From the NCBI GenBank assembly GCA_041725955.1, contig JBGRQE010000008.1, positions 6,627-70,626 of the forward strand: DNA of 64,000 nt, written 5' to 3'. The stretch is from Bacteroidales bacterium (GTDB taxonomy: Bacteria; Bacteroidota; Bacteroidia; Bacteroidales; JBGRPZ01). Shown in pieces: positions 1 through 64,000 of the stretch (position 1 is its first letter; each line of letters begins with the position of its first letter). Made by a program: the position numbers and the translations under genes. The notes beneath the pieces are model-generated. The model was not told where the DNA came from. It was given only the letters and a program-made list of their open reading frames with translations, and ran no database searches.

Positions 1-1
1 A

Positions 2-955
2 ATAGTTCTTCTTCTTAACACAATTATTTCAATAAAACAGCTTTTCAAAGGCAAGCACGTTGTAAATTTTCTTATCGGCAAATCATCAGCAGATATTAAA
101 TCTGCAAGACACGATCAACTAGAAACCTTTGGAATAGGGAAAGAAAAAGAAGAAAAATTTTGGAATGCATGTATTCGCCAGGCCTTGGTAAAACATCTTC
201 TGGTAAAAGACATTGACAACTATGGCTTATTAAAGATTACGGATCAAGCAAGAAAATTTCTTGAAAAACCATACTCTATAATGATCGCCAAGGATCATGA
301 TTACGAAAGTGATGATGATGATAATATTATTACAGCTGGAGGAAGTGGAAAACCAGGTTCAGCGGATTCTACTTTATTTCATCTTCTAAAAGATCTTAGA
401 AAACAGATTTCAAAGAAAGAAGATTTGCCTCCTTTTGTTGTTTTTCAAGATCCATCTTTGGAAGACATGTCTATCCAATACCCTGTTAGTATGGAAGAAC
501 TTCAAAATATTACAGGAGTTGGTACTGGTAAGGCAATGAAATATGGCAAGCCTTTTGTTGAACTGATTAAGAACTATGTCGAAGAAAACGAAATCATTCG
601 CCCTATGGACATGGTAGTTAAATCGGTTGTAAACAAGTCTGGTCTTAAGGTTTATATTATTCAAAGTATAGATAGAAAACGTCCTTTAGAAGATGTAGCC
701 CATACTAAGAACTTAACTTTAAGCGAGCTTCTAACCGAAATGGAGAGAATTGTTGCTTCCGGAACAAAACTTAATATCGATTACTACATTAATGAAACTG
801 TTGATGAATATCACCAAGAAGATATTTACGAATACTTTCATGAAGCAGAAACCGATAGTATTCAGGAAGCCCTTGATGAATTAGGAGAAGACGAATATTC
901 AGAAGAAGAGATACGCCTAATTAGAATAAAATTCATGTCTGACTTGGCAAATTAA
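2..955 (+). CDS. recQ: ATP-dependent DNA helicase RecQ, C-terminal part (RQC, HRDC and C-terminal HTH); 5' end lies outside the window
   Basis: Frame is open from position 2 (IVLLLNTIISIKQLFKGKHVVNFLIGK...FGIGKEKEEKFWNACIRQAL, RQC-like) into ORF 185..955. HRDC motif LKDLRKQISKKEDLPPFVVFQDPSLEDM...ITGVGTGKAMKYG and Bacteroidota-type C-terminus IRLIRIKFMSDLAN. Confidence 0.93.
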   Translation: MVLLLNTIISIKQLFKGKHVVNFLIGKSSADIKSARHDQLETFGIGKEKEEKFWNACIRQALVKHLLVKDIDNYGLLKITDQARKFLEKPYSIMIAKDHDYESDDDDNIITAGGSGKPGSADSTLFHLLKDLRKQISKKEDLPPFVVFQDPSLEDMSIQYPVSMEELQNITGVGTGKAMKYGKPFVELIKNYVEENEIIRPMDMVVKSVVNKSGLKVYIIQSIDRKRPLEDVAHTKNLTLSELLTEMERIVASGTKLNIDYYINETVDEYHQEDIYEYFHEAETDSIQEALDELGEDEYSEEEIRLIRIKFMSDLAN

Positions 956-1001
956 AGATCTATTTCTCTAAAGTTCAATAATTAAACAAAAAATTAATTG
1001 A

Positions 1002-1397
1002 ATGAAAAAAAACATTCTGATAATAATCCTTTTGTTAACAACTATCCTATCTTGTAATTTTTCTAGTCAAAAACTTCCTGATGGAATTTTAAACCAGAAA
1101 AGATTTACAAAAATGTTAACAGACATGCAAATTGCACAAGCCTCTATTTCTTTTCAAAGAAATCAGGGGAATCAGGATTATAAAAAATACTCCGAACCTT
1201 ATTATCGGTCTGTTTTTGAAAAATACAACTTAGATGAAGAATCTTTTAAAAAGAATATGACTTTCTATGAAAAAGACCCAAAAAATCTTCTAAAAATATA
1301 TCAGAATGTACAACTGAATTTGGATAGTATTCAAGAATCATTGAAAGATACTACAATGACAATATTGAAACCTGAAAACATACAGTTAACAAAATAA
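1002..1397 (+). CDS. Lipoprotein, DUF4296-like
   Basis: Lipobox (TILSC); pattern of LTDMQIAQA followed by YYRSVFEKYNLDEESFKKNMTFYEKDPKNLLKIYQNV resembles DUF4296. Confidence 0.7.
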   Translation: MKKNILIIILLLTTILSCNFSSQKLPDGILNQKRFTKMLTDMQIAQASISFQRNQGNQDYKKYSEPYYRSVFEKYNLDEESFKKNMTFYEKDPKNLLKIYQNVQLNLDSIQESLKDTTMTILKPENIQLTK

Positions 1398-1411
1398 GAA
1401 GTCATAAATAG

Positions 1412-1446
1412 AATAAGCTGTTCAATAAAAAATTGAACAGCTTATT
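1412..1446. terminator. Bidirectional intrinsic terminator
   Basis: Perfect 15-bp stem AATAAGCTGTTCAAT / ATTGAACAGCTTATT between convergent genes. Confidence 0.8.
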
Positions 1447-1554
1447 TTATAATACCTTCCAGCACATAATGCCGTTTTATATTTATTCTGAGTTGAATAT
1501 TAAAAGAACTCAAAACACTATAGTGTTTTCTTAGCAAGAATTAATTTACATTAA

Positions 1555-1974
1555 TTAATTCTTTGAAAAAATAGCACTATATTTTTTAGACTCTTCAGAT
1601 ATTACAATATTAAAAGAAAAGTCTATATTTCCATCACTTTCAATTGTCCCAGATCCCGATTGCAACAACCATCCATCACCAAATGTTTGTTCAAGTAAAG
1701 TAGCTGTATTGCTCACTACTAAAGCTTTAACCTTATCATTTGAATTTGCAAAATTCTGCAATAAAATCTGACTTGAATTATTCGGATCTTTGGTAATAAT
1801 AACTTGATAATTTAATCTCGAAGCAGGAACTTCCAATACAGACCATTCTCCAACAAATCTATCTCTCGGATCATTTGGTCGCTCAGCATCTTCTGTTTCT
1901 GAACTACAAGAAAAAACCATTAATATCAACATTAAGAAAGCTAATTTTTTTGTAAAAAGATTTTGAATTTTCAT
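1555..1974 (-). CDS. Hypothetical lipoprotein
   Basis: Signal peptide ending VFSC; DPRDRFVGEWSV motif typical of small Bacteroidota lipoproteins. Confidence 0.75.
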   Translation of the reverse strand: MKIQNLFTKKLAFLMLILMVFSCSSETEDAERPNDPRDRFVGEWSVLEVPASRLNYQVIITKDPNNSSQILLQNFANSNDKVKALVVSNTATLLEQTFGDGWLLQSGSGTIESDGNIDFSFNIVISEESKKYSAIFSKN

Positions 1975-2022
1975 TTGGTATTTATTTACTCATTTCTATG
2001 GTAAAAATAACAATCTTTTTCT

Positions 2023-4986
2023 CTACTGAATACAAATTTCATCAGCAAAAATCCATGCAGGTTTACCGCGTCCAGAATGCCAACTAGGACATGAATCAAT
2101 AGGTTTTGCTGTTACACGTACATATCTTGCACGAATCTTTTTCTTAGATGAAGAAAAATCTTTGATAATACCTTCTTCTTTCAAAGACACATCAGATTTC
2201 AGGGAGGCATATTTGCGCCACTTTTTTCCATTATCTGAAACTTCATAAATAACCTCTTTAGGCATCCAAATCCAAGCACCTGTAGCTTGCAAGAAACCAG
2301 TTGAAATGGAATTGATATACTTTCTTTTACCCATATCTATCTCCACAACCATATCTGTATCCCAATAACCTTGCCAATCTCCTGTAGTAAAATTATTATT
2401 ACCTTTTATCCCATCAATCAAAGCCTCATTTCCTCCTGCTGTATATTGTTTTCCATAAGGATTAATAATATTAATCTCCCAATTTGCTGGCATGGCATAA
2501 AAAGTTGCTTGAGCACATTTTGACAACATTCCATTCTTCATAGCAATAGCTTTAATGGTTGTTGTTTTTTTGACAACAATTGGCTTTTTTACAGAAAACT
2601 TTTGTGATTTCTCATTTGGCGTTGTACCATCTAGAGTATAATAAACTATAGCCTCTAAATCATTATGAGTTAATTTCACATCCAATTTATTCTTGAATGA
2701 TCTAGAAACAGCATCAATATTAGGAATACTAATAATAGGATACTCGTCAATAGAAGTTACAGGATAATCTCCATCTTTAGATCCCCATTTTTTATTTGGC
2801 TCTGAACCCATTTCAAATTCTAAAACACCTCCTTTTGGAATTTCTAAAACAGAAATATAGGTTTTATTGTAAGGTTCTCCATTTAAGTATGCCTTTTGGA
2901 TATAACAATTCTCTCGACTTATATTTTTGCACCTTAATTCAAATTCATTGCCATTATCCAGAGTCAACACTACTTTATCAAACAAAGGAGAACCAATAGC
3001 TAAAACCGTATCTCCTGGAGTCACAGAATATAATCCCATAGAACTAAACACATACCATGCAGACATTTGCCCACAATCTTCATTTCCACTGTATCCATCT
3101 ACATTACAAGAATACATTTCATTACAAATCTGGTGTACCAATTTCTGTGTTTTCCATGGCTTTCCTATATAATCATACAAATATGCCATATGATGTGAAG
3201 GTTCATTTCCATGTGCATACTGTCCAATAAGACCACTAATATCAGGTTGATGACGACCACTCAAAACTGTTTTAGCTCCGAACATTGCATCCAATTTTTT
3301 TTCGAAACCATCTTTTCCTCCATATAGCTCTATTAACCCAGAAATATCTTGGGGAGCAAAAAAAGTATACTGCCATGAATTGGCCTCTGTGAGCATAAAA
3401 GTAACTTCATTAGGATCAAATGGTTTTACAAATCCTCCATTACGTTTTCCTCTCATAAAACCAGTCTTCTTATCGAAGATATTTTTATAGTTTTGAGCTC
3501 TTTCCATAAAATACTTATAGTCGGCATTCTTACCCAATTTCTTCGCAAATTGCGCAATACACCAATCGTCATAAGCATATTCTAAAGTTTTTGATACTGA
3601 AGCACCTGATTTATCACCAGGCACATAGCCAAATTCGTCTAGATATTCAATGCCAAGTTCTTTCTTTTTAGCAGAGTGCTTCATTGCCTCATAAGCCTTT
3701 TCTAAATCAAAGCCTCTAATTCCCTTTACATAAGCATCATATATAACAGGAACTGAATGATAACCAATCATACATCCTGTTTCATTTCCTGCCAATTCCC
3801 ATACTGGTAATTTATCACCCAATGAATAAATATTCAACATGGTATTTATCATATCCTGAGTTGCTTGAGGTTCAAGATAACTCATCAATGGATGTTGAGC
3901 TCTAAAAGTATCCCATAATGAAAATACAGTATATTGATTTCTATCCTTATCTTGATGAACATTACCATCATGTCCGTAAAAACGACCATCAAAATCATTG
4001 AATATATTTGGACTTAAATACATATGATATAAAGCAGTATAAAAAACTGTTTTCAGACTATCATTTTCACTTGACACCTGTATTTTTGATAACCTTTTGT
4101 TCCATTCGTTTTTAGCTTTAATACGAATTTCTTCAAAATTCCAATTCGGATTTTCTTGCTTTAAGTTTTTATAAGCCCCATCAATACTAACTGCCGAAAT
4201 ACCAACCTTAACTAAAATTCTTTCTTGATCATATGTATTGAAAGTAAAACTCGCTTTTAAATTTTTGCCTCTAGCTTCTTTTTCCTTTTTTAGTTTTTGT
4301 CCATCAGAATAAATTGAAGATGATTCAAAAGGTCTAGAAAAAACAGCATAAAAATAAACAGGATGATCTTTTGCCCATGCACCTGTTCGACGCATACCTG
4401 CAATCTCAGAATCATTTACAATAATCAACTCAGAGTCGTGAATATCTTCTGTACGAATAGCTTCTTTTAGATCTAATATTATTCGAGATTCTTTCGACTC
4501 AGGAAAAGTATAAGCATGAAGACCTGTTCGTAATGTAGTTGTCAATTCGGCCTTAACGTTATAATCAGTGAGCTTAACACTATAGTAACCAGGTTCAGCA
4601 ATTTCACTCTCTTTGTCAAATAAAGATCTATAACCCGTCTTCGTATTCTCTTTTTCGCCAGGATTGATTTGAACATTTCCTACTAATGGCATAAATCTAA
4701 TATCACCATAGTCTCCACAACCTGTACCACTTAAATGGGTGTGACTAAATCCAAGAATACTATTATCTGAACAATGATAACCCGAACAACCATCCCAATC
4801 ATCGATACGAGTATCTGGACTTAACTGTACCATACCAAACGGAAGACTCGCACCAGGAAAAGTATGACCATGCCCTCCTGTCCCTATCTTAGGATTAACA
4901 TAATCTGCTGGAGTCTTTCTCTCCTTAGAACAGGAAAGTGAGAGCACCAAGCAAGAAAAAAATAAAAACTTGTAAAACTTCTGCAT
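2023..4986 (-). CDS. GH92 alpha-mannosidase lipoprotein with C-terminal Fn3-associated and F5/8-type domains
   Basis: GH92 motifs YVNPKIGTGGHGHTFPGASLPFGMVQLSPDT, FSHTHLSGTG, SKTLEYAYDDW, QYAHGNEPSHH, GNEDCGQMSAWYVFSSMG; YYTLDGTTP; lipobox LSLSC. Start moved to ATG 4986. Confidence 0.95.
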   Translation of the reverse strand: MQKFYKFLFFSCLVLSLSCSKERKTPADYVNPKIGTGGHGHTFPGASLPFGMVQLSPDTRIDDWDGCSGYHCSDNSILGFSHTHLSGTGCGDYGDIRFMPLVGNVQINPGEKENTKTGYRSLFDKESEIAEPGYYSVKLTDYNVKAELTTTLRTGLHAYTFPESKESRIILDLKEAIRTEDIHDSELIIVNDSEIAGMRRTGAWAKDHPVYFYAVFSRPFESSSIYSDGQKLKKEKEARGKNLKASFTFNTYDQERILVKVGISAVSIDGAYKNLKQENPNWNFEEIRIKAKNEWNKRLSKIQVSSENDSLKTVFYTALYHMYLSPNIFNDFDGRFYGHDGNVHQDKDRNQYTVFSLWDTFRAQHPLMSYLEPQATQDMINTMLNIYSLGDKLPVWELAGNETGCMIGYHSVPVIYDAYVKGIRGFDLEKAYEAMKHSAKKKELGIEYLDEFGYVPGDKSGASVSKTLEYAYDDWCIAQFAKKLGKNADYKYFMERAQNYKNIFDKKTGFMRGKRNGGFVKPFDPNEVTFMLTEANSWQYTFFAPQDISGLIELYGGKDGFEKKLDAMFGAKTVLSGRHQPDISGLIGQYAHGNEPSHHMAYLYDYIGKPWKTQKLVHQICNEMYSCNVDGYSGNEDCGQMSAWYVFSSMGLYSVTPGDTVLAIGSPLFDKVVLTLDNGNEFELRCKNISRENCYIQKAYLNGEPYNKTYISVLEIPKGGVLEFEMGSEPNKKWGSKDGDYPVTSIDEYPIISIPNIDAVSRSFKNKLDVKLTHNDLEAIVYYTLDGTTPNEKSQKFSVKKPIVVKKTTTIKAIAMKNGMLSKCAQATFYAMPANWEINIINPYGKQYTAGGNEALIDGIKGNNNFTTGDWQGYWDTDMVVEIDMGKRKYINSISTGFLQATGAWIWMPKEVIYEVSDNGKKWRKYASLKSDVSLKEEGIIKDFSSSKKKIRARYVRVTAKPIDSCPSWHSGRGKPAWIFADEICIQ

Positions 4987-5070
4987 ATTTACTTTTTTTC
5001 GCAATTAAAACTGATAAACTAAATGGAAAGAAACTTTCAATATATAACAAACCCTTTGATTAAAAACTGC

Positions 5071-5105
5071 TGCAAAAGCACTACTAAACAAGTAATGCTT
5101 TTGCA
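5071..5105. terminator. Intercistronic stem-loop
   Basis: TGCAAAAGCA ... TGCTTTTGCA inverted repeat between the MFS and GH92 genes. Confidence 0.5.
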
Positions 5106-5149
5106 ACAGCCTTGAGCAATAATCAAAATATTATATTGTGAAATTAGTA

Positions 5150-6556
5150 TTAATTATCATTTAAATGTAAATCTTCTTCTGTTTTAGGTTTGTATCCATA
5201 TAATCCAAAGAAACTTATATACAAATAAGATACAATTGGAACGAAAACAAAAAATGTAATCCCTAAATTATCGGAAATCACCCCAGATAGTAATGGTAAT
5301 ATTGCTCCTCCAACAATCATCATCACAAGCAATGATGACCCTTGCGCAGTATGTTTTCCTAATTTGGCAATGGCTAAAGTGAAAATATTTGACCACATTA
5401 TTGAATTAAATAATCCAATACCAATTAAACACCACATAGCCACTGTTCCTCCAACTATCAATCCAATAACCAATAGTAAAACATTCACTATAGCAAAAAT
5501 ATAAAGGGTTCTATTTGCAATTGATTTGCCAAAGAAAAATGCAATTAGATTAACAACTAATAAAATCAAGAAAGGGATCGCTTCATAAAAACCATAGGAA
5601 GAACCAACGATAACAAAACCTATTACAGGAAATAAAACCATCAGACCATATTTCAATATCTTATTTTTCATCGAACTTAAAGATACTGCACCAATAAATC
5701 GTCCAATCATTTGACCACCCCAAAACATAGCTAAGTAATGAGGTCCATTTTCTTGTGTAATTCCTGCAATAGATGGTTGTTCTAGATAATTAATCATCAA
5801 ACTACCAATACTTACCTCTGCTCCTACATAGAAAAATATACCTAACATCCCAAACCTTAATTGAGGAAAATCAAATGCACGACCTTTTTGATCAACACTA
5901 TTTGAAGATGACATTTTGGGCATATGCGCAAAAAATAGCATTACAGCCAGAAGTAAAAAAACTAATGCAAAAACAACATATGAAATTTTCAAAGGTCCAA
6001 TATCTATATGCTTTTCACTATTATTTAATGCATCATAAAATGCCCATCCGCCAATTATAGGACCTAAAGTCGTACCTAAAGAGTTGAACCCTTGAGCAAG
6101 GTTCAATCTTGATGAAGAAGATTTTTCTGGACCAAGAACTGCTACATAAGGATTACCCGAAATTTGTAATAAAGAGAATCCCAAACCAATAACGAAAATA
6201 GCAATTAAAAAAGCTGAATATGAAATTAATTGTGCTGCAGGAAAGAATAGAGCTGCTCCTATAGCAGAAACTACCAAACCTGTAATTAATCCATTCTTAT
6301 ATCCAATTTTCAATATCGGATCTCCATAAAATCTTGAAATAAAAAAATAGATTAAAGAGCCAACAAAATAAGCTCCAAAGAAAACCAATTGAACTAAAGT
6401 AGCTAGTGAGTAATTCAGTCCAAATATTGTTTTAAAATGAGGAATCAACAGATCATTCAGAACCGTAATAAATCCCCACATAAAAAAAACAACTATCAAC
6501 CAGACAAAAGCTATTGTATAATTATTTTTCCCTGTAGATACTGATACATTTGACAT
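5150..6556 (-). CDS. Sugar MFS transporter, FucP/GluP family
   Basis: FFMWGFITVLNDLLIPHFK, NPYVAVLG...SSRLNLAQGFNSLGTTLGP, FFYVGAEVSIGS, FNSIMWSNIFTLA; multi-TM. Confidence 0.92.
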   Translation of the reverse strand: MSNVSVSTGKNNYTIAFVWLIVVFFMWGFITVLNDLLIPHFKTIFGLNYSLATLVQLVFFGAYFVGSLIYFFISRFYGDPILKIGYKNGLITGLVVSAIGAALFFPAAQLISYSAFLIAIFVIGLGFSLLQISGNPYVAVLGPEKSSSSRLNLAQGFNSLGTTLGPIIGGWAFYDALNNSEKHIDIGPLKISYVVFALVFLLLAVMLFFAHMPKMSSSNSVDQKGRAFDFPQLRFGMLGIFFYVGAEVSIGSLMINYLEQPSIAGITQENGPHYLAMFWGGQMIGRFIGAVSLSSMKNKILKYGLMVLFPVIGFVIVGSSYGFYEAIPFLILLVVNLIAFFFGKSIANRTLYIFAIVNVLLLVIGLIVGGTVAMWCLIGIGLFNSIMWSNIFTLAIAKLGKHTAQGSSLLVMMIVGGAILPLLSGVISDNLGITFFVFVPIVSYLYISFFGLYGYKPKTEEDLHLNDN

Positions 6557-6587
6557 TTTGATTTATTTTATTATTGATTATTCAACA

Positions 6588-7454
6588 CTAAAGTTTTATC
6601 TCTACGAATACAGGTAAATGATCACTGGGATAGACTCCGTAAAAATTATCTGAAAGAACAGCGTATTTTAACACTTCTATGCCTATATTTACTAGTATAT
6701 GATCTATAACATTACCTTTTTCTGGAGTAAAATTTTTACCAATAAAAGTATAATCGGGTCCCCAAGCAATTTCTTGACTAGCCTGTCTACTATCTTTTAA
6801 TAATGCATCTTTATTCTGAATTAATTCTTTCATCTCTGCACTATTTAAAACCGCATTAAAATCACCTAGTATTAGTAGTTTTTTATTTCCAGCAATCTTC
6901 TGAATCTTTTTCAAAAGCAATTTTGCACTATTGATTCTAGCCTCCTCACTTACATTATCCCAATGTGTATTAAATACAAAAAACTCTTCTTTACTCTTTA
7001 AATCTTCTAGCTCAACATAAGTAACTATTCGTGGAAGAGAGGTATTCCACGATTTAGATCCAGGTTTATCTGGTGTAGATGACAACCAAAAAGTTCCTTT
7101 TCCTTGAAGACGAAATCGATCCATTCTAAAAAAAATTGCCGCAAATTCACCTTTACTTCCACCATCATCACGACCCACACCAAAAGACTCATAATCGAAA
7201 AGCATTTCACGTAAATCATCCATTTGATTACTTAAAGCCTCTTGTACACCTATGATATCAGGTTTATAATATCTAATTTGATCAACTAGAATAGGACTTC
7301 TATTTTTCCAAGCCCAGTTTCCTGTAGAACTATTATCATACCCAATATTATAAGTCATAACTTTCATTAACTCCTGTCCAAATGTAATTTCAGAAACAAG
7401 AAATAAGAGAAAAACCCATAGTAATTTCAAACATTTATTATATCCTCTCATCAT
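6588..7454 (-). CDS. Secreted endonuclease/exonuclease/phosphatase (EEP) family protein
   Basis: VMTYNI, DIIGVQE, FNTHWD, LGDFN, IDHI and SDHLPV motifs; signal peptide; start overlaps the GH2 stop (translational coupling). Confidence 0.92.
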   Translation of the reverse strand: MMRGYNKCLKLLWVFLLFLVSEITFGQELMKVMTYNIGYDNSSTGNWAWKNRSPILVDQIRYYKPDIIGVQEALSNQMDDLREMLFDYESFGVGRDDGGSKGEFAAIFFRMDRFRLQGKGTFWLSSTPDKPGSKSWNTSLPRIVTYVELEDLKSKEEFFVFNTHWDNVSEEARINSAKLLLKKIQKIAGNKKLLILGDFNAVLNSAEMKELIQNKDALLKDSRQASQEIAWGPDYTFIGKNFTPEKGNVIDHILVNIGIEVLKYAVLSDNFYGVYPSDHLPVFVEIKL

Positions 7455-9997
7455 ATTGTTTTTTTTATTTCAGGAAGTGATTTGACAATTATTTCTTTTT
7501 CTAGAGATATTGGAATAGAATCCATTTTTATAAATATTCTTTTCGGGTGATTGGGTTCCAATGAAAAATAATTTTCAGAAAAATGAGCTTCTAAGGATTT
7601 AGTCGACAGAACTATAAATGGGGTATAATTAGCATTTTCAAGAACAAGGTCAACACCATTGTCTTTTACTGTAAAGCTAAGCTTTATTTTAGGAAAAGGC
7701 GATGAAAATTCTAATTTATTGGGTTTTAGAAGTATATTTTTTTCTTCTGTCAAAAGCTTATTTTCTTTAAACAATTCACATTTTATATACATTTGAGCTA
7801 AGTTCCCAAAAGAAGTAAGTTCACTTTTTTGTATCTGCCAAATTGCTTTTGAGAAATTAGGTTTAGCAATACAATTTCCGCCCCATTCTTTCACCAATTT
7901 CCCATCAAAAGAACAAAGTGCTACCCTATAATCTAAAGTATCGCCTTTTAGTTTATCATTGATTAAATAGTATGAATATTTATCATTAAATTTTTCTAAA
8001 GAAAGAAATATAGGCGAAAAAATTTCTTTCACTCTATATTGCAAGGGTTTCCACCGCCCATAATAATCAATGGAAGACCATGAAATTACAGGCCAACAAT
8101 CATTCAATTGCCAGTATAAACTTCCCATACAATAAGGCATTTTTCTTCTATGAGACTCTAAAGCCTGAGAAATTCCATATGCCTGAAGAATTTGACTCAT
8201 ATAAATATAATCATCGAAATTTGCGGGAACCCAAAAATCTCTCTCCATATACTTATGGATTAATTCGCAACCTCTAGGATGTTTTTGATGACTTTTTAAA
8301 GATTTAGAGCCTACAAATCTATCATTTGATGGAACTACACTTTCTATAGTTTTGCAATCAGGGTAAGCTTGAAAACCATATTCAGTCATAAATCGCCCAA
8401 CTTTTTTCTGATATACCTCAAATGGTTCTTCTCCCCACCAAACACCCCAATAATGAGCATCTCCCCTTTTTCTACTTTCTTCATGTCCCCATCCAATAGA
8501 TGGAGAGCTAGGCCAATATGGACGTCCTGTACCATCAAAGAAATTTAAATTAACAGGAATAATCTGATTAAATATCCGCTTATAATTATCCCATGCTAAA
8601 GTAGAATCTACTGAAGAATAAGGTATACTCTTTTGCCATCCCCAATTATGCCAACCTTCGTCTATCTCATTATTACCACACCATAGGACAATAGAAGCAT
8701 ATTTATTCAATTTTATGATTTGTTCTCGGATTTCCTTATTTACTTCTTCCAAAAACTTATTATCATTAGGGTACATATTACAGGCAAACATAAAATCTTG
8801 CCATATCATAATACCTAAGCTATCACACAACCCATAGAAGTTATCATTTTCATAAATACCTCCCCCCCAAACACGCAACATATTCATATTGCTTTTGGCT
8901 ACATCAGTCAATATTCTGCGATGATCTGATTTTTTCACACGCGAAGGAAATTGATCCATAGGAACGTAATTTGCTCCTTTAGCAAAGAAAGGTTTATTAT
9001 TTACGGCCAAAGTAAAACTTTTCCCAACAGAATCTTCATTTTGAATTAGATCAACTCTTCTAACCCCAAGCCTTTGCTTGGAATTATATATCTCAGTACC
9101 CTCCACTTTACATATAATATCAAAATCATATAAATAAGATTCTCCCATATCATGAGGCCACCATAATTTGGGTTTATTCAATGTTAAATACACCACCTCG
9201 TATTTACTTCCCTTACCTATAAATATTTTTTTCTGAAACCATATACTATCCTTAACTTTAATCTGTAGATCAAGAGGTAACGTATCACTAGAAAATAGTT
9301 TTGTTGAAAAAATTATTTTCGCTGTACTACAATCCTCAGATACACAAACCTTACTGTAGACATTCTTTATATAACATTTGTCGTATGCTATTAATTTAAT
9401 TGGCTTATTAATACCTACTCCAGGCAGATTTGGTGCCCAGTCCCAGCCAAACTGGTAGGGTGCTTTTCTTGAATGTCCTCTTTTATCGGGTAGTTTATAA
9501 TCAGCCTTTGCAACTTTAGAGTCATTTATAAAATTTGCGGGAGTAAATATTACTTTAAGAATATTTTTCTCTTGTAATAAATTTTTACATGGACAATGAT
9601 ACTCTCTATACATATTTTGAGAAGACAATATCAAAGAGTCATTTAAATAAACTTCTGCATAAGTATCAAGTCCATCAAAATCAATATCAATATTAGATTT
9701 ATTCAAAAAAACTTTGTCAAGTTCAAATTCAGTTTTATAAACCCATTTCTTTTGAGTAACCCACTGAACAGAATCTTCATTTGATCCATAAAAAGGATCT
9801 CCAATAATCTTATTTTTTACCAGATCTAAAAAGACATTTCCAGGTACTTCTGCAGGAAAAAATTCCTTTTTAGACAATTCAGAAAAGCACCAATTCCCAG
9901 CACTTAAATCAAGAACTTCAACTCTCTGTTTATTACTGGTCTTACATGCGCTTATAAAAAAAACTGAGAATACTAAAAGAATAATTTTATTAATCAT
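7451..9997 (-). CDS. GH2 beta-mannosidase lipoprotein
   Basis: DFDGLDTYA, RKAPYQFGWDWAP, KGANYVP, NMNMLRVWGGGIYE, WQDFMFAC, LWCGNNE, GDAHYWGVW, RFMTEYGFQ, YWQLNDCWPVISWSSIDY; lipobox ISAC. Confidence 0.95.
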   Translation of the reverse strand: MINKIILLVFSVFFISACKTSNKQRVEVLDLSAGNWCFSELSKKEFFPAEVPGNVFLDLVKNKIIGDPFYGSNEDSVQWVTQKKWVYKTEFELDKVFLNKSNIDIDFDGLDTYAEVYLNDSLILSSQNMYREYHCPCKNLLQEKNILKVIFTPANFINDSKVAKADYKLPDKRGHSRKAPYQFGWDWAPNLPGVGINKPIKLIAYDKCYIKNVYSKVCVSEDCSTAKIIFSTKLFSSDTLPLDLQIKVKDSIWFQKKIFIGKGSKYEVVYLTLNKPKLWWPHDMGESYLYDFDIICKVEGTEIYNSKQRLGVRRVDLIQNEDSVGKSFTLAVNNKPFFAKGANYVPMDQFPSRVKKSDHRRILTDVAKSNMNMLRVWGGGIYENDNFYGLCDSLGIMIWQDFMFACNMYPNDNKFLEEVNKEIREQIIKLNKYASIVLWCGNNEIDEGWHNWGWQKSIPYSSVDSTLAWDNYKRIFNQIIPVNLNFFDGTGRPYWPSSPSIGWGHEESRKRGDAHYWGVWWGEEPFEVYQKKVGRFMTEYGFQAYPDCKTIESVVPSNDRFVGSKSLKSHQKHPRGCELIHKYMERDFWVPANFDDYIYMSQILQAYGISQALESHRRKMPYCMGSLYWQLNDCWPVISWSSIDYYGRWKPLQYRVKEIFSPIFLSLEKFNDKYSYYLINDKLKGDTLDYRVALCSFDGKLVKEWGGNCIAKPNFSKAIWQIQKSELTSFGNLAQMYIKCELFKENKLLTEEKNILLKPNKLEFSSPFPKIKLSFTVKDNGVDLVLENANYTPFIVLSTKSLEAHFSENYFSLEPNHPKRIFIKMDSIPISLEKEIIVKSLPEIKKTI

Positions 9998-10018
9998 AGT
10001 ATAGAATCATGGAATAAA

Positions 10019-10783
10019 TCACCTCTCTATTTTATCGAGGATATTTTTCATCTTTTCAACATTTTCCTTCTTAGTCTCCAAAATAGAAAACTCTAACTCA
10101 GGATCATTACCTCCCATAGCAATATTCTTATTTTGAAACATCATATTACTCTTTCGATATCCTTTTCCTGAAAAATGAATCTCACTTATCCTTGCTTTCT
10201 TTATAACCTCTTCAACATTAGTTTGGTTAACGCCACCGCCCACCATAACTTTTATGTCATCACCCACTATCTCTCGCATTCTAGACAAATTTTCTACTCG
10301 TGTCTTTAAATCCATAGACAAGCCACAGGTCAAAACTCTATCTACCGTTTTATACAATTTCAATTCATTCAGAAGAGAATATGGATCCTTCGACATATCT
10401 ATAGCACGATGAAATGTAATACTCATATCTTCTCCAGCAGCACTTACTACTCTATGAAAATTATCTTTATCCAGATTCCCAGATTCATCTAACATCCCAA
10501 CAACAATACCATCAATCTGCAATTCACGACAACATTGAATATCAAGAAGAATTTGCCTCATTTCAACAGGATCGTACAAAAAATCACCACCTCGAGGGCG
10601 TATTAAAACGTGAATTGGAATATTCACCAAATCTCTTATTATTCTAATTGATGATAATGAAGGAGTAGTTCCTCCTTCAAGTAAATTATCACATAATTCT
10701 ATTCTATTTGCCCCACCCCTATATGCAGCTACTGCAGAATTTAATGAATTACAACAAACTTCTAATGTTAAACTTTCTTTCAC
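10019..10783 (-). CDS. cutC: CutC family protein
   Basis: LEVCC, GGANRIELCDNLLEGGTTPS, VLIRPRGGDFLY, TFHRAID, VMVGGGV; GTG start. Confidence 0.93.
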   Translation of the reverse strand: MKESLTLEVCCNSLNSAVAAYRGGANRIELCDNLLEGGTTPSLSSIRIIRDLVNIPIHVLIRPRGGDFLYDPVEMRQILLDIQCCRELQIDGIVVGMLDESGNLDKDNFHRVVSAAGEDMSITFHRAIDMSKDPYSLLNELKLYKTVDRVLTCGLSMDLKTRVENLSRMREIVGDDIKVMVGGGVNQTNVEEVIKKARISEIHFSGKGYRKSNMMFQNKNIAMGGNDPELEFSILETKKENVEKMKNILDKIER

Positions 10784-10892
10784 TTTAATTAATTTGATTT
10801 TTGATTTTCACATTCCCAAAGATAAAAAATAAGAATAAGAAATAAATCTACACATGTTTTATTGACATGATTAAGTATTTAGGATTAATATT

Positions 10893-10900
10893 TAATTTTG
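10893..10900 (+). promoter_or_regulatory. Bacteroidota -7 promoter element for the SDR gene
   Basis: TAATTTTG matches TAnnTTTG, about 25 bp upstream of the ATG at 10925. Confidence 0.5.
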
Positions 10901-10924
10901 ATCGCAAAATAAATTAACGATAAA

Positions 10925-11740
10925 ATGTCAATAAATCGAAAGGTCGCATTCATAACAGGGGCTTCTTCTGGAATAGGAAAAGCAATTGCAATGCATTTTT
11001 TAAAGCTGAATTATAAAGTATACGGTACAAGTAGAAAAAAAACAGAACAAAAAGAGGACAACATATTCTTTTTACAAATGGATGTTAATGACGATATCTC
11101 CGTACAAAAAGCATGTCAGGAGTTTACATCCAAAGAAAACAATCTCGACCTTTTGATTAATTGTGCGGGTTTAGGAATAAATGGTTCTGTAGAAGAAATG
11201 CCTATAAATGAAGTTAAAAGCGTTTTTGAGACTAACTTTTTTGGTCCTTTAAGAGTTTGTCAGCAATTAATTCCTCTAATGAGAAAACAAAAAAAAGGAC
11301 ATATAATTAATGTAAGTTCTATTGCCGGAGAGGCAGGTCTACCATTCAGAGGGTTTTATTCAGCCAGTAAATTTGCTCTTGAAGGGATGACAGAATCTTT
11401 AAGAATGGAACTACGTGCTTATAACATAAAGGTGTGTCTACTTCAGCCAGGCGATTTCAATACAAATATAGCTAACGCCCGAAAAGGTACTGGAATCCCC
11501 AAAAACTCACCCTATCAAAAATTTCTCGAGCAAATGGAGCAACAAATTGAAGAGGGAATGAATAAATCTCCAAAACCTGATTGTGTTGGTCCTTTCGTAG
11601 AAAATATTATTAAAAAGAAGAATCCAAAATTAAGATATAGAGTAGGCGCCAAACTTGAAACTATTACACCTATTTTAAAATGTATTTTGCCCTATAAAAT
11701 ATACGAGGCTCTCATATTAAAATTTTACAATATGAAATAA
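10925..11740 (+). CDS. SDR family NAD(P)-dependent oxidoreductase
   Basis: TGASSGIG Rossmann motif, NCAG, catalytic YSASK. Confidence 0.93.
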   Translation: MSINRKVAFITGASSGIGKAIAMHFLKLNYKVYGTSRKKTEQKEDNIFFLQMDVNDDISVQKACQEFTSKENNLDLLINCAGLGINGSVEEMPINEVKSVFETNFFGPLRVCQQLIPLMRKQKKGHIINVSSIAGEAGLPFRGFYSASKFALEGMTESLRMELRAYNIKVCLLQPGDFNTNIANARKGTGIPKNSPYQKFLEQMEQQIEEGMNKSPKPDCVGPFVENIIKKKNPKLRYRVGAKLETITPILKCILPYKIYEALILKFYNMK

Positions 11741-11784
11741 ATAAAAGCGACTCTTAAGCTTACGCTTTATAGAGTCGCTTTTAT
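11741..11784. terminator. Bidirectional intrinsic terminator
   Basis: ATAAAAGCGACTCT / AGAGTCGCTTTTAT stem between convergent genes. Confidence 0.8.
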
Positions 11785-11808
11785 CTTAACATATATGTAA
11801 TCAGATAA

Positions 11809-14265
11809 TTACTTTATTATAATTTTACAACATTCAGTCTTTGAATTATGTCTTTTCTTCAAAATATAAACCCCTTTTTCTAAAGAAGAAAGATCCATAT
11901 AGTAACTATTAGAATTTGCTTTACCAGTATAAACAACAGTACCTTTTAAGGTAACAATCTGAATAACTGCTCCTTCATTAGATTGAACATAAATTCCACC
12001 CTCAGTAGGATTAGGATGCGCAAAGCTTTTTTCAATATTATTCTCTTCCAAAGACACTTCAAATTCAATTGCTGATTCATAAATCAAAGGTAAACTAGCA
12101 AAATGCTCTTTCCCTTCTTCATTACTTCCTTTCAAGCGAACCTGAATTGCTTTTGCAGCATAGTCTTTTTTTTCTAATAGAATTGGATTTGCACTAACAT
12201 CACTCCAATTGGTTCCTGCATTAACAGTATATTCATATTTTGCTAAATCTGTATAATCAGGATTAATATCAAAAGAGATAGTTAATTTTTCTTTTGATAA
12301 TTTGAAGTTTTCTGGAGATTTTGGACGATCATCTGTTTTCAATTCAAAGACAGGAGAAACTGCACCATTATTCGTAGATTGAAATTTAAAATAATAAGTC
12401 TTTGAAGGTTCTATTGACAAGACCTTGTTTTTACCTTTAATAATCTCTTCAAAATCTTTAGAAGTACTCATTGCAAAATCACGACTTACTTTTTCTAGAG
12501 TAGTTTCTTTCTCATAATTTACAGAAAAAGAGAAATCATTATTTTCAAATGCACCTAAATCAACAATACCATTAGTTCTGCGTAATCCTAAAAAGTCAAA
12601 ACGAGAAGTCATTACGCTATTATCACCTTTATCAATAATAACACTTGTTGACTCTACATTCCAATTTGCATCAAGAAGTTCCTGAAATTTATCTTTATTT
12701 TCGTTTATTGCTCTTCCTATAAACTTAACAGGTTTAATAAACTTAACAAAGTTCCCATCTCCTGCACCAGAATTAGCAGAGCTAAGATTTATATTATTTT
12801 CTCCTGCACCATCTCCTGTATAACCACCCTGAATTGCACAATGATGAATATTCATTCCTGTACCATAAACCTGAACGGCTTTTTTATCATCACCATAAAT
12901 TACAAGATTTGCTAAATCACCTTTACCAGAATGATATACTTGAGTTCCCCCTAACTTAGAATAGTTATTTGCTACAGTAACATTATAAATTTTGGTATCT
13001 TCTCTACTACTAATACCTCCACCAAAAAGTTTAGTTTCATTATTATAAACTACTGAGTTTTTAAGCCCTGCACCTTTAGTCAAATAAACACCACCACCAG
13101 ACTGTGCATTGTTATTTGCAGAAATACAATACTCAGCATTTGCTTTACCATTAATATATAAACCTCCACCACTATTTACTGAAGTATTGGAATAAACTTT
13201 ACAATATTTAAAGGTAGCTTTTTCTGCTGTACTCATAAATGCTAAACCACCACCATTTTGTTTGGCTATGTTTTCGGTAAATGTACAGTTAAAAACAAAA
13301 GCATTACCTGTAGTTAACAAGCCTCCACCAATTTTGGAAGACTCATTCTTTGTGAAAGTAGAATTCTTTAAGTTTCCATGTTTGATATTCGCACCACCAC
13401 CAAAGCTACTGGCTTTATTTTCTTCAAAAAGACAATTATCTATGCTAATATTTCCTAATGCATAAAGTCCACCTCCAGATGATATAGAAGTATTCTTTTT
13501 AAATTCAGAGCCTTTTACATCAGCGTTTACAGAGACATATACTCCACCACCAGATTTTTCGGAAATATTCTCAATAAATTTACAATTTTCAATCTTTCCA
13601 TATTGAAGTATTGAAATTGCACCACCATTATTTTTCGAAGAATTCTTTTTAAAAGTACACCCTTTAAATACACCACCCACATCAGTAGAATAGACTGCTC
13701 CACCATATTCTGGCGCTTGATTTTCTGAGAATATACAATTTTCAAATAATGCAGGAACATCAACAAAAACAGCACCACCATTATTTACACATTCATTCTT
13801 TTTAAAATGAGAATTACTAAAGCAAATCTTACTCCAATTAATAATTGCTAAACATCCGCCTTTATTATCTTCATAATTATCACCTGTCTTTTTAGAATAC
13901 TCAAAAATACAGTAATCAAAAGTACTTTTTTCTGTCTCTTTAGGAATACTAAATAAATTATAGCACACTAACCCATTCCAGCCTTCCTCCTGATTTTCAG
14001 CAGTAAAACGAATGGAATCATTTTCAGCTCCTAATGCTTGTACATATCCTATTTCATCTATCTGAAAACGATAATGTCCTTTAAAATTAACTTTTGTACC
14101 TGCTTCAATTTTAAGTAAACCTGTCTTAACTATAACATCACCGGTAATATTTACCACTCCTGACCAAGTCTTTCCTCCTTGCTCTCCCTGAGCATCTATC
14201 TCTGTTTGAGCAAAAAGGAAATTTCCTAAAGTCAAGAAGAAAAATAAAATGTAAATTTTTTTCAT
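11809..14265 (-). CDS. T9SS-secreted right-handed beta-helix protein with Pmp-like FxxN/GG[AG] repeats
   Basis: Signal peptide; about a dozen approximately 22-aa repeats such as FKKNSSKNNGGAI and FIENISEKSGGGV; DLGAFE motif; C-terminal HPNPTEG...LEKGVYILK...KIIIK type A CTD. Confidence 0.85.
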   Translation of the reverse strand: MKKIYILFFFLTLGNFLFAQTEIDAQGEQGGKTWSGVVNITGDVIVKTGLLKIEAGTKVNFKGHYRFQIDEIGYVQALGAENDSIRFTAENQEEGWNGLVCYNLFSIPKETEKSTFDYCIFEYSKKTGDNYEDNKGGCLAIINWSKICFSNSHFKKNECVNNGGAVFVDVPALFENCIFSENQAPEYGGAVYSTDVGGVFKGCTFKKNSSKNNGGAISILQYGKIENCKFIENISEKSGGGVYVSVNADVKGSEFKKNTSISSGGGLYALGNISIDNCLFEENKASSFGGGANIKHGNLKNSTFTKNESSKIGGGLLTTGNAFVFNCTFTENIAKQNGGGLAFMSTAEKATFKYCKVYSNTSVNSGGGLYINGKANAEYCISANNNAQSGGGVYLTKGAGLKNSVVYNNETKLFGGGISSREDTKIYNVTVANNYSKLGGTQVYHSGKGDLANLVIYGDDKKAVQVYGTGMNIHHCAIQGGYTGDGAGENNINLSSANSGAGDGNFVKFIKPVKFIGRAINENKDKFQELLDANWNVESTSVIIDKGDNSVMTSRFDFLGLRRTNGIVDLGAFENNDFSFSVNYEKETTLEKVSRDFAMSTSKDFEEIIKGKNKVLSIEPSKTYYFKFQSTNNGAVSPVFELKTDDRPKSPENFKLSKEKLTISFDINPDYTDLAKYEYTVNAGTNWSDVSANPILLEKKDYAAKAIQVRLKGSNEEGKEHFASLPLIYESAIEFEVSLEENNIEKSFAHPNPTEGGIYVQSNEGAVIQIVTLKGTVVYTGKANSNSYYMDLSSLEKGVYILKKRHNSKTECCKIIIK

Positions 14266-14347
14266 CTTCTATTAATTAATATAAAAAGTTTAGCAAAAGA
14301 AAGAGAAAACTTTCTTATTGCCAAATATTAATTAATAGCATATTTTC

Positions 14348-16987
14348 TTACTTTATGCCCTTAAGCATACTTTTTATTTCATTTAATTTCATCAAAGCCT
14401 CAACTGGTGTAAGGGTATCTATATTTGTATTCAATATATCTTCCTTAATTTGATGAAGTAATGGATCATCCAATTGTATAAAACTCAATTGATAATCTTG
14501 CTCATTAGAAGATATACTTTCCTTTGCACCATTTTTAGTAGAAGTGCCACTATCTTGATTTTGCAAATGAGAATTCTCCAAAAACTGTAATATATCATTT
14601 GCTCTGGAAATTACTTCTGAAGGCATCCCAGCCATGCGAGCAACATGAATACCAAAACTATGTTCACTTCCTCCTGGCCTAAGTTTTCGTAAAAAAATGA
14701 CTTTATTACCTATTTCCTTAACAGAAACATGATAGTTCTTTATACGACTAAACTGTTTTGTCATATCATTCAACTCATGATAATGAGTTGCAAAAAGCAC
14801 TTTTGGCCTGCATTTCTTTAACTTATGCAGATATTCTGTAATCGACCATGCAATAGAAATACCATCATAGGTACTTGTTCCACGACCAATTTCATCCAAT
14901 AATATTAGACTTCGGTCACTTACATTATTTAAAATACTCGCAGTTTCATTCATCTCTACCATAAAAGTAGATTCTCCAGAAGAAATATTATCTGATGCAC
15001 CAACGCGAGTAAAAACCTTATCAACAAGTCCGATCGTAGCACTCTTTGCAGGAACATAGCAACCCATCTGAGCCATAAGGACAATTAAAGCTGTTTGCCT
15101 TAAAAGAGCGGATTTTCCAGACATATTTGGTCCTGTAAGCATAATAATCTGCTGCTCATCTTTATCCAAAAAAACATCATTAGCTATATACTCTTCACAG
15201 ACAGGCAATTGTTTTTCAATAACAGGATGTCTTCCTTCTTTAATATCTATTTCACATCCATCATGGATAACAGGTTTACTATAATTACTTTCCGATGATA
15301 ATTTGGCGAAAGAGTTCAAAACATCTAATCGAGCCAACAAACTCCCATTCATCAGAATAGGTTGAACATAATCTGAAACTGCAATTACTAAATTTGAAAA
15401 CAATTGTTGTTCAAGAGAAAGAATTTTTTCTTCTGCACCCAATATTTTTTGTTCATACTCTTTTAGTTCTTCGGTAATATATCTTTCCGAATTTGTTAAA
15501 GTTTGTTTTCTATGCCACTCTTTAGGAACTTTATCTTTGTGAGTATTGGTGACTTCCAGATAATAACCAAAAACATTATTGTAGCCTATTTTCAAACTTG
15601 ATATGCCAGTACGTTCATTCTCCCTCTTTTGAATTTGGCATAGATAATCTTTGCCATTAAAAGCAAGTCTTCGCAGTTCATCCAATTCCTTATTTACACC
15701 ATCAGCAATAACATTTCCTTTATTGACAAGTGCAGGTGGATCATCATTTAATTCTAAACGAATTTTTTCACGAATAGAATCACAAATATTTAGTTGTTCG
15801 CAGATTTTTTTTAAACTTACATTCCCATATTTCAATCCTAATAGCTTAACCTTTTCAACGATATCTAGGCCTCTAAGCAATTGCAGTAATTCTCTGGGAT
15901 TTATTCTTGAAACAGATACCTTTGCTACTAATCTTTCTAAATCACCACACGATTTAAGGTTCGTTTCAATATTTTCGGATAAAGAAGAATCATCAATTAA
16001 ATTATCAACAATATTCAAACGTTCATTAATTCTATAATTCTCCTTAAGAGGCATTGCTATCCATCTTTTTAACAGTCGCCCTCCCATAGGAGAAGATGTT
16101 CTATCCATAATCTCCAAAAGGGAAGTTGCTCCATCATTTGCAGATCCTAACAACTCAAGATTTCTAATTGTAAAACGATCTAACCAAACATAACGCTCTT
16201 CTTCAATACGTCGAATCTTAGAGATGTGAGAGACTTTATCATGATGTGTTTCTGCTAAATAATGCAAAGCAGCTCCTGCTGCAATTATGGCATATTGTAG
16301 ATTATTTATACCAAATCCCTTCAATGAATTGGTATTAAAATGTCTCAATAAAGTTTCATTAGCAAAATCCTGTGTAAAAACCCAATCTTCCAAACAAGCT
16401 ATATAAAGTTTATCACCAAAACGCGAAACAAAATCATGCTTCTGATTGCGCTGAACAACAATTTCGCTAGGAGATAAACTTTGCAACAATTTCTCTATAT
16501 ATTCCATTGAACCTTCAGCAACAAAGAACTCTCCTGTTGAAATATCCAGAAAAGAAATTCCTGCATTTTTCCTATCATAATGTAATGCAGCAAGAAAGTT
16601 ATTTGCTTTCTGTTCTAGCACTTTATCATTAAAAGAAACTCCAGGAGTTACCAATTCTGTCACACCGCGCTTTACAATCTTTTTAGTAAGCTTTGGATCT
16701 TCCAACTGATCACAAATAGCTACTCTATGACCAGCTCGAACTAGCTTAGGCAAATAAGTATCTAAAGAATGGTGAGGAAATCCTGCCAATTCAACATAAG
16801 CAGCAGATCCATTTGCTCGCTTAGTTAATACAATTCCTAAAACCTTACTGGTTTTTATTGCATCCTCGCCAAAAGTTTCATAAAAATCTCCTACACGAAA
16901 CAAGAGCAATGCATCTGGATACTTTGCTTTTATCGTGTTGTATTGCTTCATCAGAGGCGTCTCTGCCACTTTACTTGTTTTTGCCAA
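14348..16987 (-). CDS. mutS: DNA mismatch repair protein MutS
   Basis: [17 protein letters not shown], Walker [48 protein letters not shown]. Confidence 0.98.
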
Positions 16988-17095
16988 TTGTAAATGGATT
17001 TAAATATTACGAAGAATTAAGATAAAATCTGGAACAAAAATAGAAAAGAAAATAAACTATAATACTCCAAACAATTGGTGTAAAAAATAAAAACA

Positions 17096-17103
17096 TATAT
17101 TTG
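17096..17103 (+). promoter_or_regulatory. Bacteroidota -7 promoter element
   Basis: TATATTTG about 40 bp upstream of the ATG at 17143. Confidence 0.5.
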
Positions 17104-17142
17104 CCTAATTCAGAATAATTGTACAATTGATTTTTTTTTAAA

Positions 17143-19122
17143 ATGGGAGTATTTCAGGAAAAGCAATTAAGTCGACTTACTATTAAATGGTTAATATTTA
17201 TAATTTCAAGTATTGTATTTTTTATTATTTCAAAGCCAAATATACCAAAATACACTGGAGATTCTCTGGATTATATAGCTATGACAGAAAGTTGGAAGAA
17301 TCATTTAAGTCCAGAAATTCAAATTGAAGATGTTATTTCAACCAATAAAATCCAAGTCAAATATTTTAATGGCAGAGATATATTACCAGAAAATCCGGAA
17401 TATTGGAAAATGGAAAACTTCATGGACCATTATTGGGTATATTATGGAACAGGAAATGGTAAAGCACATAATCAACATTTTTGGTTTTACTCACTGATCA
17501 TAACCCCTTTTTATATATGCTTATCATATTTTAATTTATGTCCACTTTTAGCTTTTTCTTTTACAACATTTTTCCTGCTTTTAGGATTCATATATTTTAT
17601 ACTTTTTAAAAGTAAATTTAATACTATTAATGCTGTTTTTGTTATTTGCATTTTATTTTTCTCATCCTACCTATGGTATTCAAGAACAATTCATACTGAG
17701 GCCTATACTATGATATTAGTAACATGGTCTATGATACTTTACTTTGAAAAAAAACATTATTCTTCATTGTTTTTAGCAAGTATAGCTGCTATACAAAACC
17801 CTCCCTTAATTATTTTAGCAGGTTTTATTTATGGAGAAAAATTAATACGCGAAAAATTCAAATTATCTTCAATAATCAAACTGTCTGTTTGTTCTGCAAT
17901 TGGTTTTATAACGTACGCTTTCTATCTTATTGAGTTCCATATGCCAAGTATTATATCAGATCAAGGTATATTTATTGAAAACTTTAACTTCCGTCGGTTT
18001 TTGGGTGTGTTTTTTGATCTAGACCAAGGAATGATATACTCAATACCTATAATACTCCCTTTATTTATCCTTGTTTATTGCATTGAATTATTTAAAGCCA
18101 TAAAACTAAAACAATTAAAATTTCATTTTTTTATTCCGCTAGTTATCTCCATTATATGCCTAGGTTTTATGGGGATGTTTAATTGGAATCACGGAATGTT
18201 AATAATTAGCCGATATACAGTATGGTTATCAGCAATTATTTTCATCTATTTTATTTTCCTTACACTAAATAAAAAATACTTTAAATATTTAATGATTCCG
18301 ATACTCGCCTCTCAAATATTTATTGCTTTTTATTTTGGCGGAACTTATCCTGAAGGCTGGGGTGTTGAACGGAAACCATTATCCGATTATATGTTGAAAA
18401 AACACCCCAAATATTACAATCCAGATTGGCAAATTTTTCAAGCAAGATCTATTATGAAATGGGACAAACAACCTTTCGTTCCTTTACTAGATGATGATGG
18501 AGTTCCATATAAAATAGGCTTTACCAAAGGAAATGAAGATAAAGCTGCGGAATATGGATATTCAAAAGAACAAATTGAAAAATTTAAAAGAGAAACAAAG
18601 TTTTATGCAAACTATGGCTATATAAATGAAACTCCTGCGTTTCCTGAAATTGCAAAAAACAGGCTATTGAAAACAACAATAAAATTTAACATAGACCAGT
18701 CAAATGGAGAGCATACGCCTTCCAATTATATGGAATACATTGCCAATAATAGAAATAGCGTTTCTACAGAAAAAGCTTTTGTGGGAAAGAAATCATTTAA
18801 AATTAGTCAACACTCGAGGTACTTTTATATTTTTGATCTTCCTATAAAGAAGGAAGGAATTGTTGTGTTTTCAGCATGGATTAATGAAACAAATGATAAA
18901 ACTAGCTTAGTTGTAAATAATAACAATTTATGGAATAGCAACAACTCGTCATTAAAAGAAAAAGATGAATGGCATAAAAAAGAGCTGCGGCTAAAGGTAA
19001 ATCCAAATATGGAATTATTAAAATTTTCATTTGACACACCACAAGATGAAGATATTTTTATCGATAATATTGAAATCGACTACATAAAAAACAATCAACA
19101 AGCGTCCATTATAAATAACTAA
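17143..19122 (+). CDS. Polytopic membrane protein, probable GT-C-fold glycosyltransferase with a C-terminal carbohydrate-binding-like domain
   Basis: Acidic GDSLDY motif after TM1, many TM helices, HTE motif, soluble beta-rich tail (EKAFVGKKSFKI...FSAWI...IFIDNIEI); adjacent to an O-acetylation pair. Function is inferred. Confidence 0.55.
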   Translation: MGVFQEKQLSRLTIKWLIFIISSIVFFIISKPNIPKYTGDSLDYIAMTESWKNHLSPEIQIEDVISTNKIQVKYFNGRDILPENPEYWKMENFMDHYWVYYGTGNGKAHNQHFWFYSLIITPFYICLSYFNLCPLLAFSFTTFFLLLGFIYFILFKSKFNTINAVFVICILFFSSYLWYSRTIHTEAYTMILVTWSMILYFEKKHYSSLFLASIAAIQNPPLIILAGFIYGEKLIREKFKLSSIIKLSVCSAIGFITYAFYLIEFHMPSIISDQGIFIENFNFRRFLGVFFDLDQGMIYSIPIILPLFILVYCIELFKAIKLKQLKFHFFIPLVISIICLGFMGMFNWNHGMLIISRYTVWLSAIIFIYFIFLTLNKKYFKYLMIPILASQIFIAFYFGGTYPEGWGVERKPLSDYMLKKHPKYYNPDWQIFQARSIMKWDKQPFVPLLDDDGVPYKIGFTKGNEDKAAEYGYSKEQIEKFKRETKFYANYGYINETPAFPEIAKNRLLKTTIKFNIDQSNGEHTPSNYMEYIANNRNSVSTEKAFVGKKSFKISQHSRYFYIFDLPIKKEGIVVFSAWINETNDKTSLVVNNNNLWNSNNSSLKEKDEWHKKELRLKVNPNMELLKFSFDTPQDEDIFIDNIEIDYIKNNQQASIINN

Positions 19123-19189
19123 TACTAATTTGTTGTGGAAATCAAAATAATTGTTTTTTTATGTTTTCAGTAAATATAGTTTTGAAATT

Positions 19190-20638
19190 ATGATTTTTAG
19201 TTCAGGGGTTTTTCTATTTATTTTCTTACCAATAATTTTGGTTGGAAATTTTTTACTAAAAAAAGAATTTAAGAATATTTTTCTTCTTATAGGAAGTTTA
19301 ATTTTTTTTGCTTGGGGAGGAGTTAGCTATTCAGCAATTTTAATTTTATCGTTATTAATCAATTATTTTTCTGGGCTAGCGATTAACTACTTTAAAGGAA
19401 CAAAAAAGAAAACATCCCTTATTATTGCAATAATTTTAAATATAGGAGTACTTGGCACATTCAAATACGCAGATTTTATTGTAGAAAACATAAATCATCT
19501 ATCTAACTTATTTAAGTTTACTGAAATAAAAGCTCCTGGAATTATTTTACCTATTGGAATTTCTTTTTATACATTCCAAGCAATGTCTTATATTATAGAC
19601 GTGTATAGAGAGGAAGTTGGAGTACAAAAGAATTTCTTCAAATTAGCATTATACATATCATTCTTCCCACAACTAATTGCCGGACCAATAGTAAGATATA
19701 AAGACATTGAAAAACAAATCAATGAACGAAAAGACAATATAATCAACCTGACATTAGGTATACAACGCTTTGTTTTAGGATTAGTAAAAAAAGTTATAAT
19801 AGCAGATCAATTTGCTTTAGTAGCAGATACTGTATTTAATATATCAGATAGTAACTTGGGCTTTATAACTGCTTGGATTGGCATCGCAGCTTATACTATT
19901 CAAATCTATTTTGACTTTTCCGGATATTCCGACATGGCTATTGGGTTAGGGAAAATGTTTGGATTTCAATTCCCAGAAAATTTCAATTTTCCATATATCG
20001 CCAAATCAATTCGTGAATTTTGGCAAAGATGGCATATCACACTCTCTTCATGGTTTAGAAACTATCTATATTTTTCTTTGGGAGGAAACAAAAAAAGCCA
20101 GTCACGCACCATCATTAATTTACTTATTGTTTTCTTTGCCACATCTATCTGGCATGGTGCAAATTGGAATTTTGTAATTTGGGGGATGACACATGGTTTC
20201 TTTATGATGCTTGAACGCCTTGGATTAGCCAAAATACTAAACAAACTATGGACTCCTATTCAGCATATCTATACTTTATTTATTGTAATGACTGCTTGGA
20301 TTTTTTTCAGATCACCTGATTTTTCACATGGTTATCAATTTCTACTTAGTTTATTTAACTTTCAAAATTCAGAAATTTCATATGAAGTAAAATCTTTAGT
20401 ATTTACTAATTTATTTTTAACAACTTCGATAATTGCATTAATAAGTTGCACACCTTTTTGGTTAATCCTAAAAAGAAATATAAACAACTTAACATTACAT
20501 TTAAATCATAAAATTCGAAATTTACTAGGTTTAAGCTATCAAATTGGAGAAAGCTTGACTATTTGCTCTGGATTATATATTTCAAGCATAATAATTATCT
20601 CCGATTCATACTCTCCATTTATCTATTTTCAATTTTAA
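19190..20638 (+). CDS. MBOAT O-acyltransferase, AlgI/PatA-like (copy 1)
   Basis: LPIGISFYTFQAMSY, FFPQLIAGPIVRY, QIYFDFSGYSDMAIGLG, EFWQRWHITLSSW, catalytic WHGA, PFIYFQF. Start moved to ATG 19190 (MIFSSGVFLF). Confidence 0.93.
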   Translation: MIFSSGVFLFIFLPIILVGNFLLKKEFKNIFLLIGSLIFFAWGGVSYSAILILSLLINYFSGLAINYFKGTKKKTSLIIAIILNIGVLGTFKYADFIVENINHLSNLFKFTEIKAPGIILPIGISFYTFQAMSYIIDVYREEVGVQKNFFKLALYISFFPQLIAGPIVRYKDIEKQINERKDNIINLTLGIQRFVLGLVKKVIIADQFALVADTVFNISDSNLGFITAWIGIAAYTIQIYFDFSGYSDMAIGLGKMFGFQFPENFNFPYIAKSIREFWQRWHITLSSWFRNYLYFSLGGNKKSQSRTIINLLIVFFATSIWHGANWNFVIWGMTHGFFMMLERLGLAKILNKLWTPIQHIYTLFIVMTAWIFFRSPDFSHGYQFLLSLFNFQNSEISYEVKSLVFTNLFLTTSIIALISCTPFWLILKRNINNLTLHLNHKIRNLLGLSYQIGESLTICSGLYISSIIIISDSYSPFIYFQF

Positions 20639-20646
20639 AAACATAG

Positions 20647-21783
20647 ATGATGAAAAAAATAAAATATATACTAATACCAACAGGTTTTATTCTCTTTTTG
20701 ATTTTCCCAAAAATCAATGTTATCACCCATTGGGTTAAACCTTTGAACTTAGAAGAGAACAGGATAATGTCTGAAAAACCAGATTTTAACATTACAAATC
20801 TGGATCCATTTCCTATGGCATATGAAAAATACTATAATGATAATTTTTGTTTAAAATCAAACTTCGTAGGAAGATATAACTACTTCAAATTCAGACTAAA
20901 CAAAAAATCACCAAACCCAAAATCTGTTCTTGTTGGTAAAAAAGATTTCTTCTTTTATAATGATCAATCAATCAAAATAGTAAGTGGGATTTTCCAATAT
21001 TCTAAAGAACAACTTGACGCTTTTAAGAAAGAAATTCAAAGTAGAACAGAATTACTAAAGAAAGAAAACTGCAAATATTATCTTGCAATTATCCCAACAA
21101 AAGGAGTAATTTATAATGAATACCTCCCTGATGATATTCAAGTAGTAAAAAAAAATATAAGATCTACTGAAATATTAATTAAATACTTAAGAGACAATGG
21201 CTGCGACAATGTAATTTATTTGCAATCCGCACTTGAAGAAGCAAAGAAAAAACACAGAATATTTCATAAACATGACAATCATTGGAATAATAATGGTGCC
21301 TTTGCTGCAACAACTGCTATTCAAAAAAGAATTCAAAAAGACTTTCCTAATGTAAGAATATACGACCTCAAAGATTATACAATTAGAAGCGAAAAGGTTA
21401 ATCAAGGGGGTGATTTAGCAAATATAATTGGTCTAAGTCCTTTCTTAACAGAAACCAAATTTAAATACATCCCAAACAACGATTTACCTCAAGTTTTCAA
21501 TGGAAACAAAAAGAATTATCCAATCCCCGAAGGTTTTGCTTATGGATGGGGATATGAGGTTCAAAAAAGAACAGAAAATGACTCTTTACCAAAATTAATG
21601 GTAGTAAACAATTCGTTTGGCCCATACACAAATGAATTTCTTTCACGAAGTTTTTCCAAATCTGTATATATCTGGGATAAATGGGAGTTTAAACTTAATG
21701 ATGATATAAGAAGAGTGGAAAAGCCAGATGTTTTTCTAACATTAATTACCGACTTTTCTTTAGATGCATTATTGAAAAAATAA
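20647..21783 (+). CDS. AlgJ/AlgX-like SGNH-type O-acetyltransferase (copy 1)
   Basis: N-terminal TM, EENR, YEKYYNDNF, IPTK, DNHWN (DxHW), NSF; directly follows the MBOAT gene. Confidence 0.85.
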   Translation: MMKKIKYILIPTGFILFLIFPKINVITHWVKPLNLEENRIMSEKPDFNITNLDPFPMAYEKYYNDNFCLKSNFVGRYNYFKFRLNKKSPNPKSVLVGKKDFFFYNDQSIKIVSGIFQYSKEQLDAFKKEIQSRTELLKKENCKYYLAIIPTKGVIYNEYLPDDIQVVKKNIRSTEILIKYLRDNGCDNVIYLQSALEEAKKKHRIFHKHDNHWNNNGAFAATTAIQKRIQKDFPNVRIYDLKDYTIRSEKVNQGGDLANIIGLSPFLTETKFKYIPNNDLPQVFNGNKKNYPIPEGFAYGWGYEVQKRTENDSLPKLMVVNNSFGPYTNEFLSRSFSKSVYIWDKWEFKLNDDIRRVEKPDVFLTLITDFSLDALLKK

Positions 21784-21882
21784 CACAAAAGAAAAGGCAT
21801 TACTAGTATTCACAAAATCAATCAGATAAAAAAAAGAGAAAAAAAATCATATTTTTTCTTGCATAAAAAAGAAAAAACTTTC

Positions 21883-21890
21883 TATATTTG
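21883..21890 (+). promoter_or_regulatory. Promoter -7 element for the tRNA-Gly/tRNA-Leu operon
   Basis: TATATTTG about 17 bp before tRNA-Gly, with TTG about 21 bp further upstream. Confidence 0.7.
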
Positions 21891-21906
21891 CACTCGCAAA
21901 CGACAA

Positions 21907-21979
21907 GCGAAAGTAGCTCAGCTGGTAGAGCATAACCTTGCCAAGGTTAGGGTCGCGAGTTCGAATCTCGTCTTTCGCT
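21907..21979 (+). tRNA. tRNA-Gly(GCC)
   Basis: Acceptor GCGAAAG/CTTTCGC, D-arm AGCTCAGCTGGTAGAGC, anticodon arm TAACC-TTGCCAA-GGTTA, T-loop GTTCGAATC; CCA not encoded. Confidence 0.97.
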
Positions 21980-22012
21980 CAAAAGGCTAAAACGCCTTTT
22001 CGCAACCAAAAC

Positions 22013-22097
22013 GCCCAGGTGGTGGAATTGGTAGACACGTTGGACTTAAAATCCAATGGCCATCGCGGCCGTGCGGGTTCAAGTCCCGCCCTGGGTA
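22013..22097 (+). tRNA. tRNA-Leu(TAA)
   Basis: Acceptor GCCCAGG/CCTGGGT, anticodon arm TTGGA-CTTAAAA-TCCAA, long variable arm GGCCATCGCGGCC, T-loop GTTCAAGTC. Confidence 0.97.
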
Positions 22098-22098
22098 C

Positions 22099-22133
22099 AA
22101 AAGCAGATTTCATTCGAAATCTGCTTTTTTTTT
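22099..22133 (+). terminator. Intrinsic terminator of the tRNA operon
   Basis: AAAAGCAGATTTC-ATTC-GAAATCTGCTTTT followed by a T run. Confidence 0.85.
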
Positions 22134-22237
22134 ATCCCCTATTTAAAATGGATCACCCACTAATGGAATCAAGGATCAAGTCGATAACTTGGGATCAATC
22201 CGAAAATCTGGTGGATGAATATTTTTTTACGGGATCG

Positions 22238-22430
22238 TCCGTATAATCATACGGCCCTACTATCTAACCCATAAATCTATGCGACAATGTTTATTGTCGA
22301 GGAATAATAATTGGGTTTGTTTTTTGGCAAATAAATATTTGCCTGTATGATATGAATCGTATTGTCGTAGGGCTGTATGATTATACAGCCGGTTAATTTT
22401 AAATTATCGGCAGATTTCCAAACCCTACGA
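22238..22430. repeat. Cluster of GTAG-type REP-like hairpins
   Basis: Minus-strand GTAGGGCCGTATGATTATACGGA (22260-22238) and plus-strand GTAGGGCTGTATGATTATACAGCC (22367-22390); a third, degenerate copy ends CCCTACGA at 22423-22430. Confidence 0.65.
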
Positions 22431-22619
22431 TCTCAAGATAATCCAATATCCCTGCTGGTGAAAATAATTCTAGTAAAGCTAAACTCATATCGTTTTATAG
22501 TGCAAAATTGTAAACTCTAAAAATTAGATCTCACTTTTACTGGTGATTCGGAATCAAGAACAGTAATGATTGCAACAGTCTCTAGTAAGCTAGCACTTTA
22601 ACTCAAGTAAGCTTTCGTT

Positions 22620-22751
22620 AAATACCTAGGAGGTTTTCATAAAATACCTAGGAGGTTTTTATTAAATACCTAGGAGGTTTTCATCAAATATCTAGGAGGT
22701 TTTCATCGAATATCTAGGAGGTTTTCATCAAATATCTAGGAGGTTTTTATC
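22620..22751. repeat. Six tandem 22-bp direct repeats, consensus AAATAYCTAGGAGGTTTTYATH
   Basis: Units start at 22620, 22642, 22664, 22686, 22708 and 22730 with no spacers. Confidence 0.95.
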
Positions 22752-22991
22752 CAAACTAAAGCAATAGCGATTGTGTTTTGACGTCATATCACAACAATAG
22801 ATAGTCGAAGAAACCTAAAAAAGCCTTTGGTCTCTAGGTGCATTCATTAGACATATATACCAAAATAGAGGTGCATTTAAAAAATGCTTCACCGAATTTC
22901 TTATAAAATCAAAATTCCCTTACCTTAGCATCCATTCCAGAATCAACCTCAATCAAAAAGATAATCAATCCATCGTGTAAAAAGTCAAATT

Positions 22992-23987
22992 ATGAAGCAT
23001 GTTCAATTAATTGCGAATATTGTTCTTATTGCCATTGGTTTAATATTTGGAGTTGTTTTTTTCCGCCCAGGATTTTACGACTTAAGTCTTATTATGTTTT
23101 CAATTGCTCTTGCAAGTATTTTATACCAACTTTTAGGTGGCATAAAAGAATCAAACTCATTCAATTTAGGAGCTATTAAATTTGGAGGATCAGCGGCTAT
23201 TCTTATTGGATTTATGTATTTCCTTGATCAAGTTATCTATCCAAGCCAAGAAGAACAAAATTCACAAAAACATGTACAAGAAATTTTCTCTAAAATGAAT
23301 TGGATACCAATAAATATCAATTCAGGAAAAATTCATGAGTTTCACTTTCCAGATATTCAATTCGCCAAAGTTTTTCCTAAGAAAGAAGTTCTAACACTCT
23401 TAGAAAGAAATAAAATTCCTTTTAATCCCAAAATCATTGAATCACCAAACATAAATCCACAATCAGATCTCACATTTAAAAATGCACTTAACGGTAAAGT
23501 TTTAAAAGCAGATGAATGGTTCGCGATCCATAAAGAAACAAAAACTCCATTTTGTTTGGAAGCAATATATAATAAAACAAAAACCATCCCCGATCCAGAA
23601 AAGAATAAAATTTATACGAAAAATGGATTTTACAAGGATACCTACATCCCTGTTGAAAAGTTAAGAGAAGACACCTTAGTTAGTATAAAACTAACATCAG
23701 AAAAACATTATGCTGAACCCTCAGAAACCAACACTCCTTTCCGAATCTCTCATGACATAGTATGTGCACGCTTTTCTGTGCTATATGACAACAAACCTCT
23801 GGTAACAGAAAGAAAGCTAAAAAAAGGCTTCTCTTGTCTAAAAATGATTGATACAATCTCGGCATACCTCCTCACATTAGAACAATGTAGAGCCGAGGAC
23901 TGCACGAATAAAGAAGGAAAAGAAATCAAAGCCTTTTCTAAATGGGTTATTCAGAAAGTATCTTTTGATGGTAAGCATATAGATTAG
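22992..23987 (+). CDS. Hypothetical protein with three N-terminal TM helices
   Basis: 331-aa ORF; hydrophobic N-terminus (KFGGSAAILIGFMYFL) and a soluble C-terminal region; no family recognised. Confidence 0.7.
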   Translation: MKHVQLIANIVLIAIGLIFGVVFFRPGFYDLSLIMFSIALASILYQLLGGIKESNSFNLGAIKFGGSAAILIGFMYFLDQVIYPSQEEQNSQKHVQEIFSKMNWIPININSGKIHEFHFPDIQFAKVFPKKEVLTLLERNKIPFNPKIIESPNINPQSDLTFKNALNGKVLKADEWFAIHKETKTPFCLEAIYNKTKTIPDPEKNKIYTKNGFYKDTYIPVEKLREDTLVSIKLTSEKHYAEPSETNTPFRISHDIVCARFSVLYDNKPLVTERKLKKGFSCLKMIDTISAYLLTLEQCRAEDCTNKEGKEIKAFSKWVIQKVSFDGKHID

Positions 23988-24015
23988 TTAACCTAAACAA
24001 TTTATCAAATCGTCT

Positions 24016-25782
24016 ATGAAAAAGTTTTTTTTACTTGTATTGATTTCCTTCATTTCTTTAGAGAATAACATTTTTTCTCAGAATAAACTACTGGGTCTTG
24101 ATAGTTTAAGAATTACTAAATTCAAAAACAATGCTTTTGAACCTCATAAAACATGCTCATATAAAAGAGATTATAAAGGCAGATTAACAGAAAGTATTGA
24201 ACAATTTTTTCATCCAGGAGTTGGCTACGAAAGAATGATCCTTCAATATACTTATGATAATGATGATCGAATTATTGAGGAAAATAAAATCGTGTATTTC
24301 CAATACCCTTACTATTACAATAATGAAAATACAAAATACAAATATTCTGAAAGCGGAGTATTGCTCGAAGAAATACGAATTTTGTCAGGTATCAAAAATG
24401 ACATCTCCGAAGAAAAAGAAAAGCACACCCATTTGTATAATCAATTTGGTAAGTTATTATTTTACGAATCCAGAATTAAAAACATTACCAAAAATAAAGA
24501 AGAATATGAATATTTTCAAGATACAATTTTGTTAAGATCATGGCTTTACAACACTGATTTCGAAACAAAAAAATTAAAACTGTACCAAAAAACAGAAACC
24601 CTTATTGAGAACAATCTTGCTGTAAAAAGAATTTGGAAAAGCAACCCCTACCCAAAAACAGAAGAATTAAAGCTTTCAAAGGAAAAAGAAATGACTTATA
24701 AGAACGATCAATTAAGCTACTGCCTTACCAAAAGTTACGATCCCTCTGACAATTCAAAAATCATACGTAAAACAGAAACCAATTATGAAAATGGTAATAA
24801 AGTAAAAGAGATTTCTTACGAACTAAAAAAAAATATACTTTCTCCGAAACAAAAAACAATTAATACATTTTATAAAAACAGCTCTTTACTGAAAGAGTGT
24901 TCTTTATATTACTATTCAAATAATGAATGGGAAAAATATTTCTACCGTGGAATTGAATACAACAAAAAAGGATATGAAACAAAAATAACAGAAACTACTA
25001 TAGATAATGAAAAATCAACTACCTCAATTTATTGTAACTATTTTGATGAGAAAGACAGGTTAATTCGAAAAGACAAAAAGTATTTAAACTCTGATTCATT
25101 TTCTTTTTTTAAAGAATGGAAATATACCTCATTTGACTTATTGAAAGAAGTTATAGAAAGATATCCTGGAAAAAAACAAAAAGAAGATGTATTGTATACT
25201 TATGATCCAGAACATCGATTACTAAAATATGAAAAAACAGTTATTGATGATCAAGGCCTCTCTTCAAAAGAAGAATTCATCTATACCTTTGACAATGAAG
25301 GCAACATAGTGAAAGTATTTAAAGATTATATTGGTTTTAGTAATTTATTGTATGACAATTTTGAGGTTTATCAAGATATAAAAACCACTGATCTACCAAA
25401 AAACACTTTCCCAAAAGTAGGTTTTGCAGACTCAAAAATGTTAGTAAAAGGCTTTATAAAAACTGAACCTTCTTCCCAAAAAAAGTTAAAATATCAATAT
25501 TTTTATTCCAGACCTACCTCGGTTTCAGAAATCAGCAACACCTTTAAAGGAAGAATATATCCCAATCCAAGCCATGGTGTTTTATATATTGAATTGAAAG
25601 AACCTTCATCAAATGCGATTGTTGAAATTTTTGATATGAAAGGACAAAGAATATATTTTCAACACTTCAATTCTAAAGATGTAATTGATACTTCAAAATT
25701 CGAAATAGGTACATATATATGTCTCGTTTATGGTAATGGAAGTACGTATTCCAGGAAAATATTAATATCAGGTTCAAAATAG
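24016..25782 (+). CDS. T9SS-secreted protein with YD-like beta-strand repeats
   Basis: Signal peptide; YTYDNDDRII, YTYDPEHRLL and YTFDNEGNIV repeats; C-terminal IYPNPSHG...IFDMKGQ...GTYI...RKILI type A CTD. Confidence 0.85.
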   Translation: MKKFFLLVLISFISLENNIFSQNKLLGLDSLRITKFKNNAFEPHKTCSYKRDYKGRLTESIEQFFHPGVGYERMILQYTYDNDDRIIEENKIVYFQYPYYYNNENTKYKYSESGVLLEEIRILSGIKNDISEEKEKHTHLYNQFGKLLFYESRIKNITKNKEEYEYFQDTILLRSWLYNTDFETKKLKLYQKTETLIENNLAVKRIWKSNPYPKTEELKLSKEKEMTYKNDQLSYCLTKSYDPSDNSKIIRKTETNYENGNKVKEISYELKKNILSPKQKTINTFYKNSSLLKECSLYYYSNNEWEKYFYRGIEYNKKGYETKITETTIDNEKSTTSIYCNYFDEKDRLIRKDKKYLNSDSFSFFKEWKYTSFDLLKEVIERYPGKKQKEDVLYTYDPEHRLLKYEKTVIDDQGLSSKEEFIYTFDNEGNIVKVFKDYIGFSNLLYDNFEVYQDIKTTDLPKNTFPKVGFADSKMLVKGFIKTEPSSQKKLKYQYFYSRPTSVSEISNTFKGRIYPNPSHGVLYIELKEPSSNAIVEIFDMKGQRIYFQHFNSKDVIDTSKFEIGTYICLVYGNGSTYSRKILISGSK

Positions 25783-25849
25783 AATCTTCAAAAGAACAAT
25801 TACTGATAAGCAGTAAGTAAATAGATCTTTATATTGATTCAGTGAAAGA

Positions 25850-25881
25850 AAAAGCGAGAGCTAAAAACAACTCTCGCTTTT
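25850..25881. terminator. Bidirectional intrinsic terminator
   Basis: AAAAGCGAGAG ... CTCTCGCTTTT between convergent genes. Confidence 0.75.
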
Positions 25882-25898
25882 CCCATTTCTATGTATTA

Positions 25899-27080
25899 TC
25901 ATTTCATTTTCACAAACAGCATCTTTCTATTTAATTTAAAGAAAGTAGAAATGGTTCTGTACTGAATAAATACAAATGGTATTAAGATCAGAAAATAAGC
26001 TATAGAGAACTGATCAATAATCTCATTCCTAAGGATTCCAAAATGAATAAAGAACATACCAAAGACAAAGAATGCCACCCCTGGGCAAATCAATGAAAAC
26101 GAAGCTGCACTTTGCTTTTTCCCTCCTACAAATTCATCAAAATACTTATTCTGCTTCATCACAAAATATCCTACAATACCATTGATAATTTGAAGACCTA
26201 GAATAAATGATCCCAACACCAACAATGTTGGATTAGACACCTTATCATTAAAATGATGATCTAACGACATCAATAGTCGAATAATGGTTATTCCTGCCAA
26301 AGTAAGAAATGGAATAATAATCCATAAACTAGGACTTCCCTCCTGCGAAATTCCTTTTTCAATTATACTTCGGAATCCCAATGTAAATTTTACTAAGCTT
26401 AATATTCCTGCAAGGCTCAAAAACAGTACAGACATTCCTAATCCTATAGCATTTACTACTAAATGATGACTCATAGCAGCAGGGGCTGCAAAACCAACAG
26501 CAATCATAGAAAAGGCAAAAATACTCAACAGATTACTTAAGTTATTGGTATTTACAAAATTCTGATCTCCTTCAATAATTACACGAATCATATATCTTCC
26601 AAAGATCTTCAATGCATAAATTCCCACCAAAGTGAAAAGAGTTAATGAAACAGGAAAAAGATATTCTACATAATCCCATAACCCAGGAATAAATACCACG
26701 GCCGAAACGATCAGAACATTAATACTCATTGCCAAAGTAAGAGGTACTGCCATCAGACTAATTGCCTGAGGTGAATTCAATACGTTTTTATAATTCAAAG
26801 TTTGTCGAAACACTTTAAATTCGCTTAAATTCCACGCCAACAATCTTAAATGAGTAACTCCAAACACAATGACTCCTGCCATTGCAGCATAAATCAAAAA
26901 CTGAATCCAAATCGGACTCTGGCTAGCAGTAGTCATAATATGATTAAATGTTGCCATAGGAACACCTTTATGAGGAACCATAAATTGCAGATACATAAAA
27001 AAGCTAATGGCTAATCCTCCTGAGCCTAATGCTGAGAGAAAATATAATGGGCTAAAGTTTTCTTTTAAGTTTCTTTTCAT
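25899..27080 (-). CDS. Polytopic membrane protein resembling the TsoY (seleno)protein family, Cys form
   Basis: N-terminal FSPLYFLSALGSGGLAISFFMYL, AVPLTLAMSIN, SLWIIIP and C-terminal SLICPGVA; about 10 TM. Family assignment is from recall. Confidence 0.6.
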   Translation of the reverse strand: MKRNLKENFSPLYFLSALGSGGLAISFFMYLQFMVPHKGVPMATFNHIMTTASQSPIWIQFLIYAAMAGVIVFGVTHLRLLAWNLSEFKVFRQTLNYKNVLNSPQAISLMAVPLTLAMSINVLIVSAVVFIPGLWDYVEYLFPVSLTLFTLVGIYALKIFGRYMIRVIIEGDQNFVNTNNLSNLLSIFAFSMIAVGFAAPAAMSHHLVVNAIGLGMSVLFLSLAGILSLVKFTLGFRSIIEKGISQEGSPSLWIIIPFLTLAGITIIRLLMSLDHHFNDKVSNPTLLVLGSFILGLQIINGIVGYFVMKQNKYFDEFVGGKKQSAASFSLICPGVAFFVFGMFFIHFGILRNEIIDQFSIAYFLILIPFVFIQYRTISTFFKLNRKMLFVKMK

Positions 27081-27111
27081 GATATTTTGCGTTATGTGTT
27101 ATGCTATTATA

Positions 27112-27148
27112 CTCCACTATATATAAATACACATTACCCATAGTGGAG
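27112..27148. other. Intercistronic stem-loop between the porin and membrane protein genes
   Basis: CTCCACTAT ... ATAGTGGAG inverted repeat. Confidence 0.45.
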
Positions 27149-27157
27149 CACTTTTAT

Positions 27158-28456
27158 TTAATTCTTTATTAATTGTGGTTTAAAGTGAATTTGAATATAT
27201 CCGAAGAAAGGCAGTCCTTCGGTTTGTCCTTGCACACCTTTAAGAACTTCAAGAGTATTTTCGGCCAGCATATAGCTCATTCCTAAATCGAGTCGTAAGT
27301 CTGGGCGGGGCTTGTAAGTAAGTACAAGATCAGTTTCCTGTCCTAAGCTCCGATTCACCTTTTGTATTGTGGGTACATTATTTACTTCCTGACCATAAAC
27401 ATATGGCTTATCTAATTGGAAGTAATGAATTGCCAGAAATGCACTTAACTTTGATTTTGGAAATAGATGAGCTGTTAGATAATAATCGAATATCCCTGCA
27501 TAAGAGGTTTGCTGAACAGGCTTTGCGAAATAATCCATAAAACCTAAATACTTATGACCCGGACCGAAAACATTATCAAAACTATTATCGTTGGTAGCAA
27601 ATTTACCGTCAGAAATATTTGACCCACTTCTATGATCTAAGTTTAATTTCAACTTCAAACTATTATCCCACTGGTAGCCTACAGAACCTGCAACAAGATA
27701 TGCACTCAAATCTTTTCCAAGGGGCGATTTTCCTGTTTGATAATAAAAGGCTCCATTCATCAAAAAGCCATTCAAATTCAACCATAAATCAGGTCCAAAG
27801 GTATTTCGAAGATAAATTGTTGAAGGCGTATCTTTTTTCTGACTACCATCACTTAGATATAACATAGACACCTTTAGCTTTTTGTCAAAAAAATCTTTAT
27901 GCCCCCACAAATAGCCAAAGTATTTGGGTTGATTTACTTGATACTGCTTCAAAAAAGGCTCTTTGATATCGGCATTTGAGTTATTATTAGCTCCCATAGC
28001 AAAATCTACACTCCACCCCTTTTGCCTATATCGTAAAAGAGCAAGATCGAGTGTTTGTCCAAAATCTTGCCATTCGGCAGTAGTAAATATTCTTTTATCA
28101 TCATAGGCTACCACCTGACGACCAATTTTAAAATCCCAGTTTGGAGCAAAATCATACTTCATCCAGGCTTCAAATAAGTCTAATGTATTGGTATTAGTAC
28201 GGAATTTTGACTGCCCCCAAACTCGAGCATCCTGAAAGCTAAGTTTAAGAGTAAATTCATCTTTTTTATATTTACCAATTAGGCGGGTTCTTTGGTGTAC
28301 AAGAAAATATCCATTTGTATTTTTTGTAGGAAGTGTTTTGTATCCATTGCGATACTCACCACGAGCACGTAATTCGGCATCTAAACTGAACTGAGCCTTT
28401 ATTGAAGAAAGGCCTATTATTGAGAATATAGCGATGAGTAAAATTTGTTTTTTCAT
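27158..28456 (-). CDS. Alginate-export-family outer-membrane beta-barrel (porin)
   Basis: Signal peptide; AELRARGEYRNG, QRTRL, FQDARVWG, KIGRQ..YDD.RI, HKYLGFMDYF, LGQETDL motifs. Confidence 0.8.
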   Translation of the reverse strand: MKKQILLIAIFSIIGLSSIKAQFSLDAELRARGEYRNGYKTLPTKNTNGYFLVHQRTRLIGKYKKDEFTLKLSFQDARVWGQSKFRTNTNTLDLFEAWMKYDFAPNWDFKIGRQVVAYDDKRIFTTAEWQDFGQTLDLALLRYRQKGWSVDFAMGANNNSNADIKEPFLKQYQVNQPKYFGYLWGHKDFFDKKLKVSMLYLSDGSQKKDTPSTIYLRNTFGPDLWLNLNGFLMNGAFYYQTGKSPLGKDLSAYLVAGSVGYQWDNSLKLKLNLDHRSGSNISDGKFATNDNSFDNVFGPGHKYLGFMDYFAKPVQQTSYAGIFDYYLTAHLFPKSKLSAFLAIHYFQLDKPYVYGQEVNNVPTIQKVNRSLGQETDLVLTYKPRPDLRLDLGMSYMLAENTLEVLKGVQGQTEGLPFFGYIQIHFKPQLIKN

Positions 28457-28486
28457 GGAATAATGTTTTTGAAAGAATTACTGATT

Positions 28487-28494
28487 CAAAATTA
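28487..28494 (-). promoter_or_regulatory. -7 promoter element for the porin operon
   Basis: CAAAATTA on plus equals TAATTTTG on minus, about 30 bp upstream of the start. Confidence 0.55.
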
Positions 28495-28527
28495 AGTGAG
28501 GTAAGCGCTATTTCAGCGGTCTGAACA

Positions 28528-28585
28528 ATGGCATCTGTCAGTATGTTTTCTGTTAAATGACAACAAAAAAGTTGATATTTGTCAC
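28528..28585. promoter_or_regulatory. Two putative Crp/Fnr-family binding sites
   Basis: TTGAT-ATTT-GTCAC (28572-28585) and ATGGC-ATCT-GTCAG (28528-28541) resemble the TTGAT-N4-ATCAA / TGA-N6-TCA box; they lie between a Crp/Fnr gene and the divergent operon. Confidence 0.45.
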
Positions 28586-28606
28586 CTTTAAAAAGACAGA
28601 CAGTTT

Positions 28607-29302
28607 ATGGAAAAAGAAACTACAGAAAGCTTTTGCTGTGAGCATAGCCCAGAGCATTATCCTGTATTCAAAACCCTTAATAAGGATGAGTTTGAGAAAC
28701 TAGAATCTCATGCCCGAATTATTACGTTTAACAAAGGAGAAAACCTCTTTAAACAAGGAATGCCCGCTTCTGTGGTTATGTATATACGGTCGGGGATAGT
28801 CAAAATTACAAAGGAAGGAACACAAGGAGTTGTTAATCTAAATTTACTCAATTCTTGTAATTTCCTGGCTTTATCTGTGTTATCATTAAAAAAAGAATTT
28901 CCATATAGTGCCTATGCGTTAACGAAAGTAGAAGTGGTTGCTTACGACATTGCTTTCTTCTCACAAACCATGATGCTTAATGCTGCTTTTGCAAGTGGTT
29001 TATTTCATGTTATGGCTCAAAATCAGATGATGCTAAGTGAACGCTTCTATAGTTTATGCTCTAAACAAATGCATGGCAGAATGGCAGATATATTAATCTG
29101 CATTGCTAAGCGCATTTACAAGAAACCCAGTTTTGAGCTTCAGTTATCTCGGCAAGATTTAGGCGATTTAACAGGAATGGCCAAAGAAAGTGCCATACGT
29201 ATATTGAAAGATATGGAACGAGACGGACTTATTAGAATAAAGGCAAAAAACATTCAGATTATCGATTTTGAAGGCTTATCGCAATTGAGCCGGATTGGCT
29301 AG
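28607..29302 (+). CDS. Crp/Fnr family transcriptional regulator
   Basis: cNMP-like domain (FNKGENLFKQG...SGIVKI) and HTH LSRQDLGDLTGMAKESAIRILKDM; N-terminal CCEH. Confidence 0.93.
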   Translation: MEKETTESFCCEHSPEHYPVFKTLNKDEFEKLESHARIITFNKGENLFKQGMPASVVMYIRSGIVKITKEGTQGVVNLNLLNSCNFLALSVLSLKKEFPYSAYALTKVEVVAYDIAFFSQTMMLNAAFASGLFHVMAQNQMMLSERFYSLCSKQMHGRMADILICIAKRIYKKPSFELQLSRQDLGDLTGMAKESAIRILKDMERDGLIRIKAKNIQIIDFEGLSQLSRIG

Positions 29303-29381
29303 AAATAGCAAAAGAGTAAAATATTTGTTTAGTTTTGCGTGCTTGAATCGGTTTTATTCGTGATGAATAAAACCACTAGAT

Positions 29382-30119
29382 ATGGCGAAGAATATGAATA
29401 AACTGATAAAACAAATTCCTAACTTAATTACTTCTGGAAACCTATTATGTGGTAGTTTTTCGGTAGTAGCTTCATTTAGTGGTCGATTAGACATTGCTGC
29501 ATTGCTAATTATTCTTGGAGCAGTTTTCGACTTCTTTGATGGAATGGTTGCGCGTTTGCTTAAGGCTAGCGGTCCTATTGGTCTTCAGCTAGACTCATTG
29601 GCCGATATGGTTTCTTTTGGCTTGGCTCCTGCAGTTATTATCTTTGAAATGCTGCAAAACTCTAGTCCTTCAACAACTATTCAGATTGCCGGAATTCCAT
29701 TGATTGCCTATTTCGCCTTTATTCATGTACCCTTTGCGGCATATCGTTTGGCAAAGTTTAATGTCGACACAAGACAACATACTTCATTTATAGGGCTTCC
29801 TACTCCTGCAAGTGCATTGGTATTATTATCATTCCCATTGATTGTGAAATATGAAGCACTGCGATTTCCTCATTTAGTACTAACATTTACCAACACCTGG
29901 TTTTTGCTTATAACTACCTTTATCTTAAGCTTGCTGATGGTATCTGAACTACCATTGTTTTCTCTGAAATTCAAAAAGGGTGATAAGGACAATATAGTGA
30001 GGATAATATTTTTAATCGTAGCGGTTGTATTGCTAGGCTTCTTCCATTTTTTGGCAATACCTGTAATTATTCTGATTTATATTATCGTTAGTCTGTTTAG
30101 GTATAAGAAAGAAAAGTAG
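29382..30119 (+). CDS. pssA: CDP-diacylglycerol--serine O-phosphatidyltransferase (CDP-alcohol phosphatidyltransferase family)
   Basis: IPNLITSGNLLCG, DFFDGMVAR...GLQLDSLADMVSFGLAP, RLAKFN, FIGLPTP. Confidence 0.88.
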   Translation: MAKNMNKLIKQIPNLITSGNLLCGSFSVVASFSGRLDIAALLIILGAVFDFFDGMVARLLKASGPIGLQLDSLADMVSFGLAPAVIIFEMLQNSSPSTTIQIAGIPLIAYFAFIHVPFAAYRLAKFNVDTRQHTSFIGLPTPASALVLLSFPLIVKYEALRFPHLVLTFTNTWFLLITTFILSLLMVSELPLFSLKFKKGDKDNIVRIIFLIVAVVLLGFFHFLAIPVIILIYIIVSLFRYKKEK

Positions 30120-30120
30120 T

Positions 30121-30304
30121 GTTTCGGGTTTGGTGTTTCGTGATTCGGGTTTCGTGATTCGTGATTCGGGTCGTTAATCCTAGAAGACTAAAGAATATAT
30201 AATATAGCCCTGTATTAATAAATGGGGTATATTGAAATCACATAAAAGACAATCAAATAAAGATAAAACTCGAAATCCGAAACACGAATCACCCAACCCA
30301 AATC
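30121..30304. repeat. Inverted pair of heptamer tandem-repeat tracts (GWTTCGK x7 and reverse complement x about 5)
   Basis: 30121-30169: GTTTCGG GTTTGGT GTTTCGT GATTCGG GTTTCGT GATTCGT GATTCGG; 30270-30304: TCGAAAT CCGAAAC ACGAATC ACCCAAC CCAAATC. Confidence 0.85.
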
Positions 30305-30308
30305 ATAA

Positions 30309-31055
30309 CTATATCTTTCGGGGCTTTACCTTACCGAAAATAGAACGTAATCTGAGCGACATTACTCCAAAGAAAGCTTCTTTGAATATTCCCCCACTCA
30401 TTTTTGAAGTTCCTTCTGTTCGGTCGGTAAAGATAATATCTACTTCTTTCAGGTTAAATCCAAGCTTAATTGAGGTAAACTTCATTTCTATTTGAAATGC
30501 ATATCCCATAAACTTGATTTTATCTAAATCGATAGTTTCCAGCACCTTTCTTGTATAACACACAAAACCTGCAGTGGTATCACGAACAGAGATTCCGGTA
30601 ATCATACGAACATAAGCAGAAGCATAGTAAGACATCAATACACGTCCCATTGGCCAATTTACAACGTTCACTCCATTTATATATCGGGAGCCTACGGCCA
30701 AATCGGCGCCATCTTCAGCACAAGCTTTATGCAAACGAATTAAATCGTCTGGATTATGCGAGAAATCGGCATCCATCTCAGTAACATAATTATAATTACG
30801 CTCTAACGCCCATTTAAATCCATGGATATATGCTGTACCAAGACCCAGCTTACCTTTTCTTTCTTCAATAAACAAACGGCCCTCAAATTCTTTCATCAAA
30901 CGTTTTACAATTTGAGCAGTTCCATCGGGCGAATTGTCCTCAACAATCAGTATATGAAAGTCGAGTTCCAAAGAGAATACCTTACGAATAATCTTCTCGA
31001 TATTTTCTTTCTCATTGTATGTAGGAATTATAACTAATCTATCTGACACTTTCAC
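30309..31055 (-). CDS. Polyprenol-monophosphomannose synthase (GT2, Dpm1-like)
   Basis: VIIPTYNEKENI, DNSPDGT, KLGLGTAY, EMDADFSHNP, GSRY, GYAFQIEMK, FTDRTEGTSKMS. Confidence 0.92.
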   Translation of the reverse strand: MKVSDRLVIIPTYNEKENIEKIIRKVFSLELDFHILIVEDNSPDGTAQIVKRLMKEFEGRLFIEERKGKLGLGTAYIHGFKWALERNYNYVTEMDADFSHNPDDLIRLHKACAEDGADLAVGSRYINGVNVVNWPMGRVLMSYYASAYVRMITGISVRDTTAGFVCYTRKVLETIDLDKIKFMGYAFQIEMKFTSIKLGFNLKEVDIIFTDRTEGTSKMSGGIFKEAFFGVMSLRLRSIFGKVKPRKI

Positions 31056-31435
31056 TCGGTTTTAATTTAGTGTACGCGAAAGTAATACTTAAGCAATTAA
31101 TCAACAAATTTTATCTGCTTTTAGTATAATCAAAAGACAATAGTGTAAGGAGTTTATTTATTTAACATCCACTTTTCGCTCTCGATTCTAAATAAGAGTT
31201 CACATCTAAAATTTAGTCTAAAACCATAATAATCATTAATTATTCTGGTTAATTTTGAACTGATTTTTAGTCATACATGAATCAACAATAGTCGGCAAAT
31301 ACTATTTTGGGGCAATTATAATGATCGCAAGTTTCTGAATAACAAGCTTTGAAAGTTGAATTACATTTCAACCTTCATAAGTTGGCCTTCGAAACACAAC
31401 ATCATTTAAATCATTTAGCTTAAGGGGTTTCTATA

Positions 31436-32596
31436 ATGAAAAAGGGAAATTATTTTATAAATTTATGTATCGTAGTTCTTTGTATGCTGGCAGTTGTTGC
31501 ATATAAAGGAAAGTTTTTAGGAAAAGAAAATTCTGAATGGTTTTCAGATAAAAACCAAGAAGAATACTTAAAACCTTCAGACAAATTGCTTCGCGATGCG
31601 GGATATACCAACTACTACAATATCGAGGAAGAAGATGAAGGAATATGGATTCTCGACTCTAAGGAAAAAGGGAAACAGACACGAATTGTTTCTACTAAAT
31701 TATTTTCGCCAGATAATTATGGATTTGCAGGCCCAATATATTCACTCATCTACCTTAACCATAATAATACAATTGAAAAAGTACAAATACAGTCTCATTC
31801 CGAAACTCCAAGCTTTATTCATCGTATCAAAAGACGTGGCATCTTAACTCAATGGGAAAACGTTAGCCTAAACAATTACAATCAGTTTCAAGCCGATGTT
31901 GTTTCTGGAGCAACTCTAAGCTCGAATGCAATTAACTCCTCGGTACACGAAAGTTTAATGGGACTCGAAAAAAAGCATCATGCTTTTTGGAATCATATAC
32001 AATGGAATAACAAAATACTTCTTGCCTTGGCAGTGCTTCTTCTTGGAGTTGTAAACACTTTTGTTAAATCGAAGAAAAAGATAATGCGGACAATTCAGTT
32101 ATCGCTAAACACTATCGTACTCGGATTGTATTGCGGACAATTCATTTCTTTGGGGCTGTTATTTGGCTGGCTTCAAAATGGAATGAATCCTTTACTTACC
32201 TTATCCTTAAGCTTTATGGTAGCACTGGCGGTAATTATGCCTTTATTGGGAAAGCGACAGTTTTACTGCTCTTGGATATGTCCATTCGGATCGGCACAAG
32301 AACTATTGGGTAAGATTAGTAAAAAGAAATGGTCGTTAAATTCAATTCCAGCCCAAATCTTAAAGCATTCACGAAAAAGCGTTTCACTAATACTGCTTAT
32401 AGCTTTCTGGATGGGAGTTTCGTTCGAAATATTACAATACGAACCTTTTGCTGCATTTATATTTCAGAGTGCAAGCATAGGAGTAATTGTTTTGGCAATT
32501 ATCAATTTGATTCTTGCAGTAAAGATTAACAGACCTTGGTGTCGATTTGCTTGCCCCACAGGACAAGTGTTAAGTTGGATTGAGAAGATAAAATAA
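31436..32596 (+). CDS. FMN-binding domain plus 4Fe-4S membrane protein (NosR/RnfG-like fusion)
   Basis: GFAGP, SETP, flavinylation motif DVVSGATLSS, TM region with CSWICPFG and WCRFACPTG (CX3CP x2). Confidence 0.88.
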   Translation: MKKGNYFINLCIVVLCMLAVVAYKGKFLGKENSEWFSDKNQEEYLKPSDKLLRDAGYTNYYNIEEEDEGIWILDSKEKGKQTRIVSTKLFSPDNYGFAGPIYSLIYLNHNNTIEKVQIQSHSETPSFIHRIKRRGILTQWENVSLNNYNQFQADVVSGATLSSNAINSSVHESLMGLEKKHHAFWNHIQWNNKILLALAVLLLGVVNTFVKSKKKIMRTIQLSLNTIVLGLYCGQFISLGLLFGWLQNGMNPLLTLSLSFMVALAVIMPLLGKRQFYCSWICPFGSAQELLGKISKKKWSLNSIPAQILKHSRKSVSLILLIAFWMGVSFEILQYEPFAAFIFQSASIGVIVLAIINLILAVKINRPWCRFACPTGQVLSWIEKIK

Positions 32597-32617
32597 CATA
32601 ACTTACAAATTACTACT

Positions 32618-33262
32618 ATGAAATCATCGCAAATATCCAATATTGTTCTTGCTTTGGCTGTTTTGGTTTTAGCTGTGCAACTGGGAATGCGCAAGCTAAA
32701 CAACAAACCTCAAGAAGTAAAAATCGTAAAGGAAAAAGAAATGACTAACAACACTCTCGATATTATTCACAAGAGAAAAAGCGTTCGCAACTTTAGCAAT
32801 CAGAAGGTGAGTAAAGAACAACTCGAAACCATTATAAAAGCCGGAATGGCTGCTCCCACAGCAGTAAATATGCAACCATGGGCATTTATTGCAATCGACG
32901 ACAGAGCTATGCTCGACAAACTTTCGGAAGGCTTGCCTTATGCCAAAATGCTAAGTACGGCTCAAGCTGCTATTGTTGTATGCGGCGATTTGAACAAGGC
33001 TTACGAACCACGTCCAGAATATTGGATTCAGGATTGCTCTGCGGCAACCGAAAACATATTGCTCGCTACCGAGGCTTTGGGCTTAGGTGCTGTTTGGACT
33101 GCCGTTTATCCGGAAGAAGACAGAATGGCTTTTGTGAAAAAAGAATTGAACCTTCCTGATCATATTATCGCACTTAATGTTATTCCATTGGGACACCCTA
33201 CAGGAAAAGATCATCCAAAAGACAAGTGGAAGCCTGAAAATCTTCACTGGGGGAAATGGTAG
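32618..33262 (+). CDS. Nitroreductase family protein with an N-terminal membrane anchor
   Basis: RKSVRNF, AAPTAVNMQPW, QDCSAATENILLA, LGLGAVW; hydrophobic N-terminus IVLALAVLVLAVQLG. Confidence 0.92.
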   Translation: MKSSQISNIVLALAVLVLAVQLGMRKLNNKPQEVKIVKEKEMTNNTLDIIHKRKSVRNFSNQKVSKEQLETIIKAGMAAPTAVNMQPWAFIAIDDRAMLDKLSEGLPYAKMLSTAQAAIVVCGDLNKAYEPRPEYWIQDCSAATENILLATEALGLGAVWTAVYPEEDRMAFVKKELNLPDHIIALNVIPLGHPTGKDHPKDKWKPENLHWGKW

Positions 33263-33308
33263 AGTCGACATAAGGAAATAGAGAAATGATCGTACCCATT
33301 GCTTTACA

Positions 33309-33469
33309 TTGACAATACAACGACTATCTTCGGGGCATGCTACTGTGTAGCACGGCGAATGCTACACAGTGGCATGGTGAATGCTACACAGTAGCATAAG
33401 CCTGCCCACACAGTAGCATTCGGTATGCCACACAGTGGCATGGGCAAAGGATAGTAGTCGTATTGTCAA
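33309..33469. repeat. Element with 20-bp terminal inverted repeats enclosing five 17-bp palindromic units at a 22-bp period
   Basis: Left TTGACAATACAACGACTATC vs reverse complement of right TTGACAATACGACTACTATC (18/20); units ATGCYACACAGTRGCAT start at 33337 (inverted), 33359, 33381, 33403 (degenerate) and 33425. Confidence 0.9.
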
Positions 33470-33666
33470 AACGTAGTAGTCGAATGGTTATATTACCACT
33501 ACAAGCCCAGCAAACTTTAATCTTTACTCCAACCCTATAAGTGCAAAACACAGCCTTAAATAAATATTGTTTATTTAAATTTTATCCTTGCTTATATATA
33601 TATTTGCTAATCGTATTTTTTAACCTATAGGCCGCTCCGATAGCTGTCTTCTAAAATGTTTTAATT

Positions 33667-34404
33667 ATGAAAAAGTTTTTCTTGTTTCTTGTCATAATAG
33701 CGACAATAGGAACGAGCCATTTTGTTTTTGGCTGTAAAAAAGAAAACAAGAATGAGGATACTGTTTTTTCTAATAGAAAAAATAGCAACAAATCAGCAGT
33801 CTTAATTTCTGATATGTTTAATCATTATAATATAAAGATGAAAATAACAGATCAGAAAGGAGTGGTTAGAGACTTTTTTACTAACAAACAAGGATACATA
33901 TTCTCTACCCACTATTTTCCAACAGGAGTTGTTAGTAATGTAGAAACAGTGCTTCCTAGTATGAAAAACATTAATGATGTGCTTGATATAAAAGGGAAAA
34001 AGTATATTAAGAACGGGGATAAGTTGTTATATTTTGACCCAAAATTATCTCAAGAGCCTTTTGAAATAGGGTTTGAATCTTCTGATAGTGGCGAATTAAT
34101 ACTTCGTGCTTTAAATTTTGGAGGAGGGGAATGTTCTATGACCATATCTTCAAAAAAAGGAAATAGCTATCAAGAATTTATAAGCCTATTTAATGATATT
34201 GAAGACGGCGAAGATGTATGCAAAAAAGATGATGATGATGATTCTAATTGGAAGGACTTAACAAAAATCACAGTAGAAACTCTTGGCGATTGGTTTTTAA
34301 GAAGAGCACGTAAAATCGATGGAGATAATTTCATTAAAAGATGCTTTGAAAGTGGAGGAAAACCATACGTTAATTATCAAGATTGTATCTTTGATTGTAG
34401 ATAA
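33667..34404 (+). CDS. Hypothetical lipoprotein with an acidic, Cys-containing C-terminus
   Basis: Signal peptide ending VFGC-KK; DDDDDS tract; C-terminal RCFESGGKPYVNYQDCIFDCR; TATATTTG element near 33599. Confidence 0.7.
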   Translation: MKKFFLFLVIIATIGTSHFVFGCKKENKNEDTVFSNRKNSNKSAVLISDMFNHYNIKMKITDQKGVVRDFFTNKQGYIFSTHYFPTGVVSNVETVLPSMKNINDVLDIKGKKYIKNGDKLLYFDPKLSQEPFEIGFESSDSGELILRALNFGGGECSMTISSKKGNSYQEFISLFNDIEDGEDVCKKDDDDDSNWKDLTKITVETLGDWFLRRARKIDGDNFIKRCFESGGKPYVNYQDCIFDCR

Positions 34405-34419
34405 TCAAACCATTATAAA

Positions 34420-34461
34420 AAAAAAGACATGGGAAAATCAAAACTTTCCCATGTCTTTTTT
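34420..34461. terminator. Bidirectional intrinsic terminator
   Basis: AAAAAAGACATGGGAAA ... TTTCCCATGTCTTTTTT. Confidence 0.85.
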
Positions 34462-34532
34462 ACAATGCATTATTTGCATATAAGAAAATAAATAAAGTTG
34501 TATTCTTTATATTTGCTTAAGCAAACAACTCG

Positions 34533-36755
34533 TTAGAAACGAGCATCATTCATAGCAACTTCATTAACATTGCGAATTAGCAATTGGTAATCTTTGTTAT
34601 ACTTAATAAGAATACCAACAACACTACCACTTTTATTTGGAATCAAATTGTTCTTATATTTAGCAAAGCTACTGGTTCTTACCACTAGTTTTGTACCATC
34701 TTTAGCCACAAGATTTCTGTTGGTTCCATAACCATCTGCACTGTCATAGTATGCTTTCCCAACTTCGGCATCAACAAACTGAACTTCATTGATTTTAACT
34801 AAAGATCCAACCTCAACATCAGTAAGACCAGCCAAAGTAACAACTTTTGCAGTTAAAGGACTTCCTCCAGAAACTTTTTTGATTGTAGCAGCAATATCAC
34901 CTTCGGCAATACCACCTAATTTAGTTTTACCAGTTTTGCTATCAACAAAAGGAACACCTAATTTAATTTCGCCATACTTATCTAAAGAAAGATCTTTAAC
35001 CTTAATCTGAATCTTTGTTCCTACAGGATAATCAAGGTTCAACTTCTTCTTGTTGATCTTAACACAAACACCACCAGTTGCATCTTCAACGTAGATAGCT
35101 TTGTATAGGTTTCCGTTAGAATCATCAGCAGTAACAACACCTTCGATAGTTTTATCTTCGGTAATTTTGAATATACCACTACCTGCATACATTGCCTTTA
35201 AAGCAGAAATAGTTAAATCGGCACCAGGAGTTGGGTTTCCTCCACCACCGCTATTCACAGTAAAGCGAGGGCTATTCATTGATACTTCATTAATATCACG
35301 AATAAGCATTTGGTAAGTAGTATTAAACTTATAGAAGATACCAGTAATAGTACCACTACCATTAGGAGTATTCTGAGCTTTAAAATCAGCAAAAGAACTG
35401 GTTCTTACAATTAACTTATTTCCATTTTTATCAGTAAGAGTACGGTTGGTATTTTGTCCACCAGTAACATAAGTCTGGTTGGCATCCCCATCAATAAACT
35501 GAACATTAGAAAGAGTAACTAAAGAACCCACCATATTATCATTCAAGTTATCTAAAGAAAGAGCTTGTGGGCTTAATGCTGAACCACCAGGTATTACAGA
35601 AATATGAATATTGATATCACCTTCGGCAATACCACCCAATCTTTTCTGACCAGTTTTGCTATCAGTAAAAGGCACTCCCAACTTATACTCACCATACTTA
35701 TCTACATATAAACTCTGAAGGTTTACACGTAGTTTGGTTCCTACAGGATAATCAGAATCTAATCCTTTCTTATTGATATTTAACAGAATTCCGCCTGTAT
35801 TATCCTGAACATAAATCTTCTTATAAAGGTTACCGTTCATGTCTGTAGCAGTAACAGTAGCTTCAATAATCTTTTCTTCAGTAATTTCGGTCATTGAAGA
35901 ACCACCATACAAAGCCTTAATATCAGCAATAGTAGCATTTGCAGTTCCTATATCCTTACCTTTAAAACGGTCGTTATCCATTTTGATCAATTTACTATCA
36001 GAAATAGCCAATTGAAGAATAGTACCATAACTACTTAAGATACCAACAACAGAACCACTTCCCTGAGGAACTTTATTTCCTGCAAAGTTTGCATAACCAC
36101 TAGTACGAACAATAATACCAGAGTTTGAAGGATCTAGAAGATTGATATTCTGATCTTCTTTAGCAATAGCATTAGCCCAAGTTTTATTTAAATCAGCTTC
36201 AGCAACTTGTACTTTATTGAATTTCACAAGCAAACCAACATGCTTAGAAATATCAACCTTACTAATTTCATTAAAATCAACAGGTTTAACCTCAACACCT
36301 ACTGCTTGCTTAAATACATTTTTATCTAATTCAAGAGTCTCAATGCTGTAACCGTATTTTTCAGAATCACTAATAACAGTAAGACCTTTTAGTGCAATAC
36401 GAACAGAATCGCCAGCAGAAAGAGCAATACCGCTACCATATTTCATGGTCAATGCAATACCACTTCCTGCAGATTGAATATATGCTTTTTTATAAAAGTT
36501 ACCTTCAGTTTCAGATGTAGAAATAACCCCATACATAGACTTATCCTCAGTAAAGGTATACATCTTCTTGTCTGGAGTTTGATCGGTTGCAGTACCTTTT
36601 GAATCTACAAGATCTTTTACTCCTTGAACAGTTAACACACTACCTTCAGGAACATTTGGAAGTTGAGGAAGGTCAAAATCTTTTTTTACGCAAGTCTGTA
36701 TACCCAATGCAATTGCAAGCATACAGATAAAACTTAAATATATTTTCTTATTCAT
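34533..36755 (-). CDS. Surface lipoprotein with three DUF5689-like (OB-fold) repeats
   Basis: Lipobox IQTC; three repeats, each with GN[FL]YK..Y[IV]QD..GG and VRTS[SG][FY]A.F....P.GSG...GI. Confidence 0.8.
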   Translation of the reverse strand: MNKKIYLSFICMLAIALGIQTCVKKDFDLPQLPNVPEGSVLTVQGVKDLVDSKGTATDQTPDKKMYTFTEDKSMYGVISTSETEGNFYKKAYIQSAGSGIALTMKYGSGIALSAGDSVRIALKGLTVISDSEKYGYSIETLELDKNVFKQAVGVEVKPVDFNEISKVDISKHVGLLVKFNKVQVAEADLNKTWANAIAKEDQNINLLDPSNSGIIVRTSGYANFAGNKVPQGSGSVVGILSSYGTILQLAISDSKLIKMDNDRFKGKDIGTANATIADIKALYGGSSMTEITEEKIIEATVTATDMNGNLYKKIYVQDNTGGILLNINKKGLDSDYPVGTKLRVNLQSLYVDKYGEYKLGVPFTDSKTGQKRLGGIAEGDINIHISVIPGGSALSPQALSLDNLNDNMVGSLVTLSNVQFIDGDANQTYVTGGQNTNRTLTDKNGNKLIVRTSSFADFKAQNTPNGSGTITGIFYKFNTTYQMLIRDINEVSMNSPRFTVNSGGGGNPTPGADLTISALKAMYAGSGIFKITEDKTIEGVVTADDSNGNLYKAIYVEDATGGVCVKINKKKLNLDYPVGTKIQIKVKDLSLDKYGEIKLGVPFVDSKTGKTKLGGIAEGDIAATIKKVSGGSPLTAKVVTLAGLTDVEVGSLVKINEVQFVDAEVGKAYYDSADGYGTNRNLVAKDGTKLVVRTSSFAKYKNNLIPNKSGSVVGILIKYNKDYQLLIRNVNEVAMNDARF

Positions 36756-36780
36756 TGTTGTATTATTTTTGAATCCCTAA

Positions 36781-39348
36781 TTAAAAGCTGAAAGTCAAAC
36801 TCACATAATAGCTACGTCCATACAAATAGAAATACTTGCTTGGGAAGCGATCAATATTTGATTTATCATAACGAAGTTGCTCAAAACCTCCAATAGCAAA
36901 ATCCTTTACATCAAAAAGATTGTTTACATTGGCATTTAATCGGATATAATAATCATTTATCTTCCACGATTTACCAACAAACATATCAACAGTAAAGCCA
37001 GGATCTAACTCCTCGCGATCTGTAATCTTTTGCCAAAATGCAGGATTATCTTGCTGAGTATATCCGCTAAGAGCAGCAGCAGAACGACGATCAGGATTAA
37101 AATCGGTATAAATATCCCAGAACAGATTTGCATTTGCTCCTGCATACCAATAACGAGGTGAAGAATATTTTACTCCAATGCTTGCTGCGCTTTGAGGAAA
37201 ACCACCTACTTTTTGTCCTTTTAGATATGAGTTATAGTGAAGTTGTCCTTTTTCATCAGTAAAAGAACCATAATCACTCTCAATAGGAGTACCATTATCA
37301 TTGGCAACCAAAACATCGGTTTTAGAATCAAATCTATAATCTCCTAAAGAAAGAACTCCAGTAACACTTACGGTTGGAATAACCTGAGCTTCCATACCCA
37401 ATTCCACACCCATATTAACCTTATCAACACCAGTCATTATATAATTTGTATAAGAACTCACGTCCTCATTATAAAAACTACGTTGCCATGTTTGATCCAT
37501 AAACTTTGTATAATATACACTAGCTCTGGATTTAAAATATGGAGTGCGGATTATATAATTGAAATCTCCAGATAGAATTTTCTCTGAATCTAAATTTTGA
37601 ACTACATCATTACGAGTTCTTGGAGATATAAATGCCGATCTAAACACAGGAGCTTTACTCATATACAAAGCATTTACAGTTAGTAGATGACGACCACTTA
37701 ACTTATAAACCACCCCTGCTTTGGTTCCGAAGTCGACAAAGTTTTCCTTATCAGAATCTCCCAATGAGTTATTTGGATGTTTACCATTTTGCATATGACC
37801 GGTTCTCCACATAGAAGTATAGGTAGCATTTGCACCCAAATAAAAATCGAATTTACTATATGTAAAGTCTGCCTGACCAAAAACATCAAACTGATTTACA
37901 TTAGCAGTATAATCATAACCAAATTTGTCGCCTTCTCTAACTACATGATTTGGTTTACGAATATCTGAATAAGATTGTGATGCATCTTGGAAATCTCTTT
38001 CTGCAAATTTATCAACATCCATAAAGAAATCACCACCCAATAAATCATCAACTAACTTATATCTTCTTTCCTTGTATAAGGATCCGTTTACACCAAAAGT
38101 AAGCTTAACATGGTCGTTAATTGCTGAATTCAAGAAAGAAGAGAAACTCCAACGGTTTCTTTCAGCTACTCTATTTTCAACTATATAATTTGAACGATTG
38201 CCATAGATTGTATTTCCCTCAATACCTTCGGCATTCTCCAATTTATACATATTACCACGGTTGATATTAATCATTGCATCCCAATCAAGCTGACGTCCTT
38301 CTTTGGTCGACCACAAACCAAGAGCTTTCTGATATTCATCCATTTTGTTTGAATTCGAGAAATAGCTTGGTAACTTTTTATAGTAATCAGGACGAGGATC
38401 TACATATCCATGCCAGTTAAGAGCAGTTGAGTTGTAGTGTCCAAAAGAATATGCAAGAGAGGTTGTCAATTTTGTATTCTCAGAAAACTTCAAATAGTCA
38501 CTAAGAATAATCATTGGTTGATTGGCATCAGATACCCTAGCATTTCTTTTCTCACCATTTTGATAACCCCAATTTGGATTATAATAATTGGTGCCAGCCA
38601 AATCATAAGCTTCTTGAGTAGATACTCCAGATTTTCCACGTTTACTTGGCGAACCGAAGCTAATCAAAGAAACACTATGATTATCACTAAACTTCTTTTC
38701 GATACCTAAGAAGTAAGAATATGCATCATAAAAAGTTCCTTCAACATAACCTTCATTAGCCCATCTTCTTGAACCAGAAACAGTAAATGCCCAACCATTC
38801 TTTGTAAGTCCTGAAGAATAGGTACCCATAAGACGGCTACGATAACTACCATTTAACTGAGAATAGGTAAAACGAAATCCCGGACGCATTGAACTTGGTC
38901 GTGCATCAAGATTTACAGTTTGACCAATTCCACCAAAATTAAATTGGTTGCTACTAATACCATTACTTTCTACTTTATTTCGGGTAACATCATTTAAACC
39001 ACCCCAAACACTCCAGTAAGGACGTCCAGAAATTGGATCATTTGCAATGATATTATTAAAAAGAACAGTATTATACTCAGAATCATACCCTCTTAAACGA
39101 AAACGAGTTCTCCCAAAATTATATCCCGCAGTATTTACAACTACATCTCTGGAAGCACTTAGTAAACCACTAATATCTCCAGATTGAGAATCTTCATTAT
39201 CCAGCTCCGCATCATTAATATCAATTACCGGAAAATTGGGATCTTTATCACGAATACTTTTCCCCCTTAAAGAAGTTGTGTCCGTTTGAGCCCTTAATCC
39301 AATAAATAATGCTGAGAAAACCAACAACAGTAAGTACTTTTTCCTCAT
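36781..39348 (-). CDS. TonB-dependent receptor-like outer-membrane protein
   Basis: Signal peptide, plug-like FRLRGYD...WGGLND, YNPNWGYQNGEKRNA, NVNNLFD box, terminal Phe (YYVSLTFSF). Confidence 0.88.
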   Translation of the reverse strand: MRKKYLLLLVFSALFIGLRAQTDTTSLRGKSIRDKDPNFPVIDINDAELDNEDSQSGDISGLLSASRDVVVNTAGYNFGRTRFRLRGYDSEYNTVLFNNIIANDPISGRPYWSVWGGLNDVTRNKVESNGISSNQFNFGGIGQTVNLDARPSSMRPGFRFTYSQLNGSYRSRLMGTYSSGLTKNGWAFTVSGSRRWANEGYVEGTFYDAYSYFLGIEKKFSDNHSVSLISFGSPSKRGKSGVSTQEAYDLAGTNYYNPNWGYQNGEKRNARVSDANQPMIILSDYLKFSENTKLTTSLAYSFGHYNSTALNWHGYVDPRPDYYKKLPSYFSNSNKMDEYQKALGLWSTKEGRQLDWDAMININRGNMYKLENAEGIEGNTIYGNRSNYIVENRVAERNRWSFSSFLNSAINDHVKLTFGVNGSLYKERRYKLVDDLLGGDFFMDVDKFAERDFQDASQSYSDIRKPNHVVREGDKFGYDYTANVNQFDVFGQADFTYSKFDFYLGANATYTSMWRTGHMQNGKHPNNSLGDSDKENFVDFGTKAGVVYKLSGRHLLTVNALYMSKAPVFRSAFISPRTRNDVVQNLDSEKILSGDFNYIIRTPYFKSRASVYYTKFMDQTWQRSFYNEDVSSYTNYIMTGVDKVNMGVELGMEAQVIPTVSVTGVLSLGDYRFDSKTDVLVANDNGTPIESDYGSFTDEKGQLHYNSYLKGQKVGGFPQSAASIGVKYSSPRYWYAGANANLFWDIYTDFNPDRRSAAALSGYTQQDNPAFWQKITDREELDPGFTVDMFVGKSWKINDYYIRLNANVNNLFDVKDFAIGGFEQLRYDKSNIDRFPSKYFYLYGRSYYVSLTFSF

Positions 39349-39403
39349 AACATTTTACTCTATAACTAATTTTAAATTAACCCTAATCTTTCAAAATCGG
39401 CCG

Positions 39404-39411
39404 CAAATTTA
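39404..39411 (-). promoter_or_regulatory. -7 promoter element for the receptor/DUF5689 operon
   Basis: CAAATTTA on plus equals TAAATTTG on minus. Confidence 0.55.
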
Positions 39412-39522
39412 ACCGAATAAAACTTTATTCAAAATGATAATCCGTAAAATTTTAATCTATTTTGACCGTTGATAAAATGCTGTGTACTAGCAACGAAATC
39501 AAAATACTAAGATTGTTCAAAA

Positions 39523-40581
39523 ATGAAAAAAAGAGTACTAGGGGTATTAAATGTGCTTTTGATAATGGGGATAATAGCCTGTAGCACAGGCTTAAAAGCA
39601 CAAGGAAAGAAAGAATATCAGGTTGGTGTAGTGGGATTCTATAATCTTGAAAATCTGTTTGATACAATCCACGATAAAGGAAAACGAGATCACGAATATC
39701 TTCCTGATGGAAGAAACAGGTGGAATACAGAAAAATATACCAAAAAACTAAAAAACATGTCGAAAGTTATCGCAAGACTTGCTACTGATGTAAGTCCTGA
39801 TGGCTGCGCCGTGCTTGGTGTTTCAGAAATAGAAAACAAAAGAGTTCTGGAAGATTTAGTTGCAACTCCAGAAATTCAGAAAAGAAATTATCAGATTGTT
39901 CAAGTTGAAGGTCCTGATGCCAGAGGTATTGATGTTGCTCTTCTATATAATCCTAAATATTTTACTGTAGAAAATGTAGTATCATACCCTTGCCGCATTC
40001 CAGAAAAAAACGACTTTAGAACTCGTGACCAGTTATTGGTTTCTGGAAAATTCGGTGGAGAAGACATGCATTTTATTGTTCTTCACTGGCCTTCAAGACG
40101 TGGTGGAGAGAAAAGAAGCCGCCCTTTAAGAAATAGTGCTGCTGATGTTACCCGACACATTGTTGATTCACTTTACAATGCTGACAATAATGCAAAAGTA
40201 ATTGTTATGGGTGACTTAAATGACGATCCTATAAATCAAAGTTGTGTAGATCATCTAAAAGCAAAGGCTAATCCTAAAAAACTTAAAGATGGTGAGATGT
40301 ATAACACCATATATAAGTATTTCAAAAAAGGAATTGGAACTTTAGCATATCGTGACAACTGGAATAACTTCGATCAGATTATTATTTCACAAGGACTATT
40401 GGGAAAAGATTACAGTTCTTTTAAATTCTATAAGAGTGTAATTTTCAACAAAAACTTCTTAAAGAATCAAGAAGGAAGATATAAAGGTTATCCAAAAAGA
40501 ACTATGGTTGGAGGATCATGGCAAGGAGGATATAGTGATCATTTCCCTGTTTATACAGTATTGATCAAAGAAAAAAACTAA
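39523..40581 (+). CDS. Secreted EEP-family endonuclease
   Basis: GFYNLENLFDT, GVSEIEN, DARGIDVALLY, HWPSRRGG, MGDLNDDP, FDQII, GYSDHFPV. Confidence 0.92.
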   Translation: MKKRVLGVLNVLLIMGIIACSTGLKAQGKKEYQVGVVGFYNLENLFDTIHDKGKRDHEYLPDGRNRWNTEKYTKKLKNMSKVIARLATDVSPDGCAVLGVSEIENKRVLEDLVATPEIQKRNYQIVQVEGPDARGIDVALLYNPKYFTVENVVSYPCRIPEKNDFRTRDQLLVSGKFGGEDMHFIVLHWPSRRGGEKRSRPLRNSAADVTRHIVDSLYNADNNAKVIVMGDLNDDPINQSCVDHLKAKANPKKLKDGEMYNTIYKYFKKGIGTLAYRDNWNNFDQIIISQGLLGKDYSSFKFYKSVIFNKNFLKNQEGRYKGYPKRTMVGGSWQGGYSDHFPVYTVLIKEKN

Positions 40582-40602
40582 GATAATGGTTATGTAAATT
40601 AA

Positions 40603-40639
40603 TGCGGCTGCTAATTATTCCGTTCACATTGCAGCCGCA
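40603..40639. terminator. Stem-loop between convergent genes
   Basis: TGCGGCTGC ... GCAGCCGCA. Confidence 0.65.
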
Positions 40640-40647
40640 ATTTACTT

Positions 40648-43600
40648 TTATATTATTTCTTCCAGAGTTTTTAATGCCTTACTAACTCCTTTTATATTCT
40701 TAAAGCTTAAGCTTAATTTTCCATCTTTTTCTCGCATTGTACATTTCTTGGAATTCATTTGTACGTATTGCAAAAGATCGGTAAACTCCTTGCTCTCATA
40801 AAAAGTATTTTTCTGATCGTTTATAAACCAAACTACCATTTTTTCGAACTTGAGCACAATCTTTTCTACTCCCATTTTCTTAGCTTTCCATCTTAATCTT
40901 ATGGTTTGAATAAGCTCACTGGTTTCTTTGGGTATAGGACCAAATCGATCTTCAAGACTTTTGGTAAATTCCTGAAGCTTATCTTCTTCTTGAATATGAT
41001 CAAGCTCTTTATATAAATTCAATCGTTCGGCGATATTATCTAAATAAAAATCAGGAATCATTAAAGCCAAATCTGTTTCTATCTGACATTCGTACACAAA
41101 AGCCTTTTTCTCTTTTTTCTCTTCTGCAAAGGTATCTTTAAACTCATCTTCTTTCAGCTCCTGAATGGCTTCATCCAAGATTTTATGATACATTTCAAAC
41201 CCGATATCAGAAATAAATCCGCTTTGCTCACCTCCAAGAATATCACCAGCTCCACGAATATCTAAATCTCTCATGGCCACATTGAATCCTCCACCTAATT
41301 CACTAAATTCCTCTATAGCTTTTAATCGCTTTCTTGCATCCTGAGTTAAACTTATCATTGGAGGAGAAAGAAGATAACAGAATGCTTTTTTATTTGAACG
41401 TCCTACACGACCACGCATTTGATGCAATTCACTCAATCCAAAATGTTGAGCCTCATTAATTATAATTGTATTTGCATTAGAAATATCCAAGCCCGACTCA
41501 ATAATCTTTGTAGCAAGAAGCACATCGTACTCTCCTTCAATAAAGCCCAACATAACTTTTTCAAGCTTAGTTCCATCAAGTTTACCATGCGCAATTCCTA
41601 CACGAACACCAGGTACAAACTTCTTTATCATAGCTTCAATATCTAGAATATTGCCAACTCGATTGTGTACAAAGAAAACCTGACCTCCTCTAGAAACCTC
41701 ATATGAAATTGCATCTCTTATAATTTCAGGACTAAACGACCTTAATTGAGTTTCTACTGGATATCTATTGGGTGGAGGAGTATTGATAATACTCAAATCT
41801 CTGGCTCCCATAAGCGAGAACTGCAAAGTTCGTGGAATTGGAGTAGCTGTTAATGTTAAGGTATCTACATTTACTTTTATTGATTTTAATTTTTCTTTAA
41901 CCGCAACACCAAACTTCTGCTCTTCATCAATTACCAATAGCCCCAAATCATTAAACTTAATATCTTTCCCTACAAGCCTGTGAGTACCTATAATAATATC
42001 AAGTTTTCCTTCTTCTAGTTTCTTTAAGGTTTCTTTTTGCTTTTTGGCAGATTTAAAGCGGTTTATATAGTCAATATCTACAGGAAATTCTATCAAACGC
42101 TCACGGAAAGTTTTATAGTGCTGCAAAGCAAGTATGGTTGTAGGAACAAGAATAGCAACTTGTTTTCCATCAGTTACAGCTTTAAAAGCAGCTCGAATGG
42201 CAATTTCAGTTTTTCCAAACCCTACATCACCACAAACCAAACGATCCATAGGAAATGCTTGTTCCATATCCTTTTTAGTATCCACTGTAGCCTTATACTG
42301 GTCAGGAGTATCTTCATATATAAAAGAGGCTTCTAATTCTGTTTGCAAATATGAATCGTTGCTATACTGAAATCCTTTAGCTGCTTTACGTTTGGCATAC
42401 AAATGAATCAATTCTCGAGCAATATCTTTAACCTTGGATTTTGTCTTTTGCTTTAACTTATTCCAAGCCTGAGAACCCAATTTATTCAGTTTCGGTTCAG
42501 TTCCTTCTTTACCTGTATATTTTGAAATGCGATGTAAAGAATGAATAGAGACATAAAGAATATCGCTGTTTTTATAGGTCAAGCGAATTACCTCTTGCAG
42601 TTTACCATTATTCTCAATCCTACTTAAGCCTTCAAACCTACCTACACCATGATCAATATGAGTTACATAATCGCCAGGCTGTAAATCGTATAATTCCTTT
42701 AAACTAAGCTTTTCTTTACTCTTAAACCTATTCCTTAAATGAAACCGCTGATATCGTTCAAAAATCTGATGATCGGTAAAGCATAAGAGTTTTAGGTCGT
42801 CATCTACAAATCCTTCATGCAAAGGACAATTTAAACCTTCAAGAAATTCCCCATCTAAAGAAGACGTAATTCCCATATCAAGAGCAATTTGTTTTACTCT
42901 TTCAATCTGATTTAAATTATCGGAAGAAAGTAAAATCTGGAAATCCTTTTCCTTATATGAAGAAAGTTCTTTAAATAGAAGTTCAAAATTCTTATTAAAG
43001 CTTGGCTGAATACTAGTATGGAAAGAAATATGCTCAGCATTGTTAAATTGAGACTGAGTACCAAATTCTATAATTGGATATGAAGTTAATTCTTTTGCCC
43101 ATTCACTTCCAGAACAAAAAAGCTCTTGAGGTTTCAAATGGTCTAGAGCAGAATCTATATTTTGAAATATCTTTTCTGCCTTATCAAATTCTTTCTGAAT
43201 AATGTCGGCACAAAAAGCAATATCTTCAATCCAAACATGCACATTTGAAGGTAAATATTCAAGTATATTTTGCCTTCGTTCTTGAATAACTCTCTGATGT
43301 AAATTGGGAACAATATGAATACTTGACAATTTCTCTATAGACAACTGCTTTTCTGGATCAAAGGTTCGAATACTCTCTACCTCATCACCAAAGAATTCAA
43401 TCCGAAAAGGAAGATCGTTACTAAAACTAAAGACATCAATAATTCCTCCACGAATTGCAAACTGACCCGGTTCAACCACGAAATCAACTCTTTCAAAACT
43501 ATATTCCAAGAGTACATCCGAAATAAAATCTAAATTGACAGATTCATTCACCTTAAGTTTAAGGGTATTCTTATTCAAAAAAGATTTGGTAATTACTTTC

Positions 43601-44010
43601 TCCGACAAAGCTTCAGGATGAGTAACTACAACTGTCATTTTTGTTGAATTTTGAACCCTACTCAATACTTCTGTTCTCAACAAAACATTAGCATTATCTA
43701 TCTTTTCAATTTCGTATGGACGTTGATAAGATGTAGGATAGAAAAGAATTTTCTTTTTAGAATAATCAGCATCTCTTTCCTGAAATATATTCTCTAGATC
43801 ATTACAAAAGTATGCAGCCTGCTCCTTTTCAGGAATCACAACCAAATGAATACCTTTTTGCTTGACCAAGCTAGCAGATATGACAGCTGCTCTAGCAGAT
43901 CCTTTTAAGTTCTCTGCGAAAATCCGTTTTGATTTTTTATCCAAAAGTTCAGATAATTCTTGAACCTTTGGATGCTTCTTATATATGTCTAAAAAAAATT
44001 CAGTTTTCAA
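40648..44010 (-). CDS. mfd: Transcription-repair coupling factor
   Basis: RGGIIDVF, GDYVTHIDHGVG (RID), DRLVCGDVGFGKTE, IDEEQKFGV, LTATPIPRTL, QMRGRVGRS, RDLDIRGAGDILG; TTG start; TAAATTTG element at 44040-44033. Confidence 0.98.
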   Translation of the reverse strand: MKTEFFLDIYKKHPKVQELSELLDKKSKRIFAENLKGSARAAVISASLVKQKGIHLVVIPEKEQAAYFCNDLENIFQERDADYSKKKILFYPTSYQRPYEIEKIDNANVLLRTEVLSRVQNSTKMTVVVTHPEALSEKVITKSFLNKNTLKLKVNESVNLDFISDVLLEYSFERVDFVVEPGQFAIRGGIIDVFSFSNDLPFRIEFFGDEVESIRTFDPEKQLSIEKLSSIHIVPNLHQRVIQERRQNILEYLPSNVHVWIEDIAFCADIIQKEFDKAEKIFQNIDSALDHLKPQELFCSGSEWAKELTSYPIIEFGTQSQFNNAEHISFHTSIQPSFNKNFELLFKELSSYKEKDFQILLSSDNLNQIERVKQIALDMGITSSLDGEFLEGLNCPLHEGFVDDDLKLLCFTDHQIFERYQRFHLRNRFKSKEKLSLKELYDLQPGDYVTHIDHGVGRFEGLSRIENNGKLQEVIRLTYKNSDILYVSIHSLHRISKYTGKEGTEPKLNKLGSQAWNKLKQKTKSKVKDIARELIHLYAKRKAAKGFQYSNDSYLQTELEASFIYEDTPDQYKATVDTKKDMEQAFPMDRLVCGDVGFGKTEIAIRAAFKAVTDGKQVAILVPTTILALQHYKTFRERLIEFPVDIDYINRFKSAKKQKETLKKLEEGKLDIIIGTHRLVGKDIKFNDLGLLVIDEEQKFGVAVKEKLKSIKVNVDTLTLTATPIPRTLQFSLMGARDLSIINTPPPNRYPVETQLRSFSPEIIRDAISYEVSRGGQVFFVHNRVGNILDIEAMIKKFVPGVRVGIAHGKLDGTKLEKVMLGFIEGEYDVLLATKIIESGLDISNANTIIINEAQHFGLSELHQMRGRVGRSNKKAFCYLLSPPMISLTQDARKRLKAIEEFSELGGGFNVAMRDLDIRGAGDILGGEQSGFISDIGFEMYHKILDEAIQELKEDEFKDTFAEEKKEKKAFVYECQIETDLALMIPDFYLDNIAERLNLYKELDHIQEEDKLQEFTKSLEDRFGPIPKETSELIQTIRLRWKAKKMGVEKIVLKFEKMVVWFINDQKNTFYESKEFTDLLQYVQMNSKKCTMREKDGKLSLSFKNIKGVSKALKTLEEII

Positions 44011-44086
44011 ATCCGTACACTTTTTTGATCTGCAAATTTAAATAAATAAATATGGAGAATTTAGACTATGTATAATCCAGAAAACA

Positions 44087-45169
44087 TTATCCTATTTTTA
44101 CCTTTTCCTTTTTATGTACATAAAACCTATACCATACCCCATCTTCATATAATAATACTTCTTCCTGCTCTATATTTCCAAAAGGAACATCAATACCAAA
44201 AGCAGCTCCATCATAAAACGACTCAATATGAGCTTGTGTAGTATGCCCAAACACAAGATAATTCGAATTATAAACCTTTAGTATTTTTTTAAAATCACTT
44301 GTATTTACAATAGATTTCCCAACCCATGGCATTATATAACCTCTGTACCATAACGGACCATAAGAACCTGTCAAAAGCTCCTCCTTACTATTTCGTCTTA
44401 CAATAAGAGAATCATCTAATATTCGACGTATCTGAATATTAATATCTTCAAGATAAGGAAAAGCCTCACTAACCTCAGCACTTAAGCCTGCATGAACAAA
44501 CAAAACATCTCCGATTCTAATTACAGAATTGCGCGATCTAAGCCAACTACCCAGTATAAAATCGCTATTATATAGATCAGAATAATCGATATTATGCTTT
44601 TCACACAAATATACATAGTGAGGATGTAAAAAACGATGATCCTTATTTAAATTCATCCATTCATGATTCCCCAATAAGAAATGGACCTTTCCTCCAGCCC
44701 GCTCAGACTCTTGATTAAGCTGATATATTTTCCATAGTAAAGAGGTTACCTGATTACCTCTATCAAAAACATCACCTATAATAACAACATGTCCATTACC
44801 AAAAATCCAACTTCCTTGCTTATTGATTACGTTTGCGGCAAGTAAAGCACGGATCAACCGATTATAATCGCCATGCAAGTCACCAATTGCCACAATTTTT
44901 TCTACAGCAGAAAAAACGCTGGCAGGTGCAGAGTGGAATAGCTTAGCATTGAATTTAGGAATGTACTTTTCGTGATTTATTTCGACTTCAACTTCAACAT
45001 TTTCATCAATTGATATTTTGTCTGAGTCGACAGAAAGTAAAGCTTTGTTAAAATCATAATTGAAGTATAATACTTCTAGGCATTTTTCATACTTCAAAAC
45101 ACGTATATGCGGACCATCGACAAAATTATGGGAGGGTTGATTACTTTCAACATCATATTTAAGTAACAT
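44087..45169 (-). CDS. Metallophosphoesterase, Shewanella-like phosphatase type
   Basis: IGDLHG, GDVFDRG, LGNHE, FVHAG, GPLWYRG, FGHT, IDV motifs. Confidence 0.88.
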   Translation of the reverse strand: MLLKYDVESNQPSHNFVDGPHIRVLKYEKCLEVLYFNYDFNKALLSVDSDKISIDENVEVEVEINHEKYIPKFNAKLFHSAPASVFSAVEKIVAIGDLHGDYNRLIRALLAANVINKQGSWIFGNGHVVIIGDVFDRGNQVTSLLWKIYQLNQESERAGGKVHFLLGNHEWMNLNKDHRFLHPHYVYLCEKHNIDYSDLYNSDFILGSWLRSRNSVIRIGDVLFVHAGLSAEVSEAFPYLEDINIQIRRILDDSLIVRRNSKEELLTGSYGPLWYRGYIMPWVGKSIVNTSDFKKILKVYNSNYLVFGHTTQAHIESFYDGAAFGIDVPFGNIEQEEVLLYEDGVWYRFYVHKKEKVKIG

Positions 45170-45448
45170 AAAAAGAAGATTAAGATTGACATCGCGCTCC
45201 TAAATACAGAGAAGCTTTTTTAGTCTATTGTATTTATAACGACAATTGATAAAACATCATATTTGACGACCATCAAAAACATAAGCAAAAGAATATAAAT
45301 CAAACAAATAACAACAATCATAAGGCAGAAAAACTAAGCTCTCCATAGATTTTACAGTAAAGAATAAGAGAATATAAAAAAGAGTTATTCCTATTTGGGT
45401 TATTTATCTAATTTTGTAGTTCTTTTGTAAAGAAATTTGGAAATTCAG

Positions 45449-46300
45449 ATGGAGAAAAACAAAAAATCGGATCTTGAATTAATTAATGTTAGGAGAATAA
45501 TAGGAGAAAAAAGTACAACACTTTTAAAAGTTCTTCCTAATTTTTTAATAGAATATCTAAGGCGTATTCTTCATGAAGAAGCAATAAATGACTTCTTGAT
45601 TCGTACTGAAGGGAGACATGGTTTGCCATTCATTGATGATATAATGAATGAGTTTGCTGGAGAAACGGAAATTATAGGACTAGAAAACATAAGTAAATCC
45701 GATAGAATTTTGGTTGCTTCAAACCATCCTCTTGGGGGATTGGATGGTATTGCTCTTATTCAGGCTATTGGAAAAGCCAGAAAGGATATTCTATTTCCTG
45801 TAAATGATATTTTATTACATGTTGCAGGACTTAGAGAATTTTTCATTCCAGTAAACAAACATGGAAGTAATGCAGAAAACATCAAAATCTTCAATAAATC
45901 CTTTGAATCGGATAATGCTCTTTTGTTTTTCCCTGCTGGATTAGTTTCCCGTAAGAACAAAAAAACAATTGCAGATCTTGAATGGAAAAAAACATTTATC
46001 ACTAAATGCAAAAGATATGAAAGGAATATTATCCCAACACATATCTCTGGTGAGAACAGCTTGTTCTTTTACCGTTTAGCTAGAATTAGAAAAAAATTGG
46101 GGATAAAGGCAAATATTGAAATGCTTTACCTTGTAGATGAATTCTACAAGCAAGGAAACAAAAAGTTAAAGATTACATTTGGAAAGCCAATACCTTATGA
46201 ATCTTTAGACAAAAAATATACTGATAAACAATGGGCGGCAAAAATTCGGCAGCACATTTATCAATTAAACCTTAATCCCAATCAACTTTTTTCAGAATAA
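45449..46300 (+). CDS. glsA: Acyltransferase (PlsC-like), probable glycine-lipid O-acyltransferase (GlsA/ChoA-type)
   Basis: NHPLGGLDG (HX4D), FPAGLVSRK, DLEWKKTFI; directly upstream of a GlsB-type N-acyltransferase. Start placed at ATG 45449. Confidence 0.75.
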   Translation: MEKNKKSDLELINVRRIIGEKSTTLLKVLPNFLIEYLRRILHEEAINDFLIRTEGRHGLPFIDDIMNEFAGETEIIGLENISKSDRILVASNHPLGGLDGIALIQAIGKARKDILFPVNDILLHVAGLREFFIPVNKHGSNAENIKIFNKSFESDNALLFFPAGLVSRKNKKTIADLEWKKTFITKCKRYERNIIPTHISGENSLFFYRLARIRKKLGIKANIEMLYLVDEFYKQGNKKLKITFGKPIPYESLDKKYTDKQWAAKIRQHIYQLNLNPNQLFSE

Positions 46301-46341
46301 CAGGTTTATAAGAAAATTGGAATCTCAAAAATAATAAGTAA

Positions 46342-47274
46342 ATGGAAACCATAATTCCAGCTGTCGAAAAAGAATTGCTAGAAGCAGAACTTACACAAGA
46401 AAAATTTGTAAGGAAGACCAATAACGGAAATAACGAAATTTATATATTTTCTCATAAAGACAGCCCTAATTTGATGAAGGAATTGGGTAGATTAAGAGAA
46501 ATTACTTTCCGTGATGCTGGTGGAGGAACGGGAAAAGAATGTGATTTGGACGAATACGACTTGAACGAGCCTGCATTTAAACAACTAATCGTTTGGAATC
46601 CAACCGAAAAAGATATTATCGGAGGCTACCGTTTTATCCGTTGTGAAAAATTAATCGTAAATAACGATTACTCAAAGGCGCATACGCCTACCTCAAGATT
46701 ATTTCACCTCTCGGATAAATTTAAGCAAGAATATTTTCCCCAAACTGTTGAGTTGGGAAGATCTTTTGTCCAACCCAATTATCAACCCACATATAATATT
46801 AGAAAAGGAATGTATGCCTTAGATAATATATGGGATGGACTTGGTGCAATTGTTAAGGACAATCCTGATATAAAATATCTCTTTGGTAAAGTTACTATGT
46901 ATCCACATTACGATCGCTTAGCCAGAGATCTTGTACTTCACTTCCTTAACAAACATTTTCCTGATCCAGATAAATTGGTATACCCAAGAAAGCCTTTACA
47001 ACTGAGTACTCAGAAAAAAGTCCTAGACAATATATTCTGTGGTTGCAATTATGATGAAGACTACAAAATTCTAATGCAAAAGGTAAGAAGACTAAATGAA
47101 AACATTCCTCCATTAGTGAATGCTTATATGAATCTATCTTCAACCATGAGAACTTTTGGCACAGCTGTAAACGATCATTTTGGAAATGTAGAAGAAACTG
47201 GAATAATCGTAACCATAGCAGACATATACGATTTTAAAATTGATCGACACGTTGGTTCCTACATAAAAGGTTAA
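46342..47274 (+). CDS. glsB: GNAT-fold N-acyltransferase, probable glycine N-acyltransferase (GlsB/ChoB-type)
   Basis: ELGRLREITFRDAGGGTG..CDLDEYD, IIGGYRF, ELGRSFVQP.YQ, LDNIWDGLGA, YLFGKVTMY, IPPLVNAYMNLS. Confidence 0.8.
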   Translation: METIIPAVEKELLEAELTQEKFVRKTNNGNNEIYIFSHKDSPNLMKELGRLREITFRDAGGGTGKECDLDEYDLNEPAFKQLIVWNPTEKDIIGGYRFIRCEKLIVNNDYSKAHTPTSRLFHLSDKFKQEYFPQTVELGRSFVQPNYQPTYNIRKGMYALDNIWDGLGAIVKDNPDIKYLFGKVTMYPHYDRLARDLVLHFLNKHFPDPDKLVYPRKPLQLSTQKKVLDNIFCGCNYDEDYKILMQKVRRLNENIPPLVNAYMNLSSTMRTFGTAVNDHFGNVEETGIIVTIADIYDFKIDRHVGSYIKG

Positions 47275-47297
47275 TCAATAATAAAAAAAGGAATTTG

Positions 47298-47903
47298 ATG
47301 AAAATACATAGCGCTGAGTTTCTAATTAGCAACACAAAAGCAAATTTATGCCCAGCTCCTTCTAAAGCAGAATATGCTTTTATAGGAAGATCGAATGTTG
47401 GAAAATCCTCATTGATAAATGCCTTATGCAATAAGAAAGGATTAGCAAAAACCTCCTCCACTCCTGGCAAAACACAACTAATCAACCACTTTATTATTGA
47501 TAATCAATGGTATTTAGTTGATTTACCAGGATATGGTTATGCCAAGGTTTCAAAAACACAAAGAGCTAAATTTCAGAAAATGATTCAAGGGTACTTAATG
47601 AATCGTGAAAATCTGATGTGTACTTTTGTTCTTATCGACAGCAGGCTTGAACCTCAAAAAGCTGATCTTGAGTTTATAGACTATATGGGAATGAACGGGC
47701 TTCCTTTTGCTATTGCATTTACAAAATCAGATAAGCTAAAGCAAAAAATCTTGCATGACAATATTCAGCACTATAAAGATGTCTTAAGTGAAAACTGGGA
47801 AGAATTACCTCCAATTTTTGTCACTAGTTCAGAAAAAAATAGAGGAATTAGTGATATTGGAGATTACATTGAAGAAATGAACACAATGTATAATTCGCTT
47901 TAA
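47298..47903 (+). CDS. engB: Ribosome biogenesis GTPase YihA/YsxC
   Basis: [40 protein letters not shown]. Confidence 0.96.
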   Translation: MKIHSAEFLISNTKANLCPAPSKAEYAFIGRSNVGKSSLINALCNKKGLAKTSSTPGKTQLINHFIIDNQWYLVDLPGYGYAKVSKTQRAKFQKMIQGYLMNRENLMCTFVLIDSRLEPQKADLEFIDYMGMNGLPFAIAFTKSDKLKQKILHDNIQHYKDVLSENWEELPPIFVTSSEKNRGISDIGDYIEEMNTMYNSL

Positions 47904-47922
47904 AAGACACACAAGTACTCAT

Positions 47923-47964
47923 AAAAAACGAAAACCACTCAATGTGAGTGGTTTTCGTTTTTTT
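47923..47964 (+). terminator. Intrinsic terminator
   Basis: AAAAAACGAAAACCACTCA-ATG-TGAGTGGTTTTCGTTTTTTT. Confidence 0.88.
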
Positions 47965-48047
47965 TATATAAAATAAATTTCCAAAACTTATGTTTTTTCT
48001 TTTATTGCCGTGCAATTTTACTCAAATGTAAACTAAGTGAAAACAAA

Positions 48048-49466
48048 ATGGTTTTTAGTGGCATTTTATTTATTTTCTATTTTCTCCCCATTTTCTTATT
48101 GGTCTATCAAATCGCTAGGCAAAAACAGAAAAATTGGATTATATTAATAGCCAGTATTTTATTTTATAGCTGGGGAGCTCCAAAATTTGTATTTGTAATT
48201 CTAGCATCGACAATTCTCGACTTCTTTATTGTACGTAAGATATGGGAAAGTGAAGGAGTAAAGAAGAAACTATTCCTTAGTGCTTCTTTAGCTATGAACT
48301 TAGGACTTTTGGCCTATTTCAAATATGCAAACTTCTTTATTGACAATGTAAATGCTTTTTTATCAAATTTTGGTGGACAAGATATTATTTGGACAAAGAT
48401 AGCTCTTCCCATAGGGATTTCTTTCTATACTTTCCAAACACTAACTTATGCTGTCGATGTTTATAGAGGTCAACATGCTCCTTTAAAGAAAGTAAATGAC
48501 TACCTTTTATACATTATGTCATTTCCTCAAATGATTGCAGGACCTATTGTAAGATACAATACTATTGCAACTCAAATAACAAATCGTGAAGACACTTATA
48601 ACAATAAACTAATTGGTTTCTACAGATTTTCAATTGGTTTGGCAAAGAAAATATTAATTGCTAATGTAATGGGTGCCCAAGCCGACTTAATAATGAATGG
48701 CGATATTGCTGGGATTGGTTCAAATATGGCTTGGTTAGCAACCATAGCATATACCTTACAGATTTATTTTGATTTTGCAGGATATTCAGATATGGCAATA
48801 GGTCTTGGAAGAATGATGGGATTCACTTTTCCTGAAAACTTCAACTCCCCTTACATATCAAAAAGTATAACAGAATTCTGGAGAAGATGGCATATAACCT
48901 TAGGTGGTTTTATGCGTGATTACTTATACATTCCATTAGGTGGCAGCAGGGTTACTCCTAGTCGAGTATTCTTTAACTTATGGTTTATCTTTCTTGTGTC
49001 GGGATTATGGCATGGGGCTTCTTGGAATTTTGTGTTATGGGGTGCATTTCATGGTTTCTTTCTAATTCTTGACAGAGCTTTCTTACTTAAAGTAATGGAA
49101 AAAGCAGGGAAGATTCCAAGTATTATATTAACCTTCTTTATTGTAATGGTAGGCTGGGTTATTTTTAGACTTGAAGACTTTGAGAAAATGAAAATATTTT
49201 TAGCAGAAATGTTTTCTGGTCATGCAAGCTTAAGTCTACCTAAAACCACTCCTGAATTTTATCCTATTTTGATAATAGCTATAATATTCTCATTTATTGG
49301 ACTTAGTAAAGTTGGAAAAAAACTGGAAGACTTTTTCTTTTTTAGAAAAGAATATTCTCCAAGTCAAAACATTTTGCTTAGTGTTTTTTCAGTAGTTTTA
49401 GTTGCTATATGCGCTGGGGCAATAACAACAACAGGCTTTAATCCTTTTATTTACTTTAGATTCTAG
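48048..49466 (+). CDS. MBOAT O-acyltransferase, AlgI/PatA-like (copy 2)
   Basis: LPIGISFYTFQ, FPQMIAGPIVRY, QIYFDFAGYSDMAIGLG, EFWRRWHITL, YLYIPLGGSR, GLWHGA, NPFIYFRF. Confidence 0.93.
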   Translation: MVFSGILFIFYFLPIFLLVYQIARQKQKNWIILIASILFYSWGAPKFVFVILASTILDFFIVRKIWESEGVKKKLFLSASLAMNLGLLAYFKYANFFIDNVNAFLSNFGGQDIIWTKIALPIGISFYTFQTLTYAVDVYRGQHAPLKKVNDYLLYIMSFPQMIAGPIVRYNTIATQITNREDTYNNKLIGFYRFSIGLAKKILIANVMGAQADLIMNGDIAGIGSNMAWLATIAYTLQIYFDFAGYSDMAIGLGRMMGFTFPENFNSPYISKSITEFWRRWHITLGGFMRDYLYIPLGGSRVTPSRVFFNLWFIFLVSGLWHGASWNFVLWGAFHGFFLILDRAFLLKVMEKAGKIPSIILTFFIVMVGWVIFRLEDFEKMKIFLAEMFSGHASLSLPKTTPEFYPILIIAIIFSFIGLSKVGKKLEDFFFFRKEYSPSQNILLSVFSVVLVAICAGAITTTGFNPFIYFRF

Positions 49467-49472
49467 GTAATT

Positions 49473-50627
49473 ATGAAAGAGAAATCCAAGAAGATTCAAA
49501 AAGGACTATATATATTTATATTAGTTATTCTTTTTATACCACTAACTCAACATATTACACATTTTTTAAACGAGAAAAGCCTAGGAGGATATATAACTAA
49601 AGTAGATTGCCCAAATCTATCTATGGAAAAATGGCTCAGTAACGAATTTCAAGATAATTTTTCTAATTATACCAATTCGAACTTTGGCTTTAGAAATTCA
49701 TTTGTAAGATTGAGCAATCAAATATCATATTCTTTATTTTCAAAGTTACGCGCTAACTCAGTTGTTATAGGAAAAAAAGAATATTTATATGAAGAAAACT
49801 ACATTAAAGAATACTTGGGGCAAAACTTTATTGGCGAGAAAAAAATTCAAGATAAAGTCTGGAAGCTTAAAAAGATTCAAGACACCTTAGCTTCTAAGGG
49901 AATATTCTTATTCAATGTTATCGCTCCAGGAAAAGGAAGTTATTATCCAGAATATATTCCTGAAAAATATCATCCTGATAAGAAATCAGAAACCAATTAC
50001 CAAGCCTACATAAAAGAATTTAAATCTGAAAAAATAAATTATGTAGACTTTAATCAATGGTTTAAAAACATGAAAGATACCACTTCAAATATTCTTTATC
50101 CAAAATGTGGAATCCATTGGAGTTATTATGGTGAATTTTTGGCTGCAGATTCTATTATTCACTATATAGAAAAAAAGCAACATGTTAACTTAACCCATTT
50201 AAAGGTAACTGAAATCGAAAAAAGCAGTCCTAAACACAGAGATAGTGATATTGCTAAAGGGTTAAATCTAATGTTTGAGTTAGACAATCAGAAACTGACT
50301 TACCCCAAGTTTACTTTTACTCAAGATAATGTTACCCAAAAATATAAACTTCTTGCAGTTGCTGATAGTTTTTTCTGGGGAATGTTTAACTGGGGATTTT
50401 CAAACAGAATTTTTGACAATAGTCAATTCTGGTATTACAATAATAGTATATACCCTGATAGTTTTGAGAAACCTATTTCAGTAAAAGATGTTGATATAAT
50501 TCAAGAAGTAGAAAAAAACAAATTTATTATGCTGATGAGTACTGATGGTAATTTGTATAAATATGCCTTTGGATTTATCGATATGCTATACGATGCATAT
50601 TATCCATCTTCAGAAAACAAGAAATAG
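49473..50627 (+). CDS. AlgJ/AlgX-like SGNH-type O-acetyltransferase (copy 2)
   Basis: N-terminal TM, NFGFRN, VVIGKKEYLY, APGK, GIHWSYYG, ADSF; follows the MBOAT gene. Confidence 0.8.
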   Translation: MKEKSKKIQKGLYIFILVILFIPLTQHITHFLNEKSLGGYITKVDCPNLSMEKWLSNEFQDNFSNYTNSNFGFRNSFVRLSNQISYSLFSKLRANSVVIGKKEYLYEENYIKEYLGQNFIGEKKIQDKVWKLKKIQDTLASKGIFLFNVIAPGKGSYYPEYIPEKYHPDKKSETNYQAYIKEFKSEKINYVDFNQWFKNMKDTTSNILYPKCGIHWSYYGEFLAADSIIHYIEKKQHVNLTHLKVTEIEKSSPKHRDSDIAKGLNLMFELDNQKLTYPKFTFTQDNVTQKYKLLAVADSFFWGMFNWGFSNRIFDNSQFWYYNNSIYPDSFEKPISVKDVDIIQEVEKNKFIMLMSTDGNLYKYAFGFIDMLYDAYYPSSENKK

Positions 50628-50650
50628 TACAAAAAAAGTATAAATAAGCA

Positions 50651-50690
50651 AAAGGGGTTGTCCAAAAAAACATATGGACAACCCCCTTTT
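50651..50690. terminator. Bidirectional intrinsic terminator
   Basis: GGGGTTGTCCA ... TGGACAACCCC flanked by A and T runs. Confidence 0.85.
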
Positions 50691-50710
50691 ATTTTTTAAA
50701 AGAGTAAATA

Positions 50711-51061
50711 TTATTCAAAGACAATCATTAAGTCATTTTTAGCAACTCTTTGTCCTGCCTCTACTCTTATCTCTTTAATCACACCGCTAATTGGAGCAGT
50801 AATTGTATTATTCATCTTCATAGCTTGAAGTATCAATAGCTTGTCACCTACTTCAACCTTATCACCTTCTTTAACAAAAAATTCGATTACCGTTCCTGGA
50901 ATATATGCAGGAATTTCTTTCTCATCCTTTGCTTTATAAGGTTTTCTATTGATATGCATTTTTGTATACTCTGTATTGTAATAAATGCCACCAACAGACA
51001 AAGTACCAGTACCATAATCTAGCGCTTTGCTTTTATCTGAAAGATTTTTTGATTCAGCCAT
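50711..51061 (-). CDS. Biotin carboxyl carrier protein
   Basis: IPGTV, biotinylation motif AMKM, APISGVI. Confidence 0.92.
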   Translation of the reverse strand: MAESKNLSDKSKALDYGTGTLSVGGIYYNTEYTKMHINRKPYKAKDEKEIPAYIPGTVIEFFVKEGDKVEVGDKLLILQAMKMNNTITAPISGVIKEIRVEAGQRVAKNDLMIVFE

Positions 51062-51074
51062 AATTTTTCAATTA

Positions 51075-52622
51075 TTAGAATGGAGGAATTCCGTGTTTCT
51101 TGAATGGAACTTCCTCTGATTTCTCTACAGAAATATCCAATGCATGAATAATCATTCGACGAGTTTCTTTTGGCTCGATAACTGCATCTACATAACCATA
51201 AGCCGCTGCCACATAAGGATTGGCAAATTTATTTTTGTACTCCTCGATTTTCTCTTGACGAATTGACTCAGGATCTTCTGCATTCATAATTTCTTTACGG
51301 AAAATGATGTTTGCAGCACCTTCAGGTCCCATTACTGCAATTTCAGCAGTTGGCCAAGCAAAAACAAAATCAGCACGTAAGTGATGTGAACACATTGCAA
51401 TGTAACCACCACCATATGCTTTACGAAGAATCAAAGTGATTTTTGGAACAGTAGCTTCACTATAAGCATACAACACTTTAGCACCATGGCGAATTACACC
51501 CGCATGCTCTTGATCTACCCCTGGAAGATATCCTGGAAGATCAACAAAAGTTACTAAAGGAATATTAAAGGCATCGCAATAGCGGATAAAACGTGCAGCT
51601 TTATTCGAACTATCAACATCCAATACTCCAGCTAGATAACGAGGTTGATTGGCTACAAATCCGACAGTATCACCATTCATTCTACCAAAACCAATAGCAA
51701 TATTGGAAGCAAATAATTCTTGTATTTCAAAGAATTCAGAGTCATCACAAACTGCACGAATAACATCACGAACGTCATAAGGCTGCGAAGGATCTGATGG
51801 TAATATACTGTCTACTTTATATTCTTTAGTTTTCGGTGTTTTCTTTGTAAATTTTTCAGCTTTATGAGTATTATTCCAAGGAATGAAACCCATAAGTTTT
51901 TTTATCTGATCAAAACACTCTTGTTCACTTTCTGCATAAAAATGAGCATTACCAGTGGTCTCTGCATGAACACGAGCACCACCTAGCTCTTCCATAGAGA
52001 TTTCTTCTCCAAGAACAGTTTTAATTACCTCTGGACCTGTAATAAACATTTTTGAAATTTTGTCTACTACAAACACAAAATCTGTCAAAGCAGGCGAATA
52101 AACTGCTCCACCAGCACAAGGCCCAAGGATAACACTAATCTGAGGGATTACTCCTGAAGCTTTAGTGTTTCTATAAAAGATCTCTCCATATCCAGCAAGA
52201 GAATTAACTCCTTCTTGAATACGAGCACCACCAGAATCATTAATTCCAATCAAAGGAACTTTAAGCTTCATGGCATGGTCCATAATTTTACAGATCTTTT
52301 TTGCATGCATCCAACCGAGACTACCACCTGCAACAGTAAAGTCTTGTGCATAAATACAAATTGGATGACCTTCGATCATACCTGTACCTGTGACAACACC
52401 ATCACCAGGGAGGTATTTTTTGTCCATATTGAAGTCTTTTGCTGCGTGCTCAACGAAAAGGTCGTACTCATGAAAGCTTTTGGGATCCAAAAGGGCAATA
52501 ATTCTCTCACGAGCGGTGAGTTTACCAATAGCCTTTTGTTTTTCAATGGCTTTCGTTCCCCCTCCGCTGAGGGCATTGCGCATTCTTTTTTTTAGGTCGG
52601 ATGTTTTTTGCTTAATACCCAT
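51075..52622 (-). CDS. Acyl-CoA carboxylase beta subunit (carboxyltransferase; PccB/MmdA family)
   Basis: GKLTARERI, DFTVAGGSLG, DSGGARIQEG, GPCAGGAVYSPA, DLPGYLPG, RKAYGG, KKHGIPPF; TAATTTTG element at 52735-52728. Confidence 0.95.
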   Translation of the reverse strand: MGIKQKTSDLKKRMRNALSGGGTKAIEKQKAIGKLTARERIIALLDPKSFHEYDLFVEHAAKDFNMDKKYLPGDGVVTGTGMIEGHPICIYAQDFTVAGGSLGWMHAKKICKIMDHAMKLKVPLIGINDSGGARIQEGVNSLAGYGEIFYRNTKASGVIPQISVILGPCAGGAVYSPALTDFVFVVDKISKMFITGPEVIKTVLGEEISMEELGGARVHAETTGNAHFYAESEQECFDQIKKLMGFIPWNNTHKAEKFTKKTPKTKEYKVDSILPSDPSQPYDVRDVIRAVCDDSEFFEIQELFASNIAIGFGRMNGDTVGFVANQPRYLAGVLDVDSSNKAARFIRYCDAFNIPLVTFVDLPGYLPGVDQEHAGVIRHGAKVLYAYSEATVPKITLILRKAYGGGYIAMCSHHLRADFVFAWPTAEIAVMGPEGAANIIFRKEIMNAEDPESIRQEKIEEYKNKFANPYVAAAYGYVDAVIEPKETRRMIIHALDISVEKSEEVPFKKHGIPPF

Positions 52623-52982
52623 ATTAACACAATTTTTGTTTTACCTTAAGATTTTGATATGGCTATAACTTAGTTAAAATTCTGTGAACCTTATTATTAG
52701 TTACAGCCAAAACTAATCTCAAGCTTGCAAAATTAGTTCTTTTTTGCAAATCTGCAAGAAATGAACATACTGTAAGAGGGAAGTAGGTTTTATTTAGAAA
52801 GACTGTTAAAATTTTTTACTTAAATTGATAACGTGTTAAACTGAATATATTTTTCATGCCAACATAAAAAAAAGCGGTCGTTAATAACTGAAAAACAGAA
52901 AACAACCGCTAGGATAAGAAAATAAAAATGGCAAAATGAGTCACGAAAAGAAATCTTTTTTCGTTTAAAAAATCCACCTAAG

Positions 52983-53411
52983 TCATGCTATTTGCATATT
53001 TTTTAATACATTTTTTATTGCATGTTTGGACTTAAAACCAATTAATTTTTGAACAACCTCCCCGTTTTGGAAAATCAAAATTGAAGGAATATTATCGATA
53101 TCATATTGATGGAGTAAATTCTTACTTTTATCAACATCAAACTTACAAACTTTAATTCTATCCTTCTCTTTTTCTGCTATTTCATTAAGAATTACACCTT
53201 GAAATTTACAAGGCTTACACCATTTTGCCCAAAATTCTACCAAAACAGTTCCACTACTCGTTTCTTCAGAGAAATTACTATCATCCAAAATGGTAATATT
53301 TGGATTCGTTTCAACATCATACTTTTTAAATGTTTGTGCTCTTTTGGCAAGGTAAATAATGACCAAAATAAAAAGGACAACTATTACATAGGTTATTATT
53401 GTACCAATCAT
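52983..53411 (-). CDS. Thioredoxin-family protein with an N-terminal membrane anchor
   Basis: FWAKWCKPCK active site, cis-Pro NIPS; TM segment IITYVIVVLFILVIIYLA. Start moved to ATG 53411. Confidence 0.88.
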   Translation of the reverse strand: MIGTIITYVIVVLFILVIIYLAKRAQTFKKYDVETNPNITILDDSNFSEETSSGTVLVEFWAKWCKPCKFQGVILNEIAEKEKDRIKVCKFDVDKSKNLLHQYDIDNIPSILIFQNGEVVQKLIGFKSKHAIKNVLKNMQIA

Positions 53412-53828
53412 AATACTTAGTTTAGGGTTTATTGTTATGATTAATATCAAGCCACAACAGATCTTTGCGTAGAAAAGATAATTTAGATAATACTTTAGTT
53501 TATTGTGGTAAATTGAGTTGGCTCAATACACTAAAGATAAAAAAAAAATCAAAACAAACAAAATTTCAAATCCAACCTAAAGCTAGTAACATATTTATAC
53601 TTTAACTAAAAGTAATCAAAAGATTATAACAAAGAATACATTTTTGAACAAAATAATGCATTAACAATAACAGTTTGTATTACTCTAACATTATTTTTTC
53701 CCTAAGAATACAAAACTCCTTTTATAGTGCCTTATAGGTAATAAAAGATCACACCAGAAAAATTCTGATTTATTAAAAAAAAGAATTTTATTTCTTAGAC
53801 GAGAAAACTAAAATCTAAACTAAACATT

Positions 53829-54026
53829 ATGAAAAGTAAGAATTTAACAGAAAAACTATCTTTAAAAAAAGAAAATGTATCTTCATTAGGCAAACATACG
53901 CAAGGTAAAGGTACAGGTACTGAATGCTGGACAGCTGCAAGTATTGGGGGACTTGGCGTAACATGTTTATTCACAATGATCCACACATGTACATGTGGAG
54001 CTTCTGGCTACAGTATGTGTTGCTAA
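53829..54026 (+). CDS. Putative class I lanthipeptide precursor (LanA-like), copy 1
   Basis: 65 aa; leader LSLKKENVSSL matches LxLxKx5L; predicted core after QGKG has 6 Cys and 10 Ser/Thr; paralogue at 56653; own terminator. Confidence 0.8.
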   Translation: MKSKNLTEKLSLKKENVSSLGKHTQGKGTGTECWTAASIGGLGVTCLFTMIHTCTCGASGYSMCC

Positions 54027-54040
54027 GAAATACGAATAAG

Positions 54041-54076
54041 ATAAAAAAGCGAGCTTATGCAAGCTCGCTTTTTTAT
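54041..54076. terminator. Bidirectional intrinsic terminator
   Basis: ATAAAAAAGCGAGCTT-ATGC-AAGCTCGCTTTTTTAT. Confidence 0.88.
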
Positions 54077-54095
54077 TTTCTATATATTCTATTCT

Positions 54096-55394
54096 TTATC
54101 TCAAGAAAAATTTAAGAATAAATAAAATTGCAATAAAATACATAATAGGAGATAGCTGCTTTGACTTTCCTGTCAAAATCTTTAAGAAGACATAAGACAA
54201 CATTCCAAATACAATACCATTAGCAATGCTATAAGTTAATGGCATCAATATAATTGTAAAAAACGCTGGAATAGCTTCTGTGAAATCCTTAAAATCGACC
54301 TTGGTAATTGGTGTCATCATAAACAAACCAACCATAATCAATGCAGATGCTGTAGCAGCACTAGGAATCATAACAAAAACAGGAGCAAAGAATAAAGCAA
54401 TAAAAAACATGCCTGCAGCAGAAAGAGCTGTCATTCCAGTTCTTCCTCCTTCGGCAACTCCTGAAGCAGATTCAACATAGGTGGTAACTGTACTTGTTCC
54501 CATTATGGCACCAAAGGTAGTTCCAATTGCATCTGCAAACAGAGCATGTTTTACCCTTGGAATTTTCCCATCCTTATCTAATAAATTAGCCTTTGAAGAA
54601 ACTCCAACTAAAGTACCTACTGTATCAAACATATCTACAAATAGAAAAGTAAAAAGTACAATAAGCATTTTAAAACTGAAGATTTCAGACCATTCAAATT
54701 GAAAGAAGATAGGTTTAAGAGATGGAGGAGCGCTGATAAGACTACCATCTGCAGGGAGATGTGTAACATTTAAAGGGATCCCAACAATGGTTGCTGTAAT
54801 AATACCGATAAGTAATGCTCCCTTTACATTTAATGCCAATAATACTCCTGTAAGAATCAATCCGATTAATGCAACGATTGCTGCTGGTTGAGTAACATCA
54901 CCCAGCGACACTAAGGTAGCTGGATTATCAACAACAATTCCTGCCTTGGAAAATCCAATAAAAGCAATAAACAAACCAATCCCAACCGAAACAGCATGTT
55001 TAATATTTGTTGGAATACAGTTTACAATTAACTCTCGAATATTAAACGCCGTTAACACTATAAAGATTAATCCTTCAAGAAAAACAGCAGTAAGTGCAAA
55101 TTGCCAACTATGTCCTAATCCAAGAACTACAGTATAGGCAAAGAAAGCATTTAGCCCCATGCCAGGTGCAAGTGCAAATGGTAACTTAGCCACAAATGCC
55201 ATTACTAAAGTTCCAACGATGGCCGACAATACAGTAGCGGTAAATACAGCTCCAGCATCCATTCCTGTTTTACTAAGAATATCAGGGTTGACAGCCAAAA
55301 TATAGGCCATTGTCATAAAGGTGGTTATCCCTGCTATAATCTCTGTCTTAACAGTTGTTTTATGCTTACTTAAGCCGAAGAATTTATTTAGCAT
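54096..55394 (-). CDS. NCS2/AzgA-family purine permease
   Basis: TEIIAGITTFMTMAYILAVNP, ALAPGMGLNAFF, DMFDTVGTL, TTYVESASGVAEGGRTG, MPLTYSIANG. Confidence 0.95.
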   Translation of the reverse strand: MLNKFFGLSKHKTTVKTEIIAGITTFMTMAYILAVNPDILSKTGMDAGAVFTATVLSAIVGTLVMAFVAKLPFALAPGMGLNAFFAYTVVLGLGHSWQFALTAVFLEGLIFIVLTAFNIRELIVNCIPTNIKHAVSVGIGLFIAFIGFSKAGIVVDNPATLVSLGDVTQPAAIVALIGLILTGVLLALNVKGALLIGIITATIVGIPLNVTHLPADGSLISAPPSLKPIFFQFEWSEIFSFKMLIVLFTFLFVDMFDTVGTLVGVSSKANLLDKDGKIPRVKHALFADAIGTTFGAIMGTSTVTTYVESASGVAEGGRTGMTALSAAGMFFIALFFAPVFVMIPSAATASALIMVGLFMMTPITKVDFKDFTEAIPAFFTIILMPLTYSIANGIVFGMLSYVFLKILTGKSKQLSPIMYFIAILFILKFFLR

Positions 55395-55412
55395 GATTCT
55401 TTGGGTTTATAA

Positions 55413-56126
55413 TTATAAATTCCACTTAAAAGCTACTGTTGGCATGGCCTTAAACTGATCGTCGAAAATAAAGAAATTGCGACTTATTTCAACCTCTCCT
55501 CCAATTGCCAATGATTTATTTAAATTAAACCACAATTGTGGTTCTGTAAGAAACGTAAATTGTTTTCCATCATGTTTAGCCTCTTGAGAAAATAACACCT
55601 TATCCTGAGTCCAGATATCTAAGAATCCAGAAAAGGTTATTATTCCATGATAGAAAGTCTTTGACCAAGATGTGGTAAACTGAAAGTCAGCCCCCTCAAC
55701 AGCATCTTGTTGCTTACGATAACTAATAGATATTGGTAGAACGAAATTTCCTATTCGAACAGGATACGTGAAACCAAATAAATATGTATTTGATATCTCA
55801 ATAATATTATTCCTTTTCACCATTATTCCCCCATTATACTCTGTATGGAGTTGTAATTTTTTAACAAAAGGAATATTCCAATTTCTACTTATTTCTGTAT
55901 ATGCAGTTCCTATATTTCCATTTGATCTACTAAAATCTAAATCTACAAATAGAAATGTATTTCCTAACTTATCAACCTTAAAAGTTTCAAACGTTGTAGT
56001 AAAATAATTCCGATCAACAGTTCGATCTCCATCTTTGGCTTTACCAAAATCATAATGCAATTGCAAATTCTGCGAAAATGCATTAAGACCTATGAACAAA
56101 AATAAAAGAGTAAAAAATTGTTTCAT
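55413..56126 (-). CDS. DUF5020-like outer-membrane protein (Tsx-like nucleoside channel candidate)
   Basis: Signal peptide then QNLQLHYDFG, TTTFETFKVDKLGNTFLFVD, EYNGG, SGFLDIW, TEPQLWFN, GGEVEIS, PTVAFKW; co-oriented with the NCS2 permease. Confidence 0.75.
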   Translation of the reverse strand: MKQFFTLLFLFIGLNAFSQNLQLHYDFGKAKDGDRTVDRNYFTTTFETFKVDKLGNTFLFVDLDFSRSNGNIGTAYTEISRNWNIPFVKKLQLHTEYNGGIMVKRNNIIEISNTYLFGFTYPVRIGNFVLPISISYRKQQDAVEGADFQFTTSWSKTFYHGIITFSGFLDIWTQDKVLFSQEAKHDGKQFTFLTEPQLWFNLNKSLAIGGEVEISRNFFIFDDQFKAMPTVAFKWNL

Positions 56127-56602
56127 GGCTTATTAATCAAATAACTGATTTTGTTTTGCTTATAAAAATTGTTGTTGTTTGTGGCTGCAAAACAAAATCA
56201 AAAGAAGGAGAATTACAAATTCTATAAACAAACTCTCTTTTTATAAAATGTTATTATTAACATTACTTTATATTGATTAACATATCTTTAATTGATACTA
56301 AAGAAAGTTATTAACACTAAAAAAAAATATTTTTTTGTTTTTCATACCTAAAAAGGTGATATTCTAGCTGCTAGAAAAAAATTATAAGCAACCAAAGTAA
56401 GTAAAGACAAATTTATTCTATAAAGAAGTCAATATAAAAATAGACGCTTTCTATAGCAACGTATTTCACTATAATAATAACCGAAACAAAAGACAAAATA
56501 ATATCTTCGTTTTAACAGTTTGATATACAGCTGACAAAATAAATCATTTTATTTTTTTAACTGCCTACTGCACTCTATGACGTTTGTGTGTATTAGGCAA
56601 AG

Positions 56603-56610
56603 TATTTTTG
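56603..56610 (+). promoter_or_regulatory. Candidate -7 element for peptide copy 2
   Basis: TATTTTTG about 43 bp upstream of ATG 56653; TTTG at 56583-56586 (spacing shorter than canonical). Confidence 0.4.
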
Positions 56611-56652
56611 TTGAGTTCAAACTCAACAAAATTAACCCTAAAACTAAAAACT

Positions 56653-56850
56653 ATGAAAACTAAGGAAATAAACGGAAAGCTAAACTTAAAAAAAGAAAAC
56701 GTTTCTACATTAGGTAATAAAGTTCAAGGTAAAGGTACGGGAAGCAATTGCTGGACTGCAGCAAGTATAGGAGGACTTGGCGTGACATGCCTATTTACAC
56801 TTATTAAAACTTGTACTTGCGATACCTCAAGTTATAATTACTGCGATTAA
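56653..56850 (+). CDS. Putative class I lanthipeptide precursor (LanA-like), copy 2
   Basis: Start moved to ATG 56653, giving 65 aa collinear with copy 1; leader LNLKKENVSTL (LxLxKx5L); predicted core has 5 Cys and 11 Ser/Thr. Confidence 0.8.
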   Translation: MKTKEINGKLNLKKENVSTLGNKVQGKGTGSNCWTAASIGGLGVTCLFTLIKTCTCDTSSYNYCD

Positions 56851-56860
56851 AAAATATAAA

Positions 56861-56906
56861 TTAACAAAAAAAGCTACTTCAGATTTGAAGTAGCTTTTTT
56901 TGTTAA
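56861..56906 (+). terminator. Intrinsic terminator after peptide copy 2
   Basis: TTAACAAAAAAAGCTACTTCA-GATT-TGAAGTAGCTTTTTTTGTTAA. Confidence 0.88.
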
Positions 56907-56953
56907 CATCTTAAAAAAAAGACCATCCAATTAAGGATAGTCTTTATATCTAG

Positions 56954-57025
<72 letters not shown>

Positions 57026-57138
57026 GTGTAATCAAATAAAGAACGATTTTCTCCGTTCTGAATTGCGAGTGCAAAGATATATTTTGTTTCTTTGCAATCC
57101 AAGATTTTTTAACTTTTTTTTACAACCTTTTGGAAATT

Positions 57139-58017
57139 ATGAGTCATAAAGCTGGTTTTGTGAATATTATAGGTAAGCCTAATGTAGGCAAATCAACCCT
57201 AATGAATGCTTTGGTAGGCGAAAGACTATCAATTATCACTTCTAAAGCCCAAACTACGCGTCATCGTATAATGGGAATCGTGAATAGTGAAGACTTTCAG
57301 ATTGTATACTCTGACACCCCTGGTATTGTTAAGCCAAGCTACAAGCTTCATAATTCAATGATGCAATTTGTAAAAACCGCTTTATTAGATGCTGATATAA
57401 TTCTACTAATTATCGATATCAAGGATAAGGATACTGATTTTAATTACCTTGAAAAAGTAAAAAAATCAAAATTACCAGTCATTATTGTTATAAATAAAAT
57501 TGACTTATCGAGCCAAGAAGAAGTAAAAGAGTGCATTGAGGTTTGGAAAGAACAAATTCCTGAAGCAAGCATTATCCCAGCATCTGCACTTGAGAAATTC
57601 AACTTAGATTCTTTATTTGATAAATTGGTAGAATTACTCCCTGAAAACCCACCTTATTTTCCTAAAGAAGAAATGACCGATAAACCAATGAGATTTTTTG
57701 TATCTGAGATTATCAGAGAAAAAATCTTATTGAATTACAAAAAAGAAATTCCATATTCTGTAGAGATAGAAGTAGAGTCATATAAAGAAACCGCTGATAT
57801 TATTCATATCTCAGTAATTATATATGTTGCACGTGATTCACAAAAAGGAATTATTATTGGACACCAAGGAAAAGCGATTAAAAAGATAGGAATAGAGTCA
57901 AGAAAAGATATCGAAGAATTTGTTGGTAAAAAAGTTTTCCTAGAAACTCGCGTTAAAGTATTGAAAGATTGGAGAGATAACGACAACCAACTAAAAAGAT
58001 TTGGATATCAATTTTAA
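57139..58017 (+). CDS. era: GTPase Era
   Basis: HKAGFVNIIGKPNVGKSTL, KAQTTRHRI, DTPG, NKID, EIIREK, KH domain SQKGIIIGHQG. Confidence 0.97.
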   Translation: MSHKAGFVNIIGKPNVGKSTLMNALVGERLSIITSKAQTTRHRIMGIVNSEDFQIVYSDTPGIVKPSYKLHNSMMQFVKTALLDADIILLIIDIKDKDTDFNYLEKVKKSKLPVIIVINKIDLSSQEEVKECIEVWKEQIPEASIIPASALEKFNLDSLFDKLVELLPENPPYFPKEEMTDKPMRFFVSEIIREKILLNYKKEIPYSVEIEVESYKETADIIHISVIIYVARDSQKGIIIGHQGKAIKKIGIESRKDIEEFVGKKVFLETRVKVLKDWRDNDNQLKRFGYQF

Positions 58018-58075
58018 TCGACTAACTTTTGTCGGAGATTAAAAGATACGGAAAAAAGAAGAAATAAAATATATA

Positions 58076-59383
58076 ATGGGAAATATTGTAGCAATAGTAG
58101 GTCGTCCAAATGTTGGAAAATCTACTTTTTTTAATCGTCTTACTCAATCTAGAGATGCCATTGTTGAAGAAACTAGTGGAGTAACTCGCGATCGTCATTA
58201 TGGAAATACCGAATGGAATGGTATTTATTTTTCAGTAATCGATACTGGAGGATATGTACTTGACTCTGAGGATGTTTTTGAAGAAGAAATTTGTCGCCAG
58301 GTAGAACTTGCTATCGAAGAAGCAGATAAAATAATTTTCCTTGTTGATGCTATGGAAGGCTTAACAGATATGGACAAAGATGTTGCTGCTCTTCTTCGTA
58401 AGTGCAAAAAAACTGTTTTCCTTGTTGCCAACAAAATTGACACTCCTATAAAAATAGCTGAAGCAGCAGAGTTTTACTCTTTAGGTCTAGGAAATGTACA
58501 TGCTATTTCTGCCGTAAATGGCAGTGGAACTGGCGAACTTCTTGATGAATTGGTTGATGATATGGAAAATGAACCAGAAGAAGAAGAACACGACATTCCT
58601 AGAATCGCATTTGTTGGACGTCCAAATGTAGGAAAATCATCCTTAATTAATGCATTACTCGGAAAAGAGAGAAACATCGTTACTGATGTTGCTGGAACAA
58701 CAAGAGACACTATATACACTCGATTCAATGCATTTAACTTCGATCTTGAACTTGTAGATACTGCAGGTCTTCGAAAAAAGGGAAAAGTTTACGAGAACAT
58801 TGAGTTCTATTCTACACTACGGTCTGTAAGAGCTATTGAAAAAGCAGATGTTTGTATTCTAATGATTGACGCTGATCATGGGATTGAATCTCAGGATCTA
58901 AACATCATACATTTGATTCAAAAACATAATAAAGGTCTTGTAATTGCTTGCAACAAATGGGATCTTGTTGAAAAAGAAACCAATACTCACTTAAAATTTG
59001 AAGAACAAATAAGAAAGAGAATTGCTCCTTTCCACGATGTTCCAATAATTTTTACAAGTGTATTGAATAAGCAAAGAATTCATAAAACACTAGAAAAAGC
59101 TGTAGAGGTATATAATAACAGGACAAGAAAAATTTCCACATCTCAACTTAATGAGCATCTTTTGGAAATTATTCAACAAACACCTCCTCCAACAGCAACA
59201 AGAGGTCGCTTTATTAAAATCAAGTACATTACACAGTTAAAAACATATTACCCTTCATTCGTTTTTTTCTGCAACAGACCTCAAGATTTAAAAGATTCGT
59301 ACAAACGATTCCTTGAAAAACATATCCGTAATTTATGGAATTTTGAAGGTATTCCAATTACTATGTATTTTAGAGAAAAATAA
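58076..59383 (+). CDS. der: Ribosome biogenesis GTPase Der (EngA)
   Basis: Two tandem G domains GRPNVGKS / GVTRD / DTGG and GRPNVGKS / GTTRD / DTAG / NKWD. Confidence 0.98.
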
Positions 59384-59399
59384 TATTTAGATCAGATTT

Positions 59400-59438
59400 A
59401 TACCTGTCAGGTTCTCTAGAGGAGAACCTGACAGGTAT
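59400..59438. repeat. Perfect 17-bp inverted repeat whose arms each contain an internal palindrome
   Basis: ATACCTGTCAGGTTCTC-TAGAG-GAGAACCTGACAGGTAT; each arm contains ACCTG-W-CAGGT. Confidence 0.85.
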
Positions 59439-59452
59439 TATAATAAACTCGT

Positions 59453-59836
59453 ATGGAAAGTATTCGTATTGACAAATGGTTGTGGGCAGTTCGTTTATTT
59501 AAAACCAGAAGCCAAGCATCTGAAGCTTGCAAAGGAGGAAAAGTCAAAATAAACAATCAAAACACCAAACCATCAAAAGAGATTAAAGAAGGAGATGTTA
59601 TTGATGTGCAACAAGGAATTGTTCACAAAAAAGTTGAAGTTGTAAAAATCATAAAAAACCGTGTAGGTGCCCCTCTGGCAGTTGAGTGCTATAAGGATAA
59701 AACTCCTAAAAGTGAAACCGACAAACTACAGGTATTAAAACGAATGAATAGCGAATTCAGACCCAAAGGCTTTGGTCGTCCAACCAAAAAGAATCGACGA
59801 GAAATTGAACGATTAAAAAACGTTGAAGATGATTAA
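59453..59836 (+). CDS. hslR: S4-domain RNA-binding protein, Hsp15
   Basis: RIDKWLWAVRLFKTRSQASEAC..GKV, GRPTKKNRR. Confidence 0.93.
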   Translation: MESIRIDKWLWAVRLFKTRSQASEACKGGKVKINNQNTKPSKEIKEGDVIDVQQGIVHKKVEVVKIIKNRVGAPLAVECYKDKTPKSETDKLQVLKRMNSEFRPKGFGRPTKKNRREIERLKNVEDD

Positions 59837-59841
59837 AAAAA

Positions 59842-59869
59842 AGAGGATTTCCTTTTGAAAATCCTCTTC
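59842..59869. terminator. Bidirectional terminator
   Basis: AGAGGATTT ... AAATCCTCT between convergent genes. Confidence 0.65.
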
Positions 59870-59896
59870 TCAATAAAATAAAAATACACTCTATAT

Positions 59897-60349
59897 CTAA
59901 TACGTTATTTCTTTCTTAAAACTTCCATCTTTATTATAAAACTTCCAAGTACCTATACGCGCATCATTTTTGTATTGACCTTGGTATAATAAAGTTCCAT
60001 CTTCATTCCAGTGAGAAGCACGGCCATTTTGGCGCCCATTTTTATATTCACCTTCTGTCCATTGAATTCCATCTTGATACCACGACTGCCATAAGCCATC
60101 ACGTAAACCATTCTTATACTTCCCCTTTAGCATTACAGCACCATTCTCGTAATAACCAATCTCTTCTTTTTCAATTTGCTTACCATCTTCGTCAGAAAAA
60201 TATTTGACTTTTTTTGGCTGTCCATTCGGATATCTTTCGATAACTTTTTCGCTAAAGCTTTTCAAAACTTTCTCGTTTTGTCCCGAATTTGTACATGCAG
60301 CAAAACCAATCAGAAAAAACAAAATGAATAAAACACTTCTCATCATCAA
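59897..60349 (-). CDS. MORN-variant/YwqK-like repeat lipoprotein
   Basis: Lipobox FAAC; YYENG, GKYKNGLRDGLWQSWYQDG and GEYKNGRQNG repeats. Confidence 0.85.
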   Translation of the reverse strand: MMMRSVLFILFFLIGFAACTNSGQNEKVLKSFSEKVIERYPNGQPKKVKYFSDEDGKQIEKEEIGYYENGAVMLKGKYKNGLRDGLWQSWYQDGIQWTEGEYKNGRQNGRASHWNEDGTLLYQGQYKNDARIGTWKFYNKDGSFKKEITY

Positions 60350-60364
60350 TGAATATTATTTTAA

Positions 60365-61729
60365 TTAGCGATTAAACAACAATCTTTCTCCCATTTTTTC
60401 TTCAAAGAACTTACCGTCTTTATAAACAAGATTTCCGTTTACAAAGGTTGCATAAATACTATGATTAAATGTAACTCCATCAAATAAAGACCATTTACAT
60501 TTAGACAACATATTTTCTCTATCAACTTTAAATGGTGTCTCTGGCTTGATCAATACTATATCGCCTTGATATCCTTGCTTAATATAACCTCTATTATCAA
60601 TCTTAAAAGCTTTTGCAGGGGCATGACACATTTTTTCTACAAGCTTCTCATAAGTCCATTTGCCTTTTTTCACATACTCAAGCATCAACATCAATGAATG
60701 CTGAACCAATGGTCCTCCAGAAGGAGCCTTAAAATAGGTATTATCTTTTTCTTCTGCAGTATGGGGGGAATGATCTGTAGCAATATAATCAATTCGATCA
60801 TCTAAAAGTGCATCCCATAATTGCTCACGGTCTTTCTCTGTTTTAACGGCAGGATTATACTTTAACTTACTTCCATGAATTTCATAATCCTTATCATTAA
60901 AATTAAGATGATGCACACATACTTCTACAGTAATATTTTTATCTTCAACATTTCCACTTTCAAAGAGTTCAGTTTCTTTTCCTGTAGTTAAATGCAATAC
61001 ATGCAATCGGGTATTATGTTTCTTTGCCAATTCAATAGCTAATGACGAACCCATATAACAAGCTTCTGCACTTCTTATAATTGGGTGCTGAGAAAAAGGA
61101 ACATCTTCGCCATATTTCTCACGAGCTGCTTTCATATTTGCCTGTACGGTATTCTCGTCTTCACAATGCACAGCCACAAGTGTTGGAGCTTGTGAAAATA
61201 TTTGTTCCAAGGTTTCTTTTTTATCTACAAGCATATTTCCTGTAGAAGAACCCATAAACACCTTTATACCACAAACATTTTTGGGGTTAGTTTTTTTTAC
61301 TTCTTCAATATTATCATTAGAAGTACCCATATAAAAAGAAAAATTTGCCAACGACTTTTTTGCAGCAATTTTATATTTATATTCTAACAACTCCTGAGTT
61401 AAAGCTGGAGGATTGGTATTGGGCATTTCCATAAAAGAAGTGGTTCCTCCTGCAACAGCAGCTCTACTCTCGGTATAGATATCTGCTTTTTGAGTAAGCC
61501 CAGGATCACGAAAATGAACCTGATCATCAATCACACCGGGAATAACTAACATTCCCTGAGCATTTATAATCTCGTCTATATCACCTTTTTCCTGACGAAA
61601 TTTTCTTTCAGATCTGCAAACATTTTCTAAAACATGTTCAATTTTACCATCATTTAAGATAAGGTCGGCAAAATACGATTCGCCATCATTTACGACTTTT
61701 CCACCTTCTATATAGATACGCTTACTCAT
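60365..61729 (-). CDS. pyrC: Dihydroorotase
   Basis: PGVIDDQVHFRDPG, AAVAGG, MPNTNP, KVFMGSSTG, HCED, KYNPAVK, ATDHSPH. Confidence 0.93.
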   Translation of the reverse strand: MSKRIYIEGGKVVNDGESYFADLILNDGKIEHVLENVCRSERKFRQEKGDIDEIINAQGMLVIPGVIDDQVHFRDPGLTQKADIYTESRAAVAGGTTSFMEMPNTNPPALTQELLEYKYKIAAKKSLANFSFYMGTSNDNIEEVKKTNPKNVCGIKVFMGSSTGNMLVDKKETLEQIFSQAPTLVAVHCEDENTVQANMKAAREKYGEDVPFSQHPIIRSAEACYMGSSLAIELAKKHNTRLHVLHLTTGKETELFESGNVEDKNITVEVCVHHLNFNDKDYEIHGSKLKYNPAVKTEKDREQLWDALLDDRIDYIATDHSPHTAEEKDNTYFKAPSGGPLVQHSLMLMLEYVKKGKWTYEKLVEKMCHAPAKAFKIDNRGYIKQGYQGDIVLIKPETPFKVDRENMLSKCKWSLFDGVTFNHSIYATFVNGNLVYKDGKFFEEKMGERLLFNR

Positions 61730-61830
61730 GATTTCATTTTTTTATGGCATAAAGGTAAATAAAAAAGAAATTCCAAATAAAGGTAAAAAAGATCATATTT
61801 AAGTAAAACCCTATATTCCAAAAACATAAA

Positions 61831-61857
61831 AAGGTCTCCGACAAAGCAGAGACCTTC
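61831..61857 (-). terminator. Probable terminator of the phosphatase gene
   Basis: AAGGTCTC ... GAGACCTT with an A run on the left (U tract on minus). Confidence 0.6.
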
Positions 61858-61903
61858 TAATATTAGATTTATATAAAATCCTTATTATATTTTTTTAATA
61901 TTT

Positions 61904-62731
61904 CTAATACGATGAAATATTATTTAACATAGCTTCTTTATTTTCTTCATGGGCTGCACCTACAACAAATCCTTCCAAAGACTTTATCCAATCGCCATAC
62001 ATAACATTAGGCAATACAATAAAACTTCTACCAAATTCAGCCTTTAAACTATCAACTAAATTATATCTGTGTTCACTTTTCAAACCTTCAAACTTATCGG
62101 AAAAGTCGGGAAGAACATCACCACAATACATAATTATATTATAATCTTTTGCCACTTCCTGTCGACGAGATTCTTTATTCGAAACACCTTCACGTGGAAA
62201 AACATGATCTGCATTTGCAAAAGGAAAACCTTCCTTCTTCAAATTCTGAACAGTAACATCTTCAAGATGTGATTTACGATTGGTTATATAAAAAGTTTTA
62301 ACTCCTTTTTCTTTAGCTAGATTAAAAAAATCAACTGCTCCAGAAATAGCTTTCGCACTGCCTTGCAAACACCAATCATCCCACAATTCCGAAGTATATT
62401 CTTCATTAAGTTCAATTAATTTCGCTTCAAAAGGACTATTGTCCAATACAGTTTCATCTACATCAGTAACAATAGCTAAAGGTTTCCCATTTTCCGGAGC
62501 TGTGCGAATAAGCTCATCTAAAGAATTTGCAGCAGAATTATATGCCTGTATTGTTAAAGCCGACATTTCGGCAGCCTTCTGATGAAACAAAGTTGGCATT
62601 AATAATTTCTCATTATACACTTTCTGATTCTTGGAATCCCCTTCCTCTTTCAAACAATCTTTATGCAAATACACTAGCACAAAACCAATAAATGCAACTA
62701 TCAACCCCTTAAGCAATAGATTTCGTTTCAT
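61904..62731 (-). CDS. Class C acid phosphatase / 5'-nucleotidase, e(P4) family
   Basis: DVDETVLDNS, FYITNR, KESRR, GDVLPDF, LPNVMYGDW; N-terminal signal/anchor. Confidence 0.92.
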   Translation of the reverse strand: MKRNLLLKGLIVAFIGFVLVYLHKDCLKEEGDSKNQKVYNEKLLMPTLFHQKAAEMSALTIQAYNSAANSLDELIRTAPENGKPLAIVTDVDETVLDNSPFEAKLIELNEEYTSELWDDWCLQGSAKAISGAVDFFNLAKEKGVKTFYITNRKSHLEDVTVQNLKKEGFPFANADHVFPREGVSNKESRRQEVAKDYNIIMYCGDVLPDFSDKFEGLKSEHRYNLVDSLKAEFGRSFIVLPNVMYGDWIKSLEGFVVGAAHEENKEAMLNNISSY

Positions 62732-62989
62732 AACAATATAATTACCATATTAATCCTAACTGTCTAATTAACCTTTTTTAAGAAAAAAAATTGCATAAAA
62801 AACAATCATCCTTAACACTCACTTCAATATAATTAAACACTAGGTAAACCTTGTTTTAGACCCAACAACATTTTCAATTCATTTTAGTAATTAATTTTCT
62901 GTTATATACTTAAGCTTTTGAATATAGTAATGAAACTATTACATTTGTCCACGAAGATAATTGTGATATAAAATTCAAAAAATAAATTT

Positions 62990-63811
62990 ATGAAACCAAT
63001 CAAGGTAAGCTTTATTTTATTGGCACTCGCAGCACTAATAAGCACTTCTTGCGTCAAAGATGATGATACTAATATTATACAACTCGATCATGCAATAAAA
63101 GAAATAAGTTACGACAAGCAAAGAGTAGCTACTTTCGCATACGACAATCAAGAAAGATTGAAAGAGTTTTACCTTGATGGAAAAAAACTTCAAGAAGCAT
63201 TTGGAAGAAGCTTGTTCCAAAACGCAAGATCTTTTAAAGTATATTACGCAAATAACGATAAAATTGCCAATGTCAAAGCAATTCAAAGCTTAGAAGGTAA
63301 CAGCACCTCCGATTCTTTGTTTTTTGAATATAAAAATGAGCTTGTTAATGTTTTTATTTACAAGAAAAACACGCAAGGAAAATATGAGAAAAAACAAAGA
63401 TTAGAACTTAAAAAAGATATTAGCAACACCATAATTTCTACTATTACTTTTGAAATTAATGGAGATAAGGAATCTGCTATATATACAGAAAACTACTCTT
63501 ATGTTGGAGGAAATTTATTGAGATACGAAAGTATTCCTGCTGATAATAATAAAGTAATCTATGAATACAGTTATCTTCAAATAAAAAATGCATTCAAAGA
63601 TTTTAATATCCTTTCCAATATTTTTAGAATGCCTGAACTTTCTTCTATTCTTAATATCGGACAAGTTGGAATAACAGATACAAAAGAAAATAAGAAAAGC
63701 ACTTATAATTTTGAATATACAGATGATTCTGGCAAATATCCTCTAACCGCTAAAATCAAGAATAGTGACGACGAGAAATACGAAAAAGAGATCGTTTATA
63801 CTTACTATTAA
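62990..63811 (+). CDS. Hypothetical lipoprotein with YD-like repeats
   Basis: Lipobox STSC; FAYDNQERL, YSYVGGNL, FEYTDDSGKYP and YTYY; TACATTTG element at 62940. Confidence 0.75.
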   Translation: MKPIKVSFILLALAALISTSCVKDDDTNIIQLDHAIKEISYDKQRVATFAYDNQERLKEFYLDGKKLQEAFGRSLFQNARSFKVYYANNDKIANVKAIQSLEGNSTSDSLFFEYKNELVNVFIYKKNTQGKYEKKQRLELKKDISNTIISTITFEINGDKESAIYTENYSYVGGNLLRYESIPADNNKVIYEYSYLQIKNAFKDFNILSNIFRMPELSSILNIGQVGITDTKENKKSTYNFEYTDDSGKYPLTAKIKNSDDEKYEKEIVYTYY

Positions 63812-63815
63812 AAGT

Positions 63816-63856
63816 AAAAAGCGTAGTGCGTTTAATCAACACACTACGCTTTTTTT
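63816..63856. terminator. Bidirectional terminator
   Basis: AAAAAGCGTAGTG ... CACTACGCTTTTT. Confidence 0.8.
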
Positions 63857-63873
63857 AAAATTACCAACAACAG

Positions 63874-63999
63874 TTAATCTTGATTAAATCCTTCTACCAA
63901 AGAAGAACAAACATCTTTTACTGTTTCAATTTCTTTTGATTTCCAAACATTAGCACCTGCAAAAGCATAACCACGATCAAAATTACCTTTCAACGCAGA
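63874..63999 (-). CDS. C-terminus of a nitronate monooxygenase/FabK-like flavoenzyme (partial)
   Basis: Minus-strand frame reads SALKGNFDRGYAFAGANVWKSKEIETVKDVCSSLVEGFNQD*, typical of this family's C-terminus. Confidence 0.7.
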   Translation of the reverse strand, partial: SALKGNFDRGYAFAGANVWKSKEIETVKDVCSSLVEGFNQD

Positions 64000-64000
64000 A

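What the first reader, a model, noticed from the sequence alone, without database searches (positions are those of the whole stretch)
53829..56850. Two paralogous lanthipeptide-like precursor genes under purifying selection
Seen: two collinear 65-aa ORFs, MKSKNLTEKLSLKKENVSSLGKHTQGKG-TGTECWTAASIGGLGVTCLFTMIHTCTCGASGYSMCC and MKTKEINGKLNLKKENVSTLGNKVQGKG-TGSNCWTAASIGGLGVTCLFTLIKTCTCDTSSYNYCD. The block CWTAASIGGLGVTCLFT is identical in protein but differs at 8 of 17 codons, all synonymously (aca/act, gct/gca, att/ata, ggg/gga, gta/gtg, tgt/tgc, tta/cta, ttc/ttt), which is strong evidence that both are real, conserved genes. Each has its own terminator. Established: LxLxKx5L is the leader motif of Bacteroidota class I lanthipeptide precursors, and Cys plus Ser/Thr-rich cores are the substrate for (methyl)lanthionine rings. 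Inference: an uncharacterised polycyclic RiPP family with a conserved N-terminal ring system and a variable tail (GASGYSMCC vs DTSSYNYCD). I do not recognise the core as a described product, and the cleavage site after QGKG is a guess.
Basis: partly seen in the sequence, partly recalled or inferred. Interest (0 to 1): 0.85.

Follow-up and report, generated by a model that had tools for sequence, protein, structure and literature searches.

The report
Stand-alone lanthipeptide precursor gene pair
Two small, clearly selected genes most likely encode precursors of ring-forming (lanthipeptide) peptides, and they sit far from the only enzymes in the genome that could modify them.

Summary
Two 65-aa ORFs (53829-54026 and 56653-56850, + strand) are 45/65 identical. 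The 17-residue block CWTAASIGGLGVTCLFT differs at 8 codons, all synonymously. NG86 gives dN 0.23 and dS 1.72, and the chance of 8 random changes all being silent is about 5e-6. Each gene has its own terminator.

They belong to a seven-member paralog family spread over three contigs. The leader has the LxLxKx5L motif of Bacteroidota class I lanthipeptides (Walker 2020), but scores below the cut-off of NCBIfam lant_leader_L1a (17.6 and 16.6 against 22 bits).

The genome has a single LanC / split-LanB operon, on another contig, with no precursor beside it. In a 301-genome sample of the order, 11 of 15 genomes with profile hits carry LanB, against 30 of 301 overall. In 8 genomes the hit lies 2-4 kb from LanB.

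The core has no relatives outside this genome's own paralogs apart from one distant 53-aa protein among 1.84 billion representatives.

The best reading is dispersed, stand-alone class I lanthipeptide precursors. Rings, cleavage site and expression are untested. It is a new member of a known kind, of moderate interest.

The parts
53829..54026 (+). pepA, a 65-aa precursor-like gene. Leader is about residues 1-28/30 (L10-x-L12-x-K14-x5-L20). The Cys/Ser/Thr-rich core has 6 Cys.
54038..54079 (+). Hairpin plus T-run terminator after pepA. It is bidirectional and shared with the convergent permease gene.
56653..56850 (+). pepB, a 65-aa paralog of pepA (45/65 identical). It has the same leader register and 5 Cys in the core.
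56860..56907 (+). Perfect 21-nt-arm hairpin plus T-run terminator after pepB.
   Evidence: I4
56603..56610 (+). TATTTTTG, 50 nt upstream of the pepB ATG. It matches the Bacteroides-type -7 promoter consensus TAnnTTTG (consensus recalled, not from a call). pepA has no exact match in its 200 upstream nt.
   Evidence: inference only
54096..55394 (-). Xanthine/uracil-family permease lying between the two peptide genes on the opposite strand. Judged unrelated.
55413..56126 (-). DUF5020 protein between the two peptide genes on the opposite strand. Judged unrelated.

Best explanation
pepA and pepB are monocistronic precursor genes (LanA) of a class I lanthipeptide family in a Bacteroidota genome.

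Proposed mechanism (inferred):
1. The N-terminal approximately 28-30 residues are a leader recognised by the genome's single split dehydratase (LanB glutamylation protein of 746 aa plus elimination protein of 305 aa) and by the cyclase LanC (415 aa), encoded on another contig (C97).
2. LanB dehydrates Ser/Thr of the core through glutamyl-tRNA(Glu).
3. LanC adds the Cys thiols to give (methyl)lanthionine rings.
4. An unidentified protease removes the leader.

The seven paralogs share invariant C33, S38, G41, C46 and C54, and S/T at 29, 49 and 55. This suggests a common three-ring scaffold of S/T29->C33, S38->C46 and S/T49->C54. The pepA/pepB pair would add one or two rings in its extra C-terminal tail (C56, C64, and C65 in pepA only).

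Shown: gene reality, selection, paralogy, leader likeness, presence and apparent intactness of LanB/LanC, and association of this leader type with LanB in related genomes.

Inferred: that LanBC acts on these peptides, the ring pattern, the cleavage site, export and bioactivity.
For: 1. Purifying selection on the peptide frame: the block has dN 0 and dS 1.29, the whole gene 0.23 and 1.72. dN is below dS in all 16 of 21 paralog pairs with a finite dS; the other 5 are saturated.
2. LxLxKx5L is present in both genes. The motif is described for Bacteroidetes class I LanAs in Walker 2020 (passage).
3. NCBIfam lant_leader_L1a gives E 0.003 and 0.0065, and lant_leader_L1b gives E 0.02 for pepA. No rSAM-target or other leader family appears at E<=10. 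Paralog C6b reaches 21.7 bits, or 22.2 with neighbours, which is at the cut-off.
4. The genome has exactly one match each to Lant_dehydr_N (494 bits), Lant_dehydr_C (237 bits) and LANC_like (132 bits), in one operon.
5. LanC aligns to NisC with LAHG, AWCYGxPG and CHG conserved. That these are the catalytic His and Zn ligands is recalled.
6. No precursor lies on the 10-kb LanBC contig, so the enzymes need substrates encoded elsewhere.
7. In 301 genomes of the order, the A1 profile hits 15 and LanB is in 30. Eleven of the 15 are LanB-positive. The other 4 hits contain stop codons or lie inside a 1407-aa frame. In 8 of the 10 other LanB-positive genomes with hits, a hit lies 2.0-4.1 kb from LanB on the same contig.
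8. The pepA leader aligns without gaps in its first 22 residues to 9 of 11 such LanB-linked precursors, with 9-12 of 22 identical; 2 rows align over 18 and 21 positions.
9. Five paralogs have 3 Cys, an odd number that cannot all pair as disulfides. Each invariant Cys has a conserved Ser/Thr N-terminal to it.
10. The LanBC contig matches the genome in GC (33.1% against 33.1%) and tetranucleotide usage (r 0.987, 18th of 23 contigs of similar size) and carries a T9SS PorV-family gene.
11. Complex prediction of LanB_N with pepA gave weak support: score 0.37, best of 3 controls 0.02. The mark was reached by 58 of 80 solved complexes and 2 of 110 mismatched pairs, but at 0.60 or under by only 7 of those 80 and by both mismatches. 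The runs agree in at least 24% of contacts and the partner pLDDT is at least 36. A solved LanB-leader complex exists (NisB-NisA, recalled), so this pass may reflect likeness.
Against: - Leader HMM scores (17.6 and 16.6 bits) are below the curated cut-off of 22.
- LanBC is not linked to the genes, and nothing RiPP-related lies beside any of the seven paralogs.
- The leader does not end in GG, and no C39 peptidase was found in the 92.6%-complete assembly. No leader protease or exporter is identified.
- The core is a roughly 20-residue hydrophobic stretch that could also be a membrane segment.
- No RNA, peptide or mass evidence exists.
- The co-occurrence count involves related genomes, which are not independent. 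Four hits were judged spurious only after inspection.
- The complex prediction gives only weak support.
Confidence: 0.66

Rival explanations
1. The genes encode unmodified or disulfide-bonded small secreted peptides (class II bacteriocin or bacteroidetocin-like, or a signalling peptide). They would reuse the common Bacteroidota leader for export and not be touched by LanBC.
For: There is no linkage to LanBC. pepA has an even number of Cys (6). The leader type resembles double-glycine export leaders (Walker passage).
Against: No GG site is present, and no C39 peptidase or PCAT was found in the genome. Five paralogs have 3 Cys and pepB has 5, so at least one Cys could not be paired. The Ser/Thr positions are conserved together with the Cys. 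This leader type co-occurs with LanB in the order sample.
Confidence: 0.15
2. The genes encode small tail-anchored membrane proteins. The Lys-rich N-terminus would be cytoplasmic and the hydrophobic C33-C54 stretch would span the membrane. There would be no leader cleavage and no modification.
For: Residues 33-54 are largely hydrophobic in all seven paralogs, with small-residue spacing (S38, G41) compatible with helix packing. The genes are stand-alone with housekeeping neighbours.
Against: The N-terminal 22 residues align in register with precursors that sit next to LanB in 8 other genomes. The invariant residues are Cys, Ser and Gly rather than the hydrophobic ones. The family has no relatives of this kind among 1.84 billion representatives.
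Confidence: 0.08
3. The genes encode substrates of a different RiPP enzyme, for instance the genome's single radical SAM/SPASM peptide-maturase-like protein, giving ranthipeptide or sactipeptide-type thioethers.
For: The core is Cys-rich. One rSAM/SPASM gene lies at C10:62463-63914, with its best hit to the PapB ranthipeptide maturase at 178 bits, below the 340 cut-off.
Against: That gene sits beside an HprK-related kinase A-like gene and a FemAB-family gene, which looks like a separate cassette. The peptides give no hit to rSAM-target leader models at E<=10. The leader type tracks LanB in the order sample.
Confidence: 0.06

Closest known systems
Bacteroidota class I lanthipeptide precursors with the LxLxKx5L leader (Walker et al. 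2020, PMC7268733; NCBIfam NF038153 lant_leader_L1a). Characterised examples are pinensins and Ped15.1/15.2, known here only from passages.
   Same: The leader register M-K-x6-K-L-x-L-x-K-E-x-(V/I)-x-x-L is shared. The core is Cys- and Ser/Thr-rich. The dehydratase is split into glutamylation and elimination proteins, as stated for pinensin. The LanC is closest to LanM-type cyclase domains, as Walker notes for Bacteroidetes LanCs.
   Different: The leader does not end in GG, and no C39 protease or transporter was found. HMM scores are below the cut-off. The genes are not in a LanBC cluster. The core sequence has no relatives outside this genome beyond one distant 53-aa protein.
Prochlorosins (class II, cyanobacteria): many precursor genes encoded far from the single LanM (as stated in Walker 2020, passage).
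   Same: One modifying enzyme set serves several dispersed precursor genes with a conserved leader and diverging cores.
   Different: The class I machinery is LanB plus LanC, not LanM. The leader family differs (not Nif11). The phylum differs. Only seven family members are seen here, plus about eight other leader-like ORFs at E<=1.
   Same: 9-12 of 22 leader residues are identical to pepA. Leader length is the same. LanC is followed by LanB, which is either split or fused.
   Different: Those precursors lie 2-4 kb from LanB, end their leader in GG, and have unrelated cores.

Membership tests
Class I lanthipeptide precursor, Bacteroidota leader type (NF038153 lant_leader_L1a) | LxLxKx5L motif in the leader | tested here: met
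   L10-x-L12-x-K14-x5-L20 is present in pepA and pepB. The motif definition comes from the Walker 2020 passage.
Class I lanthipeptide precursor, Bacteroidota leader type (NF038153 lant_leader_L1a) | HMM score at or above the curated cut-off (22 bits) | tested here: not met
   Scores are 17.6 bits (pepA) and 16.6 bits (pepB), with E 0.003 and 0.0065. Paralog C6b scores 21.7, or 22.2 with neighbours.
Class I lanthipeptide precursor, Bacteroidota leader type (NF038153 lant_leader_L1a) | Core with Cys and at least as many Ser/Thr | tested here: met
   From T29 onward, pepA has 6 Cys and 10 Ser/Thr, and pepB has 5 Cys and 11 Ser/Thr (sequence).
Class I lanthipeptide system | LanB dehydratase (glutamylation and elimination domains) and LanC cyclase encoded in the genome | tested here: met
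   C97 carries Lant_dehydr_N at 494 bits, Lant_dehydr_C at 237 bits and LANC_like at 132 bits. NisC-type motifs are conserved.
Class I lanthipeptide system | Precursor encoded in the same cluster as LanB/LanC | tested here: not met
   LanBC is on contig C97 and the peptides are on C8. The genome has a single LanB match and a single LanC match, neither in the window. No precursor-like ORF lies on C97.
Class I lanthipeptide system | Dehydrated residues and (methyl)lanthionine rings in the product | not testable with these tools
   This needs mass spectrometry of native or co-expressed peptide.
Double-glycine leader peptides (class II bacteriocins and GG-type LanAs) | [quoted passage not shown] | tested here: not met
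   The leaders have G26-K-G28-T-G30 and no GG. Peptidase_C39 has 0 matches in the 92.6%-complete genome, while the control rings in 7 of 14 genomes.
rSAM-modified Bacteroidota peptides (ranthipeptide or GG_sam_targ type) | Leader or peptide HMM hit, and an adjacent radical SAM maturase | tested here: not met
   No such family appears at E<=10. The single SPASM gene is on contig C10 in a different cassette.

The most novel reading that the evidence does not exclude
In this genus, orphan LanC / split-LanB operons service a genome-wide set of stand-alone precursor genes, each with its own promoter and terminator. This genome has seven of this family, and up to 15 leader-like ORFs at E<=1. That would be a class I, Bacteroidota counterpart of the prochlorosin one-enzyme-many-substrates system, producing a previously unseen three-ring hydrophobic scaffold. 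The same architecture is seen in the congener G001, which has two LanBC operons with no precursor within about 20 kb and stand-alone precursor pairs elsewhere.
Probability: 0.4. Interest if true: 0.6.

Novelty: new member of a known kind. Interest (0 to 1): 0.45.

Why it matters
If LanBC does process these peptides, the genome gives a compact natural test case for how one class I dehydratase/cyclase pair handles several diverged cores encoded away from the enzymes. Cluster-based genome mining would miss them: Walker et al. limited their search to seven genes either side of LanC. The core scaffold has no database relatives, so the product would be a new lanthipeptide structure from a poorly sampled, uncultured Bacteroidota lineage. 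If LanBC does not process them, the finding is still a well-supported family of small, selected, Cys-rich peptides of unknown role.

Tried and rejected
- Pfam gave no family for either peptide at E<=10.
- The NCBIfam hit of pepB to Shiga toxin Stx2o subunit B (E 0.074, 13 bits against a cut-off of 204.5) is noise. I did not follow it.
- The search for homologous proteins (5.8 billion proteins, word-indexed) returned only the two window peptides.
- The search for related loci with alignment A1 failed because no stretch was conserved enough.
- The search for related loci with LanB_N found one named relative, Arcicella gelida, at 38% identity, whose cluster has a fused LanB followed by a C39-type transporter-like ORF. 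It did not name the window's organism.
- Promoters: the sigma-70 scan is at background, with 18 sites against 16.1 +/- 3.6 in shuffles. TAnnTTTG occurs upstream of only 1 of the 7 paralogs, so the promoter question is left open.
- Flank comparison: outside the coding regions the two loci share only short AT-rich matches, the best being 30 nt at 73% (53648-53677 against 56493-56522). There is no evidence of a recent segmental duplication.
- Synteny: the congener G001 keeps the tRNA-era-der block (74% nucleotide identity) but has a lipase-like gene instead of pepB upstream of the tRNA. The interval from pepA to pepB has no DNA match there.
- Expression: no RNA holder was listed. Three DNA runs of one study, labelled coral metagenome, hold low-depth fragments that are almost all identical (one single-base difference and one inserted base, neither in a peptide gene). 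They may be the sample the genome was assembled from. This says nothing on expression or on independent occurrence.
- The protein-atlas search gave a best feature score of 0.82. A second cluster at 0.79 has a Lant_leader_dom Pfam family on 63% of members. Both are under 0.9, so they are leads only.
- Bothwell et al. 2021 (PMC9845027) is not held.
- Caetano et al. 2020 was seen only as a citation. My recollection that it reports precursors away from LanBC in Pedobacter lusitanus is unverified and is not used as evidence.
- Supplements of Walker 2020, which hold the precursor family lists, could not be seen. They might contain related cores.
- Papers: PMC7268733, PMC10352776, PMC12328550, PMC9680876, PMC8358304 and PMC9993889 were read as passages found by term search only. 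All others were seen only in search listings.
- That the core is not in print rests on sequence searches and on paper searches that cannot search by sequence.
Full report
**Observation.** The window holds two 65-aa ORFs on the + strand: pepA at 53829-54026 and pepB at 56653-56850. The ORF listing begins the second at an upstream TTG (56584, 88 aa). The ATG at 56653 gives a product collinear with pepA and with five further paralogs.

The two genes share 45 of 65 residues and 139 of 198 nucleotides. NG86 estimates are dN 0.233 and dS 1.72 for the gene, and dN 0 and dS 1.29 for the block. Eight random substitutions in the block were all silent in 5e-6 of 200,000 simulations. So both are real genes under purifying selection in this frame.

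Each gene is followed by a strong hairpin and T-run, at 54038-54079 and 56860-56907. Each is also flanked upstream by a divergent gene: a thioredoxin at 52983-53450 for pepA and a DUF5020 gene at 55413-56126 for pepB. Both therefore look monocistronic.

The genes between them on the opposite strand are a xanthine/uracil-family permease and DUF5020. A tRNA-Met gene lies at 56953-57025. None of these is RiPP-related.

**A larger family.** A search of the window's own genome (G000, 3.8 Mb, 113 contigs, 92.6% complete) found seven paralogs: the pair here on contig C8, a tandem pair on C6 and a tandem trio on C52. In their alignment (A1) these residues are invariant: M1, K9, L12, K14, E15, S18, G30, C33, S38, G41, C46 and C54. 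Positions 29, 49 and 55 are Ser or Thr in 7 of 7. The five other paralogs stop soon after C54, and only pepA and pepB carry the extra Cys-containing tail.

dN is below dS in all 16 of 21 paralog pairs for which dS is finite. The other five are saturated. None of the other paralog loci has a RiPP enzyme next to it. Their neighbours are AraC-type regulators, DUF3108, DUF4221 and AsnA.

**What the leader resembles.** Both peptides carry L10-x-L12-x-K14-x5-L20. Walker et al. 2020 (PMC7268733, passage read) give LxLxKx5L as the leader motif of many Bacteroidetes class I LanAs. They add that many such leaders end in Gly-Gly, with a C39 protease in the cluster.

Against NCBIfam, the only models hit below E 0.05 are the class I lanthipeptide leader models. 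lant_leader_L1a gives 17.6 and 16.6 bits, and L1b gives 15.0 bits for pepA. All are below the curated cut-offs of 22 and 27. Pfam gives nothing. A genome-wide scan with L1a lists 15 leader-like ORFs at E<=1, including all seven paralogs. One of these (C6b) reaches the cut-off.

**The enzymes.** The genome has one match each to Lant_dehydr_N, Lant_dehydr_C and LANC_like. All three lie in one operon on the 10-kb contig C97: LanC (415 aa), then LanB glutamylation protein (746 aa), then LanB elimination protein (305 aa). A hybrid histidine kinase/response regulator precedes the operon. The elimination protein passes the thiopeptide-type model TIGR03891.

LanC aligns to NisC with LAHG, AWCYGxPG and CHG conserved. 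That these are the catalytic His and Zn ligands is recalled knowledge. No precursor-like ORF lies on C97. The contig ends 174 nt after the elimination gene, so something could follow.

C97 fits the genome in GC content and tetranucleotide usage. It also carries a PorV-family T9SS gene, and the window itself has a T9SS sorting-domain protein. Both contigs therefore look like the same Bacteroidota organism.

**Association test.** I searched a 301-genome sample of the same order with the seven-paralog profile and with the LanB family.
- LanB is present in 30 of 301 genomes.
- The profile hits 15 of 301 genomes at E<=0.01.
- Eleven of those 15 are LanB-positive.
- The other four hits contain stop codons or lie inside a 1407-aa frame. 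I judged them spurious after seeing them.
- Of the 10 LanB-positive genomes other than G000, 8 have a hit on the same contig, 2.0-4.1 kb from LanB.

These genomes are related, so the count is descriptive and not a test.

The first 22 residues of pepA align to 11 such LanB-linked precursors with 9-12 identities, over 22 positions for 9 of them and over 18 and 21 for the other 2. Outside G000 the matches cover mostly the leader, and the cores differ.

**The congener.** G001, of the same genus, has two LanC/LanB_N/LanB_C operons. One of its LanB_N proteins is 58% identical to that of G000. No leader-type ORF lies in the 20 kb fetched around either operon. Its profile hits are on other contigs. 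They include a stand-alone tandem pair with a similar hydrophobic two-Cys core.

G001 lacks pepB upstream of the conserved tRNA-era-der block. Enzymes and precursors being unlinked thus seems to be a trait of this genus.

**Novelty of the core.** The 5.8-billion-protein word-indexed search returned only the two window peptides. An exhaustive HMMER search of 1.84 billion representatives with the profile returned 10 hits at E<=0.001:
- this genome's own paralogs;
- one distant 53-aa relative (E 1e-6);
- two leader-type peptides with other cores;
- two repeat-rich long proteins that I regard as chance.

**Mechanism proposed.** The leader recruits the split LanB, which dehydrates Ser/Thr through glutamyl-tRNA(Glu). 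LanC then closes thioether rings. The conserved pattern suggests rings S/T29->C33, S38->C46 and S/T49->C54, with additional rings in the pepA/pepB tail. This ring pattern is inference from conservation only.

An odd Cys count in six of the seven paralogs (3 in the five short ones, 5 in pepB) argues against an all-disulfide product.

The cleavage site is open. But the GG of LanB-linked leaders aligns at positions 30-31, next to the invariant G30. No C39 peptidase was found, and no protease or exporter is assigned.

A complex prediction of LanB_N with pepA gave weak support. The score was 0.37 against a best control of 0.02. The tool states that this mark was reached by 58 of 80 solved complexes and 2 of 110 mismatches, but at 0.60 or under by only 7 of the 80 and by both mismatches. 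The runs agreed in at least 24% of contacts, and the partner pLDDT was at least 36. Because a LanB-leader complex has been solved (recalled), this may reflect likeness only.

**Rivals.**
- An unmodified or disulfide-bonded exported peptide (0.15).
- A small tail-anchored membrane protein (0.08).
- A substrate of another enzyme, such as the single rSAM/SPASM maturase-like gene on C10, which sits in what looks like a separate cassette (0.06).

**Comparison and verdict.** The genes work like, and most probably are, Bacteroidota class I lanthipeptide precursors. Several membership features are met: the leader motif, the Cys/Ser/Thr core, and LanB/LanC in the genome. Others are not: the HMM cut-off, clustering with LanBC, and a GG site with a C39 protease. 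The chemical hallmark is untestable here.

Dispersed precursors served by one synthetase are known for the class II prochlorosins (Walker passage). Whether they have been reported for class I Bacteroidota I could not verify, because Caetano 2020 and Bothwell 2021 were not readable.

I rate this a new member of a known kind, with a new core and an unusual unlinked layout. Interest is 0.45. Confidence in the lanthipeptide-precursor reading is 0.66.

Noticed in passing
G000 contig C46:26705-27695 (outside the window): Three tandem GG-type precursor-like ORFs (80-85 aa; leader MKK-KLNLSF-KET-SNLEM---KGG; Cys/Thr-rich cores) lie directly after a TolC-like / TetR-like / membrane-fusion-like / RND-like gene set, as judged from ORF sizes and N-termini and not checked against a family library. 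They sit at the very end of the contig. One passes the lant_leader_L1a cut-off at 25 bits.
   Followed up: partly
G000 contig C8:85731-85895 (about 15 kb beyond the window end) and G001:C48:26815-26895: This is another stand-alone precursor-like ORF with a ...DCIT-N-CSKESHCHC core. It is nearly the same in both species of the genus, unlike pepA and pepB, which are found only in G000.
   Followed up: no
G000 contig C10:62463-63914: This is the only radical SAM/SPASM peptide-maturase-like gene in the genome. Its best hit is the PapB ranthipeptide maturase, at 178 bits, below the cut-off. It is followed by an HprK-related kinase A-like gene and a FemAB-family gene. A 39-aa leader-like ORF lies 13 kb away at C10:49114-49233.
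   Followed up: partly
window 56953-57025 and flanks: Synteny with the congener G001 breaks exactly upstream of tRNA-Met. G001 has a lipase-like gene where G000 has pepB. The carboxyltransferase gene at 51075-52622 maps to a different G001 contig.
   Followed up: partly
window 53648-53677 and 56493-56522: A 30-nt element (ACAAAATAAT...TAACAGTTTG, 73% identical) lies about 130-180 nt upstream of both peptide genes at nearly the same spacing as the genes. It could be a shared regulatory site or AT-rich chance.
   Followed up: no
G000 contig C6:74799-76925: Two paralogous AraC-type (HTH_18) regulator genes lie 1-3 kb from the C6 precursor pair.
   Followed up: no
G000 contig C97:4811-6244: A hybrid histidine kinase/response regulator gene sits directly upstream of LanC on the same strand, in the position where other genomes of the order have the precursor. 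It is a possible regulator of the LanBC operon.
   Followed up: no
window 53700-56950: Three DNA runs of one study, labelled coral metagenome, hold low-depth fragments of this stretch that are almost all identical. They may be the source sample of the assembly, so they give no independent support.
   Followed up: partly
window 2023-5004, 14348-16987, 24016-25782, 40648-44010: Ordinary chromosomal genes surround the finding: a GH92 glycosidase, MutS, a protein with a T9SS type A sorting domain, and Mfd.
   Followed up: partly
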